From a virus (lineage: Duplodnaviria; Caudoviricetes): a stretch of 56,216 bases of DNA. Below, piece by piece: positions 1 through 56,216 of this stretch. Positions within the stretch are counted from its first letter, which is position 1; the number at the start of each line of letters is the position of its first letter. The stretch is from positions 1-56,216 of the IMG/VR virus record IMGVR_UViG_3300023174_002623, one strand, 5' to 3'. The position numbers and the translations under genes were made by a program. The notes beneath the pieces are model-generated. The model did not search any database. It saw only the letters and a program-made list of their open reading frames with translations, and was not told the DNA's origin.

Positions 1-2
1 AA

Positions 3-1112
3 CCAATTGAAAATCCTCCATATGAAATTAAAAAATTTCCATCAACCTTTCAGTATGGAAAAACTAAAAATTTAACAGATGTTGTAAAAAAAATTGAACG
101 AATTTCTAAAATGTTTATTGATAATAAGGTTGATTCTTTAGATGAAATAGTTTTAAGATCACAACTTGGTCATAAAATAGATAAAGATCATTTATTTGGA
201 ATTATTGATTTATCAAAACCAGAAGATAATAGTCCATTCTATAGTTTTTCTTATAGATTGTCAGAAGACAGATATATATATGTAGACTACACACACAATA
301 CACATAGTGGAAGAAGATTAAAAAAAATTCCAGGGTACGATCAACAAATTGAGTTTAGATTAAATAATCATTTATTTAGAAGTCAACACTTCAAACAACT
401 TAATGAATCGAACATCAATATTCTATATGCTGGATGTTCCTATACTTATGGTGATGGTCTTCCAGAAGAACTTGTATGGTCAGGAATGCTTACCTCTAAA
501 CTTAAAAGTTTTTATGCAAATGACAATATTGAAACATTTAGTGTTGCAAGTTCTGGAATTGCAATAGATAGTATTATAAGTAATATTTATAAGTTTATTC
601 ATCTATATGGCAAACCAAACTATCTGTTTATGCTATTACCAGATCTTGGAAGAAAAACTTATTTTGTAAAAAAACATAAAAAATATCTTCCTATACATAT
701 GGCACTAGATGTGTTTAATGTTAAAGATGAAACTGCAAAACACGTAAAAACTTATACAGTAGAAGATAGCATGTTTTATAATTTTTCATTAATTCATCAA
801 TTAGAAATATTTTGCAAAATGGTAGATATTAAATTGGTATGGAGTTTTTGGGCTCAGGAGGATAAGAAGGAATATATCACACAATCATTTGATAATATAT
901 TTTATGAAAAATTAGATGAAGATGGACAAATTTTTAAAAGCAAACATCCTTTTGGAAAAAATGGTCATTTAGAACCCTCTAAGTATAAAAATACAAACAA
1001 CTTACCTTTTTGGCTTATGGCACAGGATAACACTCATCCAGGAACATCATATCATGAGATGAAGTCTAATGAATTTTTTAATGAGGTGATGACTCGTTAT
1101 GAAAATAATTAA
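3..1112 (+). CDS. SGNH/GDSL-hydrolase-like protein, probably 5'-truncated by the window edge
   Basis: Frame is open from position 3 (PIENPPYEIKKF...) into the ATG at 111. Block-I-like YAGCSYTYGDG and C-terminal DNTHPG (DxxH) resemble SGNH catalytic motifs; it lies next to a carbamoyltransferase. Confidence 0.55.
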   Translation, partial: PIENPPYEIKKFPSTFQYGKTKNLTDVVKKIERISKMFIDNKVDSLDEIVLRSQLGHKIDKDHLFGIIDLSKPEDNSPFYSFSYRLSEDRYIYVDYTHNTHSGRRLKKIPGYDQQIEFRLNNHLFRSQHFKQLNESNINILYAGCSYTYGDGLPEELVWSGMLTSKLKSFYANDNIETFSVASSGIAIDSIISNIYKFIHLYGKPNYLFMLLPDLGRKTYFVKKHKKYLPIHMALDVFNVKDETAKHVKTYTVEDSMFYNFSLIHQLEIFCKMVDIKLVWSFWAQEDKKEYITQSFDNIFYEKLDEDGQIFKSKHPFGKNGHLEPSKYKNTNNLPFWLMAQDNTHPGTSYHEMKSNEFFNEVMTRYENN

Positions 1113-1185
1113 AATAATTTATTTAAAAATTCGGTATAGGAAAAAAATAAATAGACTAAAAAAAGACAATAGATATATATACTAA
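1099..1185 (+). CDS. 28-aa basic micro-protein MKIIKIIYLKIRYRKKINRLKKDNRYIY
   Basis: Not in the ORF track. ATG at 1099 overlaps the end of the upstream gene, and its TAA overlaps the carbamoyltransferase ATG (TAATG at 1183-1187), filling the gap exactly. Confidence 0.6.
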   Translation: MKIIKIIYLKIRYRKKINRLKKDNRYIY

Positions 1186-2609
1186 TGATTATTTTAGGAA
1201 TAAATGAAACATCCCATGATGCATCAGTTTCTCTAGTTAAAGATGGAGAAATCTTATTTGCTGGTCATGCAGAAAGATATAGCAAAACTAAAAATGATTG
1301 GTATATAGGAAATGATTTAGTTAATGATGCTTTAGAGTATGGCAATCCAGATTGTATAGCCTATTACGAGAAACCACTTCTAAAGGCCTCTAGACTTGTT
1401 TTAAGGGGTGGTTCTGGAGACTGGAGGCCAAGGCTCAATATCCAAGGCATACCAAGAAAATCATTTCCACACCATTATTCACATGCTTCTGCTGGGTACT
1501 ATACAAGTCCTTTTAAAGATGCTGTAATTGTAGTGCTTGATGCAATAGGAGAGTTTAATACCTCAACAGTCTGGGTAGGTGAAGGCAACAAGATTAAACT
1601 AAAGTATAAGAAAAACTATCCAGTATCATTTGGATTATTCTACTCAGCATTTACTCAGTTGATAGGACTAATGCCTAATCAAGAAGAATACATCATGATG
1701 GGCATGGCTGCTTATGGTAATCCAGAAAAATATGAACGTAAGGTATCGAATTACTTTCTTAGACATGATATGCAAAAATATAATTTCCATAAAGGAATTG
1801 TTGATTGGGATGAGCCAATTACAGAACAAGATAGGTTTGACATTGCAGCAGCAGTACAAAAAGTTTATGAATTAAGACTTAATGAGTTTATGCATTTTGC
1901 CTACAGCATAACTGGCAAAAACAATCTTGTTTTTATGGGTGGTTGTGCATTAAACTCTTCTGCTAATACTATACTTTGGAATATTTTTAAATCAGTATGG
2001 ATTATGCCAAATCCAGGAGATGCTGGCAGTTCGTTAGGCGCAGCAGCAGCATTATATGGAAAACACATCGAATGGAAGTCTCCATATCTTGGTCATGATC
2101 TTGGTGGAAAATATCCAGTTCAAAAAATTGTTGACGGTATATTAAAAGATGGAATAGTGGCAGTAGCAAGCGGAAGAGCAGAATATGGCCCACGAGCACT
2201 AGGAAACAGATCCATTCTGGCAGATCCAAGAGACCCAATTATAAAAGATAAAGTTAACTTAATAAAACAAAGAGAACTCTTTAGACCTTTTGCTCCAGTG
2301 GTTATTGAAGAACATGCATCAAAATGGTTTGATATGGACTTTACAAGCCCGTATATGCAATACACAGTTAAATGCTTAAAGCCAGATGTTATACCATCAG
2401 TTGTACATGCAGATGGAACATCCAGAGTTCAAACGGTAAATAAACAACAACACCCTGGACTATTTAAGGTATTAAATAAGTTCTATCTTGAAACTGGAGT
2501 ACCCGTACTTTTAAATACTAGCCTTAACATAAAAGGACAGCCATTGCTCAATGATAAAAAAGATATCATTGAATGGGAAAAAACATATAATTTTAAAATT
2601 ATCAACTAG
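1185..2609 (+). CDS. O-carbamoyltransferase, NodU/CmcH family
   Basis: Family motifs HDAS, AERYSK.KND, HHYSHA, DAIGE, MGMAAYG, GGCALN, GDAGSSLGAA, EYGPRALGNRS, RELFRPFAP, VHADGTSRVQTV, LNTSLN. Confidence 0.95.
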   Translation: MIILGINETSHDASVSLVKDGEILFAGHAERYSKTKNDWYIGNDLVNDALEYGNPDCIAYYEKPLLKASRLVLRGGSGDWRPRLNIQGIPRKSFPHHYSHASAGYYTSPFKDAVIVVLDAIGEFNTSTVWVGEGNKIKLKYKKNYPVSFGLFYSAFTQLIGLMPNQEEYIMMGMAAYGNPEKYERKVSNYFLRHDMQKYNFHKGIVDWDEPITEQDRFDIAAAVQKVYELRLNEFMHFAYSITGKNNLVFMGGCALNSSANTILWNIFKSVWIMPNPGDAGSSLGAAAALYGKHIEWKSPYLGHDLGGKYPVQKIVDGILKDGIVAVASGRAEYGPRALGNRSILADPRDPIIKDKVNLIKQRELFRPFAPVVIEEHASKWFDMDFTSPYMQYTVKCLKPDVIPSVVHADGTSRVQTVNKQQHPGLFKVLNKFYLETGVPVLLNTSLNIKGQPLLNDKKDIIEWEKTYNFKIIN

Positions 2610-3511
2610 ATGCTTTTAAACAGTTTTTGCCATTTTACTATTTGTTTATCCCAGGAATACTGTTTATTAAAAAAGTCTGATTGTTCTTTAAATATACCAG
2701 TTTCATATTCATCCCAATAGTTATCAATTGAATTGTTTAATAATTCTAGATATTTGTCAACTAATGTTTCTTGTTCATACTGAACTGGTACAGAAACTCC
2801 CCAACCACAACTTGTCTCAGGAATTGCTCCTAAATTTGTTGTCACAATCTTACATCCAGCAGCGCCAGCCTCAATCAAACTTAAACAAGATGTTTCTTCC
2901 CATATGCATGGGTAAGCAAAAATATGACATTCTTGTAATGCTTTAATAACATCTTCATTTGTTGCATATCCATGATAGACAACATTTTCCATATTCTTTG
3001 CTCTTTCAAATAAGTCTTCATACAAATGCTTGTTATCCTTGTCAAAATCATCACCATATATAATTGTTGATGAGTAAACATGAAGTTCAACATTTTTATT
3101 TTTTATTTTTTCCATAACATCTAGTAAAACTTTTAAGCCACGCCAGGGAGTGCTTGCATAGATTAATTTAATCTTACCTTGTTCTTTTTCTTTATACTCT
3201 ATATGATTAATTGCATTTTCTATTACATAGGATTTATCCAACGGTATGAAAGGTCTATTTTTCCAGTACATACTTAACTGATAATTTGAAACAAATATAG
3301 CACAATCTAACTTGTCGCTATATTCTTTTATACCAAGATTTCTGCTACTAAATTGATCAAAATGACCATGTTGCCATAAAACATTTTTCTTATCTTCTTC
3401 TATTATGTCAACATTTGTGTCATTTAGAATTAATTTTATATTATACTCATTAACGTCAATTCTTTTGTTTAGTTCCATGTAAAGCAATTCTGACCCACTG
3501 CTTGGAAGCAT
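2606..3511 (-). CDS. Glycosyltransferase, GT-B fold (GT4/Glycos_transf_1-like)
   Basis: N-terminal SGSE, IFVS, LIYASTPWRGL, and IFAYPCIWEETSCLSLIEAGAAG containing the EX7E motif. Convergent 4-nt overlap with the carbamoyltransferase. Confidence 0.9.
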   Translation of the reverse strand: MLPSSGSELLYMELNKRIDVNEYNIKLILNDTNVDIIEEDKKNVLWQHGHFDQFSSRNLGIKEYSDKLDCAIFVSNYQLSMYWKNRPFIPLDKSYVIENAINHIEYKEKEQGKIKLIYASTPWRGLKVLLDVMEKIKNKNVELHVYSSTIIYGDDFDKDNKHLYEDLFERAKNMENVVYHGYATNEDVIKALQECHIFAYPCIWEETSCLSLIEAGAAGCKIVTTNLGAIPETSCGWGVSVPVQYEQETLVDKYLELLNNSIDNYWDEYETGIFKEQSDFFNKQYSWDKQIVKWQKLFKSI

Positions 3512-3537
3512 TTTTACCCACCCTATATCTAATTGTG

Positions 3538-3567
3538 CCCCCCACTAAAATTTCTTAAAGTGGGGGG
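3538..3567. terminator. GC-rich hairpin between transglycosylase and glycosyltransferase (terminator-like)
   Basis: CCCCCCACT (3538-3546) pairs with AGTGGGGGG (3559-3567), 12-nt loop, 10 nt after the transglycosylase stop. There is no strong U-tract on the minus strand. Confidence 0.55.
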
Positions 3568-3577
3568 ACTTATTGTA

Positions 3578-4135
3578 TTATTTTGGAAATCTCTTTAGCC
3601 ATTTGCTCGTGGCACCCTTATTATAGGATGACCATGAACTCCAGTCCTTACCGCCTTTTGTCATGTGAAACACGATTTCAGCATTCTTAACTGGGCTAAA
3701 AAGTTCAGCATTTAAATCAAGATTGAATTTGTCTTTCCGATCTGGACCTAAATCACCGATCATGTTAATCTGGAAGATTCCATATGAAGAATCTCCTGTC
3801 TTAACATTGCCATTAAAAGCAAAGGGGCGACCATTAGATTCTGCCTTGGCAACAGCCCAAGCAGTCTTAAGTCCCTGTCCTTTAAATCCAACGGCTTTCA
3901 GTAATTCAACCAACTGGCTGTCAGTTAAACTTGTAGCGTCCGCATACTTAGCAAGCACCACATCAGTAGTAGGCTTAGAAAGCAAAAAAGCCGCTTTGTT
4001 GGCGGCAGGTTGACTTTCAGCGGTACTACTTAGTAAATTGTTCTTCATAGCATGAGCAGCACTTAGTCCATTATTTAATAATGACAAAGTAAGCACAGTT
4101 ACAAGAACCCCCGATAGTATTTTGTTGTCTCTCAA
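3578..4135 (-). CDS. Secreted lysozyme-like/lytic transglycosylase (cell-wall hydrolase)
   Basis: Hydrophobic signal ending in AHA; catalytic AKAES motif, SYGIFQIN, P..NA and WSSW motifs of SLT/lysozyme-like fold. TTG start preceded by AGGAGG. Confidence 0.85.
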   Translation of the reverse strand: MRDNKILSGVLVTVLTLSLLNNGLSAAHAMKNNLLSSTAESQPAANKAAFLLSKPTTDVVLAKYADATSLTDSQLVELLKAVGFKGQGLKTAWAVAKAESNGRPFAFNGNVKTGDSSYGIFQINMIGDLGPDRKDKFNLDLNAELFSPVKNAEIVFHMTKGGKDWSSWSSYNKGATSKWLKRFPK

Positions 4136-4182
4136 GTTTTTCCTCCTAGACTACAAATGCTACTTTTCAGTAGCATAAGATA

Positions 4183-4212
4183 ATTATAGCATCTTTTGGC
4201 TTTTTAAGTCAA
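4183..4212 (-). promoter_or_regulatory. Housekeeping-sigma promoter for the transglycosylase
   Basis: Minus strand reads TTGACT-18 nt-TATAAT with extended TGn (TGCTATAAT). Confidence 0.75.
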
Positions 4213-4250
4213 ATATTCATATAAAATTATAAAATTGTTTTCATTCCAAG

Positions 4251-4259
4251 TGGTATAAT
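4251..4259 (+). promoter_or_regulatory. Extended -10 promoter, near-leaderless start
   Basis: TGGTATAAT 9 nt before ATG 4269, with no SD. Divergent from the 4183-4212 promoter. Confidence 0.65.
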
Positions 4260-4268
4260 AATAAGACT

Positions 4269-4811
4269 ATGGCATCAGGCGAAACAACGGTATATGATTT
4301 ACCGTATCCAATTAATTCAGACCCAGTAGATGTAGCAGGGGATATACAGTCACTTGCTCAGCGTATTGAGGTTGTTTTACCTACAATCGGACTTCCATAT
4401 CACACAATTGAAGTAACAAATGTTAGTGGTGTTTCCATTACTAAAGGCGATCCTGTTTATGTTTCTGGATTTAATAGTACCAGCGGAAAACCACAAATAA
4501 CAAAATCACAAGCAAGCACTATTGGCACATTTCCTGTAATTGGATTGGCACAATCAACAATAAGCAATTCAACAGATGGAGTTGTTGTTATTTCTGGTGT
4601 ATTTACTGGAGTTAACACATCTTCATATTCTGTAGGAGCAAGATTATATGTTGGCACAAGTGGTGGACTAACAACAACTCAACCAATTACAACAACAACA
4701 AATTCTGGAGTTGTTGGCATTGTTGCAAAATCAAATGCCAGCGGAATAATTTTAATAGGTTCATTTAAAGGCAATGGCACTTGGGGATCAATGAAAGCAG
4801 GGTTAGCATAA
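4269..4811 (+). CDS. Virion accessory/minor tail protein
   Basis: N-terminal YDLPYP..SDPVDVAGDIQSLAQRIE resembles actinophage fibre-attachment segments. The C-terminal beta-rich domain (KGDPVYVSG, VIGLA, GARLYV) is capsid-cement/DUF2190-like. Confidence 0.5.
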   Translation: MASGETTVYDLPYPINSDPVDVAGDIQSLAQRIEVVLPTIGLPYHTIEVTNVSGVSITKGDPVYVSGFNSTSGKPQITKSQASTIGTFPVIGLAQSTISNSTDGVVVISGVFTGVNTSSYSVGARLYVGTSGGLTTTQPITTTTNSGVVGIVAKSNASGIILIGSFKGNGTWGSMKAGLA

Positions 4812-5191
4812 TGGCACAATACAGAGGATACGCAGAATCTTTTACAGTTGGATACGAGCCACCAACAGTAACATGGACAGTCGTTAAAGGAGATACAGCG
4901 TCTTTTAGAGTCTATGTTACAGACAACGAAAGAACTCCCATTGATGTTGACTCATGGATAATCTCTATGGATATTGTTCCACCAAATACCAGCACTCCAG
5001 TTGTTCAACTGTCACCTGGCCCAACAGTAGATGACGGTCCTGGAGAGTTTACAGTTTCATTAACATCACAAGAGTCAGATCTTCTTGCAACTGGGGATAG
5101 ATTTGATATTCAGTTATCAACAACATCACCAGCAACCGTGTGGACAGTAGCCCAGGGTACTATGGTAATGATTGAGACAGTCACTGAATAA
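4811..5191 (+). CDS. Hypothetical beta-sandwich virion protein (BppU N-terminal-like)
   Basis: TAATG coupling at 4809-4813; VKGDTASFRV...FTVSLT...FDIQL...WTVAQG pattern. Confidence 0.5.
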   Translation: MAQYRGYAESFTVGYEPPTVTWTVVKGDTASFRVYVTDNERTPIDVDSWIISMDIVPPNTSTPVVQLSPGPTVDDGPGEFTVSLTSQESDLLATGDRFDIQLSTTSPATVWTVAQGTMVMIETVTE

Positions 5192-5415
5192 TGCCAATAA
5201 CGAAGGTATCTAATCTAGATACACACCCTACAGAAATAATTAACATAGACTGTAGAACAACTTTTGTAACAACCATAGATGCTCTTTGTAGTGAATTCGC
5301 AACAGTAATGCCATTTAGAGTTAATTTTAAAACTATTGACATTGGCGGGTTTTCACCGACAAACGTACCACCTATTGGCATTGCAGTCATTGGCTTTAAT
5401 AATTACATTTCATGA
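5191..5415 (+). CDS. Hypothetical 74-aa protein
   Basis: TAATG coupling to the upstream gene; fills the gap exactly. Confidence 0.6.
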   Translation: MPITKVSNLDTHPTEIINIDCRTTFVTTIDALCSEFATVMPFRVNFKTIDIGGFSPTNVPPIGIAVIGFNNYIS

Positions 5416-5421
5416 TATAAT
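5413..5421 (+). promoter_or_regulatory. Extended -10 promoter, leaderless
   Basis: TGATATAAT 7 nt before ATG 5429; no SD. Confidence 0.65.
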
Positions 5422-5428
5422 CAATGAT

Positions 5429-5866
5429 ATGGCCGTCCTACCAATAAATCAGTTAAAAGCAAAGTTTGAGACAGGTGATAGACCTACTGGCACAGACTTT
5501 GCTGACTTAATTGATACCACCGCATACAGGGCAGATTCTTTGGGCGGAGACGGAAATAACTCAGTCACAATCAACGGTATTGAAGTTGCGACGGTATTTG
5601 ACACAATAGACACATCTACCTGGAGAACAGTAAAATACATGGTTCAGATGTCACATTCTGGATCTTCTTCATATAGAAGCACAGAAATAAATATAGTTTT
5701 TGATGGTACCAATCAAAATATAACAGAATTTGCCTCTGTTGCAAATACCAATAGTAATGTAGGTAATATAACTGCCAGTTTAAATTCTGGTACAATTAGC
5801 ATGACAGTTACACCAGCACTTAGCCCGATAACCGTACGGTTCTACCGCACTGGTTTGAAGGCTTGA
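5429..5866 (+). CDS. Small fibre-associated/adaptor protein
   Basis: Start reassigned to ATG 5429. LKAKFETGDRPTGTDFADLID N-terminus; the C-terminal domain is paralogous to the C-terminus of 5883-8138. Confidence 0.65.
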   Translation: MAVLPINQLKAKFETGDRPTGTDFADLIDTTAYRADSLGGDGNNSVTINGIEVATVFDTIDTSTWRTVKYMVQMSHSGSSSYRSTEINIVFDGTNQNITEFASVANTNSNVGNITASLNSGTISMTVTPALSPITVRFYRTGLKA

Positions 5867-5882
5867 CCTTAAGGAGAAATAA

Positions 5883-8138
5883 ATGGCTACAGTCGACAAA
5901 GCCTTTCGCATTAAAAATGGCCTAGTAGTTGAAGGCGCATCGGCAACTGTAAATGGATCAAATGTCCTTACAGAAGCCTCTACAGAATTTTTACAAGATA
6001 CTACAGCAGCCATGTTTACAGGTGGCTCAAGCACAGGTATCTCATTTTCATATAATGATACAACTGGTGTAATTGATGCAACAGTTTCTGCAGACCCTGT
6101 GTTTGGAGATAAGATTACTTTTGAAGGTACAACACCAGATGCATATGAACTTGTTCTTCAGGTAACAGAGCCAGTTGCAGATGTAACAGTAACCCTTCCA
6201 AATGCTACAGATACTTTAGTCGGTAAGGCAACAACAGATACTCTTACAAACAAATCAATCTCTGGAGCAACAAATACACTTTCTAATATTGGAAATGCTT
6301 CACTTACAAATTCTACTATTTCTGGCAAGGCACTAGGAACTAACCTAGATGCATTAACAATTTCAACAGGTTTGAGTGGAACAACATATAATGGTTCATC
6401 AGCAGTAACAATTGCTATTGATTCAACTGTTGCAACAACAAGCGGAACACAGACTCTTACAAACAAGACTCTTACATCTCCAGTAGTATCTGGACTTACT
6501 CTAAGCGATCAGAGCATTGTTTTTGAAGGCGCAACACCAGATAACTTTGAAACAACATTGACAGTAACAGACCCAACTGCAGACCGAACAATTACTCTTC
6601 CAAACGTAACTGGTACGGTAGTTACAACAGGTGATACAGGCTCTGTAACAAACACAATGCTTGCAGGATCAATTGCAAACGACAAACTTACAAACTCTTC
6701 TATCACAATTAATGGTAGCGCAATTTCACTTGGTGGATCAGTAAGCATTACTTCTGGCGTATCAAGCGTAAGCGGAACAACAAACCAGATTGCTGTAAGT
6801 GCAACAACTGGAGATATTACATTATCTCTACCAAGTGCAGTAACATTCCCAGGAACAGTTACTCTTAATGCAGATCCTACACAGGCTTTACAGGCAGCAA
6901 CAAAGCAGTATGTTGATGCTGTTGCACAAGGCCTGAATGTACATGCTTCTTGTATCGCTGCAACAACTGCTAACGTAAACCTAGCAAATGCTCTAGAAGC
7001 AGGCGATGTAATTGATGGTGTAACTCTTGTTGCTGGTGATCGTGTTCTTGTTAAGAATCAGAGCACAGCATCACAAAACGGTATCTATGTTGTTCAAGCA
7101 ACTGGCGCAGCAGTTCGTGCAACAGACTTTGACACACCAACAGAGATCGTACCAGGTGACTTTGTGTTTGTTTCTGGTGGTACAAACTATGATAATACTG
7201 GCTGGGTACAAACAGATAAAGTTACAACAGTTGGAACTGATCCAATTAACTTTACACAGTTCTCAGGTGCTGGTACATATCAGGCAGGCAATGGATTAAC
7301 ACTAACCGGTAACTCATTTAGCATTAATACTGGAGTTACTGTAGATATAAATACTGCACAAACTCTTACAAACAAAACTCTTACAAGTCCATCAATTACA
7401 AATCCAACAGTATCAGGACTATACCTATCTGATAACAGCATTGTTATTGAAGGAACTAATGATGTTCATGAAACAACATTAACATTTACAGATCCTACAC
7501 AGGACAATACAGTTACAGTTAAGAATGCTTCAGGAACACTTGCATTTACAACAGATATTGAATCTGCAGTTGATGCATTTGGAGCAGCCGTAACTGGCGG
7601 TACTGCAATTAGCGCATCATATGCTAACACAAGCAACATTCTTACAATTACAAATACTGGTGTAACAGGTCTTACTGGAACAACAGATCAGGTAACTGTA
7701 TCTGCTTCAACTGGTTCAGTTACACTGTCTCTTCCACAGAGCATTGCATCAACATCTAGCCCAACATTTGCAGCACTGTCTATCGGTTCTGGAACACTAA
7801 CAGCAGGCTCTGTAACTTTAGCAGATGCTCTTATTGGATCAGCAACTACAAGCGTAACTACAACAAGCGCAACTGTTGTTGATACATGGTCAACAACCAC
7901 ATACGATACTGCAAAATATATTGTTCAAATGAAAAACGGTAACGATATTGAAGCAATTGAAGTATTAGTTACAGTTGATGGAAATAACAATGTTTACATA
8001 ACAGAGTATGCAGACTTAATTAGTAATGCTCAACTTGGAACAATTGATGCAGATTACCTAAGCGGAAATGCAAGACTTCTTGTTACATCAACAAACGGAA
8101 CAACAGTAAAGGTACACAAGACGCTAATCGAAGCATAA
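5883..8138 (+). CDS. Long fibre/tail-fibre-like protein 1 (751 aa)
   Basis: AAGGAG RBS; Thr/Gly/Ser/Ala-rich; repeated TQTLTNKT motifs, AATKQYVD, GDRVLVKNQ...NGIY domain. Confidence 0.85.
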   Translation: MATVDKAFRIKNGLVVEGASATVNGSNVLTEASTEFLQDTTAAMFTGGSSTGISFSYNDTTGVIDATVSADPVFGDKITFEGTTPDAYELVLQVTEPVADVTVTLPNATDTLVGKATTDTLTNKSISGATNTLSNIGNASLTNSTISGKALGTNLDALTISTGLSGTTYNGSSAVTIAIDSTVATTSGTQTLTNKTLTSPVVSGLTLSDQSIVFEGATPDNFETTLTVTDPTADRTITLPNVTGTVVTTGDTGSVTNTMLAGSIANDKLTNSSITINGSAISLGGSVSITSGVSSVSGTTNQIAVSATTGDITLSLPSAVTFPGTVTLNADPTQALQAATKQYVDAVAQGLNVHASCIAATTANVNLANALEAGDVIDGVTLVAGDRVLVKNQSTASQNGIYVVQATGAAVRATDFDTPTEIVPGDFVFVSGGTNYDNTGWVQTDKVTTVGTDPINFTQFSGAGTYQAGNGLTLTGNSFSINTGVTVDINTAQTLTNKTLTSPSITNPTVSGLYLSDNSIVIEGTNDVHETTLTFTDPTQDNTVTVKNASGTLAFTTDIESAVDAFGAAVTGGTAISASYANTSNILTITNTGVTGLTGTTDQVTVSASTGSVTLSLPQSIASTSSPTFAALSIGSGTLTAGSVTLADALIGSATTSVTTTSATVVDTWSTTTYDTAKYIVQMKNGNDIEAIEVLVTVDGNNNVYITEYADLISNAQLGTIDADYLSGNARLLVTSTNGTTVKVHKTLIEA

Positions 8139-8147
8139 TCTTGACGT

Positions 8148-8173
8148 ACCCGAGGGGATAGGGAACTTCGGTG
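8148..8173 (+). promoter_or_regulatory. Hairpin covering the RBS and GTG start of fibre gene 2
   Basis: CCGAGG (8150-8155) pairs with CTTCGG (8166-8171) around the purine-rich loop GGATAGGGAA. Confidence 0.4.
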
Positions 8174-11100
8174 GCAACAACAAATAAAACCTTTAGAACA
8201 AAACAAGGCATTACCTCAGAGGGAAATGTTGCTGTCACTGGAGAACTCACCGCTACTGGAGACGTAGTTGGACAATATTTAAGATCTTCTAATTCATCTG
8301 GTGATGAAGGCGGAGAGATACTTTTATATAAACCAGCAACAAATTCAACTATTGCTGGCACTGGCGTAACTATAGATATTTGGCAGAATAGACTTAGATT
8401 TTTTGAACAAGGTGGAACTGCCCGTGGATACTATCTTGATATTACTGCAGGTGGCGCTGGAGTAGGAACAAACCTGGCATCTGGTGGCGGAACAACAACA
8501 AATGCATTAACTATAGGAACTGGTTTATCTGGAACATCCTTTAATGGATCAGCAGCGGTAACAATAGCAATAGACTCTACTGTTGCAACAACATCTAGTA
8601 CACAAACACTTACAAATAAAACTATTAGTGGATCAAGCAACACTTTGAGCAATATTGCAAATGCTTCTTTAACTAATTCAAGTGTAACTGTTAATGGTAC
8701 ATCTATTGCTTTGGGTGCAAGTGGAACCGTAACTGTACCCATCTCCACAGGAGTATCTGGACTAGGAACTGGGGTAGCAACTGCACTAGCAGTTAATGTT
8801 GGTTCAGCAGGTGCACCACTAGTAAATGGCGGAGTACTTGGAACACCTTCTAGTGGAACATTAACCAATGCAACTGGCCTGCCTATATCTACAGGTGTAT
8901 CAGGATTGGGCACAGGAATTGCTACATTGCTTGGCACTCCATCATCTGCTAATTTAGCAGCAGCAATAACCGATGAAACTGGTTCAGGATCTTTAGTATT
9001 TGGTACAAGTCCATCACTAACAACACCAACAATTGGTGGAGGTGGTGCAAACTTCTCTGGATCAGTTTCTGGAACAACTAATGTAAGAGCATCATCTGCT
9101 GCTGGATCAACAACAATAACATTACCTGCAGTTACTGGTACAGTAATTACAACAGGAGATACAGGTACAGTTACATCAACAATAATTGCTAATGATACTA
9201 TTGTTAATGCAGACATTAATTCTTCTGCAGCAATTGCGGTATCTAAGTTAGCAGCATCTACAATATCAGGAGTAACTCTAGGAAGCAATCTAAATGCTTT
9301 AACTATAGGCACAGGATTATCTGGAACTTCTTATAATGGTTCATCTGCAGTCACAATAGCAATTGACTCAACGGTAGCAACTTTAACTGGAACTCAAACA
9401 TTAACTAATAAAACAGTAAACCTTACTAGCAATACTTTAACTGGAACTATTGCTCAGTTTAATACCGCTTTGTCAGATGCAGACTTTGCAACTTTAGCGG
9501 GTACTGAAACATTAACCAATAAGACACTAAGTGTTGATGATAATACAGTATCAGGCATTGCTGCATCAAGTTTTGTTTTATCAAATGCATCTGGAAATGT
9601 TGATGGGTCTGCAGCACAAAAGGCAATTCCTGCAGGAACTGTTGTTGGAACATCAGATTCCCAAACTCTTACCAATAAAACTCTTGGTTCATCAACAGCG
9701 CTAGGTGCAGATCTTTCTGCTGCAACATATAAGATTACAGGTCTTGGAACACCTACAGCATCAACAGATGCAGCAACAAAACAATATGTAGATGACGTTG
9801 CACAAGGCTTACACATACATCCATCAGTTGTTGCTGGAACTACAGCAAACCTAACTGCAACATATTCAAATGGAACTTCTGGTGTTGGAGCAACACTTAC
9901 AAACTCAGGAACTCTTGCTGCATTTTCAAGTGATGGAGTATCTCCAGCACAAAATGATAGAGTTCTTGTTAAAAATCAAACAACTCAACTTCAAAATGGT
10001 ATTTATACATTAACAACTGTTGGTAGCGCATCTGTTGCTTGGGTACTTACTCGTGCAACTGATATGGATCAGAGCGTTGAGATCGATGGTGGCGACTTTG
10101 TATTCGTAACTGGTGGAACAACTCTTGACAATACTGGTTGGGTGCAAACTGAAGTTGGAGTTGTTGTCGGAACAAACAATATAATCTTTACTCAATTCTC
10201 TGGTGCTGGAACCTATGCTGCTGGAAATGGATTAACACTTACAGGTAATACATTTACAATAAATACATCTATTACAGCAGACTTAAGCACAGCGCAAACT
10301 TTAACAAATAAAACATTAACAAGCCCAACTCTTACAACGCCATCAATTGGTGTTGCTACAGGAACTTCTTTCAACTCTATCACTGGTCTAAGTTCAAGCA
10401 CACCTATAGTAGATGGAACTGCTGCAGTTGGAACTGCTACTACAACTGCTCGTGCAGACCACGTTCACCCAACTGACACATCTAGGGCTGCAACTGCTGG
10501 AACACTAGCACAGTTTGCAGCAACTACTTCTGCACAACTAGCAGGAGTTATTTCAGATGAAACAGGATCTGGTGCTCTTGTATTTGCAACATCACCAACA
10601 TTAGTCACTCCTAGCATTGGAGTTGCTACAGGAACATCATTTAACAGCATAACTGGTTTAAGTTCTACTACACCTATAGTAGATGGAACTGCTGCAGTTG
10701 GAACTGCTACTACAACTGCTCGTGCAGACCACGTTCACCCAACTGACACATCTAGGGCTGCAACTGCTGGAACGCTTGCTCAGTTTGCTGCAACAACATC
10801 CGCACAATTAGCGGGAGTTATTTCTGATGAGACTGGTTCAGGTGCATTGGTATTTGCAACATCTCCTACACTTGTAACACCAACACTTGGAGTAGCATCT
10901 GCAACAAGTATAAACAAAGTAACAATAACAGCACCTGCTACAGCATCAACTTTAACAATTGCAGATGGTAAAACATTAACAGCATCAAATACATTAACAT
11001 TTAATGGTACAGATGCATCAACAGTTGCTTTTGGTACTGGTGGTACAGTTGCATATACAAACGTAGCAACATTATCATCTCTTTCTTCAATTGGTACAGT

Positions 11101-11545
11101 TACAGTTGGAACATGGAATGCTACAGCAATTGGACCAATTTATGGCGGTACAGGATTAACATCTTATACCACTGGAGATATTATTATTGCTTCAGCAACA
11201 AATACTTTATCAAAACTAGCAGCAGTAACTTCAGGATATGTATTAACATCAAATGGAGCAGGAACTGCACCATCATGGCAGGTAGCAAGCGGTGGTGGAG
11301 TATCTACCTCTGGTGGATCAACAATTACTGTTGCATCAGGAACTACTGTCCCACTTACAATTCAAAACAATGGCACTGGTAACTCATTTGTAGTTAACGA
11401 TGTGGCATCAGATACAACACCATTTGTTATTGATGCAAACGGAAGTGTTTTTATAGGTGGTTCAACTGTTGCAGGGCAGAATACTGGTGGACTAACTATT
11501 GGTGATAAAGACATTGAATTAATGAATATTATGGGTGCTTACTAG
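8171..11545 (+). CDS. Long fibre/tail-fibre-like protein 2 (1124 aa)
   Basis: Same repeat vocabulary as fibre 1 plus DETGSGALVFATSPTL and ARADHVHP modules and an internal 90-aa tandem duplication. Confidence 0.85.
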   Translation: MATTNKTFRTKQGITSEGNVAVTGELTATGDVVGQYLRSSNSSGDEGGEILLYKPATNSTIAGTGVTIDIWQNRLRFFEQGGTARGYYLDITAGGAGVGTNLASGGGTTTNALTIGTGLSGTSFNGSAAVTIAIDSTVATTSSTQTLTNKTISGSSNTLSNIANASLTNSSVTVNGTSIALGASGTVTVPISTGVSGLGTGVATALAVNVGSAGAPLVNGGVLGTPSSGTLTNATGLPISTGVSGLGTGIATLLGTPSSANLAAAITDETGSGSLVFGTSPSLTTPTIGGGGANFSGSVSGTTNVRASSAAGSTTITLPAVTGTVITTGDTGTVTSTIIANDTIVNADINSSAAIAVSKLAASTISGVTLGSNLNALTIGTGLSGTSYNGSSAVTIAIDSTVATLTGTQTLTNKTVNLTSNTLTGTIAQFNTALSDADFATLAGTETLTNKTLSVDDNTVSGIAASSFVLSNASGNVDGSAAQKAIPAGTVVGTSDSQTLTNKTLGSSTALGADLSAATYKITGLGTPTASTDAATKQYVDDVAQGLHIHPSVVAGTTANLTATYSNGTSGVGATLTNSGTLAAFSSDGVSPAQNDRVLVKNQTTQLQNGIYTLTTVGSASVAWVLTRATDMDQSVEIDGGDFVFVTGGTTLDNTGWVQTEVGVVVGTNNIIFTQFSGAGTYAAGNGLTLTGNTFTINTSITADLSTAQTLTNKTLTSPTLTTPSIGVATGTSFNSITGLSSSTPIVDGTAAVGTATTTARADHVHPTDTSRAATAGTLAQFAATTSAQLAGVISDETGSGALVFATSPTLVTPSIGVATGTSFNSITGLSSTTPIVDGTAAVGTATTTARADHVHPTDTSRAATAGTLAQFAATTSAQLAGVISDETGSGALVFATSPTLVTPTLGVASATSINKVTITAPATASTLTIADGKTLTASNTLTFNGTDASTVAFGTGGTVAYTNVATLSSLSSIGTVTVGTWNATAIGPIYGGTGLTSYTTGDIIIASATNTLSKLAAVTSGYVLTSNGAGTAPSWQVASGGGVSTSGGSTITVASGTTVPLTIQNNGTGNSFVVNDVASDTTPFVIDANGSVFIGGSTVAGQNTGGLTIGDKDIELMNIMGAY
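10330..10870 (+). repeat. 270-nt-period tandem duplication in fibre gene 2
   Basis: 10400-10503 is identical to 10670-10773 (104 nt); the flanks encode nearly the same peptide with synonymous differences. Confidence 0.9.
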
Positions 11546-11632
11546 TCCTAGCACTTTTGTTTTTAAAAAGTACTAACCTTAAACTTTATAGTTATACTTT
11601 TATTTTACGCTTATTTATAATATAAAATTGTG

Positions 11633-11666
11633 TGATATACTTAGACTACTTTACAAGATGTAAAGT
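11633..11666 (+). promoter_or_regulatory. nrdJ promoter with inverted repeat at the predicted +1
   Basis: TGATATACT (11633-11641), then ACTTTACA-aga-TGTAAAGT (11648-11666); GAAAGG RBS before ATG 11703. Confidence 0.6.
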
Positions 11667-11702
11667 TCTATTGTTATTTTTATTGAAAGGTTTACAAATT
11701 AA

Positions 11703-13730
11703 ATGTCAGATATCTTTTCTTTTCGTTTATTAGATGATTTTATTGCAAAATATAAAGAGGTTGAGCCACCATTTGGATTCACAGATGCGGGTGGAAACTC
11801 TTTGGGTGAAATCACATTTATACGTACCTATTCTCGTGTAAAGGAAGACGGAACAAAAGAACGCTGGCATGAGGTTTGTAAGCGTGTAATTGAGGGTATG
11901 TACTCAGTTCAAAAGAACCATGCAAAAGAAAATCGTTTACCATGGAATGACAACAAGGCTCAGAAGTCTGCACAAGAGGCATATGAGCGCATGTTTAATT
12001 TAAAGTGGACTCCACCAGGCCGCGGTATGTGGACATTTGGTACTCCAATGACTATGGAGAAGAAGAACTCAGCAGCACTTCAAAACTGTGCAATGGTATC
12101 TACTCGTGATATTGAAAGAAATGATCCTGGTGCATTATTTGCATGGGTTATGGACGCATTAATGCTTGGCATTGGTGTTGGCTTTGATACCGTTGGAGCA
12201 GAAAAAGAATATCCTATTTATGCACCAACAGAACCAGTCTCTATCTATGAAGTACCAGATACTCGTGAAGGCTGGGTAGAATCAGTTAGATTTTTGCTTA
12301 ATTCATTCCTAAGACCAAACCAGAATATTCAGGAGTTTGACTACTCTCTAGTGCGTCCGCTAGGTGCCCCTATTAAGGGCTTTGGAGGCGTTGCAAGCGG
12401 TCCACAGCCATTGATTGACCTTCACTCACGTATTCGTAAAGTTATCGGTGGCAGGGCAGGAGAGAAGTTAGATTCTCGTGCAATTACAGATATTATTAAT
12501 CTTATTGGTACATGTGTTGTTTCTGGAAATGTTCGTCGTTCTGCAACACTTGCTTTGGGTGCACCAGGAGATGAAGATTTTATTAATCTAAAAAATGCAG
12601 AGGCATTCCCTGAAAGAAATTCATTTGATCCAACAAATCCAGGATGGGCATGGATGTCTAATAATTCTATTTCTGCAACTGTAGGAATGGACTATGAAAA
12701 ATATACAGATTTAATTGTTGATAATGGAGAGCCAGGTTTTATTTGGCTTGATGTTGCTCGCAATTATGGTCGACTAAAAGATCCAGCAGACGGTAAAGAC
12801 TACCGTGTTATGGGCTTCAATCCTTGTGCGGAGCAGCCATTGGAATCATACGAACTTTGTACACTTGTAGAAGTGCACTTAAATCGTCATGAAACCAAGG
12901 AGGACTTCCTCAAGACATTGAAGTTTGCATATCTTTACGGAAAGACTGTAACTCTTCTTCCAACACATTGGCAGCAGACAAACGGCATCATGCAACGTAA
13001 TCGTCGTATTGGAACATCTCTAACAGGCATTGCATCTTTTGCAGACGAAAGAGGACTTCCAACAACTCGTGAGTGGATGGATGAAGGATACGAAAAGATT
13101 CGTCACTATGACCATAAGTATTCAGAGTGGCTCTGTGTTCGTGAATCAATTCGTGTAACAACTGTAAAGCCATCAGGGTCAGTATCAATTCTTTCTGGAG
13201 CAACACCTGGAGTTCACTGGGGACCAGGAGGAGAATATTTCCTACGTGCTATTAGATTTGGTGAAACAGATCCAATGCTACATTTATTTAAGGCTGCAGG
13301 ATACAAGATTGAAAAAGATGTTGTATCTGCAAATACACAGGTTGTATATTTCCCAGTTCATTCAGGACACCCACGTTCTGAAAAAGATGTAACATTATTT
13401 GAAAAGATTGCTCTTGCTGCAACTGCTCAAAAATATTGGTCAGATAATGGTGTTTCTGTAACATTATCATTTGACAAAGAAACAGAGTCAAAGCATGTTG
13501 CTCCAGCACTTCACATGTATGAGGGCCAACTCAAGGCGGTATCATTCTTGCCAATGGGAAATAAAGTATATCCTCAACAGCCGTATACTCAAATTACAAG
13601 AGATGAATATGCTGATTATCTGGGTCAAATTAAGAAGATTAACTGGTCTGCTATTTATGACGGGGTAGATAATCTTGAGGCTCTTGGAGAAAACTACTGT
13701 ACAACAGATGTGTGCGAAATAAAACTGTAA
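11703..13730 (+). CDS. nrdJ: Class II (adenosylcobalamin-dependent) ribonucleotide reductase, monomeric RTPR-like
   Basis: FIRTYSR, WTPPGRG, LQNC, GIGVGFD, SGNVRRSA, GEPG, FNPCAEQPL...ELC, TTVKPSGS, and C-terminal YCTTDVC redox pair; no small subunit nearby. Confidence 0.95.
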   Translation: MSDIFSFRLLDDFIAKYKEVEPPFGFTDAGGNSLGEITFIRTYSRVKEDGTKERWHEVCKRVIEGMYSVQKNHAKENRLPWNDNKAQKSAQEAYERMFNLKWTPPGRGMWTFGTPMTMEKKNSAALQNCAMVSTRDIERNDPGALFAWVMDALMLGIGVGFDTVGAEKEYPIYAPTEPVSIYEVPDTREGWVESVRFLLNSFLRPNQNIQEFDYSLVRPLGAPIKGFGGVASGPQPLIDLHSRIRKVIGGRAGEKLDSRAITDIINLIGTCVVSGNVRRSATLALGAPGDEDFINLKNAEAFPERNSFDPTNPGWAWMSNNSISATVGMDYEKYTDLIVDNGEPGFIWLDVARNYGRLKDPADGKDYRVMGFNPCAEQPLESYELCTLVEVHLNRHETKEDFLKTLKFAYLYGKTVTLLPTHWQQTNGIMQRNRRIGTSLTGIASFADERGLPTTREWMDEGYEKIRHYDHKYSEWLCVRESIRVTTVKPSGSVSILSGATPGVHWGPGGEYFLRAIRFGETDPMLHLFKAAGYKIEKDVVSANTQVVYFPVHSGHPRSEKDVTLFEKIALAATAQKYWSDNGVSVTLSFDKETESKHVAPALHMYEGQLKAVSFLPMGNKVYPQQPYTQITRDEYADYLGQIKKINWSAIYDGVDNLEALGENYCTTDVCEIKL

Positions 13731-13732
13731 AA

Positions 13733-13741
13733 TGCTATAAT
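13733..13741 (+). promoter_or_regulatory. Extended -10 promoter
   Basis: TGCTATAAT directly after the nrdJ stop; AAGGAG before ATG 13759. Confidence 0.65.
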
Positions 13742-13758
13742 AAAGGCTAAGGAGTAAC

Positions 13759-16662
13759 ATGTCTCAGCCGTCTAATTTATATGCAGAAAAGATCTATTCA
13801 GAGCATCCCACAGTCATGTGGGCTCTGGATGATCAGGCAGATTATATTACTTTAATTACAGAAAACCAAAGAGATATACGTAATGGTTGGACTGTAACAG
13901 GAGCATCAGTTACCTCTGGATCTGCCATAACTACTGAACCATTCCAGGATAGTTTTACAACGCTTGTAAATGGTTCTGCATCAACAAGTACTGTTACATT
14001 AATTAGTCCAGACTTAGTAAACTTTCAAGACATGAATTCAGACCTTGGGTCTTTATCTGTTGGTACATATTTTTATTCTGAGAGTCCATACTTAACTTCA
14101 GTTCAAGTCGGTATTAGATATATTGATACCACTACATCTTTGCCAGTAGAAGATTTAGAAACTTTTACAACTTCCATATTTCAATCATGGAGTTTTGTTT
14201 CTGGAACATTTGATTTTGTAAATGAAAATACAAACTTTCAAGTAATTATAAAATTTAACTACGACTCTGGTGGAATTGCTGGAGACTACGACTTCTATCT
14301 TAATGGAATAACTGCAGGACAGTGGTCAGAAGAATTTAACGCTACATCTTTAGGAATTGAGTCTATTCCCTTTCCATCAAACATTGCTATAACTGCAACA
14401 GATGCAGTTCAAGCCGATCCGTATGGACTTGCTGGAGAAGTTGGATATTATATTGTAGAAAACAATTCTCTTCTTGCAAGAAATAGCGGAGTACCAATGG
14501 TATTTGGTGCAACCAATATTACAAGAATAACTCCAAACTCCAATAATAGACCATCTCTTATTGTTCCAGGAAAAGGATTCTTAAACAAGAGTGGACAGTA
14601 TAAAGAATACACTGTTGAGTTCTGGGCAAGAATTAATTCAAATACATATGATGCTAAAAAAATATTTGGTCCAATTGCATCTACAGATGGTTTGTATGTT
14701 GAGGCTGGATTCCTAACACTTGTCATAGGCCAAGAGTTTGCTTCTCACTTTGTTGGTGAGTGGTTTAGACCAATGCTTATTCACGTTAGAGTAATTAGAA
14801 ATAATGCAACGGTACTTGTAAACGGAGAAGAAGTAATAAATCTTCCAATTAATACAGATACTTTAAACCTTCCTGATATATTAGATGCATTTGGAGATAG
14901 TCAAGACTGGCTTGGCTTCTATGCATATACAGATGTAACACCGATTGAGATTGACTGTGTTGCAATATATCCTTATTCTGTTGCAATTAATATTGCAAAG
15001 CGCAGATGGGTATATGGACAAGGAGTATCTTCAGCAGAAGAAATAAACTCTTCTTACGGCGGAACATCTGCCTTTATTGATTATTCATTTGCTGACTACA
15101 CATCAAACTATAACTATCCAGATTTTGCACAGTGGGATCAGGGAACATTTGACAATCTAACAACTACTTCAACTTCCCTAACTACACCACAGTACTCTCT
15201 TCCAGAGATAGGCCTAGACTCAAAAACTCTTGCAGAACTATATGCAGATAATAAGGATATACAGGATCCACTAGACTATAATTTTATAACCTTTAGACCA
15301 AATAATACATGGAACTCAGATAGATGTTATTTTAATTTCCCAAACTTCAATCTTTTAAATGACTCAATAGATACTATCTATGGTGTATTTTCTTCAGACG
15401 ATCTTGCCTCTGAAGAGACCTTGTTTAAGATCTATAACCCGCTTACTGGAAATTATTTTAGTATAAGAAAAGATTTAGATGAAATACACTATTACCTATA
15501 TTTTAATGGAGTAGAAGAAGAAATTTACACAAGCAATATTATTGTTTCTGATGAAAAATTTGCTGCAGGAATTCAAATTAAAACATTAGTAGAATACTTT
15601 GGCGGAAATGTTTCTTCTTTCTTTGGAAATCAAAATGGGCTAAAGATGTATGTTGGAGGAGAAGCAGACGGAATATACCAGTTTACTGGAAAGATATATT
15701 CTATTGGTATTGCAAGCCCATACAATGCTTTAGAACTATCTGATCATTTTGAAGATAACGGAACAGCAATCTTAGATAGTTATCTTGCAACAGGATCAGC
15801 AGAATCAGCAAATGCAATAGCCTTGCTTGAACATACCGCAAGTTACACTTTGTTACCACTTCAGGCATACGGTTCTTACTTCTTAGATATTGGAGTTTCG
15901 GGGTATTGGGAAGACTATATGCCTCTTTCTTATTTTGCACAATATGTAACAAATGATGTAGGAAATCAATATTACGATTTAGACTTCTTACAGTTTAACC
16001 TTGGATATCCAGCACCAACAAAATTAGCAGAATATGAAACTGTTGGATCCTGGACATACGAACAATTACAAGAAGAATACTCTCATCCACTTCATAGAAC
16101 ATATTTACAACTAGATAGCACACTTTTTACTGGTTGGAATAATTATGAAGACATGTCTCAAAGAGCAGAAAAATATTATGAATATGATACAGCAGATGCA
16201 TCAATAAGAAGTTACCTAACATTTCAATATATTGTAGAAGGTGCTAATGCACCTCAAAGTGATTTTACAACAACAGAGCCAGCAAGAGAAGGTGGAATTC
16301 TTGATATGGACTCTTATCCAGACTGGCTTTCAACAAAGTTTGAGGTTTTAGATAATACAATTATTTATCCAACAAAAACTGTTGATTTTAACGAACTTGC
16401 TTTGGTCTATCATCTTGATTTTAATATTCGTGGTATCTTAAAAAAACCAATTCAACTAAGAAGGTTGGAACTTGCATCTCAAGCATTTAATGATAACTCA
16501 TTTAACCCAGTTGGAACAAGATTTGGAGCAGACCTATTCCCTTATACAAGGTCGGGACTTTATTATGACTATAAAGCAAAGAATCCATTTAGCATTTATA
16601 AATCAAGCACTCCTTATCTTTACTTAAATAGAAACTCTGGCGTAGAGGTTTGGCAGTTTTGA
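13759..16662 (+). CDS. Large virion structural protein with LamG/ConA-like domain, N-terminal part of a split gene
   Basis: HPTVMWALDD, YTVEFWAR, VLVNGEEV and IDCVAIY are LamG-like; acidic and aromatic-rich. Ends abruptly at TTT-TGA. Confidence 0.7.
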   Translation: MSQPSNLYAEKIYSEHPTVMWALDDQADYITLITENQRDIRNGWTVTGASVTSGSAITTEPFQDSFTTLVNGSASTSTVTLISPDLVNFQDMNSDLGSLSVGTYFYSESPYLTSVQVGIRYIDTTTSLPVEDLETFTTSIFQSWSFVSGTFDFVNENTNFQVIIKFNYDSGGIAGDYDFYLNGITAGQWSEEFNATSLGIESIPFPSNIAITATDAVQADPYGLAGEVGYYIVENNSLLARNSGVPMVFGATNITRITPNSNNRPSLIVPGKGFLNKSGQYKEYTVEFWARINSNTYDAKKIFGPIASTDGLYVEAGFLTLVIGQEFASHFVGEWFRPMLIHVRVIRNNATVLVNGEEVINLPINTDTLNLPDILDAFGDSQDWLGFYAYTDVTPIEIDCVAIYPYSVAINIAKRRWVYGQGVSSAEEINSSYGGTSAFIDYSFADYTSNYNYPDFAQWDQGTFDNLTTTSTSLTTPQYSLPEIGLDSKTLAELYADNKDIQDPLDYNFITFRPNNTWNSDRCYFNFPNFNLLNDSIDTIYGVFSSDDLASEETLFKIYNPLTGNYFSIRKDLDEIHYYLYFNGVEEEIYTSNIIVSDEKFAAGIQIKTLVEYFGGNVSSFFGNQNGLKMYVGGEADGIYQFTGKIYSIGIASPYNALELSDHFEDNGTAILDSYLATGSAESANAIALLEHTASYTLLPLQAYGSYFLDIGVSGYWEDYMPLSYFAQYVTNDVGNQYYDLDFLQFNLGYPAPTKLAEYETVGSWTYEQLQEEYSHPLHRTYLQLDSTLFTGWNNYEDMSQRAEKYYEYDTADASIRSYLTFQYIVEGANAPQSDFTTTEPAREGGILDMDSYPDWLSTKFEVLDNTIIYPTKTVDFNELALVYHLDFNIRGILKKPIQLRRLELASQAFNDNSFNPVGTRFGADLFPYTRSGLYYDYKAKNPFSIYKSSTPYLYLNRNSGVEVWQF

Positions 16663-16666
16663 TCCT

Positions 16667-17365
16667 TTGGTAAGTCGTGGCATAGCAGTGCCAATTAATC
16701 AGAATGAAGCAGACAACTATAGAATATCTGCAGCACAAATATGGATGAGATATGATCAAGATGCTTTCCCTTTAACACCAGTAGAAATATTTGAAATAGA
16801 GTACAAAGCAGATACAATCAAGTTCTACCTTGTTGCAGATAATTCAGAGGGAACAAGAGCAAGAATATATGCAACAAGTGTATTGACCAATACGGCCTAT
16901 AATGGAATTTCTTATTTCTTAAATGGATCTATTGTAAGAGAGCCAGTTCTAACAATTAAAGAATGGGCAGTCCTGGGACTAGCGTTTAGCACAGCACTTA
17001 ACTTTGATTTATTTATTGGCGGAATCAATTTAAGTGGGCCTCTTGTATTTAATAATATTTCCTACTATCAGGCAAATAGCCTTCAGCAGGTTCAAGCAAA
17101 CTTAACTAGACCATGGCTAAGGATTGAAACAGACGGAGTAACTAACTTTGACTGGCAGTATTGGCTTAATAACTTTACTTGGGAAGGCGTTCTTGTTATT
17201 TCTTCATCAGACCTATATGGAGTTTCACCTTCAGATGTGTATAAAACTTATATTGGAACTAATAAGATTATTATTGATGATGAAGAAGGAATGATATTTG
17301 ATGCAGATAGGCTTAAGGTGTATAATGACACAACTTGGACAATTAGGCTAGGGTCAGCCGTTTAA
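16667..17365 (+). CDS. C-terminal part of the split virion protein (+1 frame)
   Basis: Open from 16646 in the +1 frame, only a TTG start with no well-placed SD, and the same composition as the upstream ORF. Confidence 0.65.
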   Translation: MVSRGIAVPINQNEADNYRISAAQIWMRYDQDAFPLTPVEIFEIEYKADTIKFYLVADNSEGTRARIYATSVLTNTAYNGISYFLNGSIVREPVLTIKEWAVLGLAFSTALNFDLFIGGINLSGPLVFNNISYYQANSLQQVQANLTRPWLRIETDGVTNFDWQYWLNNFTWEGVLVISSSDLYGVSPSDVYKTYIGTNKIIIDDEEGMIFDADRLKVYNDTTWTIRLGSAV

Positions 17366-17367
17366 TC

Positions 17368-17376
17368 TGGTATACT
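17368..17376 (+). promoter_or_regulatory. Extended -10 promoter, leaderless
   Basis: TGGTATACT 7 nt before ATG 17384. Confidence 0.6.
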
Positions 17377-17383
17377 TAAGTAT

Positions 17384-17779
17384 ATGAATCCATTAATTAG
17401 TCCAAAAACTGGTAAACCTATTGTAGGAAATGTACGTCGTCAGGTCATTGAAAAGAAATATAACTGGGGACTATACGTTTATAAGAAGTCAGATGGAAAA
17501 TGGTTTACAGACGGAGATGGCAACGTTTTAAACATTGAGTCTACTCGTGGAGATATTTTGCAGATAACAAAACTTAAGAATGCAGCAAAGTATTATGGTG
17601 ATGATGGTGAGGGAGAGGCAGTATTTGTCCCTGGACTCACAAGAATTAGTGAAGAAGAGCATTCAGAGCAACTAGATAGAATGAAGCAAGGTCTTATTCC
17701 GTCAATGAATGATTTAGGTGCTTGGAAAGCAGCACAAGATACAGTTAACAAGCATGGAAGAGATGCGTACGAAGCATGA
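17384..17779 (+). CDS. Hypothetical protein coupled to the portal gene
   Basis: 131 aa; ATGA overlap with the portal start. Confidence 0.75.
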   Translation: MNPLISPKTGKPIVGNVRRQVIEKKYNWGLYVYKKSDGKWFTDGDGNVLNIESTRGDILQITKLKNAAKYYGDDGEGEAVFVPGLTRISEEEHSEQLDRMKQGLIPSMNDLGAWKAAQDTVNKHGRDAYEA

Positions 17780-19401
17780 GCGAAGATTACGATTACATTC
17801 AAGCAAGTATTAGGACTCAAGAAGAGACTGAAAATCTTTTTAAATCACAAGATCCATTTGGCAAAGACTGGACAGTATTAAAAGATTATGTTGGCATTGA
17901 CCAAAACTTTAAGCGCAGAACCACAAGAACAGTTTCTAAGGCAACTTATGCATACAATGCAGTTGAGCCTTCAACACAGTATCTAAACTCTGCAAACGCT
18001 GTTCCATCTGGAGAAGGTGCAGAATCAAAGCAGATTAATCCTGGAACGGTATACAGAAATGGATACGGTCTATTTGATGTAATTACACCACCATACAATA
18101 TGTATGAATTGGCAAGTTATTATGATACATCTTTTGCAAACCATGCTGCAATTGATGCTAAGGTAGAAAATGTAGTTGGTCTTGGATACCGTTTTGATAT
18201 TACAGATAGAACAATGCTTCGTTTTGAAACTAACGATGATCAGGGTGCAGTAGAACGTGCACGTCGCAGAATTGAAAGAATGAAACTTGAGATGCGTGAA
18301 TGGCTGGAATCATTAAATGATGATGACTCATTTACAACATCTATGGAAAAGGTTTATACAGATCTACAGGCAACTGGAAATGGATTCTTAGAAGTTGGCA
18401 GAACCGTAACTGGAGAGATTGGCTATATTGGACATATCCCATCTACAACTGTTCGTGTAAGAAGATTGCGTGATGGCTTTGTTCAGATCATTGGACAAAA
18501 GGTTGTTTACTTCCGAAACTTTGGTGCAACCAATGCAAACCCAATGACAACAGATACCCGTCCAAATGAGATTATTCATATCAAGGAATATTCACCACTA
18601 AACACATACTATGGAATTCCTGATATTATTTCAGCGGTATCATCATTAATTGGTGATTCACTTGCTGCTCAGTATAATATTGATTACTTCCAAAACAAGG
18701 GAGCCCCAAGATATATTATTACAGTCAAGGGCGCAAAACTATCTGCAGACGCAGAAGATAAGATGTTTAGATTCCTTCAGAGCGGTCTAAAGGGTCAAAA
18801 CCATAGAACCCTATACATCCCACTTCCTGGCGATACAGATAATAATAAGGTTGAGTTTAAAATGGAGCCTGTTGAAACCGCAATTCAAGAAGCCTCATTT
18901 GAAAGATATAGAAAACAAAATCGTGATGATATTTTAGTAGCACATCAGGTGCCTATTTCAAAACTAGGTGGATCAGATTCAGGTGCAATTGCTGCTGCAA
19001 TGTCACAGGATAGAACATTTAAAGAGCAGGTTGCTCGTCCAGCACAGGCACAACTTGAAAAGGTAATCAATAAGATTATTAAAGAAAAAACAGATATCCT
19101 TACACTTAAGTTTAATGAACTTACACTTACAGATGAAATTGCACAGTCACAAATTATTGAGAGATATGTTAAGACACAGGTCATTACTCCAGATGAGGCA
19201 CGTGAGTTAATTGATATGCCACCAAGACCAGATGGTGAAGGTAATGCTCCATTCTCAATGACACCAAGACAAGCAACAGATGCAAGAGCAAATCTTGCTG
19301 GCAATCGTCAGCGGGATGCTGAAAGAGCAAATAACTCTTCAGACTCTCCAGCATCACTTGAAGGTAGAAGTCCACAAGGAGAAGGAAGATCATCTCAATA
19401 A
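17776..19401 (+). CDS. Portal protein (PBSX/HK97-like)
   Basis: HAAIDAK, TGNGFLEV, EIIHIKEYSPLNTYYGIPD, YFQNKGAP, AHQVP, ITPDEAR; directly upstream of protease and capsid genes. Confidence 0.93.
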   Translation: MSEDYDYIQASIRTQEETENLFKSQDPFGKDWTVLKDYVGIDQNFKRRTTRTVSKATYAYNAVEPSTQYLNSANAVPSGEGAESKQINPGTVYRNGYGLFDVITPPYNMYELASYYDTSFANHAAIDAKVENVVGLGYRFDITDRTMLRFETNDDQGAVERARRRIERMKLEMREWLESLNDDDSFTTSMEKVYTDLQATGNGFLEVGRTVTGEIGYIGHIPSTTVRVRRLRDGFVQIIGQKVVYFRNFGATNANPMTTDTRPNEIIHIKEYSPLNTYYGIPDIISAVSSLIGDSLAAQYNIDYFQNKGAPRYIITVKGAKLSADAEDKMFRFLQSGLKGQNHRTLYIPLPGDTDNNKVEFKMEPVETAIQEASFERYRKQNRDDILVAHQVPISKLGGSDSGAIAAAMSQDRTFKEQVARPAQAQLEKVINKIIKEKTDILTLKFNELTLTDEIAQSQIIERYVKTQVITPDEARELIDMPPRPDGEGNAPFSMTPRQATDARANLAGNRQRDAERANNSSDSPASLEGRSPQGEGRSSQ

Positions 19402-19432
19402 TTGAGAAAACCGTAAAAAGGTTTGATATAAT
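19402..19432 (+). promoter_or_regulatory. Promoter for the protease/scaffold/capsid operon
   Basis: TTGAGA (19402-19407) and TGATATAAT (19424-19432); ATG 19442 is 9 nt downstream with no SD. Confidence 0.65.
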
Positions 19433-19441
19433 AATACTGCC

Positions 19442-20770
19442 ATGATTATAAATAAAGCACACTGGATTACTGAAGGCGACAGCGTTCGTTTTTCTATGCC
19501 AATTGGCAAGGTAGACCAGGAGCGTAGAATTGTATCAGGTTTTGCAACATTAGATAATATTGACAAGCAAAATGATATTGTTACAACAGAGGCAAGCCTA
19601 GAAGCATTTAGAAAGTTTCGTGGGAATCTTCGTGAAATGCACCAGCCAAGTGCTGTTGGTAAGATCGTTTCATTTAAAGAAGATCGATATTTTGAGCCTC
19701 AATCAAAGAAGTTTTATAGCGGAGTGTATGTTTCTGCATATGTTTCAAGAGGGGCACAGGACACTTGGGAAAAGGTTCTTGACGGCACCCTAACTGGTTT
19801 TTCAATTGGTGGAAACATCACAAAGTCAGATGATACATTTGATGAAAAACTTGACAAATCAGTGCGTATAATTAAAGAGTATGAATTGTTTGAATTATCA
19901 CTTGTTGATAATCCAGCAAATCAATTTGCTAATGTTATCTCTATTGAAAAAGTAGACGGTAAGAATACAGTTAGCGGATACCTTTCAAAGACAGAAGTTA
20001 GAAATGTATTCTGGGATTCAGAAAATGATATTGTTTTAATGTCAGAAGATGATTCAGCAGATAGCCCAACTTCTGGAAAGCCTATGAAAAATATTGGTTT
20101 TGTTGAAAAATCAGATTCAGAAGACACAGAAAAAATAAAGTTCTTAGTTGATAGTGCAAAAGGCATTAGAACAATTAAGATGACAGAGGAGGAAAATCCT
20201 ATGACAGAAGAAACAACAATCGTTGAAGCACAGGGTGCAGAGACAGTAGAGTTGGTTGAAAATGTTGAGGTTGCTCCAGAGGCTGCAGCAGTTGCTGTAG
20301 AAGAGGCTCCAGCAGAAGTTCCTGCAGAGGATACACCTGCTACAGAGCCAGCAGCAGAAGCAGCACCAGAGGCTGAAGAAGCACCTGTTGTTGAAGAAGC
20401 AAATGATTCAGTTGATGCTGTTGTTAATGCAACAGAGGAAGTTGCTAAGGCAGTTTCTTCAATCAATGAAAATCTAACTAATGCCTTGAGCAATCTTGCA
20501 GAAACAGTAAAGTCTATGCAGACAACTGTTGAAGCAATTACGAAGTCCCTTGAAGCCGTTACAGGTGAAGTTAAAACTGTATCAAATGAGGTAAAAGAAG
20601 TCAAGGGTTCTTTTAATGAGTTTGGAAAGCGAGTAGATATGGTCGAAAAAGACACCGCTTTCCGCAAGTCTGGCGATCTAGGCGAGATCGTGCAGGAGTT
20701 TTCAGAAATGAAGACTCAGAAATCCCTATGGGGCGGTCGTTTCCTCAAAACAGCCGACTTATTCCAATAA
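19442..20770 (+). CDS. Prohead maturation protease fused to an acidic/coiled-coil scaffold domain
   Basis: RIVSGFA...DKQNDIV, LREMH, LTGFSIGG, ELSLVDNPANQ (HK97/XkdF-like serine protease); Glu/Ala/Pro-rich linker and heptad C-terminus. Confidence 0.9.
   Translation: MIINKAHWITEGDSVRFSMPIGKVDQERRIVSGFATLDNIDKQNDIVTTEASLEAFRKFRGNLREMHQPSAVGKIVSFKEDRYFEPQSKKFYSGVYVSAYVSRGAQDTWEKVLDGTLTGFSIGGNITKSDDTFDEKLDKSVRIIKEYELFELSLVDNPANQFANVISIEKVDGKNTVSGYLSKTEVRNVFWDSENDIVLMSEDDSADSPTSGKPMKNIGFVEKSDSEDTEKIKFLVDSAKGIRTIKMTEEENPMTEETTIVEAQGAETVELVENVEVAPEAAAVAVEEAPAEVPAEDTPATEPAAEAAPEAEEAPVVEEANDSVDAVVNATEEVAKAVSSINENLTNALSNLAETVKSMQTTVEAITKSLEAVTGEVKTVSNEVKEVKGSFNEFGKRVDMVEKDTAFRKSGDLGEIVQEFSEMKTQKSLWGGRFLKTADLFQ
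20201..20770 (+). CDS. Nested in-frame scaffolding protein (189 aa)
   Basis: AGGAGG at 20187-20192, 8 nt before the in-frame ATG 20201, where the composition switches to acidic low complexity. Confidence 0.7.
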   Translation: MTEETTIVEAQGAETVELVENVEVAPEAAAVAVEEAPAEVPAEDTPATEPAAEAAPEAEEAPVVEEANDSVDAVVNATEEVAKAVSSINENLTNALSNLAETVKSMQTTVEAITKSLEAVTGEVKTVSNEVKEVKGSFNEFGKRVDMVEKDTAFRKSGDLGEIVQEFSEMKTQKSLWGGRFLKTADLFQ

Positions 20771-20796
20771 GTACTATTCACTAGGAGGTGAACAAT

Positions 20797-21936
20797 ATGT
20801 CGGAACAAGAAATCGTAAAGAACTATCCAGGTTCTCCAACCGTAAGCCACCAACACGCAGGTGATGGTGCTTTCGCATCTGGTGATATTGGTGGTGCAAC
20901 CGCAACTAATCCATCAACATCAGATATCGGAGCAAACCTAGGAAATATTGCAACAGCAAACTTTGGTGTATCCAATGGTCCTAACGCAGTAAATCCAACA
21001 GGCACACCTGGAGGTATACTACTTCCAGAGCAGGCCCGTCGCTTCATCGACTATGTGTGGGATGCAACAGTTCTCGCCAAAGATGGTCGTAGAGTTACAA
21101 TGCGAGCAAACACAATGGAACTTGAAAAAGTTAACGTTGGTGAGCGTGTAATCCGTGCTGCTGCACAAGCAAGCAATGATTACACAAACTCAGGTGCAAC
21201 ATTCACAAAGGTAGAATTAACAACCAAGAAGATTCGTCTTGACTGGGAAGTATCTACAGAAGCACTTGAAGACAATATTGAAGGCGGAGCACTTGAAGAT
21301 CATCTAGTTCGCTTGATGACAAATGCATTTGCTAACGATATTGAAGACCTTGCTATTAATGGTGATGGTTCAACTGGTTCATTCCTTTCAATCATGGAAG
21401 GTTTCGTACACAAGGTAGAGAACGATGGCGATGCTCACGAAGCACTAGTCACCGTTACAGATAACAACTGGACAACTGACGTAATGCAGGATATTATTCT
21501 TGCAATGCCACGTAAGTATCGTGCTATCAAGCAGAACCTAAAGTTCTATGCTGGTACAGATGCATTCCAGGGTATCGTAAAGAATAACGGAACACTTGCT
21601 GATGCAATTGCAGAAGCGTTTGCTCCAAAGCCTGCTGGTACAGAGCGTAACCGCCAGGCATACCTTGATGGACAGGCACAGACATTCGGTGGAGCACGTA
21701 CAACACGTGTTCTTGGAATTGATGTGCAGGAAGTCCCTTACTACCCAGCAGATTATGTCGACTTGACATTCCCTGCTAACCGTATTTGGGGATTCCAGAG
21801 AGATATCACTGTAAACCGTGAATACAAGCCAAAGAAGGATACAATTGAATACACAGTATTCGTCCGCTTTGGTTTGCAATGGGAAGAACTTGATGCGGTT
21901 GCTTATGCAGACGCAGCAGTTGATCCTACTGCATAA
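20797..21936 (+). CDS. Major capsid protein (HK97 fold)
   Basis: AGGAGGTG RBS before ATG 20797; GGILLPEQARRFID, EVSTEALEDNIEG, FANDIEDLAINGD; followed by a terminator. Confidence 0.93.
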   Translation: MSEQEIVKNYPGSPTVSHQHAGDGAFASGDIGGATATNPSTSDIGANLGNIATANFGVSNGPNAVNPTGTPGGILLPEQARRFIDYVWDATVLAKDGRRVTMRANTMELEKVNVGERVIRAAAQASNDYTNSGATFTKVELTTKKIRLDWEVSTEALEDNIEGGALEDHLVRLMTNAFANDIEDLAINGDGSTGSFLSIMEGFVHKVENDGDAHEALVTVTDNNWTTDVMQDIILAMPRKYRAIKQNLKFYAGTDAFQGIVKNNGTLADAIAEAFAPKPAGTERNRQAYLDGQAQTFGGARTTRVLGIDVQEVPYYPADYVDLTFPANRIWGFQRDITVNREYKPKKDTIEYTVFVRFGLQWEELDAVAYADAAVDPTA

Positions 21937-21960
21937 TAGTTTATAAAAACTAAACGATAG

Positions 21961-21990
21961 GGAGGACAGGTCAAACTGTCCTCCTTTATC
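21961..21990 (+). terminator. Intrinsic terminator after the major capsid gene
   Basis: GGAGGACAG-gtcaaa-CTGTCCTCC followed by TTTAT. Confidence 0.8.
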
Positions 21991-22004
21991 AATTAAGGGA
22001 GATC

Positions 22005-22229
22005 ATGTCTTATCCAGGAAATCCAACAGTTTCGCATCAACACGATGGGGATGGTGCTATTGCAGTTGGCGGTGTAGGTGGGGCAATAATAATGGGTCCT
22101 AATGGAATGATTACACAAAACAATGTTTTAGGAAATATACCAACACCAATATTTGGTGATAACATAACAATTTCTGGAACACCAAGCGGTGTTAGAAGAC
22201 CACAAACATTAAGAGGCAGTAGGAGATAA
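22005..22229 (+). CDS. 74-aa paralogue of the capsid protein N-terminal arm
   Basis: AAGGGAG RBS; YPGNPTVSHQHDGDGA versus capsid YPGSPTVSHQHAGDGA. Confidence 0.8.
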   Translation: MSYPGNPTVSHQHDGDGAIAVGGVGGAIIMGPNGMITQNNVLGNIPTPIFGDNITISGTPSGVRRPQTLRGSRR

Positions 22230-22237
22230 CTTATCTC

Positions 22238-22246
22238 TGATATAAT
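22238..22246 (+). promoter_or_regulatory. Extended -10 promoter for neck genes
   Basis: TGATATAAT, then GGAGG before ATG 22263. Confidence 0.6.
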
Positions 22247-22262
22247 AGCAGTGGAGGATATC

Positions 22263-22619
22263 ATGATAACAACAGCAGAAGCAGTAGAAAAATTTACAAA
22301 AAAGACAGTACCACAATTAAAAGCCTATGCAAAAAAGAATAATATTGATTTATATGGAACAAGCACAAAAGAAGAAATGCTAGAGGCAATACTGCCTTTT
22401 GTACCAAGAGAAGATCCACAAGAAGTAAAAACAGTATCAGAGAATCCAACAGAAAAAATGGCTCTATATTCAGAGCGTAATCTTCATTGGAACGGTGTGG
22501 GTGCCCTTGAAAAAGGATATAATATTGTCACAAAGGAGGAATCCGTTAAATGGCTAACTCATAAGGCAGTGCGTGAAGCATCACCTAAAGAAGTAGCCAA
22601 ACATTACGGTAAGATTTAA
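22263..22619 (+). CDS. Small protein with Rho-N/HeH-LEM-like domain
   Basis: KKTVPQLKAYAKKNNIDL...TKEEMLEAI helix-extension-helix pattern; such genes commonly follow capsid genes. Confidence 0.65.
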   Translation: MITTAEAVEKFTKKTVPQLKAYAKKNNIDLYGTSTKEEMLEAILPFVPREDPQEVKTVSENPTEKMALYSERNLHWNGVGALEKGYNIVTKEESVKWLTHKAVREASPKEVAKHYGKI

Positions 22620-23605
22620 TGCAGATCCTACGTTTACCACCATACCCTTTGACCATCTCTTACGATGTTCCTTTGCCAAACACTGATTATGTTCTTGTTA
22701 TTAATCAAGGATCAAGAGATGTAAATGATGTTACAGAAAACATTGTTTCTACTGCTGGTGCAAAACTTGAGTATACACTTCCAGATCAATTTAACTCCTA
22801 TGATGAATCATACTATTTGGCTATTTATGAAGATATAGATGGACTTCCAGGAGACATTGTAGTTGAAGATAATTTAGATATAACACGCCCATATTCAAAT
22901 CCAATAAAACTGGCAAGTGAAAATGGCAATGGAACTGCAAGTGAAATAAGTGAATATATAAAATATGAGGCATTGGCAAGAGTAATAATTGATTCAATTG
23001 TTCCTGGAGGTTTTTATTATGAACGCTCTTGGTATGAAGTAAATGGAAATGGAACAGACTATCTTGCAATCTGGGATAGAGTTTACAAAATTTTAAAGGC
23101 TTATGAAAATAATGAACTTGTCTGGGATTCAACACAAGATCCTCAAGCATTGTATGAGTGGAATTATTTATTAACAAAAGATAAAACAGCAATTGTTAAA
23201 GAATGGAATCAGCAAATGACTGATTCATATGTCAGAGCAGTTGGAACTCCTAAAGGAGTACCTCTTGGAGAGTCAGACTCCTTATATCTTTATGATACAG
23301 AAGATAGTCCAGTTACATTAGCAGTTATTGCTGGTGTAACATTCCCAGTAACATTTAACTATTTATTCTCATTAGAAACAGGGTATAAAGTAGTTCCTTA
23401 TGATATATATGATGCAACAAACATGTTAATTGATGATATCAAGTGTGGAAGAATGGAATATCATAAGAGATATATTCTTGATTATTCTACAGATCAATAT
23501 AAGATTAAGATTGATAAGTCAGCACTTGATGGCACAGGAAATATCTTAGTTGATAAAATACTAGAAAAATATATAACAAATATTGGCACTCCTGGAGTTT
23601 TGTAA
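22619..23605 (+). CDS. Head-to-tail adaptor/neck protein
   Basis: Position; GYKVVPYDIYDAT and TGNILVDKILEKY C-terminus typical of adaptors; TAATG coupling. Confidence 0.7.
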   Translation: MQILRLPPYPLTISYDVPLPNTDYVLVINQGSRDVNDVTENIVSTAGAKLEYTLPDQFNSYDESYYLAIYEDIDGLPGDIVVEDNLDITRPYSNPIKLASENGNGTASEISEYIKYEALARVIIDSIVPGGFYYERSWYEVNGNGTDYLAIWDRVYKILKAYENNELVWDSTQDPQALYEWNYLLTKDKTAIVKEWNQQMTDSYVRAVGTPKGVPLGESDSLYLYDTEDSPVTLAVIAGVTFPVTFNYLFSLETGYKVVPYDIYDATNMLIDDIKCGRMEYHKRYILDYSTDQYKIKIDKSALDGTGNILVDKILEKYITNIGTPGVL

Positions 23606-24054
23606 TGGTAGATTGCGAAACAACAGATTTTATCTACCCAATGAAGGCAGATATTTACTATCCAATAATTACTCAAAATAATTATGGACAAGCAAATAAA
23701 GAATGGGTTTTTGACAGAACTATTGTTTGCAATGCAACAACAGTTGGTGGCGCTGGAGATGTTGAACTAAAGCCAGACGTATTCCTTCAGTATGATGGAA
23801 AACTTGTTGCAAGATCAAAATCAGACATAAGAGTTTCTTCTAATATGTCAGATAATGCTATTAGCAATATTCTTGTTACAAATATCCGTAGTGCATCAAA
23901 TACTATGATTTATAGAGAAACCGCTGGACCAAGAAGCGGTAGAGGAACAATCTATGAAGTTGGAACTGTAGAGCCTTTTGTTGGACCATTTGGAGAAATA
24001 GAATATTATAAAATGCTCTGGCGTAGAACAGAGAATCAGACAGTTGGTGACTAA
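23605..24054 (+). CDS. Head closure/stopper-like protein
   Basis: Position, size (149 aa), beta-rich pattern, TAATG coupling. Confidence 0.55.
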   Translation: MVDCETTDFIYPMKADIYYPIITQNNYGQANKEWVFDRTIVCNATTVGGAGDVELKPDVFLQYDGKLVARSKSDIRVSSNMSDNAISNILVTNIRSASNTMIYRETAGPRSGRGTIYEVGTVEPFVGPFGEIEYYKMLWRRTENQTVGD

Positions 24055-24731
24055 TGCTAGTAAGAATAGATACAAAGGCATTTGAGAAACAATTAACAAA
24101 TATTGCAAACTATTCTTTTGGTTTTCTTGATGGCATTAATCGTGGTAAAAAAGAATTTTTAAATAATCTTGGTAAAGGTGTTATATTTGCTCTAGGTCAA
24201 TATATTGATTCCGAAGCAAGAGCAAATAGTAGCAGTTTGCACCATGTATATGAATGGTATAAGACTGGTAGCCCAACTTCAAGACTGTTTAATTTAAACT
24301 ATACTGTTAGCAATCTTGGCTTATCAATTAATTCAACATTTAAACAATCAAGCACAATGAAAGAAGATATGACAGTTCCATTTTACAACAAAGCAAAGAT
24401 TATGGAAGATGGTATTCCAGTAGTTATTAAACCAAAAGGAAATGGCGCACTAAAGTTTAAAGAAGGCGGACAAGAAATTTTTGTAAGAAAAGCAGTAACA
24501 GTAAGAAATCCTGGAGGAGAAGAAGTTGAGGGATCTTTTGAAAGAGTCTTTGATGAGTTCATGAGAACATATTTTACACAGGCATTTTTAAAATCAAGTG
24601 GTCTTTTAGCATATCTAAATAAGCCTGTTGCCTACAAAAAGAACTTTTTGGCTGGCTCAAAGATGGGTAAATCAAAGGGTGTAGATACTGGATATAAGTG
24701 GATAATTAATGCAAAGGTTGAGGTAGAATAG
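24054..24731 (+). CDS. Tail completion/neck protein
   Basis: Position between stopper and tail terminator; basic; LHHVYEW motif. Confidence 0.5.
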   Translation: MLVRIDTKAFEKQLTNIANYSFGFLDGINRGKKEFLNNLGKGVIFALGQYIDSEARANSSSLHHVYEWYKTGSPTSRLFNLNYTVSNLGLSINSTFKQSSTMKEDMTVPFYNKAKIMEDGIPVVIKPKGNGALKFKEGGQEIFVRKAVTVRNPGGEEVEGSFERVFDEFMRTYFTQAFLKSSGLLAYLNKPVAYKKNFLAGSKMGKSKGVDTGYKWIINAKVEVE

Positions 24732-24735
24732 TACT

Positions 24736-25308
24736 ATGGCATATGATATTAAATTAACAGCATTTCCACCAACTTTTGTTAATCAATATGTTGTTGAGCA
24801 ATTAAAACTGTTTGGTATTTTGAGCGGGTTTGAACAAATGACCCCAGTATTTCCAACAAGCCCAACAAATATAGAAGATGTGTTCAAGAACTATATCGGG
24901 GCCCCTGGAGTCTCAGATCCACTTCTTATTCAATATGAAAGATTAATTAGATTTAGGCCAAGCCCATTTTATAGAAATAAAAGAGAGCAATTAGTTTATT
25001 ACTTATACTGCACAGATTTATCAAAGATTAATGATTCCCATAGAATTATTACAGATGCCCTTGACCGTGAGGATTCTGCTGGACAAGACATAAACGCCTA
25101 CTGTGCTTCCGTTGCTACAGACGCACTTCCATTTAATACATTCTTTCATAATGTCAGGGTATATCAGGCAGATGAAACAAGAGACATCCTAGAACTTGCC
25201 TCAGCCAGAACGGTATATGCAAATAAACTTATTATTGAATACGACTATCATACTAAAGATATCATAGTTACAGGTCCAGACGGACTTACCAAACAAATAT
25301 ATGATTAA
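24736..25308 (+). CDS. Tail terminator-like protein
   Basis: Immediately upstream of the tail tube gene; TAGAAT 6 nt before the ATG. Confidence 0.5.
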   Translation: MAYDIKLTAFPPTFVNQYVVEQLKLFGILSGFEQMTPVFPTSPTNIEDVFKNYIGAPGVSDPLLIQYERLIRFRPSPFYRNKREQLVYYLYCTDLSKINDSHRIITDALDREDSAGQDINAYCASVATDALPFNTFFHNVRVYQADETRDILELASARTVYANKLIIEYDYHTKDIIVTGPDGLTKQIYD

Positions 25309-25314
25309 AAATGC

Positions 25315-25323
25315 TGTTATACT
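25315..25323 (+). promoter_or_regulatory. Extended -10 promoter for the major tail gene
   Basis: TGTTATACT just after the upstream stop; GAGGTG RBS before ATG 25386. Confidence 0.55.
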
Positions 25324-25385
25324 TGTTTTGAGGAAACACCCCAACAACTTAATATAGATTCTATTGAAAGTAGAGGTGAAAAAAT

Positions 25386-26027
25386 ATGGCATACACTCGT
25401 GGTACGTCTACTAACATTATTGTTGGTGCTGCAGCGCTTTTCGTAGCAGACACAACACTAACCCCTAACACCCTGCCTAGTTATGTAGCATCAGAGTCAT
25501 ACAGAGAGACAATCGCTGACGACACTGATTTTACTAACGTAGGTTATACAATGAACGGCCTTGAATTGCAGTTCCAACCAGACTTCGGCGAAGTACAGGT
25601 TGACCAACTTCTTGACGTTGCTAAGTTATACAAGCAAGGAATGCAAGTGAATATGGCAACGGCTTTTGCTGAAGCAACACTTGAGAACCTGCTTCTTGCA
25701 CTTGCTTACAACTCTGATCAGTTGTCAGCAGCAAATGGAAAGAACACATCTAACGGACAGTCACTTGACTTGTCTGCAGGTGATATTGGCGAATGTCCAG
25801 TAGAGCGTGGAATTATTGCTGTAGGTCCAGGTACAGGTGACTGTGCTGACTCAGCATACGTAGAGCGTGTTTACAGCGCATACCGTGCACTCTCAATTGA
25901 GAATGTAACAGTATCTGCAAAGCGTGACGAGGCTTCAATGTTTGAAGTTTCATTCCGTCTTCTTCCAGAAGATGTATCTGGTTCATATGGTAAGATCGTA
26001 GATCGTACCTGGACACCAGCAACATAA
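25386..26027 (+). CDS. Major tail (tube) protein
   Basis: NIIVGAAALF, VGYTMNGLELQFQPDFGEVQVDQL, AEATLENL, FEVSFRLLP; strong RBS and its own terminator. Confidence 0.88.
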   Translation: MAYTRGTSTNIIVGAAALFVADTTLTPNTLPSYVASESYRETIADDTDFTNVGYTMNGLELQFQPDFGEVQVDQLLDVAKLYKQGMQVNMATAFAEATLENLLLALAYNSDQLSAANGKNTSNGQSLDLSAGDIGECPVERGIIAVGPGTGDCADSAYVERVYSAYRALSIENVTVSAKRDEASMFEVSFRLLPEDVSGSYGKIVDRTWTPAT

Positions 26028-26044
26028 TCTAGTTTTAGATTAAT

Positions 26045-26081
26045 AACAGGCCCATCCCTTCGGGGGTGGGCTTTGTTGTTT
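26045..26081 (+). terminator. Intrinsic terminator after the tail tube gene
   Basis: GCCCATCCC-TTCG-GGGGTGGGC (cUUCGg tetraloop) followed by TTTGTTGTTT. Confidence 0.88.
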
Positions 26082-26084
26082 CTA

Positions 26085-26093
26085 TGATAGAAT
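26085..26093 (+). promoter_or_regulatory. Extended -10 promoter, leaderless start of the long chaperone
   Basis: TGATAGAAT 7 nt before ATG 26101; no SD. Confidence 0.6.
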
Positions 26094-26100
26094 AGATAGA

Positions 26101-26814
26101 ATGGCTACAGAGATATATAAAAAAGGTAATATTTTTTTAATTGACGGAATAGAATTAGAAATAATACCACTTAAGATAAAGTATTTACGGGAATTCATGT
26201 CTGCTTTTGCAGAGATGGATGGTGTAAAAAATGATGATGATGCTATTGATGTATTAACTAACTGTGTAAGAATTTGTATGAAACAATACTATCCAAAAAT
26301 ATCTAAAACAATTGCAGACATTGAAGATAATATAAACTTACCAACCATCTATCAAATAGTTGATTTTGCTGCGGGTATAAAAATTAACAAAAAGTCAGAA
26401 GAGCCAGTAAAAAAACAAGCAGAAAAAAGCGGGGCTACATGGGATGATCTAGATTTAGCATCTCTTGAATCAGAAGTATTTTTGCTGGGTATATGGAAAG
26501 ACTATGAAGAATTAGAAACAAACCTATCTATGCCAGAACTAATGGCTACTCTGGAAAGTAAAAGAGAATTAGAATATCAAGAAAAAAAGTTTTTGGCAGC
26601 AATACAAGGCGTTGATTTAGATAAAAACAGCGGTAGGGAAAAGGGCCAAAAAGAATGGGAAGACATGAAGGCTAGAGTCTTTAGTGGTGGTGCAACAGGA
26701 GATAGTAATGATGTTCTGGCACTACAAGGACAAAATGCTGTAAAGGCTGGATTTGGTATTGGAATGGGTCTTGATTATGAAGATGCAAGAGATCCAAGTC
26801 TTATGAAAAATTAG
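26101..26814 (+). CDS. Tail assembly chaperone, long GT-like in-frame form
   Basis: Between tail tube and tape measure genes. The first ~96 aa are paralogous to 26859-27191, followed by an extra helical domain (WDDLDLASLESEVFLLGIWKDYEELE...). Confidence 0.75.
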   Translation: MATEIYKKGNIFLIDGIELEIIPLKIKYLREFMSAFAEMDGVKNDDDAIDVLTNCVRICMKQYYPKISKTIADIEDNINLPTIYQIVDFAAGIKINKKSEEPVKKQAEKSGATWDDLDLASLESEVFLLGIWKDYEELETNLSMPELMATLESKRELEYQEKKFLAAIQGVDLDKNSGREKGQKEWEDMKARVFSGGATGDSNDVLALQGQNAVKAGFGIGMGLDYEDARDPSLMKN

Positions 26815-26822
26815 CCTATTCA

Positions 26823-26831
26823 TGCTATAAT
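26823..26831 (+). promoter_or_regulatory. Extended -10 promoter for the short chaperone and tape measure genes
   Basis: TGCTATAAT; AGGAGG before ATG 26859. Confidence 0.65.
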
Positions 26832-26858
26832 TGACGTAAACCTAAACAGGAGGAAATA

Positions 26859-27191
26859 ATGGCAACAACAGTACACGAGGGTACAGAACTGACTCTTATG
26901 GACGATACAAAAATCACAGTGAGACCACTTAAGATCTCATTGCTTCGTCCATTTTTGAAGAAGTTTGAGGGCATTGCAGAGGTGGCAGAAGATAATGATA
27001 AGTCTACAACTATTCTTATCGAATGCGTACAGATTGCTATGAAACAATACAAGCCAGAACTTGCAGAAGATATCAACAAGTTGGAAGAAGTTTTAGACCT
27101 TCCAACGGTATACAAGATTATTGAGGCTGCTTCTGGAATTAAATTGCAAGATGCAAATGCTTTGTTAAACACAGTACTTGCAAATAATTAA
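26859..27191 (+). CDS. Tail assembly chaperone, short G-like form
   Basis: 110 aa, directly upstream of the tape measure gene; PLKI, MKQY.P, LPTVY and GIK shared with the long form. Confidence 0.8.
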   Translation: MATTVHEGTELTLMDDTKITVRPLKISLLRPFLKKFEGIAEVAEDNDKSTTILIECVQIAMKQYKPELAEDINKLEEVLDLPTVYKIIEAASGIKLQDANALLNTVLANN

Positions 27192-27209
27192 ATAGAAGAG
27201 GTGTTGTAG

Positions 27210-30200
27210 ATGAGTGACGTTAATGCCAATATTGGGGTACATATTGATACCTCTGCGGCATTAGCAGAACTCAAAAATTTACAACGCCAGATTTCAACAT
27301 TTCATTCACAAATTTCAAAGTCCAGCGCTACTGCAGCGATGGCACAAAAAAATCTACAGACTAATCTACTTAATGCTGTAAATGCAACTGGTCAATTTCG
27401 TGCACAGATGGGTGTTGTCAGAACATCTACTGAGTCATTTACAAATGCGTTAGAAAAAAATAAACTCTCTATGAGAGACTACTTCCGCTATGCGGGAGGA
27501 GCGTCTAAAACATTTGGAAAGTTATTTAAATCTGAGTTTGACACTATTGGCAAGGTTGCTGAAGAGCGTGTCAAGAAGATGCAGACACAGTACATCAAGA
27601 TGGGTCGTGATGCATCTGGTGCAATGAGAGCAATGTCGATTACGCCAAACACTCTCAATATGAACGACTATGCTACAAAAACAGCATTAGCAGCACAAAA
27701 ACAAGCACTATTTAATCAGTTAGTTAAGCAAGGATCAACAAATCTTTTAAACTTTGGTAAGAATACACAGTGGGCTGGCCGACAGTTAATGGTTGGTTTC
27801 AGCGTACCACTTCTATACATTGGAAGTGCTGCTGGAAAAGTATTTATGGATCTTGAGCAACAGGCTCTTAAGTTTAAGCGTGTCTATGGTGATATGTTTA
27901 CAACAAGTGATCAAACAAATAAAGCACTTAAAGATGTTGAACTGCTGGCAAAAGAATTTACAAAGTATGGTGTTGCAGTTAGCAAGACTATGGAATTGGC
28001 AGCATCTGCTGCTGCAATGGGTAAGACTGGTTCAGAACTTACAGCACAAGTTGCACAGGCAACAAGACTTGCAGTTCTTGGAAATGTTGAACAAGAGCAA
28101 GCACTTGAAACAACAACATCATTAACTAATGCATTTGGTATTGCTGCTGAAGACCTTGCAAAGAAAATTGACTTCCTGAACTCAGTTGAAAACCAGACTG
28201 TAACATCTATTGAAGATTTAACAATTGCAATTCCAAAGGCTGGACCAGTTGTAAAGCAACTTGGTGGAGATGTAGAAGATTTAGCATTCTTCCTTACTGC
28301 AATGAAGGAAGGTGGAATCAATGCATCAGAAGGTGCTAACGCACTTAAGTCTGGCCTTGCATCTTTAATTAACCCAACTAAAAAAGCAGCAGCAATGCTC
28401 AATGGCTATGGTGTTAATATTAAGGCAATTGTTGAGGGCAATCAAGGAGATATTAAGAATACTGTTATTCAATTTGCACAGGCACTAGATACTTTAGCAC
28501 CACTTGATAGATCAAGAGCAATTGAACAACTATTTGGTAAGTTCCAGTTTGCACGTCTATCAACACTGTTTCAAAATATTACAAAAGAAGGAACACAGGC
28601 TAATAGAGTTCTAGAACTTTCTAAAATGGAAGTAGAAGAACTTGCAATCCTTTCTGAGCGAGAATTAAAAACAGTAGAAAATGCTGTAGGAACAAACTTT
28701 AAAGAAGCAATTGAAAGCCTTAAGTTAACAATTGCTCCAATTGGTAAAACATTTTTAGAAGCAGTAACTCCAGTTGTAAAAGCAGTTGCAGGATTGCTTG
28801 AAAAGTTTAATGGTCTTGGAGATGGAACAAAGAAGTTTATAGTAATCGCTTCAACTCTTGTTGGTATTATTGGTCCTACACTTTTGATGGCATTTGGTTT
28901 GGTTGCAAATGGCGCAGCCAATATAATTAAACTATTTTTAGGACTACGTTCAGGATTCTTAAAACTTGGCGGTAACTCTAAGATTCTTGCCGAGCAAACA
29001 AATTATCTTAATTCAGAACAACTTGAGGCTGCAACAGTTGCCACATCTTTAAATCAGGCACATAACAGACTCACACAATCATTTGTACTTGAAGCATCAG
29101 CAGTAAAAGCACTTAGAAATGCCTATGTAGATGCAACAGTCGCTGCTACAAATTTTGCAGCAGCAAACCCAGGAATGATGATGCCAGGATTTAAACCTGG
29201 TGCAAAAGGTGCAAAACCAAAAGGATTTGCATCTGGAACAACTGGATTGCCAGGACCAAAGGGTGCAGGAGATATTATTCCTATTCTTGGTGCTCCTGGA
29301 GAAGCAATTATCCCAGCAGACATTTCACAAGATAAAAGATTTAAGCCTTTAATTGAAGCACTTGTTTCAGGGGATATTAAGGGATATGAAAATGGCACAA
29401 CTGGTCTTTCTTTTGATGGAAAAGAATATAATGCAAAAACTGCACCAGGTGCAAAAAACATTAAATCTTTCTTAGATGAACTTATAAAGAATCCAGATGG
29501 AACACTTACATACGTTGATCCAAAAACTAAAGAAGCCTCAACATTTACAGCAAAAAGATTACGTGAAGTATTTGACTATAGAACACAGCCAGGAAAGAAC
29601 TTCACTGTATCAGATATTAAGCGCTCACTTGATATTGGTTCAGGAGCAAGAGGATCTGGACGTGGAACATCAAGACCAGAGTGGATCTCCAAGTTAGTAA
29701 AAGATGCTGCAGGCAAATCAAATGTTCTTGCAGAACAACAGGCTATAGAAAAAGCACTCAAAGATTCTGGTTCTGCAAACCTTTCACAGTCACAAAAAAA
29801 TAACCTATATGGATTACAGGCATCACACATTGTTGAAGAGCGTGATTCTGCTGGTAAGAAGGTTTGGCGATCAGCAAATATTGTGCCAGATCCAGGGTAT
29901 ATCAATAATTATATTAATACAGTAAAGGGTAAACTTGGTAAAGAACTGTTAGCAATGACAGATGACCAACTTAAGTCTTTGAATATTGACAAAGCAGAGT
30001 TAAAGAAGATTGCATCAGGAACACACCCAACAACAGCAAATGCTGCTAACACATTAAAAAACATTGCACAATATCAAATTGGACAAAATCCAAATGCATC
30101 TGGTATTTATCAGGCACAAGCAGTTGTTGCTGGTATTGATTATAGAATGAAAAATAATGTTTATAAGGGTGGATTAAAAACCCTTGCACAGATGTACCCA

Positions 30201-33200
30201 ACAAATAAAAAGATTCTTGCAGAACTTGCAGTTGCAAAGGGTGAAGTATTAGAAACAGCAACTGGAAAGAAAAAGACTGTAACTGGCCAAACTGGTAAGG
30301 CAAAGCCTGCTGGTAAAAATATAACTGCTAGTCCAAGAGATACACGTGTTATTGATAAGAAGAGCGTAAGAAGAGTATTCCCATATGGAATTAAGGGAAT
30401 GAGAGTTGCTGGTGCTATTGATGGATTTGACGGTACTGCAACTAAGGGTGGTCTAGGATTTGATAGAGGACTTGGAACAACAAGTCAAGAGATATTAAAA
30501 CAAACACGTATACAAGAAAAAGCATTAAAAGAAAATATTGCAGCAACACAAGATGAAACTGCTGCAACAAAGGCTGCAACTACAGAAACAAAAGATAATT
30601 CAAAACAAACAAAGTTATCAAAAGAAAATATTAAGGCTTTTGGAGCAAAAGCAAATGTTGGTGTTGGAGCATTAAGTGGTCTTAATATAGCAGCATCATT
30701 TGCTGGCGGTAAAGTTGGAGAGATGGCACAAAAGATTATGCCATTTATTTTTGGTTTACAGGGAATATTGATGTTACTTCCACTACTAATGAATCCGTTA
30801 ATTGGAATACCTGTTGCTATTGGAGCAATAGTCGCTGGTATTTGGTTATTTAAAAAGAAACAAGATGAGGCAATAAAGGCAGAAGCAAGACTTGTAGATG
30901 AATTATATGCAACAACAAAGAAAATGCAGCAGGTCGGAGAAATATCTGGCAAGGTTGGCGCATCACAACTAATGGCTCGTAAGAGAGAATCTGCAACTGG
31001 AGACTTCAATGTTCAGCGTAAGGGAATTAAATTTGGAAGTGCATTTTTACAAAGCGAAGTAGGAAAAGCAGATGTAGGAGCATTTGAAGCAAGATTTAAG
31101 GCTATGCCAGATATTGCTATGAAAGAGTTTTCTCTTAAGTTAGCAAGTTATGTTTCAGATGGTGTAATAGATGCAGCACAGGCAGCAAGCATTGCAGATC
31201 AAGTTGGTATTCAGTTTAAAAATAAAACAATTGGAATTAAATTACAAGGCCAACTTCAAAAATTATTAACAGTTGATGGAAAAGATTTAACTACAGAGCC
31301 ATTTGAAATTAGAATACAAATTGCACAAGAGACAGTAGATCAGTTTACAAATATTGCGCCAAACTTGCAAGCACAACTAGATTCTGTTGAAAGAGAACTT
31401 AAGAGTGGCAAATTTGATGCAGCCTTGCTACCACCTCCAATATTAGAAACTTCAGTAACATATACACCAGAACAAAATGCAAAAGCCTTGGAAGAATATG
31501 ATAGACAAGTACAGGCTCAGAATGAAGCACTAGATGGTTATAATAAAGCAAAAGAAAAAATAGATGAAATCAATGCTGCGCTAAAGAAATATAACGCATT
31601 TGCTGCAGCAATGGCAAGCCAATCATTTGAAAGTATACAGGCACAAATTGATGCAATTGATGTAAGCACTAGCAAGACTATTGATAAATTAAAAGCAGAC
31701 AAAGCAGCAACAAAAGATTTGGCTGCCCAGGCGCTAATTCAAAAAGAAATAGATAGGCTAGAAACTAAAAAACTTGAGTCAGTTATAAAACTCAGAAATA
31801 TGAATAAGCAGGTAACAAGAGGAATTGAAGAACAACTTGCTTTGGCAGATGCTTATGAAAAAACTGACTTCTTTGTTGCAAGTGCTGAAGCAGTTACAAC
31901 ACGTTTTAAGGGAACAAAACAAGAAACAGATGCAAAGGCATTTTTAGATAGATCAGCAGCCATGGGTGAAACAACCATGAGAGCAAAAATAGAAGCAGTT
32001 GTTTCTTCAGGGCAGTTTGGGCCTAGCCAGGCAACAGAGTTCCTTAATCTGTTTGGAACAGATAATGAAAACTTAGATAAAACATTTAATACTTATTTAA
32101 CAGTACAAGGAATGGAAGATCTAGATAAGGTTCAAACCATTTTAGGTGATTTTGCAGATAAGGATTTAGCAAAAGACATAATTATAAAAATGGGTGGACT
32201 ATCAGATGCAGAATTCCAAGCGCAATATTCAACACTAGAATTATTAAAACAATTTGATGGTGAAGAAATTAACATGGAAATTGCATTAAAAAATAATCCA
32301 ACCCTTCTTTCAGATGTAACAAAATTAAATTCTGCAGTTGAGGCAATTGCTATGACACCAGATACAACATTTAAAACAATAGAAATTGCATTAAAAAATG
32401 TTGTTCTTGAAGGCGAAGATAAAAGTTTTACTGAACAAGGACTTCAGGGCCTATCTGACAATTGGGAATATTATAAAGGATTAGATCCAGAATTAAGAAA
32501 AACTGCAATACAAACATATATCTCTTTGTTTAAAACAATATTTGCAGATGCAGATTCAAGAAAACAATGGGCTGCAAATATTGCAGAGACAGCATCTGCT
32601 GGTATTGCAAATGAGCAGGCTAGAGATCAAATTAGAACCATTACATACAATACAGTAATTGATTCAAAAGGAAACTTTACTGAACAAGGAAAGAAGACCC
32701 TTGTTGAAGATGTTCAAAAGCAGACCGAAGATATTATTGGGTATATGAATATGATTAGCAAGTTAACAAGTGGTAAAGGTGGCGGTGGCGGTACTAACAC
32801 AAGAAATACATTCCTTGATAATATTTTAGATAAAATAAGAAGAGTAAGAGATGCAAGTGCTGACATAGTAGCAAAAGATCCACTAGGAGAACTAAGAAGG
32901 CTTATTGAAAAAGGCAATGGTGAGATAACAATATTTGATGGTTTAGATCAGCAGATATCAAAACTAAAAGCACCACAAGAATTTATTGATTTTATTGCTA
33001 GTCTAGATCCTAAAGGTAAAAAGGGTGCTATTGATGCACTAGAAACATACCTTGATGCTGGAAAACTAAAAGATGGAATTGTTGATTTAACTAAAAATGG
33101 AAAATTACTCTTAGATATATTTAGAGAAGGAGTAATTGGAGATTTTGAAAGTGATTTAAGAAAAGCAACAAATGGTTTAATTGCACAAAAATCACAGTTT

Positions 33201-35228
33201 ATTTTACTTAATGCAATAGTAAAAGATAATGCACTATCAGCAGAAATGCTTGCAGATGCAAATTTTGCCCTAGCATTAAGTTCAGCAAAAACAAAAGAAG
33301 AAGTCAACAGACTTGTTGATGCATTTAAAGCACAGAAAGCAGCACAAGAAGATTTAGCAATGACTCAAAACCCATTAAAATCTTTACAAGATGCATTTTC
33401 TGTTGTAGAAGATAAAATAAATAAATTCTTCTCATTAGCAAATGAAGCAATAGAAGCAAAATTTGCTAGAAGAATACTTGCTGGCGAAAGAGCGGTAGAG
33501 GCTGCTCAAAAAGAAGTTGAAAAAGCACAAGACAATGTGGAAAAAATTCAAAAACACATTGATGGAATTCAAGCAGGAATAGATAAAAAACAAAGAGAAA
33601 TTGAAGAAAAAATTACTCGCCCAATTGAGGAATTCCAAAAAACAATTTCTTCAATTGAAGATACTATTAATACTCAGTTTGATAAGCCTATTGCTGTATT
33701 GCAAGAAGAGTCTTCAGACCTTGCAAATGATTTAACACTTCTTGACCGTGCAGCAGATGAAATTAATAAAAAATATGATGCTCAAGAAGAAGCATTAACT
33801 AAGATTTCTGAAATCAATAAAGATTTAATCGCACAAGAAAAACAAAGAATCTCCCTTGCTGACACATTAACGTCTGGAGATATTTCTGCAGCAGCACAGG
33901 CTGTTCAAGATATGCGTGGAGCAGCAGCAGATTCAGCATCTGGCTCACAGATGGATATGCTAAAGGCAGCAAGACAAAAAGAACTTGACAATCAAAGAAC
34001 TGCATCTGGACTTACAAGAGTTCAAATTGAGCAGCGTCAGTTTGAAATAAGTCAGCAAATATTCAAACTTGAAGAAGGCCGTGAAGTACTTGAAAAACAA
34101 ATTTCAAATATTAAAGAATTTTCTATTCTTCCACTTGAAAGAGAAAGAGAAAGACTTTCAAGACTTATTCGTGACGAAGAAGATAAAATTTATAATATTA
34201 CAAATGGTATTGGTGTCGCTGAGGAACTAAACCTCAAACTTGCTAATGATAAACTTGCTGCTGCACTAGCAACTCTTGATATTAAGAAAGCAGAACTACT
34301 TGCTGTAGAAGAAGAAAGACAAAAAGAATTAGATCACCTTGATGACTTAAAGTTGCAATGGATAGAAGTTAAGGGTGGAATTGCAGCAGCAGAACTTGAA
34401 ACAATTAACTTGCAAGCAGAAATTCAAAAAGCAATAGACTTAGCAGCACAACTTGCAGCATTATTTGCTTCCATGACAATTCCTGGTGGCGGAATTACTC
34501 CTCCAAAAGATCCAAATACATCACCTGAAGCACAAAAAGAAGCAGAAGATGCAGCGAAGGCAGCAACTGATGCAGCAAACGCAGCATCAGCAGAAGCAGA
34601 TGCAGCAACAGCAGCAGCACTAGAAGCAGCAGATGCTGTTGCAGCAGCCCTAGCAGCAGCAGATAAAATTTCTGCAGATCTTGCAGCAAGTAAAGCAAAC
34701 CTTTCTCCAAAGGCAAAAAAGATTTTAGCAGATGCTGCAGCAGCAGAACAAGCAAGACTTGCTGCGCTTGAAAAACAAAGATTGCAGAATGAAGCAAAAG
34801 CAGCAGGGTACGCAAATAGAGGAACACAGACTAACTATTCTTCTGGTGGAATGGTTACTAAATATCTTGCTAGTGGTGGAATGATTTCACCAAGCGTTAT
34901 GCCAAGTTTGGGATTAGACATGGGACCAAGCGTTATGCCAAGTTTGGGATTAAATATGGGACCAAGCGTTATGCCAAGACTAGGATCAGATATAGTACCA
35001 GCAATGCTAACCCCTGGAGAATTTGTAATGAGTAGATACGCTGTTTCTAAGTATGGTCTTGATAAAATGAATGCCATAAATAATGGCTCTTATGCGGGTG
35101 AAACAGTGTATAATTATAATCTAAGCGTTAATGTTAAATCTGGTGCAAATCCAGACGATATTGCAAGAGTGGTAATGACACAGATTAAACAAATAGACTC
35201 ACAAAGAATTAGGACACAAAGAATATAA
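27210..35228 (+). CDS. Tape measure protein (2672 aa)
   Basis: Longest ORF; TP901-like core (AVLGN, EGANALKSGL, IEQLFGK), two hydrophobic segments, long coiled coils, C-terminal DIVPAMLTPGEFV. Confidence 0.93.
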   Translation: MSDVNANIGVHIDTSAALAELKNLQRQISTFHSQISKSSATAAMAQKNLQTNLLNAVNATGQFRAQMGVVRTSTESFTNALEKNKLSMRDYFRYAGGASKTFGKLFKSEFDTIGKVAEERVKKMQTQYIKMGRDASGAMRAMSITPNTLNMNDYATKTALAAQKQALFNQLVKQGSTNLLNFGKNTQWAGRQLMVGFSVPLLYIGSAAGKVFMDLEQQALKFKRVYGDMFTTSDQTNKALKDVELLAKEFTKYGVAVSKTMELAASAAAMGKTGSELTAQVAQATRLAVLGNVEQEQALETTTSLTNAFGIAAEDLAKKIDFLNSVENQTVTSIEDLTIAIPKAGPVVKQLGGDVEDLAFFLTAMKEGGINASEGANALKSGLASLINPTKKAAAMLNGYGVNIKAIVEGNQGDIKNTVIQFAQALDTLAPLDRSRAIEQLFGKFQFARLSTLFQNITKEGTQANRVLELSKMEVEELAILSERELKTVENAVGTNFKEAIESLKLTIAPIGKTFLEAVTPVVKAVAGLLEKFNGLGDGTKKFIVIASTLVGIIGPTLLMAFGLVANGAANIIKLFLGLRSGFLKLGGNSKILAEQTNYLNSEQLEAATVATSLNQAHNRLTQSFVLEASAVKALRNAYVDATVAATNFAAANPGMMMPGFKPGAKGAKPKGFASGTTGLPGPKGAGDIIPILGAPGEAIIPADISQDKRFKPLIEALVSGDIKGYENGTTGLSFDGKEYNAKTAPGAKNIKSFLDELIKNPDGTLTYVDPKTKEASTFTAKRLREVFDYRTQPGKNFTVSDIKRSLDIGSGARGSGRGTSRPEWISKLVKDAAGKSNVLAEQQAIEKALKDSGSANLSQSQKNNLYGLQASHIVEERDSAGKKVWRSANIVPDPGYINNYINTVKGKLGKELLAMTDDQLKSLNIDKAELKKIASGTHPTTANAANTLKNIAQYQIGQNPNASGIYQAQAVVAGIDYRMKNNVYKGGLKTLAQMYPTNKKILAELAVAKGEVLETATGKKKTVTGQTGKAKPAGKNITASPRDTRVIDKKSVRRVFPYGIKGMRVAGAIDGFDGTATKGGLGFDRGLGTTSQEILKQTRIQEKALKENIAATQDETAATKAATTETKDNSKQTKLSKENIKAFGAKANVGVGALSGLNIAASFAGGKVGEMAQKIMPFIFGLQGILMLLPLLMNPLIGIPVAIGAIVAGIWLFKKKQDEAIKAEARLVDELYATTKKMQQVGEISGKVGASQLMARKRESATGDFNVQRKGIKFGSAFLQSEVGKADVGAFEARFKAMPDIAMKEFSLKLASYVSDGVIDAAQAASIADQVGIQFKNKTIGIKLQGQLQKLLTVDGKDLTTEPFEIRIQIAQETVDQFTNIAPNLQAQLDSVERELKSGKFDAALLPPPILETSVTYTPEQNAKALEEYDRQVQAQNEALDGYNKAKEKIDEINAALKKYNAFAAAMASQSFESIQAQIDAIDVSTSKTIDKLKADKAATKDLAAQALIQKEIDRLETKKLESVIKLRNMNKQVTRGIEEQLALADAYEKTDFFVASAEAVTTRFKGTKQETDAKAFLDRSAAMGETTMRAKIEAVVSSGQFGPSQATEFLNLFGTDNENLDKTFNTYLTVQGMEDLDKVQTILGDFADKDLAKDIIIKMGGLSDAEFQAQYSTLELLKQFDGEEINMEIALKNNPTLLSDVTKLNSAVEAIAMTPDTTFKTIEIALKNVVLEGEDKSFTEQGLQGLSDNWEYYKGLDPELRKTAIQTYISLFKTIFADADSRKQWAANIAETASAGIANEQARDQIRTITYNTVIDSKGNFTEQGKKTLVEDVQKQTEDIIGYMNMISKLTSGKGGGGGTNTRNTFLDNILDKIRRVRDASADIVAKDPLGELRRLIEKGNGEITIFDGLDQQISKLKAPQEFIDFIASLDPKGKKGAIDALETYLDAGKLKDGIVDLTKNGKLLLDIFREGVIGDFESDLRKATNGLIAQKSQFILLNAIVKDNALSAEMLADANFALALSSAKTKEEVNRLVDAFKAQKAAQEDLAMTQNPLKSLQDAFSVVEDKINKFFSLANEAIEAKFARRILAGERAVEAAQKEVEKAQDNVEKIQKHIDGIQAGIDKKQREIEEKITRPIEEFQKTISSIEDTINTQFDKPIAVLQEESSDLANDLTLLDRAADEINKKYDAQEEALTKISEINKDLIAQEKQRISLADTLTSGDISAAAQAVQDMRGAAADSASGSQMDMLKAARQKELDNQRTASGLTRVQIEQRQFEISQQIFKLEEGREVLEKQISNIKEFSILPLERERERLSRLIRDEEDKIYNITNGIGVAEELNLKLANDKLAAALATLDIKKAELLAVEEERQKELDHLDDLKLQWIEVKGGIAAAELETINLQAEIQKAIDLAAQLAALFASMTIPGGGITPPKDPNTSPEAQKEAEDAAKAATDAANAASAEADAATAAALEAADAVAAALAAADKISADLAASKANLSPKAKKILADAAAAEQARLAALEKQRLQNEAKAAGYANRGTQTNYSSGGMVTKYLASGGMISPSVMPSLGLDMGPSVMPSLGLNMGPSVMPRLGSDIVPAMLTPGEFVMSRYAVSKYGLDKMNAINNGSYAGETVYNYNLSVNVKSGANPDDIARVVMTQIKQIDSQRIRTQRI
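34889..34978 (+). repeat. 36-nt tandem repeat, 2.5 copies, in the tape measure C-terminus
   Basis: ACCAAGCGTTATGCCAAGTTTGGGATTA(G/A)A(C/T)ATGGG at 34889 and 34925, partial at 34961; encodes PSVMPSLGL(D/N)MG. Confidence 0.9.
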
Positions 35229-35866
35229 TGGCTACAGCAGCGTATATAACGGGTAGAAGGCGCTACCAGAGACCCCAGGCAGTCCTATGGTCAGATAATG
35301 CTGGAACCCTCTCAGAAGGCCTTTACGTGCCAAATGGCTATGAGGTTGGGGCAACGGTACCAGGTGGAACAGACCCAAATTTAATAGATCAATTTTTAAT
35401 ATTATCAGACCATAATCGTGGTGAAATAGATATTAGTACAGAAAGACTTGAGCAAAGACAAAGAACTATTAATGGGCGTATGCGTTCATATCATATTGCA
35501 GATAAATTAAATTTTTCTTGGTCATGGTCCTTGCTTCCATCCCGTGCATTTTATCAAAATGCTGCATTTAATGAAACAACTGGTATTTCTCCATATCAAA
35601 ATAATACACAAGAGTTTACTTCTGATGGCGGTGCTGGCGGAGTAGAGATCCTAGATTGGTATGAAAACCATAAAGGTCCATTTTGGATGTATCTAGCATA
35701 TGATAAATATTCTAATTTTGGAGATGATGATGCAGCATTTGGACACCTTGAACAATATAATCAAATAGTAGAGGTATACTTTGCTGATTTTAATTATTCT
35801 ATTGTAAAGCGTGGTGGAAATAACTTTGACCTCTGGAATATTTCGGTAACACTGGAAGAGGTCTAG
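35228..35866 (+). CDS. Minor tail protein (distal-tail-like)
   Basis: First gene after the tape measure gene, TAATG-coupled; RTINGRMR and WNISVTLEEV pattern. Confidence 0.65.
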   Translation: MATAAYITGRRRYQRPQAVLWSDNAGTLSEGLYVPNGYEVGATVPGGTDPNLIDQFLILSDHNRGEIDISTERLEQRQRTINGRMRSYHIADKLNFSWSWSLLPSRAFYQNAAFNETTGISPYQNNTQEFTSDGGAGGVEILDWYENHKGPFWMYLAYDKYSNFGDDDAAFGHLEQYNQIVEVYFADFNYSIVKRGGNNFDLWNISVTLEEV

Positions 35867-35867
35867 A

Positions 35868-38800
35868 ATGTTTGTTAGTGAAACATTAAAGACACATCTA
35901 GAAACATCTGCAACAATTAGACTTCAGTCATTAGTATTGGCTGAATGGAACATGAATATGCCAGATAATATTCAAAAAGTTGGAAACTATAGATACCGTC
36001 CATTAGACTCAACTTCACAATATTTTACGCTTCCAATTTCATTTGATCCGCTTGACGAAGGAAATTATTACACAGGTGCAACAGACGCAGACGTAGTTAT
36101 TGACGGTGGATTTACAGACAGCGGAACTCCTCAGCAATTTACATTGCAAAAAGATAAAATGAAAATGATTTATTCTTTAGAAGATTGTTTAAAACCATTT
36201 AGACCAAGATCTGGAATTAATAAACCATTATATTTTGCAGGCAAATATGTTGCAAATTCTGGCGCACAGATGGCTGAAAGACCAAGATACTATATGCCAT
36301 CTAGATATGATGAGTTTAGATATTGGACTTCATATAGAACAGAAGATAATTTTGAACGTGGCATTGCTAATAATATTTCTAATGGCTTAAACTTTATAGA
36401 TGATGCAGTACCATTTGTTGTTTATAAAGAACAGGTTCCAGCAAACCGAGTTATTGTTAAAATGCAAACAAATGTTGGCTCAGTTGATCTTGGCCCATTT
36501 ACAACAAGCACTGCATCTATAGATGATCCTTTGTTTGGTGATGCAAATAAAACAACACCATCTAGATGGAACATTCAATATCTAAGTGATAATAACTGGA
36601 TAGACCTATACTCTTTTACAGAAGCAGATACAAGACCTGACGGGTCTGCAATTATTGGACCAGATGGTTATGTAGAATTAGAGTATGGATTAGTAATACC
36701 AGAGGCATACAAAGATATATTTATTTATGCAGAAACTTTATCTTCCATAACACTAAGACCAGATGCAGCACCAGTTGGATATGCTTATCTGGTTGTCCCT
36801 AATGAAGGAGATCAGGGAATATTTTATATTTATACTGGCACAGGTGAAGACGATGGGTATGAATCTTTTATTCCAGAATACGGCTGGGTACTTGGATCAG
36901 AAACAATAACTAATCAAACAAACTTTGTAACAGACCTTACATCTCCAGAACAATTTACAGACAACGTAAATGGATCTGTTGTATATAGAGAATTTGCATA
37001 TATGCAGGGTATGAGAATTTCTGTAGAAGTTATGAATAAATTTGACTCTACATTTGATTTAATTGAAATGTCACCAAGGCTAGTAGTAGATATAGCAGAT
37101 AAGGTCATTGATTTTTCAATTACCAAAACTTTGTCAGACATAGGAGTTACATCACTACCAGTTGGACAATTACTTGCTTCGACTGGCTCGTTATCTATTT
37201 TTGATGATGATCAAGCCTTCAATGAATATAACACTTCTAGTATTATTTCAAACTATGTTAGAAAAAATATTAAATTTAACTTTTATGAAATTATAGTTAA
37301 TGTTGATGGATTTGATTACTACGTACCAATTAAAACATTGTACTCAGAAGGTATGCCACAAGCAGATGTAACTGCTGGAACATTAAATCTTGAACTGCGT
37401 GACTTGTATTTCTTTGTTGAGTCAATGCCTGCTCCAAGATTATTGATGACAGAGACATCTTTAAGTATGGCTATCACAACATTACTTGACTATATTGGTT
37501 TTAGCAATTATTCTTTTAGAAGACTGGAAACAGAGTCAGACCCAATAATTCCATACTTCTTTGTTGCTCCAGATCAAAACGTAGCAGAGGTTTTAAATCA
37601 ATTAGCAATTGCTACACAAAGTGCTATGTTTTTTGATGAATATAACAATTTTATAGTTATGAGTAAAAATTACTTAATGCCAGATGCAGAGCAAAGAGTT
37701 ACAGATTTTGTTTTATCTGGAACGAACAACCAAACAGATTCTGGAGTGGTAGAAAATGCTACCTCTGGAAATCTTCCAAATATTATGGCTATAGCCTCCC
37801 AAGATAAAAAAGTTTACAATGGTGGAAACATTTCTTATACAGCAAGATATATTCAAAGATCTTATGGAAGTATAAGGCAGTCAAGTATGGTTGATAGAGA
37901 CAAGACTTGGATTTATAAGCCTGCTTTGCTCTGGGAAGTTTCTGGTACAGATAACACAAAGACAATTAATGAGGTAGCATCTAAACAAGGAAAGTATGTC
38001 CTTGGTGCTATGCCATTAAACTCTGACCTAACTGGAAGCCTGCCTACTGTAGAAAACGGTATTGTAGTAAACAATATAATGGATATTGGTGAAAATGTAT
38101 ATTGGTTAACTAGATATCAAGGATACTTTTATTCTGGCGGAGAGATTATTAAATATGATGCTGCTGAATTTAATATTACTGGTACTGGAAATGTTTGGAT
38201 TAGCAGTAATCAAGAGTATCAAAAATATTTTGCTTCAATACCATTTAATGGAAAAATATATCCAACAGGTCTTATAAGAATATTCTCAACCCCATATTAT
38301 GAGACAGTTGACGGTATAGAAAGGCTTCAACCAGGAGCGGTGTATGAAAGCGGTAGAGGCCAGTTTGGTACCCCAGTAGTATCACACAGCGCAGGAATTA
38401 ACCAATATTGGTCTGACAACGAATATGTTCGTGGTTGTGATATGCAAACACAATACTTATTTACAACAACTTTAGATGCAAATCTATCTGTTCCAGCAAC
38501 AACAGTTGGTGCTGCAGGAATAAATAATACTCTTGCTAGACAAACAACAAGAAATGGAATTATTAAAAATTTTATGTCAAGTAGTTTTTTGACAGAAACA
38601 GATGTAAATAGTCTTAAATCAACACAGACTGGAACAATTCAGTCTTCAGCACTTATAATGAATGGCCCATCTTTTAAAACTACAGAGGTTCCTCTTAATT
38701 TTGTATCATATCAATATAAGCAACTTGATAATGCATACAGAAGTTTTGGCGCAAGAATGAGAATTATTGGAAAAATTGAAAATAATGAAACTCGTGGACA

Positions 38801-40190
38801 AACACCAACGGGCAGTACATCTTATTATCAGGTAAACTCAGTACAGGCAAACCAGAACGTTAGCATTGGTGGTGGTTCTGGAGGATTAGCAATTATGGTA
38901 AATCCAGAAACAAATAATGGATATTATTTTGAAATTGTTGCTTTAACAGAAACAAATGTTGAATCTTACTTAAAACTTGATACCACTGGTCAGGCCTCAG
39001 TAAATATTAATAATGTTGTTTTTTATAAAGTAAAGAAGGACGCATCAAATAATAATGCTATACCAGTAAAACTTTGGGGTGGACTAACAAGCATTATTGT
39101 TGATGATGGCAAGTTTACTGGACAGTACAGAATGGCTGGAGAAGACAAGCCAACGGTATATGACTTATCAGTTGAGTATCAAGACATTGGAACACTTCGT
39201 AGATTTTATTTATATATAAATAATAAGTTAGTCAAGATTGTTGATGATACAGATCCGCTTCCAGTTTATAATAATATTGCTCCATTTGTAAGAGGCTCAT
39301 CAAGAGTTATGTTTGAAAATCTATATGCATTAACCAACAATTATGCACAAAACACAGTGTCGGTTGTTGGAGAAACCCTTTCTGGAGTTTTTGGAGATAG
39401 TGAGATAGATGCAAATGAGTCATTCAGAAAATATGCAATCAGCGGTTTAATTCAGGGAACCTATCTGACTGGAATAAGTTCTGGTCAACCACCAAAATAT
39501 AACATGTATTTTGAAGAATTTGGTTCCATTATGCGTGAGTGTGCCTATTTTGATATTAAGTATGATCGCTCATATCCTGCTTTATATGCTCAACTATCTC
39601 CAACATTTAATAGAATCAAGGGATACTCAATTTCTGGATTCCAGGCAGACTCGTACGGCGCTGAGTTTTTAATTTTTAATGCTTCAGATACAGCATTAAA
39701 CTTAGATGAAACAACAGGAAACTATCTAAGAATCCAGGGTATTACATTTACGCAAGATACAACATACCAGTTAACAGTAGATGAATACTTCAAGAAAGAA
39801 AGTAATTTGTCTGACCCACAACTACAGGGTAGTACTCTTATTACATCTCCATTAGTTCAAAAAGCAAAGTATGACGAAATAAAATTGAGTAGACTTATTT
39901 ATGGAAAAAATGACTTTGCTATTGAGAGTCCATATATTCAGACCCAGGATGATGCAGAAGAACTTATGGGATGGATTATTAGCAAAGTTATGTCTCCTAA
40001 AAAATCAATTGGAATAAGTTTATTTTCAATTCCTACACTTCAATTAGGAGATATTGTTACAGTTGACTATAAAAATAATGATGGCCTAGATTTAGTAGCA
40101 AATGATTCTAACAGATTTGTTGTGTATAATATTTCTTATAATAGAACATTGGAAGGTCCATCTATGACAGTATATTTGAGTGAGGTATAA
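35868..40190 (+). CDS. Large tail-tip/hub minor tail protein (1440 aa)
   Basis: Position; LNQLAIATQSAMFFDEYN and SPYIQTQDDA...PTLQLGDIVTV hub-like motifs. Confidence 0.75.
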   Translation: MFVSETLKTHLETSATIRLQSLVLAEWNMNMPDNIQKVGNYRYRPLDSTSQYFTLPISFDPLDEGNYYTGATDADVVIDGGFTDSGTPQQFTLQKDKMKMIYSLEDCLKPFRPRSGINKPLYFAGKYVANSGAQMAERPRYYMPSRYDEFRYWTSYRTEDNFERGIANNISNGLNFIDDAVPFVVYKEQVPANRVIVKMQTNVGSVDLGPFTTSTASIDDPLFGDANKTTPSRWNIQYLSDNNWIDLYSFTEADTRPDGSAIIGPDGYVELEYGLVIPEAYKDIFIYAETLSSITLRPDAAPVGYAYLVVPNEGDQGIFYIYTGTGEDDGYESFIPEYGWVLGSETITNQTNFVTDLTSPEQFTDNVNGSVVYREFAYMQGMRISVEVMNKFDSTFDLIEMSPRLVVDIADKVIDFSITKTLSDIGVTSLPVGQLLASTGSLSIFDDDQAFNEYNTSSIISNYVRKNIKFNFYEIIVNVDGFDYYVPIKTLYSEGMPQADVTAGTLNLELRDLYFFVESMPAPRLLMTETSLSMAITTLLDYIGFSNYSFRRLETESDPIIPYFFVAPDQNVAEVLNQLAIATQSAMFFDEYNNFIVMSKNYLMPDAEQRVTDFVLSGTNNQTDSGVVENATSGNLPNIMAIASQDKKVYNGGNISYTARYIQRSYGSIRQSSMVDRDKTWIYKPALLWEVSGTDNTKTINEVASKQGKYVLGAMPLNSDLTGSLPTVENGIVVNNIMDIGENVYWLTRYQGYFYSGGEIIKYDAAEFNITGTGNVWISSNQEYQKYFASIPFNGKIYPTGLIRIFSTPYYETVDGIERLQPGAVYESGRGQFGTPVVSHSAGINQYWSDNEYVRGCDMQTQYLFTTTLDANLSVPATTVGAAGINNTLARQTTRNGIIKNFMSSSFLTETDVNSLKSTQTGTIQSSALIMNGPSFKTTEVPLNFVSYQYKQLDNAYRSFGARMRIIGKIENNETRGQTPTGSTSYYQVNSVQANQNVSIGGGSGGLAIMVNPETNNGYYFEIVALTETNVESYLKLDTTGQASVNINNVVFYKVKKDASNNNAIPVKLWGGLTSIIVDDGKFTGQYRMAGEDKPTVYDLSVEYQDIGTLRRFYLYINNKLVKIVDDTDPLPVYNNIAPFVRGSSRVMFENLYALTNNYAQNTVSVVGETLSGVFGDSEIDANESFRKYAISGLIQGTYLTGISSGQPPKYNMYFEEFGSIMRECAYFDIKYDRSYPALYAQLSPTFNRIKGYSISGFQADSYGAEFLIFNASDTALNLDETTGNYLRIQGITFTQDTTYQLTVDEYFKKESNLSDPQLQGSTLITSPLVQKAKYDEIKLSRLIYGKNDFAIESPYIQTQDDAEELMGWIISKVMSPKKSIGISLFSIPTLQLGDIVTVDYKNNDGLDLVANDSNRFVVYNISYNRTLEGPSMTVYLSEV

Positions 40191-40191
40191 G

Positions 40192-40752
40192 ATGTCTGAA
40201 AACACGTTTAGAGATACGGAGTACCGATCAACCGATACAACTTCTAATTACAAACAAGTTAATTCGGTAAGCCCAATACCTTTAACACCAGGAGTGCTTG
40301 GACTTGGAGTAGGATTGAAGTCTGTAGACCCAGTATTAACTGCACCAATAGATACTATTTTGTATAATGATGATTCATTGCCAATAGAAATAATGACAGA
40401 TCTTATTTTTGAAAATATTGGTGGTCAAGAATTAATTAATATTGCTAGAAATGATACTGTAAATGGTCAAACAATCATTTATCAGCCTATTAAGAATTTA
40501 ACTGCTGTACAACAACAGTATAACCCTAATAATATAGTTAGTCTTCAGGCAACATCAGATAAATATTTTCAAAACTTTTCTATTAAGTTTGATGAAAAGG
40601 TTCCAGATCAAGGAACTGGCCCAGGTGGTGCTCATGTGTATATTGATCCAATAACAGGAGAACTAGTTGTTGAGGCAATAAACTTGAAGTCGGATGAGCA
40701 GATAGAGGTAGAGATTACCATAAGTGGTACAATATATGAGGCGGTAATTTAA
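40192..40752 (+). CDS. Hypothetical tail protein
   Basis: GAGG RBS before ATG 40192; in the tail operon. Confidence 0.6.
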   Translation: MSENTFRDTEYRSTDTTSNYKQVNSVSPIPLTPGVLGLGVGLKSVDPVLTAPIDTILYNDDSLPIEIMTDLIFENIGGQELINIARNDTVNGQTIIYQPIKNLTAVQQQYNPNNIVSLQATSDKYFQNFSIKFDEKVPDQGTGPGGAHVYIDPITGELVVEAINLKSDEQIEVEITISGTIYEAVI

Positions 40753-41904
40753 ATGATAACTAACAACGGAAAATCAATAATTGGGAAGTATTTGCTTGGA
40801 CAGGCTCCAGCATACGCTTCATACATTGCTGTTGGCTGTGGGGCGCAACCATTGGCAACTGGTGATCCATACGGAGATTACTCTTTAAAAGATAACTTAG
40901 ATTTTGAGATGTTTAGAGTTCCAATTTCTTCAAGAGGTTTTGTAAATGATGGCGGAACAGAAAAGATAGTTCTTACTGCAGAATTACCAACAGAAGAAAG
41001 ATATGAGATAACTGAAATTGGATTATACTCAGCAGGATCTAACCCATCTGCTGGAGCATATGACAGTAAAACAGTTTTTGCTTTTACTCAAGGAGAAAAC
41101 TGGCAATATCACACTAATGTTGCAGCAACTGCTATTCCAACAATAACAGAGCCTTTAGATGATCCATTAGATGATAATATTATTGCAACAGTAGATCCAG
41201 TATTTCAGACAAATGCTGACAACTCTATCTTTTATAAAACTCCACGTCCAGAAAGATATGAACGTGCAAGATTTTTAAATAATATTATTTTAATTCAAGG
41301 TGATGACTCAGACCTAACAATTGATGCAAGCACTGGATCACCTGCTGGCCATTTTGTTATTGAGGCTGGATCAAACCATATACACCTAACTGGAGCAGAT
41401 GTTAATTTTAGTAAAAACTCTCCAATAGATGAGTTACGTCTTGCTTTTTCTATTATCAGCAAAGATGGAGATTCTTTTGCAGTGCCAGATACAGTTAGAA
41501 TTTTAGTAGATTTTGCAACAACGGATGCAGAAACACCAGAAGAGTTTGCTAGATTTGAGATTGAATTAGACAACGGAAACGGCAGCGGAGCAACATATGA
41601 TTTTGCAGCAAACAGATACTATGTTGCTACATCACAATTACAAGAACTTTACCAAACACAAGGGTTTACATGGAATGCAGTTACCGTAGTAAAGATTTAT
41701 GCTTGTGCACTTGTTTCAAATGTTCCTTCTGATGATTACTACATTGCACTTGATGCACTTAGACTAGAGAATATTGCAACAACTAATCCATTATACGGTC
41801 TAACTGGTTATTCCGTTGTTAAGAACATAGATGCAGAAACAATTATTAAATCACCAAACACAAGTAATTATATTGAATTTAGATTTTCAGTTGGTGTTAC
41901 ATAA
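40753..41904 (+). CDS. Minor tail/baseplate protein
   Basis: MITNNG...YIAVGCG...ITEIGLYS resembles fibre-attachment (DUF3751-like) N-termini. Confidence 0.6.
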   Translation: MITNNGKSIIGKYLLGQAPAYASYIAVGCGAQPLATGDPYGDYSLKDNLDFEMFRVPISSRGFVNDGGTEKIVLTAELPTEERYEITEIGLYSAGSNPSAGAYDSKTVFAFTQGENWQYHTNVAATAIPTITEPLDDPLDDNIIATVDPVFQTNADNSIFYKTPRPERYERARFLNNIILIQGDDSDLTIDASTGSPAGHFVIEAGSNHIHLTGADVNFSKNSPIDELRLAFSIISKDGDSFAVPDTVRILVDFATTDAETPEEFARFEIELDNGNGSGATYDFAANRYYVATSQLQELYQTQGFTWNAVTVVKIYACALVSNVPSDDYYIALDALRLENIATTNPLYGLTGYSVVKNIDAETIIKSPNTSNYIEFRFSVGVT

Positions 41905-42446
41905 TGGCTAATGAAACAATTAAAAAATTTAAAACACCTTATTCAAGTTTGCCTCCAATTGGTAGTGAAACACAGGGCTATTCTTTGAGATATAGAATTA
42001 TCTCAGATGATAAAAATAGAACGTCGCACTGGTCTCCAGTTTATTTAATTGAGCCAGATTATACATTTGTTCCAGGAATTATAAATTTTGCATCTATAGG
42101 GTCATTGAGTGGAACAACTGCTTTTTTTGCTTGGGATGCAGTAACAATTAATAAAGTTGATGGAGCAAATACTTATTTTATTAAAAAAGAATCTCAGTAT
42201 GATTTTTGGGTTAGATGGGATCAAGGAGGCGGTAATGGAGACTGGCTATATAAAGAAAGATTGTCCGCAAGTTCTTTATCCTTACCAGTTCCAACAACAT
42301 ATACTGTAAATGGAGTTGTACAAGCAAGTCCACCAAACAGAATAAGTATTGAGATTTATCTTCCAGGGTATCCGATTGAAAGATCAGATGGGGCTGTTGG
42401 AACACCTTTTTTAAAAGTATACAGATTGCTCAATCAGACTGTTTAA
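41904..42446 (+). CDS. Hypothetical FN3-like tail protein
   Basis: YSLRYRIISDDKNRTSHWSP beta-sandwich pattern; TAATG coupling. Confidence 0.5.
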   Translation: MANETIKKFKTPYSSLPPIGSETQGYSLRYRIISDDKNRTSHWSPVYLIEPDYTFVPGIINFASIGSLSGTTAFFAWDAVTINKVDGANTYFIKKESQYDFWVRWDQGGGNGDWLYKERLSASSLSLPVPTTYTVNGVVQASPPNRISIEIYLPGYPIERSDGAVGTPFLKVYRLLNQTV

Positions 42447-42455
42447 TGATATAAT
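42447..42455 (+). promoter_or_regulatory. Extended -10 promoter
   Basis: TGATATAAT 9 nt before ATG 42465. Confidence 0.6.
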
Positions 42456-42464
42456 GGAGAGATA

Positions 42465-42908
42465 ATGGCTAAAGTACCGCTACCAGAACGAGGACAACCT
42501 CTAGATTTAACATATATTTATCAGTTAGTTGATACTGTTAATAATTTGTCTACACAGGTTTCATCCGCAACATACAATTACACTACAGTTGATACTGTGT
42601 CTGCTGGAAAACAAAGCATTAAAACATCAGAAGCAAGAGTTGTTGGTGGATATGTAGAGGTTGCTAACAATTCTACAGTTAGTGCTGGAAATGAAAAGAC
42701 ATTTTCATATGACTTTCCATCAGACTTTAAGTATTCTCCAATTGCATCTGCAACAGCAGTAAATATTGGAAATACTCCAGCAGGACAAAATGTTAACGTT
42801 ATTTTAAAAAGTGTAACTACTTCAAGAGTAGAGGGCATTGTAAGATTTGGTGCATCTGGAGATCTTTCTCTGGCAGTCCACCTTATCATTATTGGTATAC
42901 CAAACTAA
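42465..42908 (+). CDS. Minor tail protein with a small beta C-terminal domain
   Basis: PERGQPLD helical N-terminus; FSYDFPSDFKYSP...VHLIIIG C-terminus resembles H-type-lectin/gp53-like domains. Confidence 0.5.
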   Translation: MAKVPLPERGQPLDLTYIYQLVDTVNNLSTQVSSATYNYTTVDTVSAGKQSIKTSEARVVGGYVEVANNSTVSAGNEKTFSYDFPSDFKYSPIASATAVNIGNTPAGQNVNVILKSVTTSRVEGIVRFGASGDLSLAVHLIIIGIPN

Positions 42909-42921
42909 AGGGGACTGGGTA

Positions 42922-43110
42922 ATGCATTGCGGTAAATGCAATGGCAGAATGTTTGTTGATAGACAATATTCTAGCCAAATACATATTGAAACTTATTGCG
43001 TCTGTTGTGGTTCAAGAAAATTTTTTCATCCACCGTCAGACAGCAAGGAGGGTAGATGGATTTTAAACCAAGAAAACTTGAGAGCAAAGACTACAATAGT
43101 CAACCTGTAA
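42922..43110 (+). CDS. Small Zn-ribbon protein
   Basis: MHCGKC...YCVCCG (two CxxC); AGGGG RBS. Confidence 0.7.
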   Translation: MHCGKCNGRMFVDRQYSSQIHIETYCVCCGSRKFFHPPSDSKEGRWILNQENLRAKTTIVNL

Positions 43111-43601
43111 TTAATGGAAACAAAAAGATTTGGTTTCTAAATGGTGACTTGGTTAGATTGCATCATAGTTCAAGATCTACTGGAATGGTCTCTGTTTATA
43201 ATATTACAAAAGACAGAATAGAAACTTGTTTTCGTGCTGACTTTAGAAAAAATAGACAAAAGGCTTATACTGTAACAGAAACAGCCAAACTTGTCAATAG
43301 GCATCGTAAGTATTTTCCATTATTAATTAAACGAGGAGTCATTCCTCCACCAATGGGTTCACAATTAAACGGGGTACGTCATTGGCAAGTAAGAGCATAT
43401 TACTCTGAATCGCAAGTAAAAGAGATACGTGATATACTTGCAAGTATACATATTGGAAGACCAAGAAAAGATAATTTAATAACAAACAACATGACACCTA
43501 CAAGTCAAGAGTTGACACGTAGGACAGGCGATGGTATACTGGTTTATACAAGAACTGAAGATGGCAGATTTATTCCAGTTTGGAATGAGAGCATTAACTA
43601 A
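43056..43601 (+). CDS. DNA-binding protein with MerR/excisionase-like HTH
   Basis: AAGGAGG RBS; AYTVTETAKLVNRH...RGVIPPP...YYSESQVKEIR. Confidence 0.7.
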   Translation: MDFKPRKLESKDYNSQPVINGNKKIWFLNGDLVRLHHSSRSTGMVSVYNITKDRIETCFRADFRKNRQKAYTVTETAKLVNRHRKYFPLLIKRGVIPPPMGSQLNGVRHWQVRAYYSESQVKEIRDILASIHIGRPRKDNLITNNMTPTSQELTRRTGDGILVYTRTEDGRFIPVWNESIN

Positions 43602-43846
43602 TGGGGGAAATCATGGAAGAAATTACAGAAAACGTTATTGAAAGACAAAACACAAAGGTATCTGCAACACTTGGGTACACACTTAACTTGGGTAATTTTC
43701 AGTCGCTAAGAGTTGATCTTGGCGTTGTAGATTACACTCGTGAAGGAGAAACAACAAATGAAGCAATGGATCGCATCTATGCATTTGTTGAAAATAAAGT
43801 AATTGAAAAAGTCAACGAAGCAAAAGCCGAAATCGTAGCAGAGTAG
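43601..43846 (+). CDS. Hypothetical phage protein
   Basis: YTLNLGNFQSLRVD motif; alternative start at 43613 after GGGGG. Confidence 0.65.
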   Translation: MGEIMEEITENVIERQNTKVSATLGYTLNLGNFQSLRVDLGVVDYTREGETTNEAMDRIYAFVENKVIEKVNEAKAEIVAE

Positions 43847-43847
43847 A

Positions 43848-44156
43848 GTGGCTGAACGCAAAGACCGAATGGCTTTGCTCAGTCGCTACAACAAACTTTA
43901 CTTGCAGAGATATGAGCAAAAGTCTAACATCAACTTAAACGTTGAGCAGTGGGCATCAGATGCCCTTGTTGAATCATATGGACTTCCTGCTTGCTATGAC
44001 TTATTGGATTATTATTTTAGCGTAGCACAAGAGCCAACTTGGAACTTCTTTTCTTATAATGCAGAAAAAATTCTTAATGGTAAACTTGATAAAGAACAAG
44101 ACGACACAGAACGAAAACAACGTAGGGCTAAAGCAAGGGAGTGGTTAAGTGAATAA
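43848..44156 (+). CDS. Hypothetical helical protein, possible helicase loader/initiator
   Basis: Overlaps the helicase start; the function is inferred from position only. Confidence 0.55.
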   Translation: MAERKDRMALLSRYNKLYLQRYEQKSNINLNVEQWASDALVESYGLPACYDLLDYYFSVAQEPTWNFFSYNAEKILNGKLDKEQDDTERKQRRAKAREWLSE

Positions 44157-45375
44157 CACAGAGGCAAAACTAATCACTGCTGTTTTAACTGACAAGCAAG
44201 TTCACGTATTACTACAGGCTAATGTTGATAATCTTTTAAGAACACATAACGATGTGTGGAACTTTATCAGGAACTATTCTGAAACAAATGGAACAGTTCC
44301 TCCAGTCTCACTTGTGGTAGAAAAGTTTAGAGACTTTGCGCCAGCCGAAGGTATTGGTGCAACAAAACATCACCTAGATGAACTGCAAGTAGAATATTTA
44401 AATGATAGCCTGAAGGATATTATTCGTAACGCTGCATCTGAAATCCAGCAGGGTGAAGGACCAAAAGCACTAGAAGAACTTATTACTAAAACCTCAGAGT
44501 TAAAAAAGAATACATCTACTATCCGTGATATTGATGCTACAGATATAGATTCTGCTATTGCATATTTTGAAAATGTTAAGCAGCAACAAGCACTTGGTCA
44601 CATTGGAATCAAGACTGGTCTTCCAGGATTTGATAACTACTTACCTTCTGGAATTATGCCAGGGCAGTTAGGTGTGTTCCTTGCTTATCCAGGAATTGGT
44701 AAATCATGGCTGGCCTTGTACTTTGCTGTGCAGGCTTGGAAGCAGGGCAAGACTCCTTTAATTATTAGTCTTGAAATGTCTGAAACAGAAGTTAGAAACC
44801 GTGCATTTACTATTATGGGTGAAGGGCTTTGGTCACATAGAAAACTTTCTAATGGAGAAGTAGAACTTGATATGCTTAAGAAATGGCATGAAAACAAACT
44901 TCAAGGCAGACCACACTTTCATATTATTTCAAATGATCAAGGCGGAGAAGTAACACCTTCAGTTATTCGTGGAAAAATTGATCAGTACAAGCCTGACTTT
45001 GTTATCGTTGACTATTTGCAACTCATGAGTCCAAACCAAAAGTCAGACAACGAAACGGTACGAATGAAGAACCTTTCTCGTGAACTAAAACTTATGGCTA
45101 TTAGTGAAGAAGTACCTATCATGGCTATTTCATCTGCAACTCCAGATGATGCAAAAGACTTGAGTAGTGTACCTACTCTTGGTCAAACATCTTGGTCTAG
45201 ACAGATTGCTTACGATGCTGATTGGGTATTAGCACTTGGTCGTGCAACCAACAGTGATATTATTGAATGTGCTTTTAGAAAAAATCGTAATGGTTATATG
45301 GGAGACTTTTTAGTACAATGTGATTTTGATAAAGGTTATTACAAATATAAGGATTTTGAAGACAAGAATGGCTAA
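44149..45375 (+). CDS. dnaB: Replicative DnaB-like helicase
   Basis: IKTGLPGFD, AYPGIGKS (Walker A), ISLEMS, VIVDYLQLM, SRELKLMA, IAYDAD, KNRNG. Confidence 0.93.
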   Translation: MNNTEAKLITAVLTDKQVHVLLQANVDNLLRTHNDVWNFIRNYSETNGTVPPVSLVVEKFRDFAPAEGIGATKHHLDELQVEYLNDSLKDIIRNAASEIQQGEGPKALEELITKTSELKKNTSTIRDIDATDIDSAIAYFENVKQQQALGHIGIKTGLPGFDNYLPSGIMPGQLGVFLAYPGIGKSWLALYFAVQAWKQGKTPLIISLEMSETEVRNRAFTIMGEGLWSHRKLSNGEVELDMLKKWHENKLQGRPHFHIISNDQGGEVTPSVIRGKIDQYKPDFVIVDYLQLMSPNQKSDNETVRMKNLSRELKLMAISEEVPIMAISSATPDDAKDLSSVPTLGQTSWSRQIAYDADWVLALGRATNSDIIECAFRKNRNGYMGDFLVQCDFDKGYYKYKDFEDKNG

Positions 45376-46291
45376 AGAGTTATATACAACACAGCAGATA
45401 CATAGAGTCCTGTCGGGTGCAGGAATTGACATTGAGGCTGAGTATGGAACTGATTATATAATTTTTTGTCCATATCATAATAACAACAGAACTCCAGCAG
45501 GAGAAGTTTCTAAAGAATCTGGATTGTTTTTTTGTTTTGGTTGTCAAACAACTAGAAGTCTTATTGAATTAATTATGCACATGACAGGAAGAACATATTT
45601 TGAAACTGTTAGATTTATAAAAAGCAAAGAAACAGAAACAGATATTGAAGCAGTTATTAATAAAGCCTTGCATCAGATGCCAGACTTTGTTCAATATGAT
45701 GAACTATTAATTAAGAGATTAAATAAACAAGCACTTGAATCACCAAGAGCCATGAGTTATTTTGAAGGCAGAAGGCTAACAAAAGAGTCTGTGGTAAAAT
45801 TTGATTTAGGGTTTTCAGAAAAACAAGACTCTGTGGTAATTCCAATGCAGTCTCCAGATGGGATGTCGATTGGTTTTGTTGCAAGAACTATTGAAGGCAA
45901 AGAGTTTAAAAATACTCCAGGTCTTCCTAAGAGCAAGATTCTTTTTAATCTTCACAGAGTAAAAGCATCTAAGACTGTTTACGTTGTTGAGTCTTCTTTT
46001 GATGCTATTAGATTGGATCAAGTAGGTTTCCCTGCGGTTGCTACCCTAGGGGCAAATGTTTCATCAAGCCAGATCGAACTTTTGAAGCGGTACTTTACAG
46101 GTGTCCTATTAGTAGCAGACAATGATGAGGCTGGAATAATTATGGCTGAGAAACTTACTGAAAAAATGGGTAACTTAGTTACAGTTATAACACCTGACAA
46201 AGGATACAAAGATATAGGTGATATGACAGATGATCAAATTAGAAAACTTGAGTTTCAATTTGACAACGTTATTGACTCTATGCTAAAATAA
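45368..46291 (+). CDS. dnaG: DNA primase (CHC2 Zn finger + TOPRIM)
   Basis: CPYH...FFCFGC, GFVAR, VYVVESSFDA, ATLG, ADNDEAG, KDIGD. Confidence 0.92.
   Translation: MAKELYTTQQIHRVLSGAGIDIEAEYGTDYIIFCPYHNNNRTPAGEVSKESGLFFCFGCQTTRSLIELIMHMTGRTYFETVRFIKSKETETDIEAVINKALHQMPDFVQYDELLIKRLNKQALESPRAMSYFEGRRLTKESVVKFDLGFSEKQDSVVIPMQSPDGMSIGFVARTIEGKEFKNTPGLPKSKILFNLHRVKASKTVYVVESSFDAIRLDQVGFPAVATLGANVSSSQIELLKRYFTGVLLVADNDEAGIIMAEKLTEKMGNLVTVITPDKGYKDIGDMTDDQIRKLEFQFDNVIDSMLK
46260..46289 (+). promoter_or_regulatory. Promoter for the SSB/DnaE operon
   Basis: TTGACA-18 nt-TAAAAT with extended TG; AAGGAG RBS before 46319. Confidence 0.65.
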
Positions 46292-46318
46292 TAAAACACT
46301 TATATAAGGAGAAAACAC

Positions 46319-46972
46319 ATGACTATTGTAAAGGGACTAAAAAATATCAACGCCCTAGTCGACAAGCCAAAATACGAAGGTACAGGAACAAAGGTTCGTT
46401 GGGTTAAGTTAGCAGACGGACAAGCAGCAAAGATTAGATTTGTTAACGAGTTGGATCAAGACTCAGCAAACTACAATGAAGACCGTGGATTAGCAGTAGT
46501 ATGTTCAGAGCATACAAATCCAAAAGACTATAAGCGTAAAGCAGCATGTACTCAGGAGTCTGAGGGACGTTGCTTTGGCTGTGAGATGGCACGTAAAGAG
46601 CCTAAGTCTGGCTGGAGAGCACGTCTACGTTTCTACACAAATGTTTTAGTAGATGATGGAACAGAAGATGCATATATCGCTGTTTGGTCACAAGGTATTA
46701 GTAAGCAATCTGCTTTTAATACAATTCGTGAGTATGCCCTTGAAACAGGTAGCATCTCAAACTTACAATGGAAGTTAAAGCGCAATGGTCAGGGAACTGA
46801 AACTAATTATACGCTTATTCCAAGCATTCCAGATTCTGAACCATTCAAGTGGGATGGCTATGAATTCTTCAACCTAGAAAAGGTTGTTCGTGAAGTTCCT
46901 TATCCAGAGCAAGAAGCATTCTACTTTGGGTTCGATACTCCATCTGCTACCAGCACAAATATTGACTGGTAA
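46319..46972 (+). CDS. Single-stranded DNA-binding protein (gp32-like)
   Basis: KIRFVNE, H/C/CxxC Zn ligands, KRNGQGTETNYTL, acidic-aromatic tail IDW; lies between primase and polymerase. Confidence 0.75.
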   Translation: MTIVKGLKNINALVDKPKYEGTGTKVRWVKLADGQAAKIRFVNELDQDSANYNEDRGLAVVCSEHTNPKDYKRKAACTQESEGRCFGCEMARKEPKSGWRARLRFYTNVLVDDGTEDAYIAVWSQGISKQSAFNTIREYALETGSISNLQWKLKRNGQGTETNYTLIPSIPDSEPFKWDGYEFFNLEKVVREVPYPEQEAFYFGFDTPSATSTNIDW

Positions 46973-46975
46973 TAG

Positions 46976-49900
46976 ATGAATTACGTAGGTTTGCATGTCC
47001 ATACACACTACTCCTTAATGGATGGTGTTGCTACTCCAGAAGAATACGTTAACCGAGCAGTTGAACTTGGTATGCCAGCATTGGCTATCACAGATCATGG
47101 TTCTTTATCTGGGCATAGGGAACTGCACCGTATTGCAAAAGCAAAGGGCATCAAACCAATTCTTGGCGTAGAAGGCTATATGACAAGTAATATGAATGAT
47201 AAGAGAGCAAAGGCAGAACGTACTGATCCTCTTGATTTAAATTATCATCATATAGTTCTTCTCGCTAAGAATCAAGAAGGTCTAGAAAATCTAAACAAGA
47301 TTAATGAAATTGCTTGGACTGAAGGCTTCTTCAGCAAACCAAGATTTGATTTTGATGTACTAAAGAAGTATAAAGAAGGACTTGTTGTTACCTCTGGTTG
47401 CCTTAGTGGTTGGATTGCTAAAGCAGTAGAACTAGGAGAACTTGCAACTGCAAAACGACATATGCAATGGTTTAAAGATGAGTTTGGCGATGACTATTAC
47501 ATTGAGGTTATGCCACATAATTCTGCAGAAATTAATAAAGGAATTATTGAACTTGCAGATGCAATGCAGATCAAGATTGTTGTAACACCAGACTGTCACC
47601 ATTCTGATTCAAGTCAAAAAGAAATTCAAGAGTTAATGTTAATTCTTAATACTCATGCTAAGTTGGAAAAAGATGCAACTTATGAAAAGTCTAAGAAAAA
47701 AGAAACCTTTATGGATAGACTTGATTATTTATATGGTGCAGATAGAATGATGAGTTTTAATAAGTTTGATATTCATTTGCTTTCATATAAAGAGATGAAG
47801 GCTGCCATGCTAAAGCAGGGTATTGATCGTGAAGACATGTTTACATCTACAATAGAGATTGCTAACAAGGTAGAAGACTATGATATTAAAGAAGGACTAA
47901 ATCTACTACCAGTGCAATATCCAAAGCCAGGTTTAGAATTAAAGAAACTTGCTATGGAAGGACTTAAAGAACGTGGTCTTGAAGGCAAACAAGAATACCT
48001 TGATAGACTTGATGAAGAGTTAACAATCATTAATGATAAAAACTTTGCTCCATATTTCTTGGTAGTTCGTAACATGCTTAATTGGGCAAAGAAGGAAGAC
48101 ATCATGGTTGGTCCAGGTCGCGGATCATCTGCTGGCTCATTGCTTTGTTATACACTTGGAATTACAGATATTGATCCACTAAAGCATGGGTTACTGTTCT
48201 TCCGTTTTATCAATCCAGAACGTAATGACTTTCCTGATATTGATACAGATATTCAAGATTCAAGACGAGATGAAGTAAAAGACTATCTAGTTAGACAATA
48301 TAGACATGTCGCTTCTATTGCTACATTCTTACAATTCAAAGATAAAGGTGTTGTAAGAGATGTTTCCCGTGCACTTAATATTCCTTTACCAGATGTAAAC
48401 AAAGTTCTTAAAACTGTAGATACATGGGAAGACTATTGTGGCTCAAGAAATGCTGCTTGGTTTAGAGAAAAGTATCCAGAAGTAGAACTGTATGGAGATC
48501 AACTACGTGGTCGTATTAGAGGCACTGGTATTCATGCTGCTGGAGTTGTTACTAGCAAAGATCCAATCTTTAAATATGCACCATTAGAAACACGATCAGT
48601 TACTGGTAGTGATGGTCGCATTCCAGTTGTTGCTGTAGATATGGAAGAAGCAGAAAGAATTGGTCTAATTAAGATTGATGCACTTGGCCTTAAGACTCTT
48701 AGTGTTCTTAAGGATACCCTAGACATGATTCAAGAAAGAGATAAGAAAAAGATTAATCTGTTAGAGATTGATATGGATGATAAAAATGTTTATCAAATGC
48801 TTTCTGACGGCTACACAAAGGGTATATTCCAGTGTGAAGCAGCACCATATACAAATCTACTCATTAAGATGGGTGTTAAAAATCTTTCAGAGTTGGCTGC
48901 ATCCAATGCTTTGGTGCGTCCTGGCGCTATGAATACCATTGGTAAAGACTATATTGCACGTAAACATGGTCGTCAAAACATTGATTATACTCATACTATT
49001 CTAAAACAATTTACGGAGGATACTTATGGCTGCATTCTTTACCAGGAACAAGTTATGCAAACATGCGTACAACTTGGCGGTATGTCCATGTCGGAAGCAG
49101 ATAAAGTTAGAAAGATCATTGGAAAGAAGAAGGATGCTAAAGAGTTTGACGAGTTCAAAGACAGGTTTATCAAAGGCGCTTCTGCCTATATTGCTCCCAA
49201 TCAGGCTCTTGATTTATGGCATGACTTTGAAGCACATGCGGGATACTCGTTCAACAAGTCTCATGCGGTTGCTTACTCTACGCTCTCGTATTGGACGGCG
49301 TGGCTAAAGTATCACTATCCATTAGAGTTTATGTTTGCACTACTAAAGAATGAAAAAGATAAAGACACAAGAACGGAATACTTAATTGAAGCAAAAAGAA
49401 TGGGCATACCAGTTAAACTACCTCATATTAACGATTCAGATAAAGATTTTAAAATTGAGGGTAAGGGTATCAGGTTCGGACTATCAGCGATTAAGTTTAT
49501 CTCTGATACGATTGCAGAGAGATATATTCAGGCTAGACCTTTTAAAACATTCAAAGAAGTAGAAGACTTTACGTTTACAAAAGGCAATGGCGTAAACACT
49601 CGTGCTTTAAATTCTATGAGAGCGGTAGGTGCATTAACATTTTCTGATAATCCTGCTAATCAGCAAGAGGTAAAAGAAAACCTTTATGAATACCTAAACC
49701 TTCCTGAGTTTAACACTTCTATTCCACAACACTACTATGCATATTTAAATGATGTAGAGGAGTATGAGGAAAAAGGAGCCTTCATCTTAATGGGTATGGT
49801 AAAATCAATTAAGAGAAGTAAGGGTTGGTCTAGGGTAGAGTTGTTAGATAAAACAGGATCTGTTGGTATTTTTGATGATGAGAATACTGTAATTGAGGCT

Positions 49901-50251
49901 GGAAGAACATATATTCTTTTGGTAAGTGATAATAGAATTATGTCATCTGTGCCAGTAGATGAGGTAAAAGAGTCTAAGGATGCATTGGTTAAATTCTTAA
50001 ACTATAAGATGTTGCCCTTTAAAGAGGGAGAGCACTTTGTAATCTCCTTTAAGCCAAGAATGACAAAGGCTGGAAAGAAAATGGCATCACTTACATTAGC
50101 AGATTCTGGTAGAGAACTACATTCTATTACTGTATTTCCAACAGCATTTGCAAAAGCATATATGAGTATTGAAGCAGGAAATGTTTATAATTTTAAGTTT
50201 GGTAAAACAAAAGATGGAACAGTAATTATGGAGGATGTGTCAAATGTTTGA
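46976..50251 (+). CDS. dnaE: DNA polymerase III alpha subunit (family C)
   Basis: LHVHTHYSLMDG, AITDHG, GPGRGSSAGS, FPDIDTD, HAAGVV, KIDALGL, YQEQVM, YSFNKSHA, IRFGL. Confidence 0.97.
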   Translation: MNYVGLHVHTHYSLMDGVATPEEYVNRAVELGMPALAITDHGSLSGHRELHRIAKAKGIKPILGVEGYMTSNMNDKRAKAERTDPLDLNYHHIVLLAKNQEGLENLNKINEIAWTEGFFSKPRFDFDVLKKYKEGLVVTSGCLSGWIAKAVELGELATAKRHMQWFKDEFGDDYYIEVMPHNSAEINKGIIELADAMQIKIVVTPDCHHSDSSQKEIQELMLILNTHAKLEKDATYEKSKKKETFMDRLDYLYGADRMMSFNKFDIHLLSYKEMKAAMLKQGIDREDMFTSTIEIANKVEDYDIKEGLNLLPVQYPKPGLELKKLAMEGLKERGLEGKQEYLDRLDEELTIINDKNFAPYFLVVRNMLNWAKKEDIMVGPGRGSSAGSLLCYTLGITDIDPLKHGLLFFRFINPERNDFPDIDTDIQDSRRDEVKDYLVRQYRHVASIATFLQFKDKGVVRDVSRALNIPLPDVNKVLKTVDTWEDYCGSRNAAWFREKYPEVELYGDQLRGRIRGTGIHAAGVVTSKDPIFKYAPLETRSVTGSDGRIPVVAVDMEEAERIGLIKIDALGLKTLSVLKDTLDMIQERDKKKINLLEIDMDDKNVYQMLSDGYTKGIFQCEAAPYTNLLIKMGVKNLSELAASNALVRPGAMNTIGKDYIARKHGRQNIDYTHTILKQFTEDTYGCILYQEQVMQTCVQLGGMSMSEADKVRKIIGKKKDAKEFDEFKDRFIKGASAYIAPNQALDLWHDFEAHAGYSFNKSHAVAYSTLSYWTAWLKYHYPLEFMFALLKNEKDKDTRTEYLIEAKRMGIPVKLPHINDSDKDFKIEGKGIRFGLSAIKFISDTIAERYIQARPFKTFKEVEDFTFTKGNGVNTRALNSMRAVGALTFSDNPANQQEVKENLYEYLNLPEFNTSIPQHYYAYLNDVEEYEEKGAFILMGMVKSIKRSKGWSRVELLDKTGSVGIFDDENTVIEAGRTYILLVSDNRIMSSVPVDEVKESKDALVKFLNYKMLPFKEGEHFVISFKPRMTKAGKKMASLTLADSGRELHSITVFPTAFAKAYMSIEAGNVYNFKFGKTKDGTVIMEDVSNV

Positions 50252-50561
50252 TGAGTTAGCAAGAACAATACATAAAAATGCAGTAGAAAAAGGTTTTTGG
50301 GATAGACCAGCAGATGAGATATTTGTTACAAAACAAATGATGATGATTGTGTCTGAAGTTGTTGAGGCAATGGAAGCGCTTAGAAAAGAAATGGATCCAG
50401 ATCAGTTATCAGATGAGTTTGCAGATATTATTATTCGCACACTAGATTTGTATGCAGGCATGGTAGAAGCAGGGTATATGACTAAATCATTAAACATGGC
50501 AATTAAAGAAAAAATGGAGAAGAACTCCAATAGACCAAAGAAACACGGGGTAAGATTTTAA
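50244..50561 (+). CDS. MazG-like nucleotide pyrophosphohydrolase
   Basis: SEVVEAMEA...DEFADIIIR (ExxE...ExxD); GGAGG RBS. Confidence 0.85.
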   Translation: MFDELARTIHKNAVEKGFWDRPADEIFVTKQMMMIVSEVVEAMEALRKEMDPDQLSDEFADIIIRTLDLYAGMVEAGYMTKSLNMAIKEKMEKNSNRPKKHGVRF

Positions 50562-51577
50562 TGGTAGTTACAATAGCAGATGTTTTGGCTCAACTAAATC
50601 CAAAACTACGTAAGACAGTGATGGCTGGAGACACAATTCCAGCAACACAGTACGCTGCAACACCAAGTTTTGGTCTTAATAAGGCTTTAAATGGCGGTCT
50701 TCCATATGGCCGACAAGTGCTTATTTGGGGGTCAAAGTCTTCTGCAAAGTCTTCTTTGTGTCTACAGATGATTGGTCTTGCACAGAAAGAAGGAAAAATC
50801 TGTGCTTGGATTGATGCAGAGATGTCTTATGATAAAGCATGGGCTGAAAAACTTGGGGTAGATACTTCAAAGTTAATTGTTTCACAATGCAGAACAATTA
50901 ACGAGATGGTTGATATTGGAACTAGCCTTATGAATGCTGGTGTAGATATGGTTGTTGTTGATAGTATTACTTCATTACTGCCAGCAATTTACTTTGAAAA
51001 AGATTCAGACGAACTTAAACAACTTGAGAATACAAAACAAATTGGTGCAGAATCTCGTGACTTCAGCAATGCATGGAAGATGATTAACTATGCTAACAAT
51101 AAGGTTAAGCCAACCTTATTTGTTCTTATTTCTCAATCTCGTAATAATATTAGTGCAATGTATACCAGTCAACAGCCTACTGGCGGTCAGGCTACAAAGT
51201 TTTATTCTTCAACAGTCATTAAACTATTTTCTTCAGAGTCAGATAATCAGGCAATCAAGGGAAAGATTAATGTTGGCGATAAGTTAATCGAAGAAAAGAT
51301 TGGTCGCAAGGTTAGATGGGAACTACAATTCTCTAAGACTTCTCCTGGTTTCCAAAATGGAGAGTATGATTTTTATTTTAGAGGAGACAATGTTGGTATT
51401 GATGAGATTGGCGACCTTGTTGATACAGCAGAACTAGCAGGCCTTGTAACAAGAACTGGAGCATGGTACCAACTTGAAGATGGCACTAAGGTTCAGGGTA
51501 GAGAAGGTTTTATTAATAGAGTTAGAGAAGATCTTGATCTGCAAGATTCATTAAAGAGCAAACTACTAAATGGCTGA
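50561..51577 (+). CDS. recA: RecA/UvsX-like recombinase
   Basis: GGLPYGR, GSKSSAKSS (variant Walker A), WIDAE, LGVD, VVVDSI, ISQSR, TGG.ATKFYSS, GAWY, QGRE. Confidence 0.93.
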   Translation: MVVTIADVLAQLNPKLRKTVMAGDTIPATQYAATPSFGLNKALNGGLPYGRQVLIWGSKSSAKSSLCLQMIGLAQKEGKICAWIDAEMSYDKAWAEKLGVDTSKLIVSQCRTINEMVDIGTSLMNAGVDMVVVDSITSLLPAIYFEKDSDELKQLENTKQIGAESRDFSNAWKMINYANNKVKPTLFVLISQSRNNISAMYTSQQPTGGQATKFYSSTVIKLFSSESDNQAIKGKINVGDKLIEEKIGRKVRWELQFSKTSPGFQNGEYDFYFRGDNVGIDEIGDLVDTAELAGLVTRTGAWYQLEDGTKVQGREGFINRVREDLDLQDSLKSKLLNG

Positions 51578-51755
51578 AGAAAAATTTATACACATTAAGG
51601 GGCAATTCATTTGTCAAAAATGTAAAAAAGATGTTCTTGCAGGAAGATTTTGGCATGAAACTGGAGATGTGACATGGATGTGTCCAAACAAACACATATC
51701 TAGAGTAGAACTTGTTGCTAAGAAAAAGAAGAAAAAGGATTTTGGTAATGAGTGA
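51570..51755 (+). CDS. Small Zn-ribbon protein
   Basis: CQKC...CPNKH; overlaps both neighbours. Confidence 0.65.
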   Translation: MAEEKFIHIKGQFICQKCKKDVLAGRFWHETGDVTWMCPNKHISRVELVAKKKKKKDFGNE

Positions 51756-52050
51756 AAGAGGAGAAAGCAAAAGGCTTGGTGCTAAGCAGCACAAAAACTC
51801 TGGAAGAAACACTCATAAGGGTGATGCAACTTGGAGAAACTTTACGGTAGATTTTAAAGAGTATCCAAAAGGAATTACAGTAAATAAAGATATTTGGGCA
51901 AAGGCAGTAACAGATGCAATAAGAAATGGCAATGATCCTGCATTATTTTTAATACTTGGTGATGGTAATTCTAAAGTAAGACTTGCAGTGATTGAAGTAG
52001 AAATGCTAGAGCAATTAACAGAAGGGTATGAAAATGACACAGCAAAATGA
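51748..52050 (+). CDS. PD-(D/E)XK nuclease/Hjc-like resolvase
   Basis: SERGE, NSGR..HKGD, TVDFKE, W.K...DA pattern. Confidence 0.65.
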   Translation: MSERGESKRLGAKQHKNSGRNTHKGDATWRNFTVDFKEYPKGITVNKDIWAKAVTDAIRNGNDPALFLILGDGNSKVRLAVIEVEMLEQLTEGYENDTAK

Positions 52051-52351
52051 ATCAGGACAGACAACAATTGATATGGTAAATGGCTTAGCAGAAATTGCAG
52101 ACTATATGCAGGATGAAGAGTTGACCGTTGCCTTGACTATGATTGCTAAGTTAATTATTAAGCCAGATATTCCGCCACATGTGGCAAGCCTAGAGATTGT
52201 ACGGCTACAGGCAATAGCAGCAAAAATGTCATTTAAGGCTACTTGGTTAACAAATGTAGATAAAAGCGACAGATCAAAGAAGAACATTTACTACACAGCA
52301 GCAGAAGCAATTAACGATTTGGTCTCAGCGCTTAAATACATAATGCGTTAA
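52028..52351 (+). CDS. Hypothetical helical protein
   Basis: 107-aa ORF in the recombination operon; GAAGGG RBS. Confidence 0.65.
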   Translation: MKMTQQNESGQTTIDMVNGLAEIADYMQDEELTVALTMIAKLIIKPDIPPHVASLEIVRLQAIAAKMSFKATWLTNVDKSDRSKKNIYYTAAEAINDLVSALKYIMR

Positions 52352-52353
52352 CC

Positions 52354-52362
52354 TGATATACT
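52354..52362 (+). promoter_or_regulatory. Extended -10 promoter
   Basis: TGATATACT right after the upstream stop; AAGGA RBS before 52383. Confidence 0.55.
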
Positions 52363-52382
52363 TATATAAACAAAGGAATGTA

Positions 52383-53171
52383 ATGACAAAAAATTTACTA
52401 AAAGAGATTATGCTTAAGCCTACAACGGAGACCGACACTTTTGAGACAGAAAAGTTTGTTGAGACTATTCAAAATGGGTACCTAGCAGATCGTGGTACAA
52501 AGTTTCAAACAAAGAAAACATTTGGTCCATCTACAATTGCATATGGTCATGGAGAGTGTCCACGATATTGGTATCTAGCATTTTCTGGAGCCAACTTTGA
52601 AGACAATAATACTCCATATGATGTAGCAAATATGACTAATGGAATTATTTCACATGAGCGTATTCTTGGAAAAGCCTTCGCAGGTTCTGGAATTCTTATC
52701 GATACAGAGTTTGACTTGCGTGAATCAGATCCTCCTATTTATGGCAAGGTAGATGGTTTAGTCAAATGGCAAGACGAAGAAGTAGTTGTTGAAGTAAAAA
52801 CAACAAATGAAACAGTGTTTGAATATAGAAAAAGAACTAATAAGCCAAAGACTGGTCACGTAATCCAGTTACTTATTTATATGAAGGTTCTTAAGAAGGC
52901 TAAGGGTGTTCTGGTTTATGAAAATAAAAACAATCACGAACTTCTTGCTATACCAGTTGAGATTAATGAAAACTATATTAACTGGATAGATCAAGCATTT
53001 GAATGGATGAGAGTTGTTCGTAAGGCATGGGAAGACAAAGAACTTCCTATGAAAAATTATAGAGCAAACGCAAAGATTTGCAAAAACTGCCCACTGAAGT
53101 CAGACTGCGATAAAGCAGAGGCGGGAGTTATTAAAATTGCATCTCTGGAGGAATTGAGTGAAACGATGTGA
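52383..53171 (+). CDS. Solo Cas4-like/RecB-family exonuclease
   Basis: CPRYWY, G...HER, GKVDG, VEVKT, QLLIYM, CKNCPLKSDC (Fe-S ligands). Confidence 0.88.
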   Translation: MTKNLLKEIMLKPTTETDTFETEKFVETIQNGYLADRGTKFQTKKTFGPSTIAYGHGECPRYWYLAFSGANFEDNNTPYDVANMTNGIISHERILGKAFAGSGILIDTEFDLRESDPPIYGKVDGLVKWQDEEVVVEVKTTNETVFEYRKRTNKPKTGHVIQLLIYMKVLKKAKGVLVYENKNNHELLAIPVEINENYINWIDQAFEWMRVVRKAWEDKELPMKNYRANAKICKNCPLKSDCDKAEAGVIKIASLEELSETM

Positions 53172-53454
53172 TAGGTTTGAATGTGAAAACCACTTCAAAC
53201 CAAAAGTAAGTTATCAGATTTATTGCAGCCAAGAGTGTAGAGATCTTGCTACAAAAGATAAGATTGCTGAAAGATATCAAGTCACAAAAAGACAAAAAAG
53301 ATTGGGCAAATTAAGAAGATGTCTTGGTGGGTGCGGTGTTCAACTCTCCATCTACAACGACTCTGGATTTTGCTCTAACTGCAATGTTAGTGAAAAAGCA
53401 GTAGCAAAAATGTTAAAAGAAGTAAAGGGGTTTTTTGATTATGAACAAGACTAA
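53158..53454 (+). CDS. Cys-rich Zn-binding protein
   Basis: CDRFEC, YCSQEC, CLGGC, FCSNC; GGAGG RBS before GTG. Confidence 0.7.
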   Translation: MKRCDRFECENHFKPKVSYQIYCSQECRDLATKDKIAERYQVTKRQKRLGKLRRCLGGCGVQLSIYNDSGFCSNCNVSEKAVAKMLKEVKGFFDYEQD

Positions 53455-54013
53455 ACCAGAAAGAATTTGTGCAATAGACGCTAGTACCAATAGTCTTGCT
53501 TTTGCTATCTATATTTCTGGAAAACTTGATAGCGTAGGAAAAATCAACTTTGAAGGTAAAGATATTTATGAAAAGGTTGGAGATGCTGCAATTAAAACTA
53601 GATCATTCTTTAATCATTTTATTAATGTTGATGCAATTGTTATTGAGCATACTGTTTTTATGAATAGCCCAAAGACTGCTGCCGATCTAGCGCTAGTTCA
53701 AGGAGCACTTCTTGGGGCTGCTGCAATGTGCGGTATTAGGACGGTAGGCAAGGTATCACCAATAACGTGGCAAAACTACCTAGGTAATAAGAAACTATCT
53801 AAAGAAGAACAACTGCAAGTAAGGGTTGCAAATCCTGGAAAGTCGTTATCCTGGTATAAAACCTATGAGCGTGACTTTAGAAAGAAAAGAACAACTAAGT
53901 TATTAGACATTGTTTATGATAAAAAAATAGAAGATTATGATGTTGCAGATGCTGCAGGTATTGGCCATTGGGCTATTCATAACTGGGATAAGGCTATTGG
54001 AGTTGACAAATAA
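53441..54013 (+). CDS. ruvC: RuvC-like Holliday junction resolvase
   Basis: AIDASTNSLAFA, IVIE, LALVQG, SPITWQ, DVADAAGIG. Confidence 0.85.
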   Translation: MNKTKPERICAIDASTNSLAFAIYISGKLDSVGKINFEGKDIYEKVGDAAIKTRSFFNHFINVDAIVIEHTVFMNSPKTAADLALVQGALLGAAAMCGIRTVGKVSPITWQNYLGNKKLSKEEQLQVRVANPGKSLSWYKTYERDFRKKRTTKLLDIVYDKKIEDYDVADAAGIGHWAIHNWDKAIGVDK

Positions 54014-54031
54014 CATCATGGCTGGTAAACT
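54003..54031 (+). promoter_or_regulatory. Putative promoter overlapping the start of the small HTH gene
   Basis: TTGACA-17 nt-TAAACT with extended TG. Confidence 0.45.
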
Positions 54032-54173
54032 GTATACATCAGAAGTATGGCTCAAGAAAAGGTTTCTTATTGATAAGAAGTCACCAGAAGAGATTGCTAA
54101 GGAATGTGGGGCAAGCGTAGAAACTATCTATGTTTACCTTGCTAAATTTGGACTAAGGAAGTCAAGAAGATGA
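54018..54173 (+). CDS. Small HTH DNA-binding protein (51 aa)
   Basis: KSPEEIAKECGASVETIYVYLAKFGL. Confidence 0.8.
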   Translation: MAGKLYTSEVWLKKRFLIDKKSPEEIAKECGASVETIYVYLAKFGLRKSRR

Positions 54174-54304
54174 GTAAACTGCAGAAAATTATTATAGGGC
54201 TAGGCGTTGCTAGTGCTGTTGGATTTACATATGTAATAACAGCACTGCGTGGTATCCCAGAAGCATTTGACTGGGAAGATGATGAAGAGGAAAACTATGA
54301 GTGA
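54170..54304 (+). CDS. 44-aa single-pass membrane protein with acidic tail
   Basis: Not in the ORF track. MSKLQKIIIGLGVASAVGFTYVITALRGIPEAFDWEDDEEENYE; ATGA overlap upstream and 8-nt overlap downstream. Confidence 0.7.
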   Translation: MSKLQKIIIGLGVASAVGFTYVITALRGIPEAFDWEDDEEENYE

Positions 54305-54542
54305 TAATCTAAATATTACAGTAGATCAAGTAAATCATCCTTCACACTATACAACAGATCCTTCTGGAGTAGAATGTTTAGAAATTACTCGTCATCGTAA
54401 TTTTAATATTGGGAATGCTTTTAAATATTTGTGGAGAGCAGGTATAAAGGATGAGTCAAAGACTATTCAAGACCTTGAAAAAGCAATCTTTTATATTAAA
54501 GATGAAATTAACCGACTAGAAGGAAAATATAATGTCAACTGA
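54297..54542 (+). CDS. DUF3310/SaV-like protein (T7 gp1.7 nucleotide-kinase-related)
   Basis: DQVNHPSHY, VECLE, GNAFKYLWRAG.K, QDLEKA.FY; GAGG RBS before ATG 54297. Confidence 0.85.
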   Translation: MSDNLNITVDQVNHPSHYTTDPSGVECLEITRHRNFNIGNAFKYLWRAGIKDESKTIQDLEKAIFYIKDEINRLEGKYNVN

Positions 54543-55068
54543 AGTTGAATTAGTAAAACACCTTGACGAGGTTAATCGTGTAGTAGAAGAATATTTAAAG
54601 GGCAATGATCCTACCAAAATTGCAAAGCATCTTACAATGCCACGAACAAAAGTTGTTGAACTTCTTAATGAGTGGAAAGTCATGGCATCTGCTAATGATG
54701 CTATTCGTGCAAGAGCAAAAGAAGCATTAGCATCTGCTGATGCACACTATAGCAAACTAATTACTCAGGCATATGAAGTTATTGAAGATGCAAATACAAC
54801 TGCTAATCTTACAGCAAAGACTACTGCAATTAAGTTAGTAATGGATATTGAAGCACGTAGAATTGACATGCTACAAAAGGCTGGACTTCTTGAAAATAAA
54901 GAGTTGGCTGAAGAGATTGTTGCAATTGAAAAGAGACAAGAAATACTTGTTGGTATTTTAAGAGATATTGCTTCCTCTCATCCTGAAGTACGTGACCTTA
55001 TTATGCAAAGGCTTTCAGCAGTTGCAAAAGAAGGAGAAGTGATTACAGTTGTCCACAATGTTCAATGA
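54532..55068 (+). CDS. Probable terminase small subunit
   Basis: N-terminal HTH (PTKIAKHLTMPRTKV) plus coiled coil; overlaps the large terminase start. Confidence 0.65.
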   Translation: MSTEVELVKHLDEVNRVVEEYLKGNDPTKIAKHLTMPRTKVVELLNEWKVMASANDAIRARAKEALASADAHYSKLITQAYEVIEDANTTANLTAKTTAIKLVMDIEARRIDMLQKAGLLENKELAEEIVAIEKRQEILVGILRDIASSHPEVRDLIMQRLSAVAKEGEVITVVHNVQ

Positions 55069-56216
55069 TTTCCTTGAAGTATTAAAGGAAAATAATTTTG
55101 ATGAAACACCAGTAGATGCAAAGACATTTGTTGAATCTCCAGACTTTTTAGGACAACCACCTTTATCTGTAATCCAATATGACATTGTGGAAGCAATGAG
55201 CCAGATATATAAAAAAGAAGACCTACAAGAATTAATGGGTAGTATTGATGGAGAAAAATATTATAATAAGTACACCAAAAATGAAATTATTCTTCAATTA
55301 GGAAAAGGCAGTGGAAAAGACTTTGTTTCTACTGTTGCATGTGCCTATGTTGTTTATAAGTTGTTATGTCTTAAAGACCCTGCAAAATATTTTGGCAAGC
55401 CAAGCGGTGATGCAATAGATATTATTAACGTTGCAGTAAACGCTCAACAGGCTAAGAACGTTTTCTTTAAAGGATTTAAAACTAAAATTGAGAAATCTCC
55501 ATGGTTTGCTGGAAAATATAATCCAAAGGCTGACTCAATTGAATTTGACAAAGCAATAACTGTTTACTCTGGTCACTCAGAGCGTGAATCACATGAAGGT
55601 TTGAACTTGCTTATGGCAGTTCTTGATGAAATCTCTGGCTTTGCATCTGAGGTTGGAACAGGAAATGATCAAGGCAAGACTGCTGAAAATATCTACAAAG
55701 CATTTAGTGGTACTGTAGACTCTCGTTTCCCAGACCTTGGAAAGGTTGTTCTTCTTTCATTCCCACGTTATCAGGGTGACTTTATTTCAAAGCGGTATGA
55801 TGATGTAATCATGGACAAAGAAGTAATAGAACGCAGACATACTTATATTATTAACCCTGACCTACCAGAGGATAATCCAGATAATCAACTTGAAATTGTA
55901 TGGGAAGAAGATCAAATTATTTCATATAAAATACCAAGAGTTTATGCACTTAAAAGACCTACATGGGAAGTAAATCCTACTAGAAGTATTGAAGATTTTA
56001 AAATGTCTTTCTTTAAAGATATGGGAGATGCAATGATGCGCTTCCTTTGTACCCCAACATATTCATCTGATGCATTCTTTAAGCAAAAGGATAAGTTAGA
56101 AAGATGTATGACCTTAAGAAATCCTGTGGATAGTCATAGAAGATTTGATCCTGGCTTTAAACCAGATCCAGATAAAGTTTATTATGTTCATGCTGACCTT
56201 GCACAAAAACACGATA
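55058..56216 (+). CDS. terL: Terminase large subunit, 3'-truncated by the window edge
   Basis: Not in the ORF track. ATG 55058 MFNDFLEVLK...; Walker A LQLGKGSGKD, NAQQAK, Walker B MAVLDEISG, LLSFPR, PTWEVNP, and nuclease HADLA at the window end. Confidence 0.92.
   Translation, partial: MFNDFLEVLKENNFDETPVDAKTFVESPDFLGQPPLSVIQYDIVEAMSQIYKKEDLQELMGSIDGEKYYNKYTKNEIILQLGKGSGKDFVSTVACAYVVYKLLCLKDPAKYFGKPSGDAIDIINVAVNAQQAKNVFFKGFKTKIEKSPWFAGKYNPKADSIEFDKAITVYSGHSERESHEGLNLLMAVLDEISGFASEVGTGNDQGKTAENIYKAFSGTVDSRFPDLGKVVLLSFPRYQGDFISKRYDDVIMDKEVIERRHTYIINPDLPEDNPDNQLEIVWEEDQIISYKIPRVYALKRPTWEVNPTRSIEDFKMSFFKDMGDAMMRFLCTPTYSSDAFFKQKDKLERCMTLRNPVDSHRRFDPGFKPDPDKVYYVHADLAQKHD

Follow-up and report, generated by a model that had tools for sequence, protein, structure and literature searches.

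A small gene behind the major capsid protein gene of uncultured aquatic phages reads as a free-standing paralogue of the capsid protein's N-terminal extension

The small gene described here, which we call S, lies behind the major capsid protein (MCP) gene of an uncultured phage and is, judged from its sequence, a paralogue of the ~70-residue clade-specific extension of the MCP together with the first ~10 residues of the conserved part that follows. These features suggest that S is an accessory to head assembly, and of a type for which we know of no earlier description.

The head module and its extra gene

The window, by which we mean the whole stretch of DNA analysed, is the viral contig IMGVR_UViG_3300023174_002623, with a length of 56,216 bases and an estimated completeness of ~52%. 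Its head genes lie on the + strand, beginning with a portal gene (17776-19401; PF04860). Next, and directly 5' of the MCP gene, comes a gene (19442..20770) whose product joins a Peptidase_S78 prohead protease to a scaffold-like coiled coil at the C-terminus. The protease gene matches PF04586 (E 3.9e-08) and also PF14550 in Pfam, and in PHROG it matches phrog_9427, 'head maturation protease' (E 1.5e-118). The MCP (20797..21936; 379 aa) is of the HK97/Phage_capsid type and matches phrog_1623 over residues 70-371 (E 1e-73). Its start was set at the ATG at 20797, which agrees with the start in relatives, and PF05065 is the precomputed assignment for the MCPs of close relatives. The closest cultured relatives of the MCP, with 42-43% protein identity, are encoded by phages of Streptomyces (127 records) and of Rhodococcus (9 records). 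Genes for a carbamoyltransferase, a class II ribonucleotide reductase and a DnaE-type polymerase are found elsewhere on the contig.

Behind the MCP gene stands S (22005..22229, + strand), which encodes 74 aa plus a stop codon. Its product has an N-terminal motif of 16 residues that also occurs in the MCP; the remainder comprises a hydrophobic middle rich in Gly and Ile, a conserved GTPxG segment and a basic tail free of acidic residues. The S gene is followed by a 118-aa gene whose product has an N-terminal Rho_N/SAP-like domain (22263..22619, + strand; PF07498, E 3.6e-06). In relatives that have no S, gene order makes this Rho_N/SAP-like gene the direct neighbour of the MCP gene.

The match between S and the capsid protein

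A single colinear BLASTP alignment joins residues 2-70 of S to residues 9-81 of the MCP (34/74 identical, 46%; E 4e-15), and a tblastn search within the record recovers the S-like stretch of the MCP gene at 20821..21039 on the + strand (E 3.9e-13), which covers the clade-specific N-terminal extension and ~10 residues of the conserved core. The Smith-Waterman score of S against the MCP is 150, whereas 2000 shuffles of S gave 33.6 +/- 5.9 with a maximum of 60 (z ~20), and shuffles of the first 90 MCP residues gave 30.2 +/- 5.8. Because the score stands so far above both sets of shuffles, the Gly-rich composition of S (17% Gly, 10% Ile, 9.5% Pro) is not the cause of the match. A preliminary description of this DNA had reported a 74-aa open reading frame colinear with capsid residues ~10-80, which this alignment and its z-score bear out, and every pair of S and MCP motifs that it quoted (for instance, LGNIPTPIFG versus LGNIATANFG) was found. 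It had also held that the DNA of the shared motif differs mainly at synonymous sites; between the codons at 22011-22058 and those at 20824-20871, we count eight identical, six synonymous (Ser as TCG versus AGC among them) and two non-synonymous out of 16, as it said. The span that it assigned to the copy, 21961-22229, stands for the reading frame at 22005-22229, but positions 21961-22004 are non-coding and hold a hairpin and a ribosome-binding site.

The two proteins part company in the middle, where S (e.g., AIAVGGVGGAIIMGPNGMITQ) is hydrophobic and the counterpart stretch of the MCP is polar; since the middle of S is so much more hydrophobic than that of the MCP, S is not a simple mimic of the extension. 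The 56 distinct protein variants of S have a median pI of 9.97, and every one of them (56/56) carries two to five K/R and no D/E among its last 14 residues. Two cysteines, at the alignment positions for residues 18 and 44, occur together in some S clades, and Cys18 is never present without Cys44. A fusion of S to the MCP by read-through or frameshifting was considered and rejected because the MCP gene ends in TAA TAG and S begins 68 nt downstream in another frame.

The part of the MCP that S resembles is mostly a part that other phages do not have. The phrog_1623 profile aligns with the MCP from residue 70 on (profile position 20), and the MCPs of 136 cultured-phage records align with it only from residue 72-74 onward; the MCP of the Streptomyces phage Comrade, for instance, has ~20 residues ahead of the conserved G-rich/LxxEQAxRFIDY start. 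In an alignment of 79 MCP sequences, residues ~13-60 are variable and everything from GGIL-PEQARRFIDYVWD on is almost invariant, and dN/dS is 0.16-0.23 for the extension versus 0.06-0.12 for the core. Only the last ~10 aligned residues of S overlap this conserved part. The (S/T)GTPxG segment is present in all S and MCP copies, and some S clades have a GPNAVNP(S/T)GTPxGI-LP-Q stretch that is nearer to the MCP boundary than the S of the window itself. Thus, the preliminary description was right to see homology to the N-terminus of the MCP, but its name for the copied region, the N-terminal arm, does not hold: because phrog_1623 and the cultured MCPs align only from residues 70-74, S does not reproduce the conserved HK97 N-arm, and the copied region is the clade-specific extension that precedes that arm.

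A conserved gene family without named relatives

Searches of viral contigs with S gave 90 pattern matches, from which 63 loci were confirmed, and searches with the MCP gave at least 600 matches, of which the best 80 loci were kept. After deduplication, these amount to 108 distinct junctions downstream of an MCP gene, 104 of them with at least 330 nt of downstream sequence. An intact S reading frame of 70-85 aa is present in 60 of these 104 junctions (58 begin MSYPG and two begin MSYS), and the distinct S sequences, with that of the window included, number 60 as DNA and 56 as protein. The intact set excludes L019, in which the back part of S is fused to a truncated MCP, and L014 and L143, which are cut by contig ends. 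Wherever upstream DNA is present, S lies about 65-76 nt past the MCP stop codon on the same strand; the only S locus without upstream MCP DNA is L132, whose contig starts 36 nt before S.

Pairwise dN/dS of S (Nei-Gojobori) is 0.12 at dS 0.05-0.3 (92 pairs), 0.16 at dS 0.3-0.7 and 0.36 at dS 0.7-1.5, which is similar to the values for the MCP extension. Measured in this way, S behaves as a genuine protein-coding gene under purifying selection. The preliminary description had argued for selection on the protein rather than a decaying duplicate and had named dN/dS as a check; with 60 intact copies, a ratio of 0.12 among close pairs and a range of 0.12-0.36 that is well under 1, the comparison comes out on its side. 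S has, further, been found in many independent metagenomes.

The family has few relatives outside these contigs. A wider protein collection holds 18 relatives of S (45-85 aa), none with a Pfam domain, and the names attached to them are only 'hypothetical protein' and one stray 'hydrogenase maturation factor'. A tblastn search of 50,697 GenBank phage records found none that encodes S at E <= 0.01, and S gave no Pfam and no PHROG match at E <= 0.01, decoration families included. A profile of S compared with 1.84 billion representatives matched only S-type proteins, MCP fragments and repeat proteins. Among these, the distant matches P0145 and P0147-P0152 are internally repetitive, and we took them to be compositional or convergent rather than homologous; in P0150, for example, a repeated G-x-G...VAVGG.GTI.TSP.G motif resembles the middle of S (E 3.3e-4).

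Structure prediction and structure-oriented searches gave no usable model. The AlphaFold2 model of S, from a 56-row alignment, has a mean pLDDT of 49.3 and a pTM of 0.16, and shows only a low-confidence three-strand stretch at residues 19-38; the model of the MCP, from 79 rows that are all at least 78% identical, has a mean pLDDT of 34.8, too low to use. A search for MCP homologues scored 7998 candidates, with 3301 relatives at E <= 1e-10, but the matches listed held only relatives at least 91% identical, and the alignment was not deepened. A Protein Atlas search with S gave best scores of 0.83-0.85, under the meaningful level, and a PDB sequence search with the MCP gave one chance-level match (E 0.37).

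One old duplication and a motif that changes in step

When 45 distinct sequences of S and 37 of the MCP extension are put in one tree, a single branch (SH-aLRT 98) separates the two sets, and the two subtrees have broadly similar internal branching. This fits one old event in which the 5' part of the MCP gene was duplicated, followed by co-divergence of the two copies.

The 16-residue motif appears to have changed in parallel in both copies. For instance, HxH has been lost from the motif of both S and the MCP in the clade of L034, L065 and L050, and PTV has become PTE in both in another clade; GDG has become GEG in both copies in L053/L054 and L034, and in S only in L040 and L079. Over 48 distinct genomes, the S motif is 72% identical to that of its own MCP versus 64% to those of the MCPs of other genomes. 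Among 13 clade representatives these identities are 0.618 for the own MCP versus 0.496 for others, a difference matched in none of 100,000 permutations, and without the non-HxH clade they are 0.67 versus 0.595 (p 0.0007); both p-values are overstated, since the permutation test ignores relatedness and the independent events come down to a handful of clades. Independent divergence would give no excess of identity within genomes, and thus the data contradict the idea that the motifs of S and the MCP diverged independently. Here the preliminary description had proposed looking for conservation of the peptide and for its co-variation with the cognate capsid protein, and both are seen, as 60 intact copies and as a motif that tracks its own MCP.

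Recent copying between the two genes does not explain this likeness. Where S and its own MCP have the same residue, the codon differs at 253 of 546 positions (46%), and 51% would be expected from codon usage; because synonymous sites between S and MCP are saturated and near the random expectation, recent gene conversion is excluded. This is in line with the earlier claim that the match to the capsid motif is held at the level of protein. The pattern points to a motif kept alike by selection, or to old, short conversions followed by synonymous saturation, which would leave the same pattern.

No third protein with the motif was found in the window's contig (E <= 10) or, by profile search, in a complete relative (E <= 1). 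The C-terminus of the protease-scaffold was considered as a partner that co-varies with the motif and was rejected because its last ~40 residues are nearly invariant among relatives of any MCP motif type.

Presence and absence among close relatives

To count absences we used an unbiased set of loci, those fetched with the MCP, which comprises 72 distinct junctions among the best 80 of at least 600 matches. Within this set, S is present in 28/72 junctions and absent from 44/72. A profile search of five whole records gave only the N-terminus of the MCP in four and both matches in the fifth, which carries S; one of the four records without S is a complete 105.9-kb genome with terminal repeats.

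A tree built from the DNA of the MCP core has 84 rows, 48 with S and 36 without; L019, L044, L056, L068, L070, L076 and L080, which have odd or rearranged N-termini, were left out of it. The presence of S changes at least 12 times on this tree, and nine of the changes are forced by well-supported branches. In pairs that differ in having S, 375/377 and 378/380 residues of the MCP agree, as do 80/80 residues of the extension. S is thus lost without change in the MCP, so the phage can assemble without it, and S is dispensable. Aligned close pairs differ by a clean indel of ~245 nt, bounded by the conserved hairpin on one side and by a conserved TCTGATATAAT...GGAGGA element on the other.

Two loci have more complicated structures. 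In L068 a rearranged tandem copy of the MCP is joined by way of the start of S, and in L019 a truncated MCP is fused to the back part of S; from these two examples, rearrangements do occur around the repeat formed by S and the MCP.

Signals around S

Between the MCP stop codon and S lies a conserved GC-rich hairpin (21961..21984, + strand) with a 9-bp stem, six of whose pairs are GC, and a 6-nt loop. A strong fold (<= -8 kcal/mol) is found in 87/87 distinct post-MCP sequences, whether or not S is present, and the stem shows base changes on both of its sides across relatives. Fold energies are -22 to -30 in 23 of the 24 rows listed, the exception being the rearranged contig L019 at -12.4. On the + strand the 3' flank of the hairpin reads TTTAT and then CAATT, and in relatives TTA or TTT followed by mixed bases; a terminator scan with the rule of five T in eight flagged the hairpin on the - strand only. 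The structure may be a weak terminator, or it may stabilise the mRNA. The preliminary description had called it the capsid terminator, which is plausible: the GC-rich stem-loop is conserved, and the U-tract on the + strand is just TTTAT.

Immediately upstream of S, a Shine-Dalgarno-like AAGGGAG can be read at 21995..22001 (+ strand), and an SD-like 4-mer is present in 39/39 distinct sequences upstream of S homologues, in keeping with the earlier statement that S has a ribosome-binding site of its own. In the gap from S to the next gene, aligned junctions that have S and those that lack it reveal a conserved TGATATAAT (22238..22246, + strand) that resembles an extended -10 element; because relatives that lack S have it directly after the hairpin, it gives the right-hand boundary of the indel. 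It is a candidate promoter.

Of four RNA-library runs, X2 and X4 contain contigs that cover S, and X1 and X5 give no cover. The X2 contig (417 nt; 21844-22261; 24 differences) runs from the 3' end of the MCP gene across the hairpin and all of S, and the X4 contig is 211 nt long (22050-22259). S is therefore present in RNA-library assemblies, which may include DNA and which say nothing on its level of expression. Summed contig depth is far lower downstream of 21949, although contig depths cannot rank genes.

What S may do in the phage head

The explanation that we favour, which we would place somewhat short of an even chance, is that S is an accessory of the head, present in substoichiometric amounts, which imitates the MCP extension and engages the partner of that extension while the procapsid assembles. 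S would have arisen once, when the 5' part of the MCP gene, with the extension and the first ~10 conserved-core residues, was duplicated. The 16-residue N-terminal 'label' is the same in S and in the MCP extension, and because of this the two would have the same binding partner in the assembly of the procapsid. S would then be taken into or onto the assembling head beside the MCP in small numbers. With its acid-free basic tail, S, if it lies inside the capsid, would contact packaged DNA, or the tail would be freed if the S78 protease cuts S as it perhaps cuts the MCP; and the hairpin 5' of S would keep its production below that of the MCP.

S might instead be a decoration or cement protein on the outside of the mature capsid, perhaps one that adds strands next to an exposed MCP extension and so stabilises the shell. 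We regard this as unlikely. A small protein (70-85 aa) encoded beside the MCP gene, dispensable and patchily distributed, would suit such a part, as would an MCP extension that evolves faster than the core, as a surface part might, and the paired cysteines of some S clades could matter outside the cell. Decoration proteins are, however, usually made in amounts near those of the MCP, and S sits behind the post-MCP hairpin; an acid-free, Arg-rich tail would be unexpected on an outer surface, and S matches no Pfam or PHROG family.

There is likewise a low probability that S regulates the prohead protease-scaffold, or competes as a substrate for it, and, by having the same propeptide and cleavage region as the MCP, times or buffers the maturation cleavage. 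S spans the full extension and ~10 core residues, and so runs across the (S/T)GTPxG segment, at which, by analogy with HK97-type capsids, a maturation cut would be expected, and the S78 protease is encoded two genes upstream. Against this, S is lost without change in the MCP or, as far as seen, in the C-terminus of the scaffold, and cleavage of the MCP of this contig is itself putative.

The preliminary description had offered an assembly regulator or decoy as its alternative, which is a possible reading. A slimmer prospect than those above is that S is a free-standing mimic of the MCP label that co-evolves with it, either as a decoy that would shield the MCP from a host sensor or protease able to read the label, or as the first separately duplicated capsid propeptide, which would bring a short basic peptide into the head. 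In a version directed at the host, which we hold to be doubtful, S would be an anti-defence decoy that imitates the variable N-terminal label of the MCP and soaks up a host sensor or protease. Capsid proteins are known as triggers of bacterial defence, and a preprint reportedly describes escape from CBASS through mutations in the MCP and the protease. Repeated gain and loss in near-identical phages, here at least 12 changes, is typical of counter-defence genes, and the label differs between clades with S following it. But as part of a late structural operon, behind the MCP gene, S would be made no earlier and in no greater amount than the target it would protect.

The preliminary description had preferred a low-copy, trans-acting arm that fills vacant arm-binding grooves at the portal vertex and the pentons, and the presence and absence data make this very improbable. 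Although S is homologous to the N-terminal region of the MCP and its place behind the hairpin suggests a low copy number, the symmetry mismatch exists in all relatives and S does not, being absent from the majority of the unbiased junctions (44/72) and from the complete 105.9-kb relative, so an obligatory filler at mismatched sites is disfavoured. Nor do the MCPs of contigs with and without S differ by more than the two residues of 377 and of 380 noted above, and the homology lies in the non-conserved extension rather than in the conserved N-arm. Finally, the chance is negligible that S is an assembly artefact or the functionless relic of a partial duplication of the MCP: the rearrangements of L068 and L019 around the repeat would suit this reading, but it is already contradicted by the 60 distinct S genes that are intact, whose dN/dS lies well below 1 and whose start, SD-like motif and length are conserved, and by the occurrence of S across many independent metagenomes.

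Comparison with known head proteins

In the literature searched (the main text of open-access papers and preprints), we found no MCP whose N-terminal extension was described as having a paralogue encoded by a gene of its own. The delta domain of HK97 and the propeptide of the P2 gpN type are N-terminal segments that stand before the conserved N-arm in MCPs of the PF05065 type, with a prohead protease alongside, and the phage of the window likewise has an N-terminal segment and an S78 prohead protease. The MCP extension of this phage differs in that it is rich in Gly and does not form a coiled coil, and any cleavage of it is putative; propeptides of the HK97 and P2 kind are not known other than as part of the MCP chain. 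T4 Soc and lambda gpD are small decoration proteins with genes in head modules, and Soc is dispensable; S is like them in size and in its place in the head module, and like Soc in dispensability, but it has no family match, carries a basic tail, lies behind a hairpin and is homologous to the MCP.

Satellites offer a different comparison. Ccm is a full-length capsid homologue, and CpmB of SaPI1 is said to resemble a head protein of its helper phage and to alter assembly by replacing it. Ccm of SaPIbov5, a satellite-encoded homologue of the phage capsid protein, alters the assembly of the helper by taking the place of that protein (PMC8569155). S differs in being phage-encoded and in comprising the N-terminal extension only, and nothing indicates a change in head size.

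Closer parallels come from proteins that have a short N-terminal sequence in common. The internal proteins of T4 are small, basic and dispensable and vary between phages, and a short common N-terminal sequence (CTS) directs them into the prohead (PMC3012670). S is likewise small, basic, dispensable and variable, with the median pI of 9.97 given above, presence in 28/72 junctions (among the best 80 loci of at least 600 matches) and at least 12 changes. In T4 the label belongs to cargo proteins and has no homology with the propeptide of the MCP, whereas here the entire small protein is paralogous to the MCP extension; the 16-residue N-terminal motif, common to S and the MCP and co-varying, is a putative targeting label.

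The capsid and scaffolding proteins of 80alpha have the same N-terminal Prp cleavage motif, which matters for assembly; it is 13-14 residues long, ends in F|A and is cut by a host protease (PMC5744158). The likeness lies in an MCP and a second head protein with the same N-terminal sequence. The 80alpha motif sits on otherwise unrelated proteins and is cut by the host, whereas the similarity of S runs over ~70 residues and its phage encodes an S78 protease of its own. A Prp-type motif is not found in S, which has no F in its first 20 residues and a motif of the YPG..H.H.GDG type. Given the precedents of the T4 internal proteins and the 80alpha motif, incorporation of S by means of a shared label is reasonable, and by analogy S may be akin to known head accessories that have an N-terminal label in common with another head protein.

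What the gene means for head assembly

The usual cast of HK97-type head assembly consists of portal, protease, scaffold and MCP, sometimes with decoration proteins, and S is an extra gene in it, carried by members of a very abundant group of uncultured aquatic phages. If the common motif is an address label, it would define a binding site that can be mapped and used, for example, for loading cargo into capsids. Should S be a decoy, the N-termini of capsid proteins would be tied to recognition by the host; and if either of the label-mimic readings, decoy or separate propeptide, is true, S would represent a new class of capsid accessory. Phages that have identical MCPs but differ in the presence of S amount to a natural experiment on the role of the MCP N-terminal extension.

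Conserved sequences flanking S

S, the 74-aa open reading frame (22005-22229, plus strand) paralogous to the N-terminal extension of the major capsid protein (MCP; 20797-21936, plus strand), is present in some relatives and absent from others, and the positions that delimit this indel are themselves conserved. On the left, a hairpin following the MCP gene (21961-21984 in the window) is retained in all 87 distinct sequences compared, at the equivalent site in the related loci L003-L143. Its stem carries base changes on both sides, for example, GGAGGACAG/CTGTCCTCC, GGAGGGCAG/CTGCCCTCC, and GGAGGGTAG/CTACCCTCC among these loci and the window. Because the U-tract of the hairpin is short, it may act in stabilization of the MCP mRNA rather than in strong termination.

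The right boundary of the indel is a TGATATAAT element, which resembles an extended -10 and is followed by GGAGGA (22238-22262), immediately 5' of the next gene. The TGATATAAT/GGAGGA element is conserved both in relatives that have S and in those that lack it and may be a promoter of the genes downstream of the MCP.

The gene that follows (22263-22619) combines a Rho_N/SAP-like N-terminal domain with a conserved C-terminal part (ALYS..N..W.GVG.L..GYNIV), and in some relatives (L023, L031, and L045 were compared) it consists of the C-terminal part alone, at 72-80 aa. Elsewhere, the window encodes a carbamoyltransferase (1185-2609), a B12-dependent class II ribonucleotide reductase (11703-13730), and a DnaE-type Pol III alpha subunit (46976-50251).

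Forms without S and rearranged contigs

In X2, one of the RNA-library runs, a form without S occurs alongside the form with S: a single contig links position 21920 of the window to 22236, omitting 315 nt. The evidence for this S-less form is weak because the shorter side of the joining contig comprises only 22 letters.

Two related viral contigs carry rearrangements involving both genes. One (L068:2992-5505) holds a tandem pair of MCP copies, apparently identical across the regions compared. The second copy lacks its own N-terminal part; in its place stand the 3' end of the MCP, the hairpin, and the opening ~15 codons of S, with the start of S joined to the MCP out of frame at approximately its GANYG stretch. 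This tandem is either a real product of unequal recombination between S and the MCP gene or an assembly artefact. In the other (L019:1-1900), the MCP is truncated at approximately residue 346 and continues directly as the rear portion of S, beginning near residue 28, reflecting either a deletion variant or a misassembly.

A cysteine pair in S

Across the alignment of S, cysteine occurs at position 18 only in variants that also have cysteine at position 44. This pattern hints that the two positions lie near each other in the folded protein, or that they make up a disulfide or a metal site.

Follow-up and report, generated by a model that had tools for sequence, protein, structure and literature searches.

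Two adjacent genes, an in-frame G-T fusion and a separate G, at the probable tail assembly chaperone locus of a clade of uncultured long-tailed phages

Results

The locus between the tail tube and tape measure genes

The window analysed here is the whole stretch of 56,216 nucleotides taken from an uncultured phage, a long-tailed (siphovirus-type) virus whose relatives include the large Streptomyces phages of the Stanwilliamsviridae. According to the list of its open reading frames (ORFs), two genes encoding proteins of 237 and 110 amino acids (aa) sit between the genes for the tail tube protein and a 2672-aa tape measure protein. The features of this region are as follows.

25386..26027, plus strand: major tail (tube) protein gene, 213 aa; an ORF, the upstream neighbour of the chaperone genes
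26048..26083, plus strand: intrinsic terminator-like hairpin with T-rich tail behind the tube gene; 11 pairs, 7 of them G-C, loop of 4, tail TGTTGTTTCT
26085..26093, plus strand: extended -10-like element TGATAGAAT, 7 nt 5' of the long-gene ATG at 26101; putative promoter element
26101..26814, plus strand: gene of the probable long tail assembly chaperone, 237 aa, in one continuous frame; from ORF, homology and model
26823..26831, plus strand: extended -10-like element TGCTATAAT, 5' of the short gene; part of a TG-extended promoter-like site (26803-26831) in the promoter scan
26848..26853, plus strand: Shine-Dalgarno (SD) sequence AGGAGG, 5 nt 5' of the short-gene ATG at 26859
26859..27191, plus strand: gene of the probable short tail assembly chaperone, G type, 110 aa; from ORF, match to phrog_10504 (E 2.6e-21) and predicted model
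27210..35228, plus strand: tape measure protein gene, 2672 aa; from ORF and match to Pfam PhageMin_Tail (E 4.6e-27)

The tube protein matches the PHROG family phrog_2175 (E 3.5e-31) and, weakly, phrog_885 'major tail protein', and the genes syntenic with it in phages Coruscant and Faust are annotated as major tail protein. The stem of the hairpin behind the tube gene occupies 26048-26073 and TGTTGTTTCT comes next; in the relatives that were inspected a hairpin is found at the equivalent position, with different stem sequences. An initial annotation of this DNA had described two separate genes between tube and tape measure, the long form first, with no room for a T frame behind the short one. 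The ORF coordinates bear this out, as only 18 nt (27192-27209) separate the short-gene stop from the tape measure ATG, and both other frames over the 3' end of the short gene hold several stops and no open T frame. When the long protein was searched against the whole 56-kb record, matches were obtained at the long and short genes only, with no second T-like region. No tRNA genes were found in the window. The G+C content is 0.28-0.33 in the N-terminal part of the long gene, about 0.36-0.40 in the short gene and 0.44 in the tube gene, the genome average being 0.365. Base composition was considered as a mark of foreign origin of the long gene and nothing was concluded from it; the tube gene is itself a G+C outlier.

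Homology of the long and short proteins

The long and short proteins align by BLASTP over residues 1-95 and 1-96, respectively, with 36 of 96 identities (38%), 67% positives and an E value of 8e-23. The N-terminal similarity that had been proposed by inspection is significant in this pairwise alignment, and the motifs then listed as shared (MAT, PLKI, MKQY.P, LPT.Y.I and GIK) are all visible in it. Within each of 35 genomes the N domain of the long protein and the short protein are 28-45% identical. Between genomes the long N domain is the more diverged of the two, with a mean pairwise identity of 0.49 against 0.66 for the short gene and a lower value in 585 of 595 genome pairs.

Both proteins match phrog_10504, and the long one additionally matches phrog_10474 at residues 131-193 (E 3e-15). 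The long protein consists of a G-like N domain (residues 1 to about 100), a linker and a T-like C domain (about 113-237). Over residues ~113-193 it is 53% identical to the T frame of Coruscant and 49% identical to that of Faust, two phages whose chaperone locus, flanked by the major tail and tape measure genes, has G in frame 1 and, in frame 3, a T piece that overlaps the G end. The extra C-terminal domain, which the initial annotation had related to gpT-like regions, is thus homologous to the T frame of frameshifting actinophage chaperones and, judged from sequence, the long protein is the equivalent of the GT trans-frame product. The short protein carries the G-specific C-terminal tail (QDANALLNTVLANN), and its gene has no slip site.

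A tblastn search with the long protein gave 130 phage records (127 Streptomyces and 3 Rhodococcus; best listed E 1e-34), and in all 40 matches listed the protein splits into two matching pieces. The features under these matches are often annotated 'tail assembly chaperone', annotations that rest on position and similarity, not experiment. At E <= 0.1 the short protein matched no Pfam family, and the sole match of the long protein, DUF4778, was sub-threshold (18.2 bits against a cut-off of 27). Megablast of 25000-28500 against deposited phages returned no match.

Predicted folds and a tube protein complex

Structure prediction had been suggested as a check on the relationship of the two proteins, and AF2 models were obtained for both (pLDDT 84.5 for the long and 70.3 for the short protein); the secondary-structure elements of the short model come in the same order as those of the long N domain. 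Comparison with 48,161 chains, in which matches with Z under 8 (here 5-6) may represent a common helical arrangement, placed 3klu_A (YqbN) at the top for the long model (Z 6.0, rmsd 3.8, 85 aligned) and 2ob9_B, 'HK97 tail assembly chaperone', second (Z 5.1, rmsd 4.5, 80 aligned), these being the only chains with Z >= 5 and the third best having 4.1; for the short model 3klu_A was again at the top (Z 5.8, rmsd 4.0, 85 aligned), and 2ob9 was absent among the best 50 rows. YqbN is presumably a chaperone homologue. In BFVD the matches of the long model included the N15 'Tail assembly protein GT' with E 0.017 (prob 0.93) and a 'Tail assembly chaperone' with E 1.2e-3 and a TM on the target of 0.73; T4-type 'baseplate hub' proteins appeared there without significance (E 1.2-1.4). 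In the PDB, Foldseek found no match at E <= 0.001, and a profile search of PDB sequences with the chaperone alignment gave nothing meaningful (best E 0.23).

Prediction of a complex between the T domain, which folded poorly, and the tube protein scored 0.33 (runs 0.57, 0.33 and 0.29) against 0.02 for the best of three controls, on a scale calibrated with 157 solved complexes, of which 116 pass the mark, and 215 mismatched pairs, of which 2 pass; the passing scores <= 0.60 include only 18 of the 157 solved complexes but both passing mismatches. The runs shared 23% or more of their contacts, and the pLDDT of the partner was 38 or higher. This prediction offers weak support for binding of the tube protein by the T domain.

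Survey of relatives

The comparison of frameshifted and duplicated states in related genomes, which the initial annotation had recommended, was carried out on 276 loci classified from viral contigs, including the window, Coruscant and Faust. An N-T-N arrangement with N and T in frame was present in 203 loci, an in-frame N-T cut by the contig end in 10, and a single N with T in the -1 frame in 63; mixed or intermediate states such as N-T(fs)-N were found in none of the 276. When loci are counted as distinct N+T protein pairs, 157 remain, comprising 110 with the fusion and a short gene, 7 with a fusion cut by the contig end and 40 with a frameshift. A second G gene accompanies the fusion in all 110 distinct fused loci with complete context. 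The 40 loci whose T frame is -1 to a single G gene are Coruscant, Faust and 38 further distinct loci on viral contigs.

Slip sites were listed for 33 distinct frameshift loci, with C_CCA_AAC in 25, C_CCA_AAT in 6, A_AAC_CCA in 1 and none in 1 (Coruscant). This slip site of the relatives, CCCAAAY, is absent from all long genes (117 distinct) and all short genes (105 distinct). The window has no programmed -1 frameshift at a slippery heptamer late in G, the G-type and T-type parts of the long gene being in one frame without a stop.

A profile-free search with a single protein found four contigs in metagenome-assembled genomes (MAGs) labelled Nanopelagicales, Acidimicrobiaceae (two contigs, one MAG) and Flavipsychrobacter, labels that for phage contigs reflect binning and are a weak host hint only. 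The hosts of the fused clade are probably freshwater actinobacteria.

Start signals

The signals before the two genes differ, and in relatives each set has been kept. The motif TGnTAnnnT precedes the long gene in 98 of 99 distinct upstream sequences, with a spacing to the start of 5-9 nt in 92 and 14-15 nt in 6, and an SD core at -20..-4 is found in 0 of the 99; in the window no purine-rich SD stands before ATG 26101. Before the short gene TGnTAnnnT is present in 96 of 96 distinct sequences and GGAGG/AGGAG in 92 of 96. The description given in the initial annotation, of a terminator, a -10-like element at 7 nt and no SD for the long gene and of a -10-like element with a perfect AGGAGG for the short one, therefore holds for the window and extends to its relatives. 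The element TGCTATAAT also precedes the single G gene of frameshifting relatives (e.g. L163, L164, L179 and Coruscant), where the order 5' of G is terminator, -10, CCTAGGAGG and start, the same layout as before the short gene here.

A consensus promoter scan, in which a -35 match is obligatory, did not list the element TGATAGAAT. It found 5 promoter-like sites in the region against a shuffled mean of 5.7, which is no excess, so the case for these signals rests on their conservation in relatives. No terminator was found between the two promoter-like elements. Both elements may be active promoters, and translation of the long gene would be leaderless or near-leaderless.

Sequencing runs matching the locus numbered 24, all as contigs and with at most 0.28 of words. 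Four of RNA (X1-X4), from two studies, consist of contigs only, so that depth cannot rank genes and uncovered parts prove nothing. Summed contig depth, understood in this way, is high over the tube gene and drops at about 25998-26065. X1, X3 and X4 have values of 0-23 across most of the long gene and larger ones across the short gene, again without meaning for the ranking of genes, and X2 is irregular. Among the X1 RNA-library contigs of relatives, one (25917-26662) bridges the tube and long genes and another (26723-27142) bridges the long and short genes.

Phylogeny of the T and N domains

In a tree of the T domain (52 rows) one branch (SH-aLRT 95) separates the fused from the frameshifting state, which amounts to a single change, and when this tree is rooted on the Streptomyces phages the fused branch is nested among frameshifters. 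Trees of the N domain contain a long-N clade (support 94) and a short clade (support 91). Without constraint, the short clade joins three frameshift-type G genes (L163, L164 and L179; SH-aLRT 85) and not the long N domain. A tree in which long-N and short are held as one group is not rejected (p-AU 0.636); its log-likelihood is 7.3 above that of the free quick search. Duplication in place is the history that this better-likelihood tree would favour. If the grouping of the short clade with the L163-type G genes is true, the duplication would be older, the rates unequal or the long copy of foreign origin.

Discussion

Read jointly, these results make it probable that the two genes encode tail assembly chaperones, and that duplication of G, together with a fused G-T gene and different start signals, replaces the frameshift. 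In tail chaperones G binds the tape measure protein and T binds the tube protein, as given in the cited part of PMC5009743. The short gene product, a G-type chaperone, would then be abundant and form a coat on the tape measure protein; the G-like domain of the long product would join this chaperone coat and its T domain would recruit the tube protein. It is possible to picture an ancestor with one G gene carrying a C_CCA_AAY slip site and a -1 T frame, in which the G unit was next duplicated. In the upstream copy T would have been brought into frame and the SD-containing leader lost, and the downstream copy would have retained the ancestral -10 element, SD and G tail and lost T along with the slip site. 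What presumably sets the ratio now is transcription, with the short gene reached from two promoters, together with initiation, at a leaderless AUG against a strong SD, in place of slip frequency. We infer an excess of G over GT, as well as the binding partners of both proteins. Leaderless mRNAs can be translated well in actinobacteria, so that 'leaderless' alone does not mean 'scarce'.

It could be argued that no such ratio exists, either because both proteins are made at similar levels or because their G-type domains have different jobs (e.g. on parts of the 2672-aa tape measure protein), in which case the pair would not be a simple substitute for the frameshift. The long gene does own a conserved -10-like element directly at its AUG, and its N domain, which at 28-45% identity to the short protein within genomes is also the faster evolving, fits a changed constraint. 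Nevertheless we consider the absence of a ratio unlikely, given that an SD is near-perfect in 92 of 96 short genes and found in 0 of 99 long genes, that both promoter-like elements stand 5' of the short gene and no terminator separates them, and that in lambda, according to the cited part of PMC5009743, the ratio matters for assembly. Slightly less unlikely, though still improbable, is an origin of the pair other than by duplication in place, whereby the long gene, or its N domain, came from an older duplication or another phage and settled beside the resident G. The unconstrained N-domain tree, with the short clade beside L163, L164 and L179 and the long N outside, agrees with such an origin, as do tblastn comparisons in which the N parts of L163 and L164 are closest to the short protein (48% and 42%) and the far greater divergence of the long N domain. 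However, the faster rate of the long N domain alone can pull it outward, and the tree that joins long-N and short has the higher likelihood (+7.3) and is not rejected. In addition, the T domain of the fused clade sits among environmental frameshifters and not with a distant group, and no locus has an intermediate state such as N-T(fs)-N.

Two further explanations concern the junction of the G-type and T-type parts of the long gene, where an A7 run (26409-26415) and an A6 run (26424-26429) are found. Slippage at these runs, ribosomal in the -1 direction or transcriptional, could yield an extra G-sized product, so that recoding would persist, and GTA AAA AAA CAA does contain an in-frame A_AAA_AAA heptamer from which the -1 frame, by eye, ends at a TGA after about 10 codons. 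We hold this to be very improbable, since the runs are not conserved (close relatives have GTA AAA GAA, ATC AAA GAA or GTT ACC AAA there) and an X_XXY_YYZ heptamer within codons 85-125 is present in only 25 of 117 distinct long genes, in varied A/T-rich types, as is to be expected of DNA with 30-35% G+C. A residual slip site in the long gene was accordingly dropped as a candidate. The A-rich character of the junction also raises the thought that the in-frame fusion is a homopolymer sequencing or assembly error in an ordinary frameshift locus. This is refuted by the 117 of 117 distinct fused genes that are in frame, in independent metagenomes and with differing junction nucleotides, and by the second G gene, present in 110 of 110 wherever the contig reaches far enough.

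Replacement of the frameshift by a duplicated and fused pair can be compared with systems that are already known. The position between the tube and tape measure genes is common to the window pair, lambda gpG/gpGT and the chaperones of Coruscant and Faust, and in the latter two phages both the G part and the T part are homologous in sequence to the window pair. The logic of lambda G/GT, a short and a long form sharing a G-type domain, is also found in the window. In contrast to lambda, however, frameshift and slip site are both missing, the long form has a gene of its own that is placed first, the shared G-type domain is 38% identical rather than identical, and the start signals of the two genes differ.

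Chaperones made from two genes are not a new principle, having been known since 2007 and again from 2022. The cited part of PMC2147016 (2007) describes a two-gene chaperone, gp143/gp144, in Bacillus phage 0305phi8-36, where, as in the window, two separate genes near the tape measure share a homologous domain and one has an extra part. There the shared domain is C-terminal in gp143 and N-terminal in gp144, whereas in the window it is N-terminal in both. Phage 0305phi8-36 belongs to a different lineage (large Bacillus phages), its pair lies one gene away from the tape measure, and the cited part of that paper, from which the likeness is drawn by description only, shows no frameshifting sister group and does not describe start signals. 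In T4-like phages short and long chaperones are likewise reported to come from two genes (Vladimirov, Gautam and Davidson 2022, Virology 566:9); these are myoviruses, another lineage than the window, and the comparison is again by description only. For Microbacterium cluster EA phages, the cited part of Jacobs-Sera et al. (2020, PMC7302621) concerns the G and T ORFs themselves, and not a fused G-T plus a second G. With two genes, a shared domain, an added part in one of them and no frameshift, the window belongs among the two-gene chaperones, and in the literature searched we found no description of such chaperones in its clade. The nesting of the fused clade among frameshifting relatives argues for an origin independent of the 0305phi8-36 and T4-like pairs.

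Few recoding events in viruses are as conserved as the G/GT frameshift, which is usually explained as a means of fixing a protein ratio. The balance is even for the wider proposition that in a very large and abundant uncultured clade this programmed frameshift disappeared just once, through duplication and a division of labour in which the long copy was fixed as the trans-frame product and became leaderless and of low output while the other kept the ancestral promoter and SD. If true, the fused clade and its frameshifting sisters would form a natural paired system, in which the G/GT frameshift is only a ratio-setting device and which could be used to ask why recoding is otherwise so persistent; the higher rate at which the G-type domain evolves in the long copy would be a sign of relaxed constraint on a rare subunit. 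Closely related lineages hold both states, the slip site, promoter and SD of the ancestor can still be made out, and the T-domain tree has one transition, so that the purpose of the frameshift becomes approachable by cassette swaps and measurement of the ratio. For annotation, frameshift predictors and 'join' annotations are unsuited to the fused clade, and its 'hypothetical proteins' of 237 aa and ~110 aa can receive names.

The two chaperone genes and their products

Two separate and related genes lie between the tail tube and tape measure genes, in the layout that the initial annotation had described, and this two-gene arrangement is real and well supported. The locus reads as follows.

25386-26027, + strand: tail tube gene (ORF)
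26048-26073, + strand: terminator-like hairpin behind the tail tube gene
26101-26814, + strand: long gene, 237 aa, the ORF after the hairpin
26859-27191, + strand: short gene, 110 aa, the ORF after the long gene
27210-35228, + strand: tape measure gene, 2672 aa, starting 18 nt past the short gene

The first ~96 residues of the long and short proteins are 38% identical (E 8e-23), a significant homology, as had been proposed, and both of the start elements claimed for the pair are present: TGATAGAAT-7 nt-ATG at the long gene and TGCTATAAT ... AGGAGG-5 nt-ATG at the short gene. No further copy of the G-type (N) or T part occurs elsewhere in the whole 56-kb record, which is estimated to be about half complete (56,216 bases, 36.5% G+C) and encodes, besides the tape measure, portal, prohead protease, DnaB-type helicase, primase, DnaE-type polymerase, RecA and class II ribonucleotide reductase. 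As a rule of thumb each tape measure residue adds ~0.15 nm, and the 2672-aa protein predicts a tail of roughly 400 nm. A 115-aa antisense ORF (26825-27172, - strand) within the short gene is purely mechanical, with nothing supporting it.

Pfam recognised neither protein. In PHROGs the N-terminal parts of both matched phrog_10504, and residues 131-193 of the long protein matched phrog_10474, a profile of only 86 positions. A translated search of deposited phages matched 130 records, 127 of them Streptomyces phages; among the matches listed the long protein aligned in two pieces in 40 of 40 rows, and the genes beneath were frequently annotated 'tail assembly chaperone'. In the Streptomyces phages Coruscant and Faust the N piece is the G gene, directly behind the major tail protein gene, and the C piece lies in the -1 frame, overlapping the end of G and reaching the tape measure gene. 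Since residues ~101-193 of the window's long protein are 49-53% identical to these T frames, its extra domain is a T domain, in keeping with the gpT-like character first assigned to it, and the long protein is colinear with the G-T trans-frame product of its relatives.

AlphaFold2 models built from alignments made in this analysis (pLDDT 84.5 for the long protein and 70.3 for the short) have G-type parts in which two strands and four to five helices follow one another in matching order. Compared with 48,161 PDB representatives, the long model matched YqbN best (3klu_A; Z 6.0, rmsd 3.8, 85 aligned) and then the HK97 tail assembly chaperone (2ob9_B; Z 5.1, rmsd 4.5, 80 aligned), the only two with Z of at least 5; the best match of the short model was also 3klu_A (Z 5.8, rmsd 4.0, 85 aligned). 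These modest Z values are consistent with a chaperone fold and do not prove it. Among predicted viral structures, matches of the long protein included a 'Tail assembly chaperone' (E 1.2e-3) and the 'Tail assembly protein GT' of phage N15 (E 0.017, prob 0.93).

Two-gene and frameshift states among relatives

Five scans of viral contigs gave 273 loci, which with the window and two Streptomyces phages made 276, classed by tblastn frames. N and T were in frame and followed by a second N in 203, in frame with a contig end within ~125 nt (the distance for the first seven) in 10, and a single N had T in the -1 frame in 63; none of the 276 was mixed or intermediate. Seven loci flagged 'in frame with a stop' were artefacts, their alignments having overrun the true stop codon. 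Many loci are one contig fetched twice, and so they were counted as distinct N+T protein pairs, 157 in sum: 110 two-gene, 7 fused at a contig end and 40 frameshift. Both states, which the initial annotation had proposed to look for, exist among relatives. Of the best 150 hits in a library of 50%-identity representatives, 94 were confined to T (median 97.5 aa) and 41 to N (median 106 aa), although some of these single-part hits may be fragments; another 11 ran partially across the junction and 4 had both domains near full length. Two loci, L022 and L023, have a 172-nt spacer between the chaperone genes, against 26-69 nt in the others, and their extra DNA sits upstream of the conserved TGCTATAAT.

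In the frameshifters, with a single G gene and T in the -1 frame, a canonical slip site lies in the G frame within the G/T overlap and codes for 'DPN' after GIKLN; 33 distinct loci have C_CCA_AAC (25), C_CCA_AAT (6), A_AAC_CCA (1) or none (1, Coruscant). In the fused clade, the relatives with N and T in frame, this slip site is lost from both genes, having turned up in none of the 117 distinct long and 105 distinct short ones. The C-terminal tail of the short protein (QDANALLNTVLANN in the window) resembles the zero-frame tail of frameshift-type G (NDPNLLAAAVLAGQN), and the long protein continues after GIKIN into a linker aligning to Faust's -1 reading.

The window has an A7 run (26409-26415) and an A6 run (26424-26429) exactly at the long gene's G/T junction; the -1 frame there closes after ~10 codons, and the runs, not being conserved in relatives, were rejected as a residual slip site. 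In Coruscant (locus L001) the T frame is open across the end of G at 3288-3345, the G/T overlap contains no X_XXY_YYZ heptamer, and its deposited annotation lists G and T as two distinct genes; any frameshift site it has would be non-canonical.

Origin and divergence of the pair

The T-domain tree drew 52 rows from the 157 pairs, 37 of them fused and 15 frameshift; any row over 80% identical to one already kept was left out, as were T parts below 80 aa. The fused rows all fall on one side of a single branch (SH-aLRT 95), which amounts to one change of state. With the Streptomyces phages as root, the fused clade falls within the frameshifters, so the two-gene state is derived and had one origin, within what one short domain can resolve. 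In the N-domain tree (86 rows, with rows below 90 aa left out) the long N domains form one group (support 94) and the short proteins another (support 91). A free quick search placed three frameshift-type G genes adjoining the short clade (support 85), but a tree joining the long N domains with the short proteins scores 7.3 log-likelihood units better, without being rejected (p-AU 0.636). Duplication within the lineage, as initially proposed, is thus the better-fitting but unproven origin of the pair.

Across 35 genomes, the long N domain averages a pairwise identity of 0.49, against 0.66 in the short protein and 0.65 in the T domain; of the 595 genome pairs, which are not independent, 585 show lower conservation in the long N domain. 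Divergence of the long gene's G-type domain (26101-26400) and the short gene (26859-27158) is asymmetric, the former evolving clearly faster than the short gene and also than the T domain. The two copies within one genome are only 28-45% identical, so that nothing points to gene conversion.

Start signals

The differing start signals of the two genes, first noted in the window, are conserved in relatives.

Start signals in distinct 60-nt upstream sequences (long gene 99, short gene 96, frameshift-type G gene 29)
Long gene: TGnTAnnnT in 98/99; -10 end to start 5-9 nt in 92, 14-15 nt in 6; GGAGG or AGGAG at -20..-4 in 0/99
Short gene: TGnTAnnnT in 96/96; -10 end to start mostly 23-31 nt; GGAGG or AGGAG at -20..-4 in 92/96
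Frameshift-type G gene: TGnTAnnnT in 13/29; -10 end to start 23-30 nt in 12/13, 47 nt in 1; GGAGG or AGGAG at -20..-4 in 27/29

Nor does any 4-base SD core occur at -20..-4 of the long gene in the 99 sequences. Its TGnTAnnnT directly follows the terminator's T run, and the spacing to the ATG would place the transcription start at or a few bases from the AUG, which points to a leaderless or near-leaderless mRNA. Such mRNAs are common in actinobacteria, and a leaderless one would need an AUG start; ATG is the first codon in 115 of the 117 long and 108 of the 110 short genes, and TTG in 33 of 40 distinct frameshift-type G genes (L193, L198 and L201, for example).

No terminator separates the long gene from the short one, and in some relatives the short gene's -10-like element overlaps the long gene's stop codon. 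The frameshifters' single G gene has a terminator, a -10 element, CCTAGGAGG and the start codon in that order. As this layout matches that of the short gene, the latter kept the ancestral expression signals, and the long gene has a shortened leader. A self-complementary motif in the short-gene leader (window 26841-26853, CCTAAACAGGAGG) overlaps the Shine-Dalgarno sequence and is conserved, also before the frameshifters' G gene, relatives reading CCTATATAGGAGG or TCCTAGGAGGA; a small anti-SD hairpin and a protein-binding palindrome are both possible readings of it.

Possible roles and known systems

By analogy with lambda, whose chaperone roles are treated in a review (PMC5009743), the short protein may coat the tape measure protein, while the rare long protein would enter the coat by its G-type domain and recruit the tube protein by its T domain. 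Both -10 elements would drive the short gene, which has a strong SD, and one of them the long gene, which has none; from these start signals we infer a large excess of the short protein. For pairing of the T domain (residues 105-237) with the tube protein, a complex prediction gives weak support: its score was 0.33 (runs 0.57, 0.33, 0.29) and that of the best control 0.02. Of 157 solved complexes 116 get to the mark, as do 2 of the 215 mismatched pairs; scores of at most 0.60 account for just 18 of these solved complexes and for both of the mismatched pairs that passed. Contacts agreed to at least 23%, and the pLDDT of the partner was at least 38.

The principle is not new, as two-gene chaperones are already known from other phages: it is in print for Bacillus phage 0305phi8-36 (Hardies et al. 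2007, PMC2147016), some T4-like phages are reported to have a short gene and a long fused gene (Vladimirov et al. 2022, summarised in PMC10885494), and in Microbacterium phages two chaperone ORFs seem to be separately expressed (Jacobs-Sera et al. 2020, PMC7302621). Our literature search found no description of the present clade's two-gene chaperones. The clade shows how two genes took the place of a programmed frameshift, with one origin, while its sister lineages still hold the ancestral state.

Host and left-end genes

The hosts of cultured relatives are Streptomyces and Rhodococcus. Four MAG contigs with the gene carry the labels Nanopelagicales, Acidimicrobiaceae (two contigs, one MAG) and Flavipsychrobacter, and RNA runs with small shares of the stretch were sampled in estuaries, lakes and other fresh waters. 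It is plausible that the host is a freshwater actinobacterium.

At the record's left end a carbamoyltransferase gene (1185-2606, + strand) is followed by a group 1 glycosyltransferase gene (2609-3511, - strand) and a gene for a lysozyme-like SLT_3 protein (3581-4135, - strand); it is possible that the genes at 1185-3511 are auxiliary or surface-modifying.
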